Source: a virus (taxonomy: Duplodnaviria; Caudoviricetes). Taken from it: DNA of 40,735 bases. Positions 1 to 40,735 of the stretch are shown in pieces. Each line of letters opens with the position of its first letter. Position 1 is the first letter of the stretch. Made by a program: the position numbers and the translations under genes. Location: positions 1-40,735 of the IMG/VR virus record IMGVR_UViG_3300010362_000047. One strand, given 5' to 3'. The notes beneath the pieces are model-generated. The model saw nothing but the letters and a program-made list of their open reading frames with translations, did no database searches and was not told the origin of the DNA.

Positions 1-26
1 AGGCCGCCGCCGAGTGATGCGGGATC

Positions 27-50
27 GTCAGGGGCGCAAATGCCCCTGAC
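27..50 (+). terminator. GC-rich hairpin after the junction-spanning gene
   Basis: GTCAGGGGC-GCAAAT-GCCCCTGAC, perfect 9-bp stem; no clear U-tract. Confidence 0.45.
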
Positions 51-70
51 TCCACCCTGGAGATACCCAA

Positions 71-247
71 ATGCGCAAGCCGTCCTTGGACTTCACAACG
101 TTCGCCGCCGCTCTCGACTGGGCACACACCCACGCCCGTGAGCACTGCCACAGCTACCACACGTGGCGCGTAGTCCTCGTTGGCCGCGCATGGGCCATAG
201 GGATCTACAGCGTCAATACGGGGCGATTGAGCCACTTTGCAGCCTGA
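71..247 (+). CDS. Small hypothetical protein (58 aa, MRKPSLDF...)
   Basis: Hand-translated; GGAGA RBS; fills the gap before 260. Confidence 0.6.
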   Translation: MRKPSLDFTTFAAALDWAHTHAREHCHSYHTWRVVLVGRAWAIGIYSVNTGRLSHFAA

Positions 248-259
248 GGAGATACCACG

Positions 260-538
260 ATGAAACTCTTGGAAATCAAGCGTTATCTGCGCAACGGACC
301 GTACGCTTGGCCTGGCGGATACCCTATGTACTTCGTGACCATTGAAGGCGATGTGCTCTCGTTCGCCACTGTGCGCAAGCATTGGCGCGACGTGTGTGAG
401 GCACACATCGTGAAGGGATGCCGACTAAATGGCTGGCGTATCGAGGATGTCAATGTCAACTGGGAGGACCCTGAACTGTACTGCGACGTGTCCGACGAAC
501 GCATCCCGTCCGCCTATGCGGAGCCTGAGGACGAGTGA
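260..538 (+). CDS. Conserved phage hypothetical protein (YAWPGGYP motif)
   Basis: GAGGAG RBS; YAWPGGYPxYF and NWEDxxLYCD motifs that I recognise from phage early proteins. Confidence 0.75.
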   Translation: MKLLEIKRYLRNGPYAWPGGYPMYFVTIEGDVLSFATVRKHWRDVCEAHIVKGCRLNGWRIEDVNVNWEDPELYCDVSDERIPSAYAEPEDE

Positions 539-558
539 ACGCAGGTGAACACAACAGA

Positions 559-581
559 CCCCATGCATGCGGTGCGTGGGG
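559..581 (+). terminator. Hairpin downstream of 260..538
   Basis: CCCCATGCA-TGCGG-TGCGTGGGG followed by CGTTGATTT. Confidence 0.4.
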
Positions 582-596
582 CGTTGATTTCCTAGG

Positions 597-990
597 AAAC
601 CTTTTTTCCTATCGGGCGTCCCCCCAACGTTCGCGCGAAGGGCGTTGTGGCGAAAATGTGGCGTATGGCTCTTTCCCAAACGGAATGAGCCATACCGCCA
701 TCTGTGAGCCGGGGGACCCGGGGGGATCCGGGAGGGACCCCGGGGGGGACGGGAATTCAGGGGGAATGGGAATTCAGGGGGCTTGGGGGAGTGAGAGTTT
801 AAGCTTAAGGCGTGAGAGTGGGGGAGGAGGGGGGTTATAGTTATATATATATATTTGAATATATAAATGCCCCCCCCCCCCGTCACTGGACGTACATACC
901 ATTACCAAAAGTAACGATACCTACGCCACAATTCCGCCACAACCGCCTTTTAACGGACGTTGGGGGGACGCCCGATAGGAAAAAAGGTTT
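597..990. repeat. Long inverted repeat: perfect 34 bp (597-630 / 957-990), extending imperfectly to ~70 bp (597-668 / 920-990)
   Basis: AAACCTTTTTTCCTATCGGGCGTCCCCCCAACGT is the exact reverse complement of 957-990. Confidence 0.95.
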
Positions 991-1074
991 TACAGGAAAA
1001 CGGGCCCGGGCCGAAATCGGCCCTGCGACAATCCGCCGCACCCCCATCCACCAAAAAGCCACACTCCCGCCACA
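597..1074. other. Putative replication origin (inverted repeats, G-tracts, AT-rich core 835-868, C12 tract, iteron-like boxes)
   Basis: Largest non-coding region; the most AT-rich stretch I saw in a GC-rich genome; symmetric repeats. Confidence 0.55.
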
Positions 1075-1121
1075 TTTGCGTGCCATACTGCGCTCTCGGG
1101 CCACCGAACAAGGAGTCGAAA

Positions 1122-1370
1122 ATGAGTAACTTCCGGAGTCGAAACTTCCAATTCAACCCCCGCGCCCTCAAATACATCGCTCTCGGCTTGGGCTCCCTCA
1201 CCCTCATCCACAACTGGGACACAGTGCTCGCCGCAGGCGTCGGCGCCCTGATCTTTGTAGTGGCACCAACCATCGCCCTACTCCCGTGGCACCTCATCTT
1301 CCTCGGCCTGGCCATCTGGCTACTCGCCTACGCCCTTGAGGGTATCATCCGCCGCGCCAGGGAGGAATGA
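1122..1370 (+). CDS. Membrane protein (2-3 TM)
   Basis: AGGAG RBS at 1111, ATG 1122; long hydrophobic segments. Confidence 0.75.
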   Translation: MSNFRSRNFQFNPRALKYIALGLGSLTLIHNWDTVLAAGVGALIFVVAPTIALLPWHLIFLGLAIWLLAYALEGIIRRAREE

Positions 1371-1371
1371 G

Positions 1372-1740
1372 ATGTCGCTCCGCTCCGGATGGAACATGCC
1401 GCCAGGATGCTTCCGTGTCCCTGTCGACGAGGCGCCCTGCGAAGTGTGCGGCTGCGATGCCGAGGCTTGCCTATGTCCCGAATGCCCGTGCTGCGGCGAG
1501 ACCGGCAATCCCGCCTGCTACGCTGTAGCGGGGGGAACCGGCGGCCATGGCCTCGAGCGCACCCGCGAGCAGGCGGCCGAGGCCGCAGCGTACGAGGCAA
1601 TGGGTCCCTACACCGGCCCTTTCGCCAGCACCGACGCAAAGGAAAACTATAGCCCCAACCCCAACCCCAACCCCAACATCAACTGGATAATCATCAGTGA
1701 CCGCCACGGAGAAATCCCAACCCAGGAGTCGAGCCAATGA
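1372..1740 (+). CDS. Cys-rich (putative Zn-binding) protein with a (PN)4 tract
   Basis: CEVCGCDAEACLCPECPCCG...C; GGAGG RBS. Confidence 0.6.
   Translation: MSLRSGWNMPPGCFRVPVDEAPCEVCGCDAEACLCPECPCCGETGNPACYAVAGGTGGHGLERTREQAAEAAAYEAMGPYTGPFASTDAKENYSPNPNPNPNINWIIISDRHGEIPTQESSQ
1653..1676. repeat. (CCCCAA)4 microsatellite
   Basis: Four exact tandem copies. Confidence 0.9.
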
Positions 1741-1853
1741 GAGCCTTGATCACCACCCTCATCTTAGTTAACGTCGCCCTCTCCATAACTGCCGCGGTGG
1801 CAGCAAAGCGGGCGGCACCGACATGCCATCAAGCTATGACATGGAGGATCTAA
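1737..1853 (+). CDS. 38-aa hydrophobic peptide (MRALITTLILVNVALSITAAVAA...)
   Basis: AGGAG RBS; ATGA overlap upstream and TAATG coupling downstream. Confidence 0.6.
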   Translation: MRALITTLILVNVALSITAAVAAKRAAPTCHQAMTWRI

Positions 1854-2080
1854 TGACCCACCGCATGAAGGTTCACCCCTTCAATGCAGTGGCCACCCAG
1901 GCCACTGCATCCATTGCCGCAGGCGCCACCATCTACCAGCAGTGGATCTGCAGCCACTGCGACGCAAAGCAGACCATGAGCACCCCGAATACCCTCTTTC
2001 GTGCAGGCATCTGCGAAGAGTGTGGACAAACCACACCAATCACTAAGTGCAACTTCATGGCCTCCTTCAATCTCGAGTGA
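1853..2080 (+). CDS. Zn-ribbon protein
   Basis: CSHC...CEEC; GGAGG RBS. Confidence 0.7.
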   Translation: MTHRMKVHPFNAVATQATASIAAGATIYQQWICSHCDAKQTMSTPNTLFRAGICEECGQTTPITKCNFMASFNLE

Positions 2081-2088
2081 CAAGATCG

Positions 2089-2301
2089 ATGGCCGCCTAC
2101 ACACAAACCGATCTCGACGAGGCATTGAGGCGCCTCGTCGACTCACTCGCCCGACTAACTAAAGCAATCGAGAAATATGGAGAGCACCGCCTCCCTGGAT
2201 ATCTCCGATTGCACATGATAGCCGTCCAAGCAGACATCACTCACGCACGGACAATCATTGAGGAGTCGAAACAATGGCTAGGAATGACTGGTACATCATA
2301 G
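2089..2301 (+). CDS. Hypothetical helical protein
   Basis: In operon order; start uncertain (2077 GTG or 2089 ATG). Confidence 0.5.
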   Translation: MAAYTQTDLDEALRRLVDSLARLTKAIEKYGEHRLPGYLRLHMIAVQADITHARTIIEESKQWLGMTGTS

Positions 2302-2531
2302 CACGCAACGCCAACGGTTACCTCGTCCACAAGATGGACAAAGACCTCAACCCTTCCGGGGCGCCCTACGAACTCACATGGGAGAACGGCAACCTCTACT
2401 GCACATGCTACGCCGGTCTCCAGGGCACGTACTGCCGACATCAGAAGATGAAAGACCTCTTCGATAAGACCGGCCGAAACGGCCCCTACAACTTCGACCG
2501 CAACGAGTTCATGGAGCTTTCCGATGACTGA
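2274..2531 (+). CDS. SWIM-type Zn-finger protein
   Basis: YCTC-x8-CRH; AGGAG RBS. Confidence 0.7.
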   Translation: MARNDWYIIARNANGYLVHKMDKDLNPSGAPYELTWENGNLYCTCYAGLQGTYCRHQKMKDLFDKTGRNGPYNFDRNEFMELSDD

Positions 2532-2778
2532 CATCACCATCTTCAACTTTAGAAAGATGACCGCGCAATCCCACTACTCGACCGACGGTGAGGGTCGATG
2601 CTATTCATGGATCCACCTCATGGTCTTCTCGACCACCATCGACGAGATTGGTCGCACGGTCGAGATCTGCACACCGATCACCCTCCACGCAGAGGCAGAC
2701 AGCGACCGCTCAGTCGAGTTCGCCCGCACCGCCCAAGCCATCAACCTCGCAGTGGAGCCAGTCGATGCAGCTAGTTGA
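2524..2778 (+). CDS. Hypothetical protein
   Basis: GGAG RBS; overlaps upstream stop. Confidence 0.55.
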   Translation: MTDITIFNFRKMTAQSHYSTDGEGRCYSWIHLMVFSTTIDEIGRTVEICTPITLHAEADSDRSVEFARTAQAINLAVEPVDAAS

Positions 2779-2842
2779 GACTATATTCGGCCTTGTCATC
2801 GCCCTCGCGATAATCCTCAAGTGCCTAGGAGGCTGGGGCTGA
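2765..2842 (+). CDS. 25-aa hydrophobic peptide (MQLVETIFGLVIALAIILKCLGGWG)
   Basis: GGAG RBS; single TM-like stretch. Confidence 0.45.
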   Translation: MQLVETIFGLVIALAIILKCLGGWG

Positions 2843-2884
2843 GCCCCTCCCTCCCCCCCTGGGGCTGAGCCCCTCCCTCCCCCC
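2834..2884. repeat. Tandem duplication of a ~26-bp unit TGGGGCTGAGCCCCTCCCTCCCCCC(C)
   Basis: Two adjacent copies, each with a GGGGCT-G-AGCCCC inverted repeat. Confidence 0.9.
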
Positions 2885-2918
2885 TTTCTTAAGAGAGGGC
2901 CACCCAACGGAGAGTTTT

Positions 2919-3401
2919 ATGGACGCACGCCAAGTAACACGCCACATCGAGGAACTCGAAACCCAGGTCAACAACCTCGATCGCCTCCTAAAGGAGGAGG
3001 CCCGTCGCTCTTCTTCTTTAGAAGGCCGACTTGCGGAACAGGCCGCAACCATTGACCGACTCATGACCGAGCGGGACCGCTACTTCCGGACAACCGCACA
3101 CCTCGAAACTGCTATTCGTTCAGCGGCGGCCGCACTCGTTGAGACCATCCACCGCATTCAAGGAGATCAAGATGGAGAACACCAAACGATTAAGGCAGGA
3201 ACTCGAGGATCTCATCCGCTCAAATGGTCCGCAGGCGATAGAGAGCCTGGCCGAGAAGAAGGCATTGACGGCAGCGATAATCGAGCGAACGATGCAGAAC
3301 AAAGATCTAACGAGAGATCAGGTCGACGACTTGATGTGGCTCTCGCTGAGCTATCTAACCGATTTCGCGCTGACAGTGACACTCACAGCAGTGGTACATG
3401 A
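2919..3401 (+). CDS. Coiled-coil protein
   Basis: GGAG RBS; heptad-like N-terminal half. Confidence 0.65.
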   Translation: MDARQVTRHIEELETQVNNLDRLLKEEARRSSSLEGRLAEQAATIDRLMTERDRYFRTTAHLETAIRSAAAALVETIHRIQGDQDGEHQTIKAGTRGSHPLKWSAGDREPGREEGIDGSDNRANDAEQRSNERSGRRLDVALAELSNRFRADSDTHSSGT

Positions 3402-3525
3402 CGTCGGACCGAAGCTGAGCGACCATCAACTGAGGCCCCTCGCCAATATGCTAATGGAGGCGATAACGGAGTACCAAAAAGTAGCCGATCGACTCAAATT
3501 GACAGTGGGGGTCCTTAATGCTTAA
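3172..3525 (+). CDS. Hypothetical helical protein (overlaps upstream gene)
   Basis: AAGGAG RBS before ATG 3172; overlaps the start at 3518. Confidence 0.6.
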   Translation: MENTKRLRQELEDLIRSNGPQAIESLAEKKALTAAIIERTMQNKDLTRDQVDDLMWLSLSYLTDFALTVTLTAVVHDVGPKLSDHQLRPLANMLMEAITEYQKVADRLKLTVGVLNA

Positions 3526-3820
3526 AACTGAGGTTTGGACAGTCGGCCGATCCCTCTTCGTGGAATGCGACGGCCAAGTCCTCGAAATCCCGCTAGCGAA
3601 GTGTGAAATCATCACTTCAACGTGGGGTCAACCCCTTGCACGTCAGCGAGGCTGGGTGATCTTCATGGACATCCTTCGCTCTCGCGAGCGGGCATCCCGT
3701 AAGGTAACAATTGGGACAAGAGCCTGCCCACTCCAATATACTATAGAGAGGGCCCTTGTCTCGTCGACTATACGCCGCAGGCGCCAGAACGCCCTCCTCA
3801 AGGAGTTAGGCCTTGTTTAA
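3518..3820 (+). CDS. Hypothetical protein ending in LLKELGLV
   Basis: Overlapping start/stop with neighbours. Confidence 0.6.
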   Translation: MLKTEVWTVGRSLFVECDGQVLEIPLAKCEIITSTWGQPLARQRGWVIFMDILRSRERASRKVTIGTRACPLQYTIERALVSSTIRRRRQNALLKELGLV

Positions 3821-4268
3821 GTATCTTGCCAGTCCATACACTTCGCCCACGTCAGAGATAATGAACCAGCGGTACATCGAGGCCATGCGAGCCACCACTT
3901 ACCTCCTTAAGAAGGGGATCTGGGTTTTCTCGCCAATCGTCCACTGTCACCCCATGGACTTGCCGCGAGACTACGAGTTCTGGCAAGCCTACAACAAAGC
4001 CATGCTCTCCGAGGCAGACGGCCTTTACGTCCTCATCATTGAGGGCTGGGAGAAATCACGCGGCGTGACCGACGAAATAAGCTTTGCCCGTAACCGCAAG
4101 CCAATCCACTATGTGATCCCTATCGGAGAAACCAATGACTACATTCTTGTCAACGAGGACACCTACAGCGAAGCCTTCAGAGGGAACCGATGGCCGCCTG
4201 GTCTATCTGAACGGTCGCTTCGGGACTATCGTATTAAGTCCGAGCGAGGCGGAGGCGGCAGCGATTGA
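3813..4268 (+). CDS. DUF1937-like / nucleoside 2-deoxyribosyltransferase-like fold protein
   Basis: YLASPY, FSPIVHCHP, W...ML..AD.L.VL...GW..S.GV..EI pattern. Confidence 0.75.
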   Translation: MFKYLASPYTSPTSEIMNQRYIEAMRATTYLLKKGIWVFSPIVHCHPMDLPRDYEFWQAYNKAMLSEADGLYVLIIEGWEKSRGVTDEISFARNRKPIHYVIPIGETNDYILVNEDTYSEAFRGNRWPPGLSERSLRDYRIKSERGGGGSD

Positions 4269-4428
4269 ACTGGCATGGGCCGCGGAGCGCTGCATGGATC
4301 GCACGCCCCTCGATATGGCTTATTCCAAAAGGGAAACGACAATATCGAGTGCCATCGCCACCCTAAAGGAGCATCCGAAGGGGATCGAACTCCTCAAGTC
4401 CCTCAACCTCCTCCCTCCCTCTTCTTAA
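4135..4428 (+). CDS. Hypothetical protein ending in LLKSLNL
   Basis: GGAG RBS; plausible composition. Confidence 0.5.
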   Translation: MTTFLSTRTPTAKPSEGTDGRLVYLNGRFGTIVLSPSEAEAAAIELAWAAERCMDRTPLDMAYSKRETTISSAIATLKEHPKGIELLKSLNLLPPSS

Positions 4429-4494
4429 GAGAGGGGGCTCCACCCCCACTCTCCTCTTCCTCTTTCTTAGGGAGCCACTCCAAGGAGCCCAAAA

Positions 4495-4779
4495 ATGTAC
4501 AACACATATCGCTTCAGAAACAAAGATCCAGTAATCGACATCCTCCGAACCCTGCTCGAGATCGAAGCTTCGATCACCAACACTTCATTCTCCGCGACAA
4601 TCCGCCGCATCGCTCGGAACTCAGGCGTCGCCGAGAGCACTCTGTGGTCGTGGTTCTCAGGCCCAACTCGCTGTCCGCGGTTCGCAGGTGTGATGGCCGT
4701 CGCTCACGCCTGCGGCAAGGAGGTCACACTCGGTGGCACAATCGTTGGTTCACGCTTCCCACTAAAAATAGTTGCCTAA
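4495..4779 (+). CDS. XRE-like helix-turn-helix regulator
   Basis: IRRIARNSGVAESTLWSWFSGPTRCPR HTH; AAGGAG RBS. Confidence 0.75.
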   Translation: MYNTYRFRNKDPVIDILRTLLEIEASITNTSFSATIRRIARNSGVAESTLWSWFSGPTRCPRFAGVMAVAHACGKEVTLGGTIVGSRFPLKIVA

Positions 4780-4857
4780 CCAGTTACACCTTCGCTCTGA
4801 CGGCGAAGCGGCTAGCCGGATAACGGGAAGCCATCTCCTGCTGGTGTAACTGGTTGG
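4776..4857 (+). ncRNA. Structured intergenic RNA element (multi-branch) upstream of the helicase
   Basis: 13-bp perfect closing stem AACCAGTTACACC/GGTGTAACTGGTT enclosing two internal hairpins. Confidence 0.5.
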
Positions 4858-4923
4858 TGATCAAAGCAGTGGGTCAAGGTGGCAAAGCCGTACCTCAATT
4901 TCAAACCGCAAAGGGAGACTACA

Positions 4924-6534
4924 ATGGCCTACGAATTAAAGAAAGACGGGAAGATCCTCACTGCAACTGAGGAGCAGACCGCGATCATCGACTATGCACG
5001 CGACACACATGAGGAACTCCGCCTCATCCTCAATGCCCTCGCAGGTGCGGCCAAGACCTCAACACTTGAGTTCCTCTGCAAATACATGTCCCTCGAACCG
5101 ACGCTGAGCGTAGCATTCAACAAGCGGATCGCTGAGGAGATGGGCGCTCGCTTGCCAGGACACGTCAAATGCGCCACACTCAATTCAGTCGGCCACCGTG
5201 CCTGGATGCAAGCTATCGGCAAACGGGTCACGCTCGATACCAAGAAGAATTTCAACCTTGTCAAAGAGGGGATCGACCGCCTCCCTCGCTATCTTAAAGA
5301 GGACGCATTCGACGCTTTCGGCGATCTAACCAAAACTATCGCTATCGCCAAGCACGCCGGCTACGTTCCAGCTGGTGTCCCCGGCCGCTCCCTTCTTGGA
5401 GAGGAGGAATTCTTCGGGGACCTTGAGGAGGAGCCGGAGGATTGGTTCGTAAAGATAATCAACGACGCGCTCCGCACAGGAGTCACCCAGGCATATGCTG
5501 GCCTCATCGATTTCGATGATCAGATCTACATGCCAACCCTGTTCTCCTCCGCCTCATTCCCGAAGTTCCCACGGGTAATGGTGGACGAGGCCCAGGATCT
5601 CTCCGCTATCAACCACGCCATGCTCGTTAAACTCGTTAATCGTGACTTTATCGCAGTAGGCGATCCCTGGCAATCCATCTATGGCTTCCGCGGAGCCGTT
5701 ACTTCATCCATGTCGCGCCTTCGTGAGCGGTTTCGCATGCACGAGATGACCCTCTCGGTGAGTTTCCGCTGCCCACGTAAGGGCGTTGAACGAGCCCGGC
5801 AGCGCGTGCCTCACATGAAGTACCCCGAGTGGGCAATTGAGGGCATCGTCGAAGCCCTCCCTGAGTGGAATGCCAAATGCATCCCTGATAATGCAGCAAT
5901 CATCTGCCGCAACAACGCACCACTGATGTCGGCCGCCCTCCAACTTCTTAGGGCCGGCCGCGGAGTCCACTTGGTTGGCACCGACCTTGGCCCTCAACTT
6001 ACTAAGGCCCTCAAGAAGTTCGGTGATGCCCAGATGCCACAGGAGCAAGTCTATGACGCGATCGACCAGTGGGAACGAGACAAGCTTCGAAAGTCTCGCA
6101 ACGCGGCCAGTGTATCGGATAAAGCTGAATGTCTGCGAGTATTCGCAGGATTTGGCCCAACCCTTGGAGCTGCAATTGCTTACGCTGAACACATCTTTGC
6201 TGCCAAGGGTCCCATTCAACTACTCTCAGGGCATAAGTCTAAGGGACTTGAGTGGTCAACTGTTTATCACTTGGATCCCCAGCGTATCCCGTCTCCGTGG
6301 GCGAAAGAGGGCGAAGCCTTCGAACAAGAACTCAACGTCCGCTACGTAATCGAAACCCGCTTCAAAGAGGAGATGTATCTCATCCGGCTGGAGGACTTTA
6401 TTGATGGGGAGATTCTACCGCGTGAAACTGAGGGGATATCCACCTCCGAAGAGCCGAATGCGGGGCTATCCGGACACCCGCAAGAGAAGGAGGGCACACA
6501 AGATCTTCTTGGAAATTCCGGAGGAGTTCGATGA
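4924..6534 (+). CDS. UvrD/Rep-like superfamily 1 helicase
   Basis: ALAGAAKT (Walker A), VDEAQD, VGDPWQSIYGFRGA, SFRCP, HKSKGLEW, YVIETR. Confidence 0.92.
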   Translation: MAYELKKDGKILTATEEQTAIIDYARDTHEELRLILNALAGAAKTSTLEFLCKYMSLEPTLSVAFNKRIAEEMGARLPGHVKCATLNSVGHRAWMQAIGKRVTLDTKKNFNLVKEGIDRLPRYLKEDAFDAFGDLTKTIAIAKHAGYVPAGVPGRSLLGEEEFFGDLEEEPEDWFVKIINDALRTGVTQAYAGLIDFDDQIYMPTLFSSASFPKFPRVMVDEAQDLSAINHAMLVKLVNRDFIAVGDPWQSIYGFRGAVTSSMSRLRERFRMHEMTLSVSFRCPRKGVERARQRVPHMKYPEWAIEGIVEALPEWNAKCIPDNAAIICRNNAPLMSAALQLLRAGRGVHLVGTDLGPQLTKALKKFGDAQMPQEQVYDAIDQWERDKLRKSRNAASVSDKAECLRVFAGFGPTLGAAIAYAEHIFAAKGPIQLLSGHKSKGLEWSTVYHLDPQRIPSPWAKEGEAFEQELNVRYVIETRFKEEMYLIRLEDFIDGEILPRETEGISTSEEPNAGLSGHPQEKEGTQDLLGNSGGVR

Positions 6535-6835
6535 GTCGATCGTGGATGTCGCTGTTCGCTTACCTGTCAGCGAGCATGACGTTGTGGAATCACTGGCCTG
6601 GAGATGGCCCGTGGTTAAGCTTCCTTATTTCCGTCCCGATTTTAGCTGGGTTAGGAGGGATCAAATGCTCAGCGCCGCCGAAACGGAAAAGCTCCTCGCA
6701 CTTGTCGACAAACTCATCGAGGACGTGGCTCCCTGGAGAGAAAAGAAACAGGCCATAATTGATCTCTGTGATGAGAAAGACAAGGTCAACCTCGCCGAAT
6801 TCTCTGCATGGTTTGAGGAAGAGGAGGACGCATGA
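6404..6835 (+). CDS. Hypothetical protein (may start internally at ~6665)
   Basis: GGAGG RBS at both candidate starts; ATGA-coupled to next gene. Confidence 0.5.
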   Translation: MGRFYRVKLRGYPPPKSRMRGYPDTRKRRRAHKIFLEIPEEFDESIVDVAVRLPVSEHDVVESLAWRWPVVKLPYFRPDFSWVRRDQMLSAAETEKLLALVDKLIEDVAPWREKKQAIIDLCDEKDKVNLAEFSAWFEEEEDA

Positions 6836-7218
6836 CCAAAGAAGTGGAAGAGTTCGGTAAGGAGATGCTTGCAACCTTTGAGAGAGCACTCCAAAGTGAG
6901 AACGGTATATTTGAGGAATGGCCTACTCACAAAGAGGCCATAACTCGACGAGCGAGACTGAATAGATTCAGAAAGAGTGAAAGAGAGGAAAGCAAACTCG
7001 TATATCCAGAAGGGCATATCATGTGGGGTAAGACTCCCTACGATGATCTCGAATTAACTATCGAGACTCAGGGAGAGGAGTGGGATAATATACTGATCAT
7101 CAGGAAGAGGCCAGCGCCGCCCGTGGCTAGGGACATGTCAGAGCACCCAAGCGAGAAAAGGAAGCTTACGAGGAAGTTTCCAGAACTCGTACGCAAACCA
7201 ATTAAGAGTGAGGATTAG
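6832..7218 (+). CDS. Hypothetical protein
   Basis: GAGGAGG RBS, ATGA overlap. Confidence 0.7.
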   Translation: MTKEVEEFGKEMLATFERALQSENGIFEEWPTHKEAITRRARLNRFRKSEREESKLVYPEGHIMWGKTPYDDLELTIETQGEEWDNILIIRKRPAPPVARDMSEHPSEKRKLTRKFPELVRKPIKSED

Positions 7219-7254
7219 GGACGGAAAATAACGTGGGAGGAGCGAAAAAATGTG

Positions 7255-7283
7255 TTGACGCCATCCTCAATATGTGCGACCAT
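7255..7283 (+). promoter_or_regulatory. Putative sigma70 promoter
   Basis: TTGACG-N17-GACCAT with an upstream A-tract, in an intergenic gap. Confidence 0.45.
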
Positions 7284-7329
7284 ATCCGGGTAGTTGCAAA
7301 AATGCAACACGCAAAACAGGAGCAAGTAA

Positions 7330-7872
7330 ATGCCTAACGGAAACGGAAGCGGAAACAACGAAGAGACCCTCACCATTCAAGAGGTACAATTCAAGGTCCG
7401 ACCCTGGCCGAAATACAAGGCCGGCGATATTCTTAAGGACAACGAAGCCGGGGCACTCAACCAAACCTTCCTTGAAAACCTTCGCAACAACTTCTCAAAG
7501 ACTGTGAAGGAGGGCAAGGAGGCTGAGGTCGGCATCGAAATACTCCAACAGCAGTTCGATGACTACGTCTCCGAGTACGAGTTCGGCGAGCGGCGATCCG
7601 GAGGCTTCCGTGGCGATCCTGTCATGACGCTGGCGATGAATGTCGCTCGCGAACTCATCAGGAACACCATCAAGGCCAAAGGTCTCAACACCGATGACTT
7701 CCCGGCGCAGCGTATCACCCAGGCTGCAAAGGCACTTCTTGATGCCCAGGGAGAAAACGGCAAGATCGTGACCACCGCTCGTGAACGAGTAGCCGCCGAA
7801 CAAGAAGCTGCCAGAGCGGCGATGACCGAAGTTGAGGACATCCTCAATGCGTCGCCAGAGGCGGCCGAATGA
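7330..7872 (+). CDS. Hypothetical helical phage protein (own promoter and terminator)
   Basis: AGGAG RBS; 180 aa; YEFGERR...DPV motif. Confidence 0.8.
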   Translation: MPNGNGSGNNEETLTIQEVQFKVRPWPKYKAGDILKDNEAGALNQTFLENLRNNFSKTVKEGKEAEVGIEILQQQFDDYVSEYEFGERRSGGFRGDPVMTLAMNVARELIRNTIKAKGLNTDDFPAQRITQAAKALLDAQGENGKIVTTARERVAAEQEAARAAMTEVEDILNASPEAAE

Positions 7873-7879
7873 TCCAACT

Positions 7880-7914
7880 AGAGGGAAGGGTGATCCCCTG
7901 GCATCCTTCCCTCT
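7880..7914 (+). terminator. Hairpin, terminator-like
   Basis: AGAGGGAAGGGTG...CATCCTTCCCTCT. Confidence 0.5.
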
Positions 7915-7935
7915 CCTTCCCCCATGGAGGCCTCA

Positions 7936-8127
7936 ATGGATCGCATAAACCCTACCGAACTTGGCGCACTGGTTGAATTGTTAGCCATCAGGCTCTACGA
8001 ACACGACCATGACGGCTGGCCAGCCAGTGGCCACAACGTCCCTTGGATGCAACTCGCGGATGTTGACCGACAGCACTACCGTGACATCGCTTCAGGCACC
8101 GTCCCCTATCCAGAACCAGACGCATGA
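7936..8127 (+). CDS. Hypothetical protein
   Basis: GGAGG RBS; MDRINPTELG... Confidence 0.6.
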   Translation: MDRINPTELGALVELLAIRLYEHDHDGWPASGHNVPWMQLADVDRQHYRDIASGTVPYPEPDA

Positions 8128-8316
8128 CCGAGCACGAACGCGTCGCCGCCTGCGGCCATCATGAAGCTTCAGGACGACCGGACCGACATGGTGCCAGAGA
8201 TAATCGCGGCCTCGTTCGCTGCCTCGGCACAATGCCGGGCTGGGCCTGTTGGACTTCCGTGAAGCGAGCCACGAACAGTGGCCTCCGCCATAACCCCTAT
8301 GTGGAAGAACTATTAC

Positions 8317-8559
8317 ATGTGGAAGAAATATCTCAAATCGAAGGCTCAGGAGATGCGGCCTTATCTCCAGGACGAAGTCCTCAGCGGCAAGATATCCATC
8401 TCCGATACCGACCGCCAAGCTGGCTCACCGAAAGTCGGCGATATGATAGCCCGCAATCCGATAGACCACGATGATCAATGGTTGGTCTCCGAAGAATTCT
8501 TCCGCGACAACTACATCGCACTGGATTCCCTCGAAACCTTAGGAGAACCACATGAGTGA
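8317..8559 (+). CDS. Small protein with GDMIARNP motif; PGDYG/Acb4/Tad2-like fold candidate
   Basis: KKY...EMRPY...GSPKVGDMIARNP..HDDQWLV..FF.DNY; start may be 8299 or 8317. Confidence 0.65.
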   Translation: MWKKYLKSKAQEMRPYLQDEVLSGKISISDTDRQAGSPKVGDMIARNPIDHDDQWLVSEEFFRDNYIALDSLETLGEPHE

Positions 8560-8986
8560 CCGCAAATTCCTGGACCACAATAAGCTGAGAATTCATAAGT
8601 GGGAATGGGATGGCCTCATCAAATTCCTCGAAAATGCTCCAAAGCTCCACCATCAACTTGAGGCAGAGTTGTACCCTGAGGAGGGGCTGTTCTTCAACCT
8701 CGGAACTATGGCCAGAAAGTTCAAGATCGACCACGGAGCCGTCTTCTCCTGTTGCACCGCCGCCTGCATCGGCGGTCACGTAGCCCTTTACAATGGAATG
8801 AGTGTCGTCGAGGCCTACAACTACGTCACCACTAATCAATACAAGAGACTTCACAACCTATATTATCCACCTGATGTAGTCTTCGATACCGTTTCTCCGA
8901 AAGAGGCTGCTGCAGTCGTCCTCAACTTCTTACTCACTGGCGTGATCGATTGGTACGAGGTCCGCCACAGACAACGAGAACACTGA
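8552..8986 (+). CDS. Hypothetical protein with CTAACIGG motif
   Basis: AGGAG RBS; C(G)TAAC(I)xG motif recurrent in phage proteins. Confidence 0.7.
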   Translation: MSDRKFLDHNKLRIHKWEWDGLIKFLENAPKLHHQLEAELYPEEGLFFNLGTMARKFKIDHGAVFSCCTAACIGGHVALYNGMSVVEAYNYVTTNQYKRLHNLYYPPDVVFDTVSPKEAAAVVLNFLLTGVIDWYEVRHRQREH

Positions 8987-9201
8987 TGTCTACGTTAGAA
9001 CTTTGGTACCAGGCCCTTCACTCTGAGTTCGGGATCGAAATTCAGGCCTCGAACCCGGAGGACGCCCGGCTCAAACTTTACGCCGAGCGCAGAAAGGTCC
9101 AGGACTCGGACCTCGATGGCATCTCTATATGCCGTTCGCCCTTCGATCCTGAACGGCTATGGCTTGTGAAGAGGAAACCCGCCAATGGCGAGAAAACCTG
9201 A
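8986..9201 (+). CDS. Hypothetical protein
   Basis: TGATG coupling. Confidence 0.65.
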   Translation: MSTLELWYQALHSEFGIEIQASNPEDARLKLYAERRKVQDSDLDGISICRSPFDPERLWLVKRKPANGEKT

Positions 9202-9385
9202 AGATCACCCCATAGTGAAACACACCCTCAATCTCTATCAGGGAGATTACGAGACACTTCAGGAATGGTACGGCAGACGTATTGGCGCGGCGAAGATAGT
9301 CCGTGACCTCGTCCGCGCCCACATCATGAAAGTTCGAGGAGAGGCTGAGCAGCGTCATGAAAGACAAAATCGGGCTACAGAATGA
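9185..9385 (+). CDS. Ribbon-helix-helix-like DNA-binding protein
   Basis: KHTLNL strand followed by two helices (...AAKIVRDLVRAHI). Confidence 0.55.
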   Translation: MARKPEDHPIVKHTLNLYQGDYETLQEWYGRRIGAAKIVRDLVRAHIMKVRGEAEQRHERQNRATE

Positions 9386-9539
9386 GGAGTTCGATGCCAT
9401 CGCTCTCCTTGCAAAGACGTACAACATCCTCATGAGTGTTGCTGTAGTTGATGATGACTATCCAACATTCAGGAAACGCTACGAGGACGCGATGGCCCTC
9501 TTCATTAAGGCCATCCGTGCCAATGGGAGGATAACTTGA
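9357..9539 (+). CDS. Hypothetical protein
   Basis: GGAGAGG RBS; coupled to neighbours. Confidence 0.55.
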   Translation: MKDKIGLQNEEFDAIALLAKTYNILMSVAVVDDDYPTFRKRYEDAMALFIKAIRANGRIT

Positions 9540-9736
9540 CAGAAGCAACCGACCTGTCCGAGTTGTTCGAGCGCGATCCACTCCAACTCACTAACGACGA
9601 TATCGCCTCGATCATTGCAGTTATGCGTCAACACCTCGCCCAATTCGAGTTGGGTATCAAGAAGCCGGTCGCTGAGCGTAAACGCACCTCGAAAGCCACC
9701 GATCTTCTTAAGGAGTTGGGGCTCGACAAGTCATGA
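9536..9736 (+). CDS. Hypothetical protein ending in LLKELGL
   Basis: GGAGG RBS, TTG start overlapping upstream TGA. Confidence 0.65.
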   Translation: MTEATDLSELFERDPLQLTNDDIASIIAVMRQHLAQFELGIKKPVAERKRTSKATDLLKELGLDKS

Positions 9737-9831
9737 TCGCCGCAATGTCTCAGTGGGAATCGGCCTTCTGGCTGGGCATAGTGTTTGGTTTTGCCGGCCT
9801 CTGCCTCCTCCTCTTCTATAGGAGCAAGTGA
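9733..9831 (+). CDS. 32-aa membrane peptide (MIAAMSQWESAFWLGIVFGFAGLCLLLFYRSK)
   Basis: Hand-translated; ATGA and TGATG coupling on both sides. Confidence 0.55.
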   Translation: MIAAMSQWESAFWLGIVFGFAGLCLLLFYRSK

Positions 9832-10754
9832 TGGCGCAGTCTCCGTTTGTCGAAGGAACTGATGTTCAATGGGCTTGGGATTCCACTTCGTTGGGTTGGT
9901 TCAAGGAGTGCCCCTACAAATATTACCTCCACATGATTGAGGGCTGGCGTTACCGCGGCGAAAGCGTTCACCTAGACTTTGGCATCTTCTACCACCAATC
10001 TCTTGAGGCTTACGACCGAGCCAAAGCCAAAGGCCTCCCTCACGAGCAATGCCTTCATATCGCGGTTCGGATAGCTATGGAGGCAACGTGGATAGACGGT
10101 AAACCGTGGCGCCTCTCAAAGACCCTCGACCTCTCCGACCGAAACTCAGTTAAATGCCGCGAAAACCTCATCCGCTCAGTCGTTTGGTACCTCGAAAAGT
10201 TCCAACACGACACCGCTGAACTCATAATCAAGAACGGTATGCCGGCCCTCGAACAACACTTCCTCGTGGACATCGGAGAGCGAGATGGAATTCCCTATGC
10301 CCTATGCGGATATCTTGACAAGGGTGTTACTTTTGGTGGTATTGCTTTCACAATGGATAGAAAAACTACCGCAACAACTCTTGGTGATAATTATTATGGC
10401 CGCTTTGATCCTGATAATCAGATGTCTTTATACACCGTCGTAGCTCGGATAATCCGCAAGGAGCCTATTCAGGGCGTTATTGTCGATGCCTGTCAAGTAG
10501 CAGTTGGGTTCTCTCGCTTCGGCCGCAGCATAGTCCAAAAAACCAGCGAACAACTCGAGGAGTGGATGACCGACCTCGATTATTGGCTCGCCCTCGCTCG
10601 ATACTACGCCCACCATAAATATTGGCCGCGGAACGACAAGTCATGTTTCCTCTGCTCTTTTAATAAGATATGCCGCAAATCACCCTCTGTCCGACGCAAA
10701 TTCCTCGAGTCCGACTACGAGCACCGCCCTTGGAACCCATTGGAGTTACGCTAA
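9831..10754 (+). CDS. PD-(D/E)XK (Cas4/RecB-like) exonuclease
   Basis: ECPYKY, FG..YH, LEQ, GYLD...DRKTT, QMSLY, C-x2-C-x5-C C-terminal cluster. Confidence 0.85.
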   Translation: MAQSPFVEGTDVQWAWDSTSLGWFKECPYKYYLHMIEGWRYRGESVHLDFGIFYHQSLEAYDRAKAKGLPHEQCLHIAVRIAMEATWIDGKPWRLSKTLDLSDRNSVKCRENLIRSVVWYLEKFQHDTAELIIKNGMPALEQHFLVDIGERDGIPYALCGYLDKGVTFGGIAFTMDRKTTATTLGDNYYGRFDPDNQMSLYTVVARIIRKEPIQGVIVDACQVAVGFSRFGRSIVQKTSEQLEEWMTDLDYWLALARYYAHHKYWPRNDKSCFLCSFNKICRKSPSVRRKFLESDYEHRPWNPLELR

Positions 10755-10975
10755 TGGATTACGAACCCTACGTCGACCCGAAGTATCGCAAAGTCTTGAA
10801 AGCCCTCTCTCGATTAGTAGACGTAGCTATCAAGGCCGAGGGTGGACTCATCATAATCCTCACGGACGAAGGCAACATAAATTTCACGGCTACCCTCGAA
10901 CGCAATGAAGTCATCTCTACACTCGAACAGATTATCGAGGAACTCAAGGGAGAGTTACCACATGGGCACTCTTGA
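10754..10975 (+). CDS. Hypothetical protein
   Basis: TAATG coupling; GGAG RBS. Confidence 0.6.
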   Translation: MDYEPYVDPKYRKVLKALSRLVDVAIKAEGGLIIILTDEGNINFTATLERNEVISTLEQIIEELKGELPHGHS

Positions 10976-11792
10976 CACTCATCAATCGGGCGACTTCACC
11001 AAACTTCTCTTCATTGGTGACTCTAAGTCCGGCAAAACCGGGGCGCTCGCCAGCCTTGTCCTTGCAGGCTACAAACTTCGTATCCTCGATTACGATAACG
11101 GTCTGGACATTCTCGCCCAGATCATAGCCCGAGATAAACCTGAACTCCTTAAAAACGTGGACTTCAGGACACTCCGGGACAAACTTCGTGCAACGCCAAC
11201 AGGGAGCGTAGTTGATGGCACACCTACTGCCTTCATCGAAGGCCTGCGTCTTCTCGACAACTGGAAGTACGATGGAACTGACTTGGGTAAACCAGCGGAA
11301 TGGGGAGAGGATTGCATCCTTGTCTTGGACTCTCTTACGTTCATGTCGGACGCGGCATTCAGATTCCGGGAGCCTTTGGTACCCAAATCAAAAGACGGAA
11401 AGTATGACGTCCGAGCCGTCTATAAAGATGCACAAGATGGGATTGAAGACGTACTGGCTCTACTTACTGGTGAGACTTTTCGCACGAATGTCATAGTCAT
11501 CTCCCACGTCCGCTACGTTGACAATCCAGATGGCACCAAAAAAGGATATCCTACCGCTATCGGCTCAGCACTTTCGCCGCAAATTCCTCGTTACTTCAAT
11601 TCGGTGGCACTCTGCCAAACCCAAGCCGGTCGACGCACTATCCAAACGGTAGCAACTGCAATGATCGACTTGGCCAATCCTGCGACCTTCAAGATGCTCC
11701 CAACACTGCCGATTGAGTCGGGGCTCGCCACATACTTTGCAACCCTACGCGGTAGGACCGGGCCGCGTAACGTAGTCTCTATCCGGTCATAA
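10962..11792 (+). CDS. AAA_24/Sak4-like ATPase (putative ssDNA annealing/recombination)
   Basis: GDSKSGKT Walker A, LVLDSLT Walker B, VIVISH; sits between a nuclease and an SSB-like gene. Confidence 0.8.
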   Translation: MGTLDTHQSGDFTKLLFIGDSKSGKTGALASLVLAGYKLRILDYDNGLDILAQIIARDKPELLKNVDFRTLRDKLRATPTGSVVDGTPTAFIEGLRLLDNWKYDGTDLGKPAEWGEDCILVLDSLTFMSDAAFRFREPLVPKSKDGKYDVRAVYKDAQDGIEDVLALLTGETFRTNVIVISHVRYVDNPDGTKKGYPTAIGSALSPQIPRYFNSVALCQTQAGRRTIQTVATAMIDLANPATFKMLPTLPIESGLATYFATLRGRTGPRNVVSIRS

Positions 11793-11802
11793 GGAGTCGA
11801 AG

Positions 11803-12063
11803 ATGGAATACAAGATAACTATTCATAAGGAGATAACGGTCAACGTCGAAAAAGACTCATCAATATACGAGTACGTTGTCGATACCCTCAAAGATAACGG
11901 AGTGGAGGGAAAACCCTCCAAAGAGGATATGCTCCTCGTACTTCAGTCGCTCGCCAGCGAAGACTTCGATACCTTCACTGATGGTGAAGAGATCAACGCG
12001 GAAATGGACGTAACTATCGATATCATCAGCACTACGGGCTTGCCCTCTATCAAACCGGAGTAA
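11803..12063 (+). CDS. Acidic hypothetical protein
   Basis: AGGAG RBS; D/E-rich. Confidence 0.65.
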   Translation: MEYKITIHKEITVNVEKDSSIYEYVVDTLKDNGVEGKPSKEDMLLVLQSLASEDFDTFTDGEEINAEMDVTIDIISTTGLPSIKPE

Positions 12064-12067
12064 CACC

Positions 12068-12496
12068 ATGGCCTCCTTCGAAGAAATCATGAACAAACCC
12101 GCATCTGAAATACAACCACCTCCCGCTTTTCCTGTCGGTACATACCACTGCATAATCGATGGACCTCCCGAATTCGTCAAGTCCTCCCAAAAAGGGACGG
12201 ACGGAGTTCGGTTCAGGTATCGGATCATGTCTCCGCTAGAGGACGTCGATCAGGCCGCCTACATGGAGGGTCAAGTAGCCGGCAAAACTATTCAGGACGA
12301 TGTTTGGGTCACAGATGGTTCGGCATGGCGCCTAAAGGACCTCCTCGTGGAGAACCTCGGCATCTCAGAGAACCTCACCATGAAACAACAGTTAATGGAG
12401 GCACCCGGCAAGAGCGTCCTTGTCAAACTGAAACACCAGATTTCTGATGACGGGAAACGAGTCTTCCACCGTGTGGAATCGACTGCGCGCGCCTGA
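12068..12496 (+). CDS. DUF669-like OB-fold ssDNA-binding protein
   Basis: P.GTYHCII..., SSQKGT, GKTIQD..W, GKSVLVKLKH; context next to Sak4-like ATPase. Confidence 0.65.
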   Translation: MASFEEIMNKPASEIQPPPAFPVGTYHCIIDGPPEFVKSSQKGTDGVRFRYRIMSPLEDVDQAAYMEGQVAGKTIQDDVWVTDGSAWRLKDLLVENLGISENLTMKQQLMEAPGKSVLVKLKHQISDDGKRVFHRVESTARA

Positions 12497-12520
12497 GCTT
12501 CGACTCCCAGGCGTCGCGTA

Positions 12521-12562
12521 GGGCGGCGGCGGGCGGAGCCCCACTTGGTCCGTCGCCGACCC
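12521..12562 (+). terminator. GC-rich hairpin immediately 5' of the tRNA-like element
   Basis: GGGCGGCGGCGGGC...GTCCGTCGCCGACCC. Confidence 0.45.
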
Positions 12563-12564
12563 TT

Positions 12565-12637
12565 GCCTCCGTAGCTCAACTGGTAGAGCGATCTTGGTTA
12601 CTCTTGGTAGATACAGGTTCGACTCCTGTCGGAGGCT
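12565..12637 (+). tRNA. tRNA-like element / pseudo-tRNA (anticodon arm unpaired; no encoded CCA)
   Basis: Acceptor GCCTCCG/CGGAGGC, D arm GCTC-AACTGGTA-GAGC, T arm ACAGG-TTCGACT-CCTGT; canonical 73-nt length. Confidence 0.75.
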
Positions 12638-12670
12638 CAATACGCATCGTTACGAAATGTAACAAGCCAT

Positions 12671-12979
12671 ATGGAGTTCGCCATGCGTAAGACCTGCAAA
12701 TTCACACCTGAGGACCCAGACTATCCAGAACAAATGAGCAAACTCCTCCTCAAAGTTGGAAGGACCTTCAACGGAGTGACCATAGACGACACTCTCCTAG
12801 TTTTGGGAAAGCTGTCAGCATGCATCCTCGAAAGATATTACTCGGAAATGACCGAGCGAGAAGCAGAATATGCCAAATATATTTCCTACATAGCTAAGGA
12901 GGCAAATTTGTCTGCCTTCGTCGTGACAAAAAAGGAGATTGAAAATGACATCGGGCCACTTCCACCGACTCCCCACTGA
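12671..12979 (+). CDS. Hypothetical protein
   Basis: ORF between tRNA-like element and ParB-MTase; start may be 12683. Confidence 0.6.
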   Translation: MEFAMRKTCKFTPEDPDYPEQMSKLLLKVGRTFNGVTIDDTLLVLGKLSACILERYYSEMTEREAEYAKYISYIAKEANLSAFVVTKKEIENDIGPLPPTPH

Positions 12980-14324
12980 CTCTATCCAGGTGAACCGAAA
13001 TGAACGCCAACGAAAAGACCTCACAAACATCGATGAACTCGCGGACTCCATCCGCAGGTTGGGCCTCATCCATCCAATCGTTATCACACGAGACAATGTC
13101 TTGGTGGCAGGTGAGCGTAGGCTGGCTGCGATCCGCCACCTTCGCGATCCTTTCGTTAACTGTCAATACGTGGATGAGGTTGAGCCGGACCATCTCAAAG
13201 CTATCGAACTTGAGGAAAACATAAAACGTAGAGACATAACGTGGCAGGACCAAGTCAACGCACTTCGGGCCTACCATAATCTCCGGGCTTCTAAAGAGGA
13301 GGTGTGGTCCCAAGAGAAAACCGCTGAGGCAATAGGACTCAGCAATGCCCACGTCACTCGTATGTTGCAAGTAGCCGACGAACTTGCCCTTGGCAATACT
13401 CGCGTGGCCGACGCTCCAAAGCTGTCCACAGCCCATGGCATAGTCAAACGAAAACTCGAGAGGCAGGATGCACAGACCCTCACAAAGCTTAAGGAATCGA
13501 TCATCGGTCCTCGCCTCGGCGAGGCTCCAGCGGAAACAATCCTCATCGAGGACTTCAACGTTTGGTCCACCAAGCATGTCTCGCCGCGATTCAACTTCAT
13601 TCACTGTGATTTCCCCTATGGCATTGACGTAAACGACTTCAACCAAGGCGCGGCGCCCTCCTTTGGGAGCTACACGGACTCTCCTGAGACGTGGAAGATT
13701 CTCATGGACTCCCTCAAACACACGACCATCAACCTCACTACTCCGCAAGCTCACCTCATGTTTTGGTTCGCTATGCGGAAAGGCGACAAACGCCTCTATG
13801 AGGCCACAGCAATCCGTCTCGAAGCTATGGGTTGGGACATCAATCCACTACCACTAATTTGGGTGAAAAGTGATGGATCAGGAATCATCCCAGACCCCGA
13901 ACGGGGACCAAGACAAATCTACGAGACATGTCTCTTTGGATCTAAAGGGGACCGTAAAATCGTTAGCGCAGTTAATAATGCGTACTCAGCACCCATTGAC
14001 CACAGGTTTCATATGTCTACGAAACCCGAACCAGTTCTGCGCCACTTCTTCAGGATGTTCGTTGACGAGAATACAGTTATGCTTGATCCCACCTGCGGTT
14101 CTGGAAGTGCGCTGCGAGCGGCTGATAGCCTCCATGCAAAGTTTGTACTTGGCCTCGAGATAAACCCAGAGTTTGCGGAACAGGCCCGCGAAGTATTGAA
14201 AACCGCACGAGCCTTACGGAGAGCCGATCATGAGATACATAAATCAGGAGGTCCCGTTCCGGATGTTCGGGAGCCGCCTAATAATCACACGGAAGCAAGT
14301 AGTGGAGCAACCCTGGCTCCTTGA
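12945..14324 (+). CDS. ParB/Srx N-terminal domain + HTH fused to an amino (N6A/N4C) DNA methyltransferase
   Basis: LADSIRRLGLIHPIVI...AGERRLAA...ELEENIKR (ParB); motif IV variant DFPY; H..TKP; motif I LDPTCGSGS (beta-class order). Confidence 0.88.
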   Translation: MTSGHFHRLPTDSIQVNRNERQRKDLTNIDELADSIRRLGLIHPIVITRDNVLVAGERRLAAIRHLRDPFVNCQYVDEVEPDHLKAIELEENIKRRDITWQDQVNALRAYHNLRASKEEVWSQEKTAEAIGLSNAHVTRMLQVADELALGNTRVADAPKLSTAHGIVKRKLERQDAQTLTKLKESIIGPRLGEAPAETILIEDFNVWSTKHVSPRFNFIHCDFPYGIDVNDFNQGAAPSFGSYTDSPETWKILMDSLKHTTINLTTPQAHLMFWFAMRKGDKRLYEATAIRLEAMGWDINPLPLIWVKSDGSGIIPDPERGPRQIYETCLFGSKGDRKIVSAVNNAYSAPIDHRFHMSTKPEPVLRHFFRMFVDENTVMLDPTCGSGSALRAADSLHAKFVLGLEINPEFAEQAREVLKTARALRRADHEIHKSGGPVPDVREPPNNHTEASSGATLAP

Positions 14325-14448
14325 ATTCGTCGATCACTTCAGGAGTTGCTTCACCTACCATCACAACCTTCAGTTCTGGGAGTATCATCCGACAGATGAC
14401 CAAGATAGCATTAGTCGGAGAAGCATGGGGAGAAGCGGAGGAGCGTGA
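14230..14448 (+). CDS. Possible small overlapping protein
   Basis: GGAG RBS; spans the MTase/UDG gap; no motif. Confidence 0.3.
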   Translation: MRYINQEVPFRMFGSRLIITRKQVVEQPWLLEFVDHFRSCFTYHHNLQFWEYHPTDDQDSISRRSMGRSGGA

Positions 14449-15418
14449 ACGCGCTCCATTCGTTGGCGCTGCCGGCTATCAACTTAACTCCCTTCTTAAG
14501 GACGCGGGCATTCCACGCTACGAATGCTTTCTCACAAACGTCTTCAATCTGCGGCCGAAGCCGACCAACAAAATCGATAACCTCTGTGCCAAAAAGGCGG
14601 ACGTCAGGCACAACCTTCCTGCACTTCGTCCTGGACACTACATCCGGGACGAGTTCCTTCCAGAACTCGATCGACTCTACCGCGAAATTGGAGCACTCCG
14701 TCCAAACCTCGTCGTAGCTCTCGGTGGCACAGCGTCCTGGGCACTCCTTCATGACTCGCGAATCACGAAGCTACGCGGAGCGGTCGCCACTTCCACTGTC
14801 CTTCCAGGACAGAAGGTCCTTCCAACCTTCCATCCCAGCTACATTCTCCAAGGTAGTTACGACCAGAGGCCGGTTGTGGTCCTCGATCTCCTTAAGGCCA
14901 AGCGCGAGGCCGAGTTCCCGGAGGTTCGGCGACCGCACCGCACAATCTACATCGAACCCCTTCTCTCTGAGATCGAATGGTTCATCAATACTTTCATCAT
15001 GCCATCGAAGTGTATTTCAGTCGATATCGAGACTGTAGAACGCATCATCACCTGCATCGGATTTTCGCCCTCGAAAGAAATAGCTATGGTGATCCCGTTC
15101 AGGGATCTCCGCAAGCCATCAAAGACATACTGGGGTTCGCTCGATGCTGAGGTCAAGGCGTGGGCACTTGTCCGAAAGATCCTCGACCTCCCCATTCCAA
15201 AGGTCTTCCAAAACGGCCTCTACGACATGCATTTCCTTTGGAAGATCTACGGTATCCGACCGCGAGCCGTCGAGCACGACACCATGCTTCTCCACCATGC
15301 GCTCCAACCGGAATCGCAAAAGAGTCTTGATTTCCTCGGCTCCGTTTACACGGACGAGGCCGCATGGAAACTTGTCATGCGCTCCAAAAACAAGAGCACA
15401 ATCAAGAGAGAGGAATAA
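14396..15418 (+). CDS. Uracil-DNA glycosylase-like (family 4) domain fused to the N-terminal part of a 3'-5' exonuclease; first half of a split PolA
   Basis: VGEAWG..E....PFVGAAG, TNV, VVALGGTA, PTFHPSY; then ExoI SVDIET, ExoII FQNGLYD, DTMLLHH. Confidence 0.88.
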   Translation: MTKIALVGEAWGEAEERERAPFVGAAGYQLNSLLKDAGIPRYECFLTNVFNLRPKPTNKIDNLCAKKADVRHNLPALRPGHYIRDEFLPELDRLYREIGALRPNLVVALGGTASWALLHDSRITKLRGAVATSTVLPGQKVLPTFHPSYILQGSYDQRPVVVLDLLKAKREAEFPEVRRPHRTIYIEPLLSEIEWFINTFIMPSKCISVDIETVERIITCIGFSPSKEIAMVIPFRDLRKPSKTYWGSLDAEVKAWALVRKILDLPIPKVFQNGLYDMHFLWKIYGIRPRAVEHDTMLLHHALQPESQKSLDFLGSVYTDEAAWKLVMRSKNKSTIKREE

Positions 15419-15514
15419 ATGAAACCCGATCTAATCTGGCTCGTGTTCGTCCTCGGCCAAATCTTTGGGGCACTCTCGGTCCTTTTCGGCTTCTGGTTGG
15501 CGCAACTCCGATGA
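15419..15514 (+). CDS. 31-aa membrane peptide (MKPDLIWLVFVLGQIFGALSVLFGFWLAQLR)
   Basis: ATG directly after the UDG-exo TAA; GAGG RBS; its TGA overlaps the Pol ATG (ATGA). Confidence 0.55.
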   Translation: MKPDLIWLVFVLGQIFGALSVLFGFWLAQLR

Positions 15515-17031
15515 AAGTCATTCACACCGATGTCCTCAAACTCGGCACCAAAATGTCGAGTGACGAGGAACTCTGGATCTACAATGGCCTCGATTGCTGC
15601 GTCACCCGAGAGATCCTTGATGTGTTGCTGCCACAGCTCGACAATATGACTTCCTCAACCTATACCCTATCACGAAACCTCCAGGGGCCGGTTCTGGAGA
15701 TGAACATGAGAGGAGTTCGCATCGATGAAGAGGAGCGAAAACGAGCGATCAGAGATTATAACAACGACGTGGACAGACTTGAAAGGCAATTGTACAGTAT
15801 TGTCAACGACGGAGTTGGATACGGCGAATTCAGAACTATTGGAAAGTCTCGTGCCTGGCGCAGTCGAGACCAAGTGGCTGCTCTCCTATATGATGTACTC
15901 CGACTACCTGAAGTCCGTAAGCGAAACGAAAAAGGTGATATGGTCCGGACTGTCAACAGAGACGCTCTCGAAAAGCTACAGCTTTACTTCATTGCTCAGC
16001 CCATCATTTCACATATACTCTCTCTTAGAGATCTTGGAAAGAAGATTTCAGTCCTTGAAACTGAAATTGATCCAGATGGACGAATTAGAACCAGTTACAA
16101 CATCGCAGGAACAACTACGGGCCGTTTCTCTAGTGCGTACAGCGACTTCGGAACTGGAGGAAATCAGCAAAATATTGAGGAGCGCCTTAGACGTGTATAC
16201 ATTCCAGACGAAGGAATGAAGCTCGCAAACATCGACCTTGAACAAGCCGATTCACGAAATATAGGAGCCCTATGCCATGAATACCTCGGAGACTCGCGAT
16301 ACCTTGAGGCTTGCGAGTCAGGTGATCTCCACACTTCAGTTTCTCGCCTCGCGATCCGAGAGTGGCCCTGGACCGGAGACATTAAATTGGACCGTGTCCT
16401 TGCCGAACGGATCTACTATCGGCACCACAGCTTACGACATATGTGTAAAGTTCTCGGACACGGAACTAACTATCTCGGCACGCCTTACGAGATGAGTCGA
16501 CATACTAAGATATCACCTGACAAAATAAAAGAATTTCAATCCGTCTACTTTAAAGCCTTCCCAGCCATACAAGGACTCCATGACTGGGTCGCAAACGAGC
16601 TTATCGAGCGAGGCCACCTCGTGACTCTCTTTGGCCGCAAGCGATGGTTCTTTGGTCGGCGGGACGACAGAGACACTCTAAAACAGGCAGTGGCCCACCT
16701 GGGCCAATCTATGACAGCAGATGAGATGAACAACGGCCTTCTACAGGCATGGCGACTTAACATCTGCCAAATATTATTACAAGTGCACGACTCAATCCTA
16801 ATACAGTATCCATGGGAGAAAGAAGATGAAATCATACCAAAACTTCTTGAGGCCATGCGTGTATCACTTACTCTGCGAGGAGGTCGCAAATTCATCGTGC
16901 CACTGGACGTAAAAGTTGGTTGGAATTGGGCCAAGATTGATCCGAAAAAAGAAACTTTCGAGGACGGAAACCCACTTGGACTAAGTAAGTGGCCCGATGA
17001 CCGGCGAACGCAGATGCGAAAGTTGGATTAA
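15511..17031 (+). CDS. polA: Family A DNA polymerase (ExoIII motif + polymerase domain)
   Basis: YNGLD (ExoIII), TTTGRFSS, motif A DLEQADSR, motif B RHMCKVLGHGTNY, motif C QVHDSI. Confidence 0.93.
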   Translation: MKVIHTDVLKLGTKMSSDEELWIYNGLDCCVTREILDVLLPQLDNMTSSTYTLSRNLQGPVLEMNMRGVRIDEEERKRAIRDYNNDVDRLERQLYSIVNDGVGYGEFRTIGKSRAWRSRDQVAALLYDVLRLPEVRKRNEKGDMVRTVNRDALEKLQLYFIAQPIISHILSLRDLGKKISVLETEIDPDGRIRTSYNIAGTTTGRFSSAYSDFGTGGNQQNIEERLRRVYIPDEGMKLANIDLEQADSRNIGALCHEYLGDSRYLEACESGDLHTSVSRLAIREWPWTGDIKLDRVLAERIYYRHHSLRHMCKVLGHGTNYLGTPYEMSRHTKISPDKIKEFQSVYFKAFPAIQGLHDWVANELIERGHLVTLFGRKRWFFGRRDDRDTLKQAVAHLGQSMTADEMNNGLLQAWRLNICQILLQVHDSILIQYPWEKEDEIIPKLLEAMRVSLTLRGGRKFIVPLDVKVGWNWAKIDPKKETFEDGNPLGLSKWPDDRRTQMRKLD

Positions 17032-18226
17032 TTCATACATCGACTACACTGAGATAGTCCCGAGCCCACGACTCCTACGAAAGTGGGCGGCAATAGCTCT
17101 TGTAGCCGCTGCGATGGAACGCAAAATCTGGGTGAGGACCATGGGTTCTGACCTGTATCCGGGACTTTATACAGTGCTAGTCGGACCTCCAGGCATTGGC
17201 AAGGGTGAGGCTATGAAATCCGGCAGTACTCTTATCCGCTCCGTACCAGATATCCATATTGGAGCCTCAGATCTTACCGGGGCCTCCCTCATCGATAATC
17301 TCAATGAGGCGGTTCGCCGGATAGTCATAATGGGCGATCCACCCTACATGGAATTCAACTCCCTTACCATCATCTCCCGCGAACTCGGAGTCCTCCTTCC
17401 GGCCTGGGACCCAATCATCCTCAACTCCCTCACCGACATCTATGATGGACAAGTAATCGATCACAAGCGGCGCGGGCGCGACCTCAGAATCAAAATCCTC
17501 AGTCCCCAGATCAACATCCTCGCTGCCACAACGCCCTCATACCTCAATCAAGTAATGCCGCCGGGAGCATGGGATCAGGGCTTCATCTCACGAACACTCC
17601 TCATTTACTCAGGCGAACGCATAATGCGTGACCCCTTCGAGGAGCAGCGAGTACTCAACCTTGGAGCACTCTACTCCGATCTCCTCAGCGACATCAAAAA
17701 CATTTCCACTCAATTTGGCCGCATGAGTTTCACACTCGACGCAGCCGAAGCCATCAAAGCATGGATACAGGGAGGATGCCAACCAGAGCCACAGAGCGCA
17801 CGACTCCAACACTACAATTCGCGGAGATTCGCCCACCTCCTCAAGCTGTGCATGATTTCGAGCATGTCTCGTTCAAACAACAAAGTAATCAATGTCGACG
17901 TCTATTCCGAGGCCCTCAACTGGCTTATCGAGGCCGAGGTTTACATGCCTGACATTTTCAAGTCAATGGTTGCCGGTGGCGACTCCACTGCAATGGAAGA
18001 CACTTGGCAGTTCGTTTGGGCTGCCTACGCAAAAGAGAAGGGTCCGGTGTCAGAACATCGAATCATCAACTTTCTAAGGGAGCGCATCCCAGCACACTCG
18101 GTAATGCGTGTGCTGGAGGTGATGGTCAGATCCAAAATGTTCGAGGTGGTACTCAGTGAAAAAGGTATGGCAGGTTACAAACCTTCGTCGCGCGGCCAAC
18201 GTATGGAGTCTAACATTCTTAGTTAG
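16997..18226 (+). CDS. DUF3987/MCM-like AAA+ ATPase, putative replicative helicase with C-terminal winged helix
   Basis: LVGPPGIGKG Walker A, NILAATTP, GFISR (Arg finger), R...LLKL...I..D....A..W; atypical Walker B (IISRE). Confidence 0.7.
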   Translation: MTGERRCESWINSYIDYTEIVPSPRLLRKWAAIALVAAAMERKIWVRTMGSDLYPGLYTVLVGPPGIGKGEAMKSGSTLIRSVPDIHIGASDLTGASLIDNLNEAVRRIVIMGDPPYMEFNSLTIISRELGVLLPAWDPIILNSLTDIYDGQVIDHKRRGRDLRIKILSPQINILAATTPSYLNQVMPPGAWDQGFISRTLLIYSGERIMRDPFEEQRVLNLGALYSDLLSDIKNISTQFGRMSFTLDAAEAIKAWIQGGCQPEPQSARLQHYNSRRFAHLLKLCMISSMSRSNNKVINVDVYSEALNWLIEAEVYMPDIFKSMVAGGDSTAMEDTWQFVWAAYAKEKGPVSEHRIINFLRERIPAHSVMRVLEVMVRSKMFEVVLSEKGMAGYKPSSRGQRMESNILS

Positions 18227-18416
18227 TCTCTCGGTACCGGCCTCAGCACTTGAGTGTGCATCACATCCAAAGGATGGCTCTTATTGGAGCTACCGACTCG
18301 TCGAGAACCGGAAATGTTGGTATAGAGGACATAGAGTTATTAGCAAAACAGACCTCCATTGGCCCTCTCGACCAAAGCCCGAATCTGATCCTCTAGTCTG
18401 GCCAAAGCTTCGCTAA
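18156..18416 (+). CDS. Secreted small Cys/Trp-rich protein (rhizobial-type domain)
   Basis: Signal-peptide-like stretch ending in ASA, then C...P....W.YR....KCWY. Confidence 0.55.
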   Translation: MKKVWQVTNLRRAANVWSLTFLVSLSVPASALECASHPKDGSYWSYRLVENRKCWYRGHRVISKTDLHWPSRPKPESDPLVWPKLR

Positions 18417-18670
18417 TCCGCTGGCTTGCTCTCTTCACTCTGCAGCTTGTATCCCTGAGTCTTGCCGCAGTTGTAGAGTCGATCGGTGTGCTCGAAGATT
18501 GCTTCGAGCACCTTGCTCTGATGGTCCCGCATGTTCTTGATGCCGAAATACACCACGACCAGCAGGACCATGTTGAACAGTACCATTGCAAGCGTGATCG
18601 GCTGCGATTTCAGTGCGTCGACCACTCCGATAGCGACTTTGCCAGTCTCCTCAATCGGTCCTGGGTTCAT
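18413..18670 (-). CDS. Single-TM lysis-module protein (holin/spanin-like candidate)
   Basis: One TM helix + short coil; downstream of endolysin. Confidence 0.55.
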   Translation of the reverse strand: MNPGPIEETGKVAIGVVDALKSQPITLAMVLFNMVLLVVVYFGIKNMRDHQSKVLEAIFEHTDRLYNCGKTQGYKLQSEESKPAD

Positions 18671-18854
18671 TGCAAACCCTCTCGATCACATCAACAGCAT
18701 CCCCATAACTCTTAAGAGATTTGCGGATGCCAGCCTCAAATCGCTTGAGGCCATCACTGTCGCCCTTATTCAACACCTCAAAGAGCGAGCCAACGTGATT
18801 GGTCAATGCAGCATTCAGTCCTTGTAACAGCAAGATGCTCATGTTGTCGCTCAT
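18651..18854 (-). CDS. Hypothetical protein in lysis module
   Basis: ATGA overlap with endolysin. Confidence 0.55.
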   Translation of the reverse strand: MSDNMSILLLQGLNAALTNHVGSLFEVLNKGDSDGLKRFEAGIRKSLKSYGDAVDVIERVCNEPRTD

Positions 18855-19639
18855 TTTCGGTGCCTATAATGTCCGCCCTCTTTCTCCCGAAGCGGCTTCA
18901 CATCCTGAGTCCGACTAAGCTGCCTCACTTTCACCGTTACCCCAGGAGGCGCCGTGATCAACACATTGACCGTGTCGAAAGTTGGAGTCGGCGTCGGCTC
19001 TGGTCCTATCGTACCAGTAGCCCACTCCGCCATCAGATCGTCCGAACTTCTTTCGAACGAGTTAATATCGCACGGTCCTATCCCATTGATTGAGTGTGGC
19101 GCCGGACCGTAAACTCCATCCGTGTACTGCCAGAGCCAGTACCGGTCCCAACTCTTTTGCCAGACGGGAGTGTCACCATACTGACAGAGCCACAGCCTCC
19201 GCTCTCCAAGGAAGTCGTCGACCGAATCACCAAGAGCCTCTTTCGCCGTGTTGCCTGAGTACAAAACGCATTGCCCCTCACGCCCGAGCGCATCTTCAAC
19301 CTCTTTCATCCAAGTTTTCACGTTACTCAAGGACATAGTATTGGAACCGTAGTCCTCCCAATCCAAGCAGAACAACTCATCCGGGTCCGGACAAGCGAAC
19401 CGCAAAAAATTATCTATTTGCTTCGAGATCGGCTCAGCATTGGCGAAGTGGTAGGCTCCCCATAAGAGCCCAGCCGATTTGGCCATTCGCTGCTGATCAA
19501 CGTAGGTCGGATCGGTGTAGCCATCACCCTCGGTCGCCTTATAAATGCAGCCGAAGATGCCAGAGTCAAGCACCTTTCCGTAATCGTAGGCCGGGTCCCA
19601 GTGAGACAGATCCACCACCATTGGGAATACTTCAGTCAT
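18851..19639 (-). CDS. Endolysin, glycoside hydrolase family 25 muramidase
   Basis: VDLSHW, YKATEG, GAYHF, LDWE, LWLCQY, LWQYTD, D.N. Confidence 0.92.
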   Translation of the reverse strand: MTEVFPMVVDLSHWDPAYDYGKVLDSGIFGCIYKATEGDGYTDPTYVDQQRMAKSAGLLWGAYHFANAEPISKQIDNFLRFACPDPDELFCLDWEDYGSNTMSLSNVKTWMKEVEDALGREGQCVLYSGNTAKEALGDSVDDFLGERRLWLCQYGDTPVWQKSWDRYWLWQYTDGVYGPAPHSINGIGPCDINSFERSSDDLMAEWATGTIGPEPTPTPTFDTVNVLITAPPGVTVKVRQLSRTQDVKPLREKEGGHYRHRK

Positions 19640-19974
19640 AACCCCTCCAGAATGTTGACGTGGCCAAGGAAAAACTGCACTTTTCCGTCAGGGAACACGA
19701 AGATAATTCCAGCCTCATACTGGCGCTTGAAGAGCGCACCCATTCGACTGAAATCCGCTTTCCACTCGATCACTCCCGTCTCAGGTACAGTTATATCGCC
19801 GTTGCCCATAGTAAGCGACAACGCGGTAAACTGATTCGGTCCCTCCCTAAGATTTATGGTTATCTCAGTGGCATCCGAGAAATCGTAGGGATCATCGGTC
19901 TCGGCCTCGAGAATCTCGATCGCCTGCGACCACGTCTCTTGATTAGAGACCTCTGCAAGGATACCAGTATACAT
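19636..19974 (-). CDS. BppU-like / fibre-associated small beta protein
   Basis: W...I......PYDFS...I...L pattern; follows tail fibre. Confidence 0.55.
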   Translation of the reverse strand: MYTGILAEVSNQETWSQAIEILEAETDDPYDFSDATEITINLREGPNQFTALSLTMGNGDITVPETGVIEWKADFSRMGALFKRQYEAGIIFVFPDGKVQFFLGHVNILEGL

Positions 19975-19989
19975 CTCGCCCTCCTACCC

Positions 19990-21192
19990 TCACAATTTCA
20001 TAAACCAAGTGCCCAATCTAGCCAAGCTCGTCACGGAATGCGCAGAACCACTGCCGATAGAGGCACCAGCGAACGTAGCTGAAATCGCTGGGCTGATGGC
20101 AGTACCAGTAAACGAGCCACTCCATGCAGTCAATGCATTGAGACTGGCCGGATTGAAACTCGCCGTAATACCAGTTGCTGCTCCATTAAGGGATATACCA
20201 GTACCTGAGGCCCCAATCGTGAGATTAAGCTGGGACACACCGGAGCCACCGCCGCCGGCAAAGCTACCGCCAGGACCGATCGCACCCTGAATGTTGGTGT
20301 AAGACGGAGTGTGAGTATGCGTTGGATCGTTGACTACGTGATTATGAGTGGGATCATTAATTGGAACGTTGAAAGTGGTGTTGGTATGAGTGACTGTACC
20401 CGCCACTGTACCACTCGGCGTATGCGGACAGGTCCCAGTAACGGTACCAGTTGGTGTGTGGATCGGCAGCTGAGCCACCGTTAACGAGTACGAATTAACG
20501 CCGACCAAGCTACCGGGCGTCGTTACACTTCCCTCGGTCACCGGCACATTAGTAAAGGCATTGGCATTAGTGTTACCCATACCATCCATGCCCATAGCGA
20601 TAGCGCCACGCATATCTGGCAACTTGATGGCACGGTTGGCACTGAAGTCGGAAGCAGCCGATGGACCCCTGGTTACGGTGGCACCAGTGGAATCGAAGAC
20701 CGGCGCTACCCCAGCAGCAATATTGTTCCAGACATACGTGAAAAGGTTCGAAGTGTCTGCGTTTGCTCGCTCTGTCGCATTGGAAGCCACATTACCGATC
20801 GACCTACCATTCGCCCGGACATAACCAGACTTGGTATTCGAGGTAAACTCAAAGATCATCATACCAGTCTGAATTCGTTCCTCAGCTGGTGTCACTGTAG
20901 TGACGTCGACAGGATTGGGATTGGCAATATTCCTATGGTAATAAAGTTGAGATCCCTGCCCATCCGTCACCTTTACATCGTAAGCAACGGTGAACGGGAT
21001 AAATACTGCAGGCCAACGACCACTCCCGTCTGCCATTACTGGAATAGTGTGCGGAGTGGCCTCACTCGAATCTTGAAAAACAGTCATGGGGGTGGTAGTG
21101 CCGCCAACATAAAAGTAGGCCCTGGCTCCGTCGGCCTTCTCGTCGTTGAGGTCTCGCTCAATGAAACCGGACTTGCTCCAAAGCGTTCCCAT
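19990..21192 (-). CDS. Tail fibre/spike with head-binding-like N-terminus and collar domain
   Basis: N-terminal GA.AYFY.GGTTTP...ADGSGR; collar GYVRANG...LF...LPDMRG; HTH repeats. Confidence 0.8.
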   Translation of the reverse strand: MGTLWSKSGFIERDLNDEKADGARAYFYVGGTTTPMTVFQDSSEATPHTIPVMADGSGRWPAVFIPFTVAYDVKVTDGQGSQLYYHRNIANPNPVDVTTVTPAEERIQTGMMIFEFTSNTKSGYVRANGRSIGNVASNATERANADTSNLFTYVWNNIAAGVAPVFDSTGATVTRGPSAASDFSANRAIKLPDMRGAIAMGMDGMGNTNANAFTNVPVTEGSVTTPGSLVGVNSYSLTVAQLPIHTPTGTVTGTCPHTPSGTVAGTVTHTNTTFNVPINDPTHNHVVNDPTHTHTPSYTNIQGAIGPGGSFAGGGGSGVSQLNLTIGASGTGISLNGAATGITASFNPASLNALTAWSGSFTGTAISPAISATFAGASIGSGSAHSVTSLARLGTWFMKL

Positions 21193-22487
21193 TACAGCAT
21201 CCCCGCTCCTAACGTCCTACCTCGAATACGAGCAATATCCTCATCACTAAGCGTTCCTGGCTGCCGCGGGCCGACAAACGAGGGAGGTGCCTGCGGCGCA
21301 GCCATCGGATTAAATTGAGCCTCTATGAAGCCAGGAATCCTGACGAAATCCCTAACTCGATCGGCGATAGAAGGTGCCATCGACTCCATCTTATCCGGAG
21401 ATGGTACGAGTCCCTTATCAATCATATCTTGAAGGGACACATTGGTATCTGCGTTCCTATTGAAGTTATTGATCGCCATATTGAGTGAGCCGAGAGTTGC
21501 GGAGGTCGGCCGTCGCAAGTACGTCTCCCTTGCAGCCACAAATGAGGCTGCCGCTGCGGCCTTGCCACCAGTCTGAAGGATTTTGGCAGCTATCGGCACA
21601 CCGACCAGAGCCGAGATGACCGTCACTGGCTCCATTGCCGCCATACCACCTACGACAGCCGCTAATCTTGGATCTTTCATCCAACCCTTGACGAAACCCT
21701 CTTTCTCAGCAGTCGCTGCTGCCTCCGCTCCCCTCTTGGCCGAGGCAGCCATAGCATCGAGGTGCGGAATAATCTCCTGCGGAAATAACGCATTCTTTCC
21801 TGCTTTGGTCAGATCGGCATAGCCGGCGCCACCGACTCCTTCATCAGCGATCCGCTGCAGGGCACCACTCTGAATGAGTTGCCATTGCTCTCTTGGAACA
21901 CTTCCCCTAATCCTATTCAGAACCCGAATGTCATCCTCATTCTTAGAAGTGGCCATATTCACAAATCTATCGAGCAACGCGGTATCGTCCTTGGCTCCAG
22001 AGAGTCCACGGATATTATCAGGCGCGAAATCCATCACCCTTCGAATGATCGCCCCAGCTTCCTCCGGTGCAACTACCCTCTCCGAGACCGCCTTTGCATA
22101 CTCCCCCGCAGACCGTTCGATTATCCCAGCCATACGACCGCCAGCGCTCTTCGCCAACTGACTGGCTACCGGATAGGGCGAGAAGAACTGCGCGGCCTCA
22201 AATGCAGACGGAGCCATCTCCGTAGGCGACGCTCCACGTTCCACAGCAGCCCGCAGATCGGCCTGCCCCCTAATGCCAGCCCTAAGGAGACCTATCAAAC
22301 TCGCTGGGTTAGGCGTCACCTCTGGACGATCCGCCGTAATGGACTCGCCCAATCTTCGAAAGCCCTCCGAAAGCCCGTCCGTTGATGCTGGAGGCGCTCC
22401 ACCGACTACATACTTCGCGTAGGGATTCTCCTCCGCCACCGGAGCCGTGACGTATTTGGCGTAAGGGTTTTCTTCTTCAGCCATCAC
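21192..22487 (-). CDS. Internal virion / ejection protein
   Basis: Ala-rich helical; duplicated EENPYAKY N-terminal motif; position in module. Confidence 0.65.
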   Translation of the reverse strand: MMAEEENPYAKYVTAPVAEENPYAKYVVGGAPPASTDGLSEGFRRLGESITADRPEVTPNPASLIGLLRAGIRGQADLRAAVERGASPTEMAPSAFEAAQFFSPYPVASQLAKSAGGRMAGIIERSAGEYAKAVSERVVAPEEAGAIIRRVMDFAPDNIRGLSGAKDDTALLDRFVNMATSKNEDDIRVLNRIRGSVPREQWQLIQSGALQRIADEGVGGAGYADLTKAGKNALFPQEIIPHLDAMAASAKRGAEAAATAEKEGFVKGWMKDPRLAAVVGGMAAMEPVTVISALVGVPIAAKILQTGGKAAAAASFVAARETYLRRPTSATLGSLNMAINNFNRNADTNVSLQDMIDKGLVPSPDKMESMAPSIADRVRDFVRIPGFIEAQFNPMAAPQAPPSFVGPRQPGTLSDEDIARIRGRTLGAGML

Positions 22488-24277
22488 ATACTCCCACCAA
22501 GGATAGCTTCGGCAGCACCCTCACCAAAGATCTTGTTGAACTCTCTAATTGTGGCCGGACTCTCCCTCAATTGTTTGATAGCTTCAGGTGGAGGCGGCCG
22601 TCCCTCCATTGGAGCCTTCGGCCGTCCCTCCATTGGAGCCTTCGGTGCCTCCTTCGACTCCGGCGAAGGCAGCTGCCCTTGAATCTTCTTCCCACTCTCA
22701 GTTAGGGTCCCGTCGGCATTCTTGAAAAGTGGGTGCTCCTTAGCATAGTTGTTAAGGATAGCATCTAACTCTTGAGTCTTCGGCGCCTGCCCAGTCCGCT
22801 GCCTTTCCCGATAGTATGCATTGGCAAGAGCGGCATTGTCGATGTCACGCTGCTTGATCAATCGCTGAGTCTCGAGAATAGCGCGATTGCCGGGCTTGCT
22901 CTGTTGAAGCCCAGGAAGGATTTCACTCACGAAATCCCTGTCCTTGTCCGTGAAGCCCTGGCTGAGTTTCCCGTGGGCCATATCGAAAACGAGCTGATTA
23001 TGCGAGGATTGAAATTGCTCCGCCAAACCTGTCCGTTCTGCAATGTCCGCAATCCCCGGCTCAAAACTCTTTGGAAGTACCCCGAATTCACTAGCGAGAT
23101 CTCCAACAGTTTGGGCAGCCTGCCCAACTGGAATACCAACCTTCGCGCCAAAGCCTGTAACAAGTTTGGGGTTCTGGAGTACCCTCTCCATATTATCGAG
23201 CGTGTTCATTGCAGCCACACCAGCCTTACCACTCGCCGCGATATCCGAGTACTGCTTTGCGAAGGCCTCCGCCTCCTCCTTCCCCTGCGCCGTTGCGCCA
23301 GATCTAACCTTGAGATAATCCTCGGCACCGAGTGCTGATTGGCCCCTAAGTGCCCGATCTGCATTGAAGGCCTGCCGATTCTTCTCCTCCTCAGTCAAAT
23401 TAGTTTCGGCCAACTTGTTCTTGTAGGATTCCATCAGCGCCTGCCGAGCTGCCGGATCGGCCCTCGTAGTGCTCATGATAACGCCAAGTATTTGATTGGC
23501 CTCAGTCCTAGCCCGAGCCTGAGAAGGACTCTCTGGAGTCGCAGCCTGCGCGAATTGGACGCCTTTGGAGGGCCCGACGTCTGTCATCACTGCAGGCTGC
23601 GTTCCACCGGCAGGCTTGCCGATTCCTTCGAACTGCCCAATCCCTACGTGTCTGGCTCCGTACCAAGGACCCCAACCCCCTTGAGCTGCGCGCTTGAGGG
23701 CATAATCAATGGTCGCATCCTCGTTCTTTGGGTCAAGTGGACTAAGACCGGTATCTCGCTGGAACTCGTTGCCGAGACCTCCACCGGTGTACAATTGGAA
23801 GGCGCCACCAGACTTTCCATTGTCTCCGTAGAAGTCACCGAGCCCTTCGGACATAGCCACCTTAACCGCAACATCTGGGTCAATTCCATACTCCGCCGCC
23901 TTCTGCCTAATGAGTGGGATTTTACCCCTCGGATCGAACGATCGAGGACTCTCCGTCGAACCAACCGGCAACTGACCGCCACCCTGAAGAAAATTGCCGA
24001 TGGCTTGAGTCTGTTGCTGGCCAAGTAGCAAGTCCCGTTGCTTCTGTGCTGTCTGTAGCAAATCGAGTCCGACCTTCATAGTCTTGTCTCGACCGCTGCC
24101 CAAAAGGGCCTGCGCAACGCGGGACATAGCATCGGGATCATTCAAGTCTACGCCTTGGAGCGCACGCGAGATCTCTGCCTTCGACTGAGCCTCATCCCAG
24201 GTCGCAGGCAAGTCTCCGAGCCAGCTGAAATCTACACCTGGCCTAATTTGTTGCCCAAGAATCTCACCGACGCCCAT
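22484..24277 (-). CDS. Internal virion protein with lysozyme/transglycosylase-like domain
   Basis: IRQKAAEYGIDP...VAMSEG...GAFQL...GWGPW. Confidence 0.75.
   Translation of the reverse strand: MGVGEILGQQIRPGVDFSWLGDLPATWDEAQSKAEISRALQGVDLNDPDAMSRVAQALLGSGRDKTMKVGLDLLQTAQKQRDLLLGQQQTQAIGNFLQGGGQLPVGSTESPRSFDPRGKIPLIRQKAAEYGIDPDVAVKVAMSEGLGDFYGDNGKSGGAFQLYTGGGLGNEFQRDTGLSPLDPKNEDATIDYALKRAAQGGWGPWYGARHVGIGQFEGIGKPAGGTQPAVMTDVGPSKGVQFAQAATPESPSQARARTEANQILGVIMSTTRADPAARQALMESYKNKLAETNLTEEEKNRQAFNADRALRGQSALGAEDYLKVRSGATAQGKEEAEAFAKQYSDIAASGKAGVAAMNTLDNMERVLQNPKLVTGFGAKVGIPVGQAAQTVGDLASEFGVLPKSFEPGIADIAERTGLAEQFQSSHNQLVFDMAHGKLSQGFTDKDRDFVSEILPGLQQSKPGNRAILETQRLIKQRDIDNAALANAYYRERQRTGQAPKTQELDAILNNYAKEHPLFKNADGTLTESGKKIQGQLPSPESKEAPKAPMEGRPKAPMEGRPPPPEAIKQLRESPATIREFNKIFGEGAAEAILGGSM
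22595..22642. repeat. 24-bp tandem duplication (encodes KAPMEGRP x2)
   Basis: CGGCCGTCCCTCCATTGGAGCCTT twice. Confidence 0.9.
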
Positions 24278-24287
24278 AACCAGTCCC

Positions 24288-25478
24288 TCAATATCCAGGC
24301 CCGTAAATAGGTTGAGGTTGCTGTTGACTGAACAGGTTACCAATTCCAGAAGTCAACTGACCAATTGGCGAGGCGGCAAAGTTGAAGCCCCCAGCAAAGC
24401 CGCCACTGCTGGGGGCCGAACCAGCCGACAAACCGAGGCCACCTACAGGTGGTAAGCCAAGACCAAGTTTAGCGGCGTTACCGACAAGGTTCCAAAGATT
24501 CGCGGTACCCTGCGCACCAGCCGCTGCAGCCCCTGCCATCGAATCCGTGAACTGCTTAGCGATCGCCACATCCTGCCCCGCCTGACCAGAGGCCGTACTC
24601 GACAGCAACGAGGCAATTCTTGCCGCGGTATCCTGCGGAATGGAGCTACCCAACTGAGCGCCAGTGGTGCCGTACTTCGTGAGGAGATCGGACAGCGAAC
24701 CGCCCTCCCTAGAATATAGATTGGCAAGATTTGCCCCTTGCGTTCCCGACGCATTCGCAAGGTTAGTATATCCCTGATTAATAAGATTAGCGATCGCGGT
24801 ACCAGCATTCGATTGAAGCCCAGCAAGTCCTTGAGCAAGGCTCGCTTCCTGAGGCACAAATTGACCAAGGGCAGCGCGCCAACCTCCATACTCCTGACTT
24901 GCAAGACCACTACCGAACTGTTGAGACTCCCGCATCTGATTTCCACTTATTGGCCCATACCCTTGCGCGGCACGTGATCTATTAATGGCCTCAAGTCCTT
25001 GGTCCAAGTTAAATTGATAGGCTGGTGATGCGGTAAAAGAGGACATAGCTCTTGACGCGGCATCGGGTCCATTGACACCAAGTGCATCTGCGTAGAGATT
25101 GGCTGCCGACGTGGCCCGACTAAGGGCTGGGGCATATGTACCTGAGGCTTGGCTGAGGGCATCTCGGATCGCACCTGAGGCTTGAGGAATGGCTCCACTA
25201 AGGATAAGGTCCCGCGCCTGATCATACGAGGTCCCGAGAGCACTCGCTGCCTTCGTAGTGGCGTCGGTGATATCGGTGCGGCCCTGAAGGATCGATGGCA
25301 AGTACTGGGACAATTGGTCCTGTGCCTGAGTTTGGCCGCTTTGAAGCGCGGCCAATCCCTGAGCTTGGGCACCCTGAAAAAGCTTATCAATGTTCCCCTG
25401 CGTCATATTCAGGTGAGCCTGAATGGCCTGGGCCGCCCGCTTCTGTTCGCCGCCAGTGAAAATATCAAAGAGTCCCAT
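24288..25478 (-). CDS. DNA ejection/pilot protein (P22 gp7-like)
   Basis: A/G/Q-rich; SPAYQFNLDQG..AI....AA.G...SG...Q.G.GLASQEY motif. Confidence 0.75.
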   Translation of the reverse strand: MGLFDIFTGGEQKRAAQAIQAHLNMTQGNIDKLFQGAQAQGLAALQSGQTQAQDQLSQYLPSILQGRTDITDATTKAASALGTSYDQARDLILSGAIPQASGAIRDALSQASGTYAPALSRATSAANLYADALGVNGPDAASRAMSSFTASPAYQFNLDQGLEAINRSRAAQGYGPISGNQMRESQQFGSGLASQEYGGWRAALGQFVPQEASLAQGLAGLQSNAGTAIANLINQGYTNLANASGTQGANLANLYSREGGSLSDLLTKYGTTGAQLGSSIPQDTAARIASLLSSTASGQAGQDVAIAKQFTDSMAGAAAAGAQGTANLWNLVGNAAKLGLGLPPVGGLGLSAGSAPSSGGFAGGFNFAASPIGQLTSGIGNLFSQQQPQPIYGPGY

Positions 25479-25795
25479 TACGGCCTCACTACAATGTAGG
25501 AATAAACCGCTGCTCCCACAGTGTTACTGCGATTAGCGATAAATCCATTGACTGTCTTACTCGTCGACCACACACGAGAGTCCTCCGGCGCACCGAAGAA
25601 CACAAGGTACCCAGTGTCTGCCTGCGGTGACCCGAATGCTACCGTAGCGGTACCGGCACCAGCTCCAAAGGATATAGTCCCAACGAATAGCACTCGCGAG
25701 GCAACATCCTGGAAAAACCGATACCAGTCCCGATCGCATAACTGATTCTGATCGACAACGGCCTGCCGATCGCTAGGTGCCCGCAGAGGTGGCAT
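25478..25795 (-). CDS. Small virion protein
   Basis: Between gp10-like and ejection genes; VD......WY.FF motif. Confidence 0.6.
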   Translation of the reverse strand: MPPLRAPSDRQAVVDQNQLCDRDWYRFFQDVASRVLFVGTISFGAGAGTATVAFGSPQADTGYLVFFGAPEDSRVWSTSKTVNGFIANRSNTVGAAVYSYIVVRP

Positions 25796-27230
25796 TCCCG
25801 ACCTTCCTTTGCTCCACCGAAACCTTAGCTCCGAACATTCCCACATGGACAGCGTCCGCAACCTCAAGTTTAAACCGTATACCCTGCCCTCGGCTCAAGC
25901 CAAGATTGCGAACGACAATACTCTGTTGTGTTTCACCAGGCCCACGCAAATTTCGCTGCGCCGGATGCTTGTAACTGAAGCCTCCATCGAGAGACCATGA
26001 CACTACAACCTTCGGCTCAAGCACACTCTCGACCTCGCCGACGCCAGTGGTCATAGCGAACACCACCTTCGAGATCACTACTCCAAAGGGGAACGAAGTA
26101 AGGTTACCACTAATCACAGTCCAGATCAACGGATCATCGGCCTCTTTCTTCCAAACCCCATCTATCCTGAACAGCTTGCCCGTGAGATCGTCCCCGATCA
26201 ACCACTGACTAAACATTCTCACGCTCTGCCGTCCGCGCCAGTCATCTCTCACATACGACTGTCGCTCGTTCCACTCTCCAGTGGTCAAGTTGAATTCCCA
26301 AGTCCAAAAGTCCGGGTAAGTGAGGGTCCACATTGCATGCTTTCCATACATATAGACACTTGCTTGCAAAAGGCCTCCATCACCAGCGAGTATTGCAGTT
26401 TGGATGTCTCGAGAGACATCATCGTTAGATATTGGAACTGGAGTATAACCATTAAGCTTGTAAACAATACCATCATCTCCAGCCCAGAGCAACTCATTGC
26501 TCCACCCTGTTTCCCAACCAGCGACTGAGAAGGTTCCAGCGATCCCCCTCGGAATCGTTGCCTCTCTACCGAAAGGAAATGGACTTGTGCCGACATTTCT
26601 CCATACTCCCGTCCACTTATCTCCAAAGACAAACAATCGACGAGTGTACCGCACGACCCGTCTCACAAAGAGGCCCTGCTCTACATCGAACGACAGTGCC
26701 TGCACATTCACCGAGTTCAGATCCGACGCATAAATTGAGCCATTTGGATATCCCCACACGAAGTATCCATCGAGATCGCAGACACTCGTTGGGTTGACAG
26801 GCAAGTCGGGATCGGCGAAAGAAGTCGGAGCGCCTCCTGTGAACAGATTGAATACTCCGTCGGGCGTAACTCCCACATTCTGTGGAGTCCCGGCATTGTT
26901 CCGAGCAACGGTAACCGGAGTATTTCCAGACAAAGTCCCAACAAATGTCGGCACCAAGTTTGTCCCATCAAAGGTAACATTGTAGACTCCATCTTGGACA
27001 ATCCACAGCAGCGAGGTAGAACAATCCAAGAACCCCCTCGTATGGACATTTCCACTCTGCTCATACACCTGTCGCAAGCCGGGCGACCTTTTATACAAGA
27101 TATCCCCAGGAGCCCCAGCCGGCGCGTGTTCAACGAAAGCATTGATCAGGCGCCCACCTCCCTCCTGGGGCTTCAGGCCCGGAGATGAGGAAGTCGGAAA
27201 CGGAACGTCATGAGTGGGATCATCGGGCAT
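25773..27230 (-). CDS. Packaged-DNA stabilisation / tail hub protein (P22 gp10-like)
   Basis: LIN.F...PGL, LDGYFV, W.S.DGG, LG..R..RF beta-propeller pattern. Confidence 0.8.
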   Translation of the reverse strand: MPDDPTHDVPFPTSSSPGLKPQEGGGRLINAFVEHAPAGAPGDILYKRSPGLRQVYEQSGNVHTRGFLDCSTSLLWIVQDGVYNVTFDGTNLVPTFVGTLSGNTPVTVARNNAGTPQNVGVTPDGVFNLFTGGAPTSFADPDLPVNPTSVCDLDGYFVWGYPNGSIYASDLNSVNVQALSFDVEQGLFVRRVVRYTRRLFVFGDKWTGVWRNVGTSPFPFGREATIPRGIAGTFSVAGWETGWSNELLWAGDDGIVYKLNGYTPVPISNDDVSRDIQTAILAGDGGLLQASVYMYGKHAMWTLTYPDFWTWEFNLTTGEWNERQSYVRDDWRGRQSVRMFSQWLIGDDLTGKLFRIDGVWKKEADDPLIWTVISGNLTSFPFGVVISKVVFAMTTGVGEVESVLEPKVVVSWSLDGGFSYKHPAQRNLRGPGETQQSIVVRNLGLSRGQGIRFKLEVADAVHVGMFGAKVSVEQRKVGNATSAGT

Positions 27231-27574
27231 CAGAAATAGTCCGATTCGAGGATTGCACGATTACCCTTATTGGACACCAACCGCTTCAGATACGCTTCGT
27301 GTACCTGCTTTACATTAGGATCGAACTGATTTCCGAAGTCGGGCGAAGCCACGTTTGCTAACAGACTGGCGATCGAGTCGAACCACTCACTCGGAATGAG
27401 ATTATCATCCCCAACATTGCAGACACCATCGACGGCCATCTGCATAATTAAGGGATCGATCTTCTCACTTAACTGAAGTTCGTACTCTGGCTCCAGGTCG
27501 CTTCCGACTGCTAGGATTCGCAGCTTTCTTGCCGCCTCGTTTATGAGTTCGATCCTCGTCTTCGTAAGTTGCAC
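27230..27574 (-). CDS. Head-to-tail adaptor (P22 gp4-like)
   Basis: T..ELI..A..KL.I...G; IP..WF..IA..LA...SP.FG. Confidence 0.75.
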   Translation of the reverse strand: MQLTKTRIELINEAARKLRILAVGSDLEPEYELQLSEKIDPLIMQMAVDGVCNVGDDNLIPSEWFDSIASLLANVASPDFGNQFDPNVKQVHEAYLKRLVSNKGNRAILESDYF

Positions 27575-27856
27575 TTATTTCTCCTTGGTCTTTGGCCCCG
27601 CCGGAGTTGGGGAGGTAGAGGCGCCAGCCACCGGCGAGGCTGTAGTAGGGCCCGTGTCTGTGTCCGTCACGCTCTCGACCTTGAAGTACTTATTTCCCTT
27701 CAACTTATCGATATCCGACTGATCGAGGCCCTCAAACTCCACAGCCTCGCCCTTCTTCATAACCTTATCCCGCCAGTTGGTCTGCTGCGGGATTGGGGCA
27801 CCCTCTGGATGGAGGTCATCCTCTCCAAGCCAAGTAACTTTAGCCTTGAATGGCAT
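27575..27856 (-). CDS. Hypothetical virion-module protein
   Basis: AAGGAG RBS; K..GN..F.V motif. Confidence 0.65.
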   Translation of the reverse strand: MPFKAKVTWLGEDDLHPEGAPIPQQTNWRDKVMKKGEAVEFEGLDQSDIDKLKGNKYFKVESVTDTDTGPTTASPVAGASTSPTPAGPKTKEK

Positions 27857-27866
27857 AGCCTTCTCC

Positions 27867-28592
27867 TTAGGGCGCCAGATAATACGCATTGCGGACCAGC
27901 CCGGCGGCGCCTCTGCCGAGTGCTCCAGCTGGGTTCATTCCACTAATCGCGAGATATGGAGCCCAATCGGCAGCCATCTCACCCTGCGGTGTCCTCGGTC
28001 CAGCTGCGATTGTCTCGAACAACTGATCCGACACCGGAAGAAATCGTCGGTTCCTCTTAAGGAACGCCTGCATATCCTCCACACTCGGCAAATGTGCCAA
28101 TGGTCCTGTGGGGACCTTATCTCCAGTGTTCATCATGAGATCCGCCGCGGCTCTCGGAGCGGCGAGCCCATACAATGGGAGCTTAGCCATTGAACCTAAG
28201 GCCGAAAGAATGGCATCAGGGACATACTGGCTCGGCCCATACTTCATCTTTCCGTACTCATCCGTAGGCTTGAAATAATCAGACGCTTTGAGCATAGACG
28301 ATGGACCGATAACGTCTTCCGACTCCACATCCCCCAGTTTGGTCTTCTTGAACCGACTGGTCGATGGGATAGAAGCTGTCGAAGAACCATGAAACTTCTG
28401 TGCATCGGCAGCACTTGAAAAGATTGATGATGGCTTGACATCTTTTACATTCACATCTGAGAGCGGTTTGAGTAGCGCGGCTTGTCGATGAACTCCATAC
28501 CAATCAGGTAAGTCTGTGATGCTCGGATCGAAGTACACATCTGTGTCTTCGCCTCTGTACGCTCCCGGACGTAACTCAGTCATCGACGGCAT
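27867..28592 (-). CDS. Hypothetical protein (241 aa) downstream of the capsid terminator
   Basis: GGAGG RBS; no recognised motif. Confidence 0.65.
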   Translation of the reverse strand: MPSMTELRPGAYRGEDTDVYFDPSITDLPDWYGVHRQAALLKPLSDVNVKDVKPSSIFSSAADAQKFHGSSTASIPSTSRFKKTKLGDVESEDVIGPSSMLKASDYFKPTDEYGKMKYGPSQYVPDAILSALGSMAKLPLYGLAAPRAAADLMMNTGDKVPTGPLAHLPSVEDMQAFLKRNRRFLPVSDQLFETIAAGPRTPQGEMAADWAPYLAISGMNPAGALGRGAAGLVRNAYYLAP

Positions 28593-28604
28593 CACGACCT
28601 CCAG

Positions 28605-28650
28605 AAAAAAGTGGGGGAGGACCGATATGGGAGCCCTCACTCCTCCCCCA
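28605..28650 (-). terminator. Intrinsic terminator after capsid/decoration genes
   Basis: On - strand: TGGGGGAGGA...TCCTCCCCCA followed by CTTTTTT. Confidence 0.75.
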
Positions 28651-28677
28651 AGTATCTCGAGCAAGGCAACTCTACCA

Positions 28678-29100
28678 TCAGGAAACCGACGCTACATACT
28701 TAATGATAACGGCGGCTCTCCCGGTGGTAGCTGCGGTTCCCGTTTGCGTATACTTCGCGTAAACGGGAGTATCGACAGTAAACGGAGCCAGCGCTGTGCC
28801 GGTCGGACTGATGTCCTTGGCCAGACCGAGCGAACCCTCTGTCACATCCGCTGCCGCCACAATGTTATCAGTGGTAGGATTGTTGGTCCCTACCGTGAGA
28901 ACGTTAGTGGTGACAGCATTGAACACTTCCTGCACGGCCACATCCGTCCCTATGAGGACAGCGCCCGCTGGAATCGTGCCCACTTGTTTGTTCCCAGACG
29001 TCAACTGCGTATCCGAGAACACTACCGGGAACGCAATGTAGGTAACCTGTTGCTCACCTACATCTCGCGCCGGCTTTCCACTAAAGAGGTTCTGTGTCAT
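28678..29100 (-). CDS. Capsid decoration/cement protein
   Basis: 140-aa beta-rich protein directly after MCP; GTIPAGA...FNA...L.VG...ATTG.A.V.I.Y. Confidence 0.7.
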   Translation of the reverse strand: MTQNLFSGKPARDVGEQQVTYIAFPVVFSDTQLTSGNKQVGTIPAGAVLIGTDVAVQEVFNAVTTNVLTVGTNNPTTDNIVAAADVTEGSLGLAKDISPTGTALAPFTVDTPVYAKYTQTGTAATTGRAAVIIKYVASVS

Positions 29101-29112
29101 GACATCACCTCC

Positions 29113-30261
29113 TTACGTGTCAGCCGAGGATGCAAAGAAGCACGTAACAATTCCCCACTGCTTCAATGCAGTGGAGGTCATTGGATGCTTCTTGAACATC
29201 TTGGCTACACCGTAGGCCATCTCGATGCCGGTACCACTCACGAAACCATAGTCGTCCTCTTTTCGAAACGTTGGCTTCGCCATTTGGCCCCAACCGAAAA
29301 CGGCCGCCTGCTGTCCACAGAGGAACACCGGCTCCACACGAGCACTTGTTCCCCCTGCTGTCAACAGCGTGGTCCAAACGTTGGTGACGAAGCTCGAAAT
29401 CTCCGGCACCTCCCTCACAATCACGCCGTCGTAGATTTGATCCCCATCTTGGAAGATAGGGTTATTATTCATGCCAGTGCCCTCGCGGGCACGAGCATCC
29501 TTGTTCACGGTCTGCAGATCAATCTTCAGATCCCTGAATGGATTCGTCCCTGCGAATGCCACATAATACTCGTATCCGTCCCTCGTCTTGAAAGGTCGAA
29601 TACGTGGGTTAGCCAGCTTGGCCACACGTTTGCCCAAGCTGATATTGGCCGCCTTCATAGTACCGTTTGTGGTAGTAACGTTCGCCAGCGAGCTGGAATG
29701 GTTGCCAGCTACCTGATTGGAGATCTTCTCTCCAAAGAGGACACGATCACTGTTGTCAGTCTGCCACTGGTTCTTCTGGGCAGCCGTTGCGAGGTCGTAC
29801 TGGATACCGTTGACCCTCACTCCACCAGAAGACGTTGGTAGGGTCTCGGTCGGTAGAGCCATCATCGCGGCGATCAACTCGTCACGCTGAAGCTCCTTAC
29901 CCCAGTCCGACAGAAGCGGCTTCGCCTCACCGAAGATATCCGCGGAATCCTTTTGAGACTCCGCTTTGTTCGTCACCACAGCATTGCGAGCCCATTCTAT
30001 GCGGAGCCGCATGCCATAGTTGTCGATCTTCTCTTCGTTTCCGACCAGTGTGGTCGTGGCGACGCCAGGAGTTGTCAAGCGAGTAACGAGCGGGATATTC
30101 ATATCCTCGCCGCCGCTCTTCAACTCGTTCCGGATGCGAATGATAGCATCCAAGCCCTCGCCCATATAAGGCGAGAACATATTTTCACGAACATACTCTC
30201 GGTTGATGTCCCTTGTGAAGACAATCAACTTGTTGTTCGGGTCTACCGTAGTTACGGCCAC
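29113..30261 (-). CDS. Major capsid protein (DUF4043-type HK97 fold)
   Basis: L.GNEE, A...L.DW, DDYG....G......G..K motifs; 382 aa after scaffold. Confidence 0.88.
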   Translation of the reverse strand: MAVTTVDPNNKLIVFTRDINREYVRENMFSPYMGEGLDAIIRIRNELKSGGEDMNIPLVTRLTTPGVATTTLVGNEEKIDNYGMRLRIEWARNAVVTNKAESQKDSADIFGEAKPLLSDWGKELQRDELIAAMMALPTETLPTSSGGVRVNGIQYDLATAAQKNQWQTDNSDRVLFGEKISNQVAGNHSSSLANVTTTNGTMKAANISLGKRVAKLANPRIRPFKTRDGYEYYVAFAGTNPFRDLKIDLQTVNKDARAREGTGMNNNPIFQDGDQIYDGVIVREVPEISSFVTNVWTTLLTAGGTSARVEPVFLCGQQAAVFGWGQMAKPTFRKEDDYGFVSGTGIEMAYGVAKMFKKHPMTSTALKQWGIVTCFFASSADT

Positions 30262-30301
30262 AACAGGCCTCCGTACGGCTAATTACCAATCGTAATTAGC
30301 C

Positions 30302-31105
30302 TTATCGACCCTGTCTGAACGCATAATCGAACAGACTTGGATCGGCCATACTTAAGGGCCCGTCCTGCTTCGCTCTCGCCCCGGCTCCAGGCATACTGGA
30401 CAGGGACGGAGGAAGCTGTACGGACCCACCTCCAGTCGGTGGACGATTCTGCATAGCCTCGAAGATCTTCGCCGTGAATGTCGGGTCTTTCAACCTCTCC
30501 GTTAACTGACTCTCGAACCACGCCATAGGGTCGCTCCCGACCAAACTAAGCGTTTGGCTCCGCTTGTGCCACTTCACGACCGCGTCATACCTATTGGGCG
30601 CCTGTACAACACGCTCGTAATCGGCGGGGTCTAGCGTCCTGGCCTCCATTGCCTTCAAAAACGCTTCCTCAGCATCAGCAACGCCTTGCCCTCCATGAGC
30701 GCTCTCCGCGACCATGCGACCAAGTTGGTGGAACTGCTGCTGAGTGTTCGCTATAAATGGAGCCAACACTGCGTTGACCGCCTCTTGAGTGGCCCTCGCT
30801 GGGTCTTCGAAGAAGTTGGTTGGCTTCCTCTCGCCCGCAGCTCGCTGGATATGACCCTCGATTTCTCGGAGCCTATTCTCCAACGTCTGCGCACGAGATT
30901 CAGCCTGACGCCGAGCCTCCGACTCCTCTCGGAGTCGCCACGAGGGAATGTTTTCATCAGCCGGAGGCGCTGGCGTTGCTGGCGCTGGAGGCTGAGTCTC
31001 CGTTCCGGCTGGAGCGGGCGGTGCTGGCTCCGACGGAGCTTCCGCAGGTGGCGGCGGAGGCGGATCACTCATTACTTGGCGAAAGAGATCTCCTTGGTCA
31101 TCCAT
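30302..31105 (-). CDS. Scaffolding protein
   Basis: Pro-rich N-terminus, IP..RL.EE...R coiled coil, C-terminal PPSLS motif; upstream of MCP. Confidence 0.8.
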   Translation of the reverse strand: MDDQGDLFRQVMSDPPPPPPAEAPSEPAPPAPAGTETQPPAPATPAPPADENIPSWRLREESEARRQAESRAQTLENRLREIEGHIQRAAGERKPTNFFEDPARATQEAVNAVLAPFIANTQQQFHQLGRMVAESAHGGQGVADAEEAFLKAMEARTLDPADYERVVQAPNRYDAVVKWHKRSQTLSLVGSDPMAWFESQLTERLKDPTFTAKIFEAMQNRPPTGGGSVQLPPSLSSMPGAGARAKQDGPLSMADPSLFDYAFRQGR

Positions 31106-31194
31106 CTCGTCTCTCCCCTACGTCTCGTGTAGGTAACGAATTCCGCCAATTACGCTGGGCGTTCGCGGCCGCTGATCTCGCTCAACGGCAAGCG

Positions 31195-31815
31195 CTAAAC
31201 ACTCTCGTAATGGAACATCCCTACCAGCCGATTGCTCGCACCCAGCGGAGTAGTTCCATCGTACTTCTTGATTAACCCTTGAGTCCCAGCTCCGGCCACC
31301 GTCCCACTAAGAGCCCAACCGTTCTGAGTCTCCTGTCCATGGAAGGCCGCTGGTGCGAACGCTATGCCAGTATTGAAAGCGTTGACCGGCAGCGTCACAC
31401 CTACTGCACCAGTACCAGTGCCCACGGCACTCACTGTCACATCGATAAAGGCCCGCACCACCTTTCCCTGCTGGAAATAGCGAGCCGTATTGGTCACAAA
31501 CGTACTCGATCCCCCAGCAGTCGACAGTGTCGGCGCCCACGCGATCCACACTCCACTCGGATTGCCGCCAGTCACCGACGCGAAGAAGTTATGCGCCGAG
31601 ACCTTCACGAAAGCATTGGTGTCGCTGTTCCATAGCGCCATCCAAACGTTATCCTGATCAGCGGCTGGAATATCCACCTGCTCCACGAGGCCTCCGATGT
31701 CCTGCTTGAACGTAAAGACACCGTTGGCTTTAGTAACGCCCACGCCAGACGTCGCGATAACGCGTGCAGGAAACGCCGCGAGTACCCTCGCTCTGATGTC
31801 GGTGGCGTAGAGCAC
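31195..31815 (-). CDS. Fibre/adhesin-like protein; N-terminus paralogous to 32684..34840
   Basis: FPARVIATSGV...QDIGGL; C-terminal W..W.PT...RY...GK.V...TLPV beta domain. Confidence 0.7.
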   Translation of the reverse strand: MLYATDIRARVLAAFPARVIATSGVGVTKANGVFTFKQDIGGLVEQVDIPAADQDNVWMALWNSDTNAFVKVSAHNFFASVTGGNPSGVWIAWAPTLSTAGGSSTFVTNTARYFQQGKVVRAFIDVTVSAVGTGTGAVGVTLPVNAFNTGIAFAPAAFHGQETQNGWALSGTVAGAGTQGLIKKYDGTTPLGASNRLVGMFHYESV

Positions 31816-31920
31816 TTACCGACCCCTCCCCTTCGGAATGAACCCGTAGTCATCGAACACGGCAGGCGGAGGCCCTGGCGGCGCTGGAGGCCCGAAGAGA
31901 TTGGTTTTCCACCTCATCAT
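31816..31920 (-). CDS. 34-aa Pro-rich peptide (MMRWKTNLFGPPAPPGPPPAVFDDYGFIPKGRGR)
   Basis: TGATG-coupled upstream; stop abuts next start. Confidence 0.45.
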   Translation of the reverse strand: MMRWKTNLFGPPAPPGPPPAVFDDYGFIPKGRGR

Positions 31921-32681
31921 CAGTTCCTCACAAACTCTGTCACGATACACACTCCGTTCGCGCCATTGCCGCCCGCAGCATTGGAGGCTACGTTATGGGT
32001 AGAGGCGCCCGCTCCACCAGCCCCATACGCTCCGCCGTTCACTCCAGGGTTGGTGCCTCCACTAGCACCCAACGAATTAACCTGCCCACCAAAGTAACTC
32101 GCCGAGCCGATACCCGCCGGAGTGAGGAGCACCGTTGCCGAGCTGAAGTACAAAGCTCTACCCCCTACATTTCCAGCTACCGCGAAATCTCCAGTGCCAA
32201 CCACACCAGCAGTTCCAGCCGCACCACTTGAGGCCGAGCTTACGCCGCCGCCTCCACCACCCCCCTTACCAATGCACAAACTACCGAAACTTGTATCCCC
32301 TCCATTATTCCCGTTGTTAGCACCAGCAGTACCACCAGTGCCTCCGGTCCCAACCGTCACCGCCTGCGAGGCACCAACACTCGCCGCGGTAACCCTCGTC
32401 CGCGAGTATCCACCAGAGCCACCGCCATTGCCGTAGAGGGCAAAATTCGTCGCTCCAGCCGCGCCTCCGCCACCTCCTCCAGCTCCCATACACTCGACGA
32501 TACCGTAGACAAATCCGGCCGGCGGAGTATACGTCCCATTCGCAGTGAAAACCACTATGTTAGCCATAGTAACGCCAGCGGCACTAATCGGCGCCCACTT
32601 CACTCCATCCCAACGGAAAGTCCCGTTGGAACTGCTGAAGGTCTGGCCGACCGTCGGCGACGCTGGGAAGTCAAGTGCCAT
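31920..32681 (-). CDS. Glycine-rich fibre/adhesin protein
   Basis: MALDFPASPTVGQ...WDGVKW N-domain; FTANGTYTPP...GAGGGGGG...G.CIVTEF. Confidence 0.8.
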   Translation of the reverse strand: MALDFPASPTVGQTFSSSNGTFRWDGVKWAPISAAGVTMANIVVFTANGTYTPPAGFVYGIVECMGAGGGGGGAAGATNFALYGNGGGSGGYSRTRVTAASVGASQAVTVGTGGTGGTAGANNGNNGGDTSFGSLCIGKGGGGGGGVSSASSGAAGTAGVVGTGDFAVAGNVGGRALYFSSATVLLTPAGIGSASYFGGQVNSLGASGGTNPGVNGGAYGAGGAGASTHNVASNAAGGNGANGVCIVTEFVRN

Positions 32682-32683
32682 CC

Positions 32684-34840
32684 TTAGGCCATCCAATCAA
32701 ACGAGAGCCACGACCACAATAGATTACTCGTGTTGCCAAAGATTGTACCAGTTCCAGCACTTACTAGCTCGAGTGCATACACATTGTGGAAGCCTAAACT
32801 CGTTGTCCAATACTCGCCATTGGCAAAGGTAGTAGCACTCGTAACCTGGTTAGTACCAGTAAATCCGAACGGCGTCGTAGTACTATCGAACCCAACACCT
32901 TTGTAGACAAAACCACTAGCTGCGTTTGTGCCAACTCCAGTATATTTCGCAGTCCATATATCCTCAGCAGCGCCACATACAAACGAGATACGATTACCCG
33001 TCGAGCCATTGGCTGCTCGCCACGTAGCCGAAGCGTAAGTCCAACTGGCCGTACTATCGTTGTTAGTGTAATGAATCAACTTCCTATTGAAAGCATTCCA
33101 CACTCCCACAATGATCGGAGATCCGTTGGCGGCGCTACCTCCAATCAAGTAATCGATCTGTGACGATCCATTCGAGCGAATGGTCCCCAGGAAAGTTCCA
33201 CGCTGTGCCGCAGGCCCATTCGTGATAGCGTTCGCATTGAGACTGAGCCCAGCAACGGGGACCAACTCCGATGTTCCAGCACCAGTTCCACGAGTCGTAT
33301 CCGTCGACCAAGCCGGTCCACGGGTTACTCTCGGAGTCGATCCATCTAACCATCCAAAGAGATCATAATTTTTGTTCGCTGCTACCGCCGCCGGCGACTT
33401 CGTAGTATCGGTGGTCAGCTGTGATAGCTCACCGCCTGTATCCATAGCGGTGAAAACGGAGCCATTGAAAATCGGCACAAACTTCCCAACACTGGGAGTA
33501 TAAAAAACGTTAGTGGCCGCGGACACGCTGGACGTCAGCACCGGTACACCACTCGTGAGCGTCGCACGGCCCTGCGGTGCAAACGTTTGAGGTGCTATCG
33601 GAGTGGCACTATTGAAGTTATTGACGTTTACCCACTGACTCGTGTTCGGGTCTACGTACCACAAGTACAGCAGGCCGCCGACCGAGTCAAACCAAAGGGC
33701 ACCAGAAGTGGGTGATCCAGGAGCCGTGTCACTCACCGTGATGCTGGCACCACCGCCGCCTCCACCTGGGAGGTTCGACAGCCGGATCTTCTTATGTCCA
33801 GTAGCCGAAGCATCATACGACGCAACGAAGTCATTGGCCGCGTCAGGAGTGGTATCCTCGGTCAACCCATTGATATCAAGCGACACCGCTGGATTAGCAA
33901 CTACACCGCTCCCATTCTGCACCTGCACGCCGGCCGAAGCAACTATCGATCGACCAGTGAACGTATCGGGTGCGGTCTGTACCAAAATCCCATTAGTGTT
34001 GTACGCCGCCAACGAAGCGAGCGTCGCATCGAACGCCTGTACGTTCGTGCCAATAACCAAGCCTAGCGTCCCACGGGCGGTAGCAGCATCCACATCATCG
34101 AGCAGCGTCCTAATGAATGAACTCAGCGTTGTCAGTGCCGCGGTTCCGGAACCCGTGAAATACGGTAGCTGATCGGCGGCACTGACAAGCCCTGCAATTG
34201 CGTTCAACTCCGCATCAAATGCCTGTACGTTAGTGCCAATAACAAGCCCAAGTGTACCGCGAGCAGTCGCGGCGTCCGGATCGTCCAAAAGCGTCCGAAT
34301 GAATGCACTCAGCGTGGTGAGGGCGGCCGTACCAGCCCCAGTGAAATACGGTAACTGATTGGCACTACTTGAGAGTGCGGCAATCGCAGCCAACTCCGCA
34401 TCAAACGCCTGTACGTCCACACCAGGAGTGAGACCGAGGGTTGCCCGAGCCGCTATGGTGTCTACATCGTCCAAAAGGGTCCGTGCATACGGTGTCAGCG
34501 TGTAAACCGCCGCCGCATCCGTCCCCGTGAAATAAATGCTCTGATTTGTGGTTGGAGTAAGCGCCGCAATAGCTTGCAGGGTCGGATCGAGGTCAGGAGT
34601 TACTCCACTGACCAACGTCTGAACATCGATCTTCCAATAGACCCCATTTACCGGGTCCCAAACCGCCACGAACATCCCAGGAGCCGGTGTGAGGCTCTCA
34701 GTTAGTCCACCGATATCCTGCTGGAATCGATAGGTCCCATTCGAACGACCGACCTGCACGCCGTTCGTAGCTACTACCCTCGCTGGGAACTTACTCAGCG
34801 ATTGTAGTCGAAGTTTTGGCGGCCTTCTAATTGGAGGCAC
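32684..34840 (-). CDS. Long fibre protein with three ~62-aa repeats
   Basis: (RTLLDD.DAA.AR.TLGL.IGTNVQAFDAEL.AIA.L...QLPYFTG) x3; AP.SP..G.LWFD module; C-terminal beta domain. Confidence 0.82.
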   Translation of the reverse strand: MPPIRRPPKLRLQSLSKFPARVVATNGVQVGRSNGTYRFQQDIGGLTESLTPAPGMFVAVWDPVNGVYWKIDVQTLVSGVTPDLDPTLQAIAALTPTTNQSIYFTGTDAAAVYTLTPYARTLLDDVDTIAARATLGLTPGVDVQAFDAELAAIAALSSSANQLPYFTGAGTAALTTLSAFIRTLLDDPDAATARGTLGLVIGTNVQAFDAELNAIAGLVSAADQLPYFTGSGTAALTTLSSFIRTLLDDVDAATARGTLGLVIGTNVQAFDATLASLAAYNTNGILVQTAPDTFTGRSIVASAGVQVQNGSGVVANPAVSLDINGLTEDTTPDAANDFVASYDASATGHKKIRLSNLPGGGGGGASITVSDTAPGSPTSGALWFDSVGGLLYLWYVDPNTSQWVNVNNFNSATPIAPQTFAPQGRATLTSGVPVLTSSVSAATNVFYTPSVGKFVPIFNGSVFTAMDTGGELSQLTTDTTKSPAAVAANKNYDLFGWLDGSTPRVTRGPAWSTDTTRGTGAGTSELVPVAGLSLNANAITNGPAAQRGTFLGTIRSNGSSQIDYLIGGSAANGSPIIVGVWNAFNRKLIHYTNNDSTASWTYASATWRAANGSTGNRISFVCGAAEDIWTAKYTGVGTNAASGFVYKGVGFDSTTTPFGFTGTNQVTSATTFANGEYWTTSLGFHNVYALELVSAGTGTIFGNTSNLLWSWLSFDWMA

Positions 34841-34843
34841 GAC

Positions 34844-35014
34844 TTACTTCCCTTTGTATTGGCCCGGACGAAGCCGCCGGAACTTCCCAGCTCTCGCACG
34901 CCGCTGATTCTCCAGCGCTATCGCGACAGCCTGATTCTGTGGCTTGCCGGCAGAGATCTCCCGTCGGATGTTCTCACTTACCGCAGCCTTCGAAGCACTC
35001 TTCACCAATGGCAT
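34844..35014 (-). CDS. 56-aa basic phage protein (MPLVKSASKAAVSENIRREISAGKPQNQAVAIAL...)
   Basis: Hand-translated; AGGAGG RBS; recognisable MPL.K..S....S.NI..E...GKP..QAVAIA motif. Confidence 0.8.
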   Translation of the reverse strand: MPLVKSASKAAVSENIRREISAGKPQNQAVAIALENQRRARAGKFRRLRPGQYKGK

Positions 35015-35035
35015 CCTGCCCTCCTACTGCTAGAG

Positions 35036-35072
35036 CCCCCGACCGAGTGGCCGATTAACACTCGATCGGGGG
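35036..35072 (-). terminator. Hairpin after portal
   Basis: CCCCCGACCGAGTG...CACTCGATCGGGGG. Confidence 0.55.
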
Positions 35073-35074
35073 TT

Positions 35075-37084
35075 TCAGCTGGCGACCGGCGGACCAGCGC
35101 CCTGCTGACTGCGTAACTGCGCAAGTTTATTGCGGTGGTCGAGAATCATAGTGTCCATCTTTTTGTCCGCCTGCGCGATGGCATGGCGGTGTACCTGATG
35201 TGCGAGCGCGGCCTGTGTGGCGCCCTCTGCCTGAGTATTGGAGTGATCCTGATGCGAGAGGGCAGCCTGCGTGGCCAACTCACTCATTTGATATTGGTGT
35301 TCCTGCTCCCGGCCCTGAGCCTTGATGGCCTCCTTCTCCAGATTCGATCGCCGATCGTACTCTCGTTCGAGCATGCCGTGAGCGCCACCCTGAGCGGTCT
35401 CCTGTGCCTTCGCCCGATTAAGTTCGGCCTTCGACCGAGTCTCATCCACCTGCGCAACTGCACCCTGTATCTGAAGTTGCTGCGCCGCCTCTTGCTGAGG
35501 TGACGGCGGCGGATTCAGCATCGCCATCAACCTCTTTTTCTTACTCGCTGGCAGTGGACTCAACTCGATGAGGATTGCAGGAGGCACGTTGGCGCCCTGG
35601 GTAGCCATAGCCCCGAGCGTATCATAGGCATCGGCCATCATGTTAACCTCATCCGGACCCTCATCCATAGCAATGTTGACGTCCAAAACTGCCACCTGAT
35701 TGACTAACTGCGGAAATCCCCCCGGTCCAGGCATCATCTGGTTGATTGCAACCAACTGTTGGACGCCGTCAGGGTCCATAACTGAAATGTAGCGAGGTGT
35801 GGTCCAGTATTTCTTGACCGCCGACCAAATCACTCGATAAAGATCCAACTTCCAGATGCGCCAGTTCACAATAAACGGCCCCAACTCCGAAATTCCGGCC
35901 TGCTGGAGCATAGAAATGGCCCTGCCGCTCTTGTACTCTAGTCCCTGACCAATAAGTGCCGGATTTGGGCCGAAATTCTCGATTTCATTCTTCGCCTCCT
36001 CCAAGAACTTGAGATTACCCTCCATATTCGCCAGTCGTGTTTGGTCATCGAACTCCGCAACGAAGTCTTTGTTGTAGAGAACGACTCCATCAGGCCTGAC
36101 AGCCTCTCGACGCGCTGCCTCAACGTCATTGAAAGCCCCCTCCTCAGCCTTAATTCGCCGCGAATTCAACTCATGAAGCCCTTTTGATCGTCGCTGGTTG
36201 ATTTCGTCCTGCGGACCCAGGAGATTCCGGATGAACCCGTAACGATCTCCGTCCTGATCAATGAAGCAGGAGAACATTCGGTACTTGCAGATCTCCTCGT
36301 CGTCGTCATCTACGAAGTACGACCGGCCCTCCATCAACTTCATGGTACCGGTGAACAGACACCAACACCATCCACCGCTGTGCCGATACCAGCAATCCGA
36401 TATCCGCACTCTCCTCCGGCCGCCGACCGAGTCAAACCACCGATTTTCCCTGTCCGAACTGGTCGTTAGTGACGATCCGTACTCGCAGGACGCACGAAGT
36501 GCTAGCTCCATGGACGGAAACTGCTGTATTGCCACCTCCAAATCGACCCACTTCGATGTTCCGCGATAGAGCGTATCGCTAAAGTCGTGCATTATCGACC
36601 GAGGATCGTAGAAAAACTCGTCATTTTGAACGATAGCGAACGAAATATCCATTCCCAACTTCTTGTGTTGCACTAACTTCAATTCCACCCCAGCAAACCC
36701 ATCAATTGCAGCCTGCTCCGCGATAAACGGAAGCTTATTTTGTTTCAGATCGGCCTCAACGACCGACCGCACGCAAGCGGTGGCCAATTCAGCGGCCGCA
36801 TCATCGCCTTGTTTCTTGGGGAAAGCCTTCGGGTCCTGCTTAAACCGCTCGATGAGGCCCACGATAGAATCTATTTTCCTGGAAATCCTATTATACGTAA
36901 TGATTGGCTGCTTTCTCTGGTTAAACGTCGAGATTTGCTTCTGCGTCCACTGCACTCCGTGCCGGTACCGCCGAGAGTTCTGCTGTTCGCTGATCTCCGG
37001 CTGCTTGCAGTTGATGTAATCGAGATACGCCTGCTTGAGATCCGACAGGGTCCAGTATTCAGTGCTTGCCTCACCGTAGGCCAT
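35075..37084 (-). CDS. Portal protein (P22-like)
   Basis: G.QW.......R.QP.IT.NRI, FFYDP.S...D.SD, YG.IR.L..PQDEIN.RRSK, SG.AI...QQAG. Confidence 0.9.
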   Translation of the reverse strand: MAYGEASTEYWTLSDLKQAYLDYINCKQPEISEQQNSRRYRHGVQWTQKQISTFNQRKQPIITYNRISRKIDSIVGLIERFKQDPKAFPKKQGDDAAAELATACVRSVVEADLKQNKLPFIAEQAAIDGFAGVELKLVQHKKLGMDISFAIVQNDEFFYDPRSIMHDFSDTLYRGTSKWVDLEVAIQQFPSMELALRASCEYGSSLTTSSDRENRWFDSVGGRRRVRISDCWYRHSGGWCWCLFTGTMKLMEGRSYFVDDDDEEICKYRMFSCFIDQDGDRYGFIRNLLGPQDEINQRRSKGLHELNSRRIKAEEGAFNDVEAARREAVRPDGVVLYNKDFVAEFDDQTRLANMEGNLKFLEEAKNEIENFGPNPALIGQGLEYKSGRAISMLQQAGISELGPFIVNWRIWKLDLYRVIWSAVKKYWTTPRYISVMDPDGVQQLVAINQMMPGPGGFPQLVNQVAVLDVNIAMDEGPDEVNMMADAYDTLGAMATQGANVPPAILIELSPLPASKKKRLMAMLNPPPSPQQEAAQQLQIQGAVAQVDETRSKAELNRAKAQETAQGGAHGMLEREYDRRSNLEKEAIKAQGREQEHQYQMSELATQAALSHQDHSNTQAEGATQAALAHQVHRHAIAQADKKMDTMILDHRNKLAQLRSQQGAGPPVAS

Positions 37085-37115
37085 GGCGCTTGGCGCCCTC
37101 CTAACTGCGGACGCC

Positions 37116-37346
37116 TCAGGCGCCCATTGGCTTCTTTGTCAATGCCTTTACTGCCCACATTGCAGAGTCCTCGGCATGGGTTTGGGCCAGTGCCCACAAT
37201 CGTTTAACCTCTGGATCATTGACGCTCTTAGCGCCCTCGGCGTAGATGTTAATGAGGTGGGCAGCGACACTCTTTACCTCGTTCACTCTCTCGTCCCCGC
37301 TAGGATTAAAGTCGATCCCAACCCGATACTCTCCAAGACCCGTCAT
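37116..37346 (-). CDS. Acb2/Tad1-like hairpin protein (candidate cyclic-nucleotide sponge)
   Basis: GE.RV...FNPSG...V..IK..AA.LI.....R..ALAQT..E..AMWAVKA.T; GAGGAGG RBS. Confidence 0.65.
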   Translation of the reverse strand: MTGLGEYRVGIDFNPSGDERVNEVKSVAAHLINIYAEGAKSVNDPEVKRLWALAQTHAEDSAMWAVKALTKKPMGA

Positions 37347-37356
37347 GATGCCCTCC

Positions 37357-38784
37357 TCAATACGATTTCCAGTCGCCTGCATTGGGGGGCCGATAAGTGG
37401 AATACCCGATGTCCACCCTGGCCTCCGTCGTACTCAGTGGCCGCAGATACGGTCGGCTCATTGCCGCGTATCGCCAGTCATCCGGAGCGTGATCCTCACC
37501 CCCGGTATCGACGTCCTCAGGCCGGTCCCGATCGTGCTGCATTGCCGGGACCGTCCGAACACTGTCCGTACACGTGGAGAAACAAAAGATCATGGGCTCC
37601 GGCTCGGCCATCATCCTCGCCCGGAGTTGGTCCCAGCCTCCCATGGCGCCCTTGGCACTAACCCGAGAGTTGTCCGCTCTCTTGAATGGTACGAGTTTGT
37701 CCCTTGCGAGCACTCTATTCATGCGCTCAGCGATCGATGGACCCCCGGCCTCCTGAAACGCTGAGGGATCGAGCACCCCATACCGCAACCGCGGAAGCAC
37801 TGTCCGTTCGAGTCGTACGATGCCCTCCGCAACCCGCTCCGCATCCATCTTCAGCCCTTTGTCAGGGCCGGACGCTCCATACCACTCCGCGTACCTCACG
37901 AGGGCGCCACGAGGGATGCGGCGGCGGGACTCCTTAAGAATGTGGAGGTCGTCGGCTATCGCCCACCATCCGACGCTGAATGGTTTGGCCGATCCCCAGT
38001 CCATCGATCGGAACCGAGCCCAACTGGCTGGAATGGCGAAAGGTTCCACTACGTGTCGCTCGTAGCGCCAGCAATCGAAGAATGCACCCTCAATGATAGT
38101 CCAATCTCCGTCGAGCCAAGCGCGCACCATAGCATCACTTGCAAGCCCTCGAAGACGGCCGGCGTATCCTGGGTCGGAGTCGAGGAGGATCTTATTGTCA
38201 CGCAGCCGCGCGGGAATGAAGATTCGATCCATTCCAGTAACTGGGTCGCGAATTGGCTTATATCCCTGGTAGCAAGGGTCGACAAAGTAGGCTTTAACCC
38301 AATGGTGACCAACTCCACCTGGGTTGGCGGCGGCTCGTATCCGGAGGGTCAGGACTCCGTGGGCTGATCGTAGGCGTCCGCGGAGGTACTTGTAGGCGTA
38401 ATCCCCAGCCCACTGCGTGAGTTCGTCCCACCCGATCCAAGTGTAGGCATGGCCTTGGTATCGAGTGGCATCGGCCTCCCGCTCAAGATATCGCATTTTG
38501 AGGCTGGCACCATTGTTCCAGGTCCATGTTTTTGGCTGCTCATGCCACACCGCACCACTTTGTGGATAGATTTCGTGGGACCTCCGAATCAACTCCTCAA
38601 GCTCGTTGTACGTTCGCCTGAAGAGGATGCCGGTCCAACGCCGACCATAGGTTGGCACGTCCTGGAGAAAATCCCCCAAGAGATAATCGGATTTCCCACC
38701 TCCGGCGGCGCCACCGTAGAAAAGTTCAGGACACCAGTCTGCGGTAATTGCTGCCGTCTGTGGTCCCGGCTGGGGAGACCACAT
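37357..38784 (-). CDS. terL: Terminase large subunit
   Basis: YGGAAGGGKS, WDELTQW, ANPGGVGH.WVK, DWGSAKPF, EDHAPDDWRY; start 38784 or 38832. Confidence 0.93.
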   Translation of the reverse strand: MWSPQPGPQTAAITADWCPELFYGGAAGGGKSDYLLGDFLQDVPTYGRRWTGILFRRTYNELEELIRRSHEIYPQSGAVWHEQPKTWTWNNGASLKMRYLEREADATRYQGHAYTWIGWDELTQWAGDYAYKYLRGRLRSAHGVLTLRIRAAANPGGVGHHWVKAYFVDPCYQGYKPIRDPVTGMDRIFIPARLRDNKILLDSDPGYAGRLRGLASDAMVRAWLDGDWTIIEGAFFDCWRYERHVVEPFAIPASWARFRSMDWGSAKPFSVGWWAIADDLHILKESRRRIPRGALVRYAEWYGASGPDKGLKMDAERVAEGIVRLERTVLPRLRYGVLDPSAFQEAGGPSIAERMNRVLARDKLVPFKRADNSRVSAKGAMGGWDQLRARMMAEPEPMIFCFSTCTDSVRTVPAMQHDRDRPEDVDTGGEDHAPDDWRYAAMSRPYLRPLSTTEARVDIGYSTYRPPNAGDWKSY

Positions 38785-39937
38785 CGTCGGAGGAATCGAG
38801 TTCGTCTTTACGCCTCTTAACCCATTCGTCATGAGTCTCTCGTGGCGGCCGATCGATAGCCTCCGCGGTCAGGCCAATCTCCATCTTCGACCCTGGGCCA
38901 TGGCCCGTACGGTCTGCGAAGGTTCTGGCCATCTCTAGGAGGAACGAAAGGGAGAACTGATTTGGGTCCTCTTGAAGTCGATCATGGATAGTTTCGAGTG
39001 CATCCATAGACAGATTTGCCATCCGCTCGGTCATATCCGCTACGATCGACTTGGTATCCTCTCGGTAATCGGCAACGAGAGCACTGAAAGTGGGGTCATC
39101 GACTAACTGTGCCACCCTCGCGACGGAATAGCCTGCCACGTGGGCCGCGTCACCCTGTTTCATGCCGGTGGCAAGGCACCGCGCGAGGGCATGGTGGCTG
39201 GAATGGATTCGCTTAAGCGTCGGAGCATGGGTTCCCCTCGGCAGCGTCAGCGCTGCTATGTCCGAGGCATTGAGGTCCCGAATCCACTCTGGCGGGGACG
39301 AAGTCCCGATGCGGCCCTTCCGGATCTTGGGTGCCTTGGGCAGGAGATCCAGCTCGCTCAGGAGGGCCTCTGGCGCGAGGATTCGAGGGTCCCGCGCGAA
39401 GCGAGCGGCCTCGGGCAAAGCCCCGGGGCGAAGCTCGGCGTCCGGCCCAACTCCAGCTCGTTCGATAGCGGAGGCCTCGAGTGCGGCCGAAACAATATCA
39501 CGCTTAACGCGGGCTCCTGGAGCAAAGGCTGCTGCCCACTCGTCCGCCGTAAGCACCCCTGTGACAGGCGGTGCTGATGGCGTCAGGGTGGCCCGCAGGA
39601 CCTGCCGCTCGCTCTCGTTGATCCTAGGCCGACCGCGGCCAGGAATGTGCTGGCGGAGCCACGCCTCAAGCGCCGGCGCGGGAGGGCCGGGGGTTGGAGG
39701 ACGTCCGGCGGGCGGGGCGCTAGGCTCCACCTCGGCAGGAGGACGTCCGGCGGGCGGGGCCTCGGGTTCGGGGCTGGGTTCCGCTGATTCGAAGAGTGCT
39801 CGGAGGATCTCCTCTGGTGTGGGACTGGTGGCGAGATGGGTGGCGTCCGGCTCGGGGGCGTCCGGCAGCCAAGTATTGACCTCGGCGTCCGCCTGAGCTA
39901 CGAGGTCGGCGATGTCCATGTTCTCGGCCTTGTCCAT
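38726..39937 (-). CDS. Terminase small subunit candidate (HTH + helical region, long Pro-rich N-terminus)
   Basis: Directly upstream of and overlapping terL; HHALARCLATGMKQGDAAHVAGYSVARVAQL HTH; ADRTGHGP. Confidence 0.6.
   Translation of the reverse strand: MDKAENMDIADLVAQADAEVNTWLPDAPEPDATHLATSPTPEEILRALFESAEPSPEPEAPPAGRPPAEVEPSAPPAGRPPTPGPPAPALEAWLRQHIPGRGRPRINESERQVLRATLTPSAPPVTGVLTADEWAAAFAPGARVKRDIVSAALEASAIERAGVGPDAELRPGALPEAARFARDPRILAPEALLSELDLLPKAPKIRKGRIGTSSPPEWIRDLNASDIAALTLPRGTHAPTLKRIHSSHHALARCLATGMKQGDAAHVAGYSVARVAQLVDDPTFSALVADYREDTKSIVADMTERMANLSMDALETIHDRLQEDPNQFSLSFLLEMARTFADRTGHGPGSKMEIGLTAEAIDRPPRETHDEWVKRRKDELDSSDDVVSPAGTTDGSNYRRLVS
39696..39760. repeat. 23-bp direct repeat x2 (APPAGRPP)
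   Basis: GGAGGACGTCCGGCGGGCGGGGC at 39696 and 39738. Confidence 0.85.
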
Positions 39938-40283
39938 GTTCCCGCCTTCGGCGGCCGCCTTTGGCGCCGCCTTCGGCGCCGAGCGTGCGCGCAACGCGCA
40001 CAAATGTCAAGCGATTGTCGTCGAGGCGACATGAGATGTTGGTAATGGGAGGGGGAGGCCTGTAGGTATGTTTGGGGGAGAAAATCTGGCGGGGGTGAGG
40101 CGCCCAAAAATTTTATTGCTTTTTTAGGCCCCCCGGCGAACTTTTATTGCGTAGATCCCCCGAGTCCCGCAACATTATTGTGTAGTGTGCATGTGCAAAA
40201 GTGTCACGTTCGTGCCACACATCACACAAGCCAAATATTGCGCAGTTTGGGCAAACAACGAACTATTGTTGCGCACATTGAAG

Positions 40284-40312
40284 TTGACTCCCCATGGGGG
40301 GTATGGCACTAT
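40284..40312 (+). promoter_or_regulatory. Putative sigma70 early promoter
   Basis: TTGACT-N17-CACTAT in the divergent intergenic region, ~60 nt upstream of the first early gene. Confidence 0.55.
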
Positions 40313-40374
40313 GGCCATGTTGGGAATGGGACTGACCGGATGGCCCGGCCGCCACCCCACAGGAGTCGGATACC

Positions 40375-40735
40375 ATGATCACCGTAACTCTGAAATCAGG
40401 TGCTGAACGCGAATTCCCGTCTTTTGCCGAGAGCAACGAACTCGACGATGCCACGATCGAGTACATCTGGGAGTACGGCGTGAAGCAGTGCATCAACGAC
40501 GCGACTGCGCCAGTCGTGAAGGCCAAACACGAGCCGTCGAAGAAGAACGACTTCCGCACATTCGATGACGAGGTCAACTACCGCGCTGACGTCCGGATTG
40601 CGAACCTGTGGTCCGGGAATGTGCCTACGCGCCGCGCGCGAGTGTCGGTGACCGAGTTGAAGAGTCGTCAGGTGGCCAAGGAACTCTCGACCAAGTTGGG
40701 ATCTCTCGACGAGGCCATGATGAAGAAGATCTTCG
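40375..40735 (+). CDS. Early hypothetical protein (125 aa, MITVTLKSG...KKIFEAAAE); wraps across the junction and ends at nt 17
   Basis: Hand-translated; AGGAG RBS at 40361; final G + AGGCCGCCGCCGAGTGA gives E-A-A-A-E-stop. Confidence 0.8.
   Translation, partial: MITVTLKSGAEREFPSFAESNELDDATIEYIWEYGVKQCINDATAPVVKAKHEPSKKNDFRTFDDEVNYRADVRIANLWSGNVPTRRARVSVTELKSRQVAKELSTKLGSLDEAMMKKIF

Follow-up and report, generated by a model that had tools for sequence, protein, structure and literature searches.

An arm-flanked, AT-rich element in Kuura-related podoviruses without a detected primase: a possible helicase-loading origin at the end of the terminal repeat

RESULTS

Genome and relatives

The window analyzed here, a 40,735-nt stretch that makes up the whole of the record, is the genome of a podovirus related to Caulobacter phage Kuura. 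Contigs of two sequencing runs show that the genome is circular and that the window lacks 27 nt at its 40735/1 junction; these extra bases keep the first early gene (40375..40735, + strand) in frame as it crosses the junction to position 17, inside what we take to be the terminal repeat. Directly 3' of this gene, at 31-47, lies a hairpin, GGGGCGCAAATGCCCC, that is found in many close relatives, either with a T tail or lacking one. A scan of the 58 open reading frames (ORFs) recovered a P22-like portal, capsid, terminase, UvrD-like helicase, exonuclease, Sak4, SSB, ParB-methylase, UDG-exonuclease, family A polymerase, and a DUF3987 protein. The PD-(D/E)XK exonuclease, the Sak4-like annealase, and SSB are encoded together at 9828..12496 (+). 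A putative small terminase with a conserved HTH is encoded on the - strand at 38726..40003; its proline-rich N-terminal half differs between runs, and the protein is kept across clades with non-matching large terminase, portal, and capsid. Other features of the window include a gene between terminase and portal (37116-37382, -) for an Acb2/Tad1 hairpin-domain protein that is likely an anti-defence sponge, a perfect, C-rich 26-bp tandem duplication at 2833-2884 that is single copy in one run, four CCCCAA repeats at 1653-1676 that are G4-prone on the - strand, and a conserved ORF at 7330-7872 for which no named look-alike was found.

The cultured relatives are, in order of nearness, Kuura and then Jamesmcgillvirus (PaP2, 119X, and PaMx41), Tiera, and Mel-JY34. 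All share with the window their gene order, the pairing of polymerase and DUF3987 protein, and an AT-rich intergenic site downstream of the first early genes, but the identity of their helicases to that of the window is just 24-32%. We gathered further relatives through terminase, portal, and helicase searches plus whole records, and compared 33 elements: that of the window, 20 loci with terminase identity of at least 64%, 11 further records, and Kuura. Two near-identical loci were left out of this set, and the close kin that remain mean that the counts below overstate independence.

Anatomy of the element

An earlier note made from the sequence of the window had described positions 597..1074 as a symmetric, origin-like element, and the structures that it listed are present, some of them on a larger scale. 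The perfect 34-bp inverted repeat (597-630 and 957-990) is single copy, and the window has no other perfect inverted repeat of at least 16 bp with a 40-1500-nt loop; the surrounding imperfect repeat, put at ~70 bp, extends to arms of 87 bp at 82% (588..674 and 913..999; z of 33 versus shuffled sequence). What had been read as a hairpin at ~660-700 is indeed a palindrome, at 663..695, although we interpret it as a 33-bp box of the form RTATGGY-N19-RCCATAY that is likely a protein binding site. To its right are a lineage-specific G-rich tract with short tandem duplications (711..834, +; 69 G versus 15 C), which contains the words GGGAATTCAGGGG at 751 and 768 and GGGGGAGGAGGGGGG at 820, and then an AT core at 835..868 in which 32 of 34 positions are A or T. 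No other 30-nt window of the genome is as AT-rich as that in this core, which is the predicted unwinding element, and the C12 tract that follows it (870..881, +) is able to pair with the G run to the left of the core. Positions 1000-1074 of the stretch first described fall outside the symmetry and form the downstream promoter region: ahead of the next early gene, GCCACA repeats together with an extended -10-like word (1058..1089, +; similar in 9/33 elements) would make up a promoter facing away from the element.

DNA searches with the element as query matched no relatives; its sequence is lineage-specific. Rfam returned a single, chance-level match, and a sequencing-run search found no RNA run among those listed with the sequence.

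Replication proteins

The absence of a primase, proposed in the earlier note together with a profile search as a check, was borne out: no primase family in Pfam was found among the 58 ORFs of the window, and Prim-Pol (PF09250) and Toprim_2 (PF13155) matched in none of 16 genomes, with control profiles matching in 3 and 14 of 14. Primase families beyond these two were covered by the Pfam scan of the window alone. Inspection of the conserved unknown ORFs by eye found no primase-like catalytic motifs. The earlier account of an origin-like site in a phage without a primase is upheld, and it applies across the family as well.

The family A DNA polymerase anticipated from the sequence is present, its polymerase domain lying at 15364..17031 (+) immediately after a gene that joins a UDG-like domain to the 3'-5' exonuclease part of the polymerase (14321..15418, +). 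The polymerase is split inside its proofreading domain (14321-17031), with the last exonuclease motif on the polymerase gene; this arrangement recurs in most relatives, and PaMx41 and Tiera have a single gene. The helicase-like ATPases number three (UvrD-like, Sak4-like, and DUF3987) rather than two. PHROG calls the DUF3987 gene (16997..18226, +) a "DNA primase," an assignment that we rejected because its predicted structure (pLDDT of 87) consists of an AAA+ domain and a C-terminal winged helix, is without a primase domain, and has MCM helicases as its best fold matches. This model indicates that the "DNA primase" label on the DUF3987 genes of these phages is wrong. The helicase sequence returned spurious repeat-protein matches and nothing else against solved structures. 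According to the available part of one account, DUF3987 is a predicted helicase and usually occurs as a fusion with an AEP primase (PMC5862659); among the homologs listed here it stands alone, at ~410 residues.

Conservation across the family

Comparison of the element among the 33 members, a check that had also been proposed, places it between the small terminase and the early genes, with inverted arms, an AT core, and GTATGG boxes as its family features. The layout often runs from a terminator through the left arm, a GTATGG box, a pyrimidine tract, a (TA)n or T tract, a purine tract, a second box, and the right arm to a promoter. In 15/16 complete genomes AT content over 30 nt peaks at the core, and in 15/16 the core lies at a distance of 0.5-2.3 kb from the match to the small terminase; because the AT run of the expected region was taken as the core, position is the independent part of this result. 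A T tract is on the + strand in 23/33 cores versus a single A tract. The purine, AT, and pyrimidine flanks of the window core are inverted relative to most relatives, and those of the relative L165 are also atypical. Words repeated at least 2 times on both sides of the core occur in 9/33 elements, CCACAA repeats are found on the promoter side in only 9/33, and GTATGG boxes appear in both orientations, at genes as well as in the element.

The arms (45-137 nt) score at least 46 in 21/32 testable elements versus 2/960 random positions and are weak in the other 11, Kuura included. Among the cultured phages they are clear in Mel-JY34, weaker in Tiera and Kuura, and not above chance in PaMx41. Their sequence varies by lineage while the complementarity of each pair is kept: in 19/21 cases the best match of an arm was its own partner over any other element, and five divergent pairs of elements had 12-15 concerted columns versus 0-1 changed by side, with one near-identical pair showing the opposite (0 concerted versus 9 by side).

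The element co-occurs with the helicase-polymerase module and the small terminase in a clade with non-matching large terminase, portal, and capsid, and it was absent in 3/3 large-terminase kin without the replication module. Every carrier of the element also has the small terminase, and the two are inseparable in any genome.

Several relatives have individual features at this site. The assemblies of G025 and G011 break inside the core, and G025 carries differing core versions at its two record ends, which suggests that the core is hypervariable. In G017 and G022 the element lies 5' of the first early gene, which would make their terminal repeat short and gene free.

The GTATGG box and its candidate binder

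The half-site RTATGGY occurs 78 times in 29/33 elements; GTATGG boxes are absent from Kuura. Genome-wide, 23/83 strict sites fall within 500 nt of the core. Against an expectation of 0.9 per bin, a further 7 strict sites are concentrated close to the small terminase, in the bin at 1.0-1.5 kb left of the core. Inverted pairs have a fixed spacer of 19 nt, with 33 matches in 26 records versus 0-7 at other spacers between 10 and 29 nt. Such pairs are found in the element and 5' of ORF 7330, the methylase, the UDG-exonuclease, the capsid, and the small terminase genes, and boxes are likewise present ahead of the polymerase. We also saw direct pairs at 25 nt and therefore favor recognition of the motif by a DNA-binding protein over an RNA hairpin.

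The 33-bp palindromic box is likely bound by a ribbon-helix-helix (RHH) protein, and a candidate is encoded at 9185..9385 (+). This conserved ORF of 66 residues, which is without a metal domain, has a predicted strand-helix-helix fold; its top 14 VIA rows were antitoxin or repressor chains (best Z of 5.9, rmsd of 2.7, 58 aligned), many of which are RHH proteins by title or otherwise, and its atlas neighbors were RHH_1 and YlcI. Foldseek and Pfam gave no match for it. The central threonine of the RHH strand is lost in 3/4 genomes without the canonical box and in 0/~17 with it by a hand tally, and a test of threonine-box covariation across 16 genomes gave a p of 0.004, a post hoc value uncorrected for kinship. 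We also considered residues of the small terminase, a rival binder with its HTH, and residues of the winged helix, and neither set tracked box loss. We regard binding of the GTATGG boxes by the product of ORF 9185-9385 as a lead.

The available text on Escherichia coli NikR offers a comparison: this RHH protein binds GTATGA-N16-TCATAC (PMC7055735), an operator that resembles the phage box in having two GTATG-type half-sites far apart, read in NikR by RHH dimers. The phage box differs in its half-site (RTATGGY) and its 19-nt spacer, and the phage candidate in having no metal domain.

Terminal repeat and virion end

The terminal repeat of Kuura is given as 606 bp in the accessible part of its description (PMC9959647). 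The Kuura virion end falls between the left arm and the core, ~60 nt left of the core center; the repeat end is known in Kuura only, and by analogy the element likely marks the inner end of a direct terminal repeat in its relatives. The outer end in the window would correspond to a conserved block 5' of the small terminase gene (40064..40134), again by analogy with Kuura. In the close clade this block contains a box half-site, GCGGGG..GCGCC, a T tract, and CCCC, and it is a candidate pac site or outer repeat end. In four runs, contigs covering ~40.1 kb to 0.4 kb had a raised mean depth. A terminal repeat would give such a pattern, with the qualifications that contig depth is no copy number, that strain mixtures could explain the rise, and that one run may be the source sample. 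PaMx41 presumably also has a terminally redundant genome.

Strand skew

The leading or displaced strand in replication is generally G-rich. At four-fold sites the + strand was C-rich in 17/17 genomes, an effect of strand seen in all 8 amino acids; in the window, the + genes have 408 G and 923 C at these sites and the - genes 1117 G and 914 C. Under the rule above, most DNA is therefore copied leftwards, with forks running against early transcription and opposite to the direction expected from an RNA primer on the + strand. The skew forms a plateau over the early genes, is about zero just left of the element (with a negative trend in 14/17 genomes), and jumps at the element.

DISCUSSION

A helicase-loading origin

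The reading that we favor, tentatively and at somewhat less than even confidence, is that the element is a helicase-loading origin situated where the terminal repeat has its inner end; the support for it is comparative throughout. The predicted MCM-like DUF3987 helicase would load at the element and open the AT core, while a ribbon-helix-helix protein on the GTATGG boxes may bend or gate the site. Loaded on the T-rich + strand and running 3' to 5', the helicase would travel leftwards, first through the terminal repeat and then through the late genes, and in doing so it would also restore the repeat that packaging removes. The exonuclease and Sak4 may join genomes through the terminal repeat. 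The primer would come from a host enzyme (primase or RNA polymerase), from a folded-back DNA end formed by the arms or core, or from a CCPol-like activity of the polymerase, and not from a G4 in the early transcript. The T tracts on the + strand would send a 3'-to-5' helicase leftwards, in agreement with the direction of the skew in 17/17 genomes.

Close parallels are found in the SaPI and SCCmec systems, whose AAA+ winged-helix helicases, according to the available portions of two reports, self-load at AT-centered origins and move 3' to 5' (PMC9371898, PMC7581432). As in SaPI Rep/PriRep and SCCmec Cch2-CCPol-MP, the phage has an AAA+ ring helicase with a C-terminal winged helix, here a predicted fold, and a central AT-rich region that may likewise lie between oppositely oriented sites, and as in SCCmec it has a family A polymerase and no canonical primase that we could detect. 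The phage differs in that its element has long, lineage-specific arms instead of 6-12 iterons and lies at the terminal repeat, that Pri is missing, and that no gene intervenes between polymerase and helicase as a possible MP. Further, the origins of the SaPI/SCCmec type lie directly downstream of the helicase gene, whereas element and helicase gene are ~16 kb apart in the window and likewise in its relatives. The GTATGG boxes are not helicase-specific iterons, because they are also found 5' of ordinary genes and near the other repeat end.

Other points that weigh against this reading are the weak arms of 11/32 elements, the reversed core flanks of the window, the inseparability of the element from the small terminase, and a repeat end known from Kuura alone. 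The shape of the skew is also less favorable. A single leftward origin predicts strong skew to the left of the element, and the fading of the skew there counts against it; initiation spread over the late region fits the profile better, and we therefore keep in serious consideration the alternative described next.

Packaging and self-priming

That alternative, which we consider unlikely but the foremost rival, is that the element serves only in packaging and repeat processing: the small terminase would bind boxes at both repeat ends, the large terminase would cut between the left arm and the core, and bulk replication would begin elsewhere, for example at late promoters. Besides the skew gradient, the Kuura end inside the element, the clustering of the strict motif at two places (near the core and near the small terminase), and the conservation of the small terminase HTH in all carriers are in line with it. 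Cutting, however, needs neither the most meltable DNA of the genome nor arms of 45-137 nt; the loss of the canonical box tracks the change in the RHH strand and not changes in the terminase helix; and boxes also stand 5' of polymerase, methylase, and capsid genes. T7 provides a model for a site of this kind, as its concatemer junction with phiOL/phiOR combines signals of the origin type with packaging signals next to a direct terminal repeat in a phage with a family A polymerase (PMC8373140; PMC3276506), and pausing of T7 RNA polymerase at this junction starts packaging, as far as the available text describes it (PMC3276506). The window phage differs from T7 in encoding no phage RNA polymerase and no primase-helicase, and its helicase is MCM-like and not DnaB-like.

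We consider it improbable, though worth stating, that the element primes its own replication. Single-stranded arms would form a panhandle, and the primer for the family A polymerase would then be supplied either by the 3' end of the folded-back DNA or by host RNA polymerase acting at a single-strand promoter. T7 duplicates its terminal repeat by hairpin priming, and the T7 hairpin end, Frpo, and ssoA are precedents for such a mechanism. In its most ambitious form, to which we attach the same low probability, a large phage family without its own primase would use a repeat-end panhandle, conserved in shape and not in sequence, to prime a family A polymerase working with an MCM-like helicase, so that one site would both start replication and rebuild the terminal repeat. 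The failure to find a primase and the preservation of arm complementarity without preservation of arm sequence are what such a mechanism would lead one to expect, yet occasional arm-to-arm conversion would give the same concerted pattern. The - strand has an excess of G-T mismatches (102 versus 61 in 20 elements; 0.63 observed and 0.53 expected, p of 0.02), a bias that genome-wide mutation also yields, and its fold is the more stable one in 23/31 elements, although the + strand folds slightly better in the window. Conserved promoter words are absent from the arms.

Transcription-based and other readings

A role in transcriptional control, in which the terminator, the RHH operators, and the AT tract insulate or tune the next early promoter, is very unlikely. 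It would account for the presence of the same box 5' of several genes, for the terminators upstream of 16/33 elements, and for the promoter-like words downstream, but other box sites are without arms and core, and this reading would not explain why the element is symmetric about its core or why the Kuura end falls inside it.

The earlier note had proposed that read-through from the early operon yields a G4/R-loop primer next to the AT-rich element; lying on the + strand, such a primer would start rightward synthesis. We now find this model highly improbable, with G-richness, read-through, and fork polarity all against it. R-loop priming is already known, in that origins of phages T4 and T7 use transcripts according to the available parts of the sources (PMC4412123; PMC8373140), and the window itself is the most favorable case, with the top + strand G4 score of the 33 elements (2.2) and only a weak terminator upstream. 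Across the family, G exceeds C on the early-mRNA (+) strand in just 7/33 elements, and G4Hunter scores of at least 1.5 were found on the + strand in 4/33 versus 10/33 on the other strand. An intrinsic terminator lies just upstream of 16/33 elements on the + strand and of 0 on the other, the elements of G017 and G022 precede the first early gene, and the skew has the opposite polarity in 17/17 genomes. Most family members share with T4 oriF/oriG, ColE1 RNA II, and mitochondrial CSB II an upstream promoter and a downstream AT-rich unwinding element, but neither a G-rich nontemplate strand nor upstream promoter read-through is conserved among them. The G4/R-loop reading is not supported, and the G-rich strand is a peculiarity of the lineage of the window.

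An invertible segment, a miniature transposon, or an assembly artefact is the least probable explanation: the 34-bp repeat collapses in short-word contigs and leaves the loop orientation unresolved there, and the core flanks of the window and L165 are atypical, but core polarity is fixed (23 T tracts versus 1 A tract), a recombinase is absent among the 58 ORFs, and the element is single copy, at a fixed position, and carried by independent assemblies and cultured phages. Contigs over the region revealed no joints, within the limit that short-word contigs cannot reveal inversion. We also considered that the loop of the window is inverted, and relatives matched it no better reversed (13) than forward (12).

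Implications

The components of this system have precedents, and it is their combination that appears new in the literature: no primase, a stand-alone MCM-like helicase, arms conserved in shape at the repeat end, and an RHH box. In the literature open to our search, mostly outside subscription journals, neither the element nor the box is described, nor is an origin for the Kuura-related family.

The site bears on two open questions: the start of DNA synthesis in tailed phages that have a family A polymerase and no primase, and the restoration of terminal repeats in phages other than the T7 group. Both can be tested with a single defined site and a single helicase, in phages already in culture (Kuura, Mel-JY34, Tiera, and PaMx41). 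A phage-wide palindromic box, for which there is a candidate regulator, emerges from the comparison as well.
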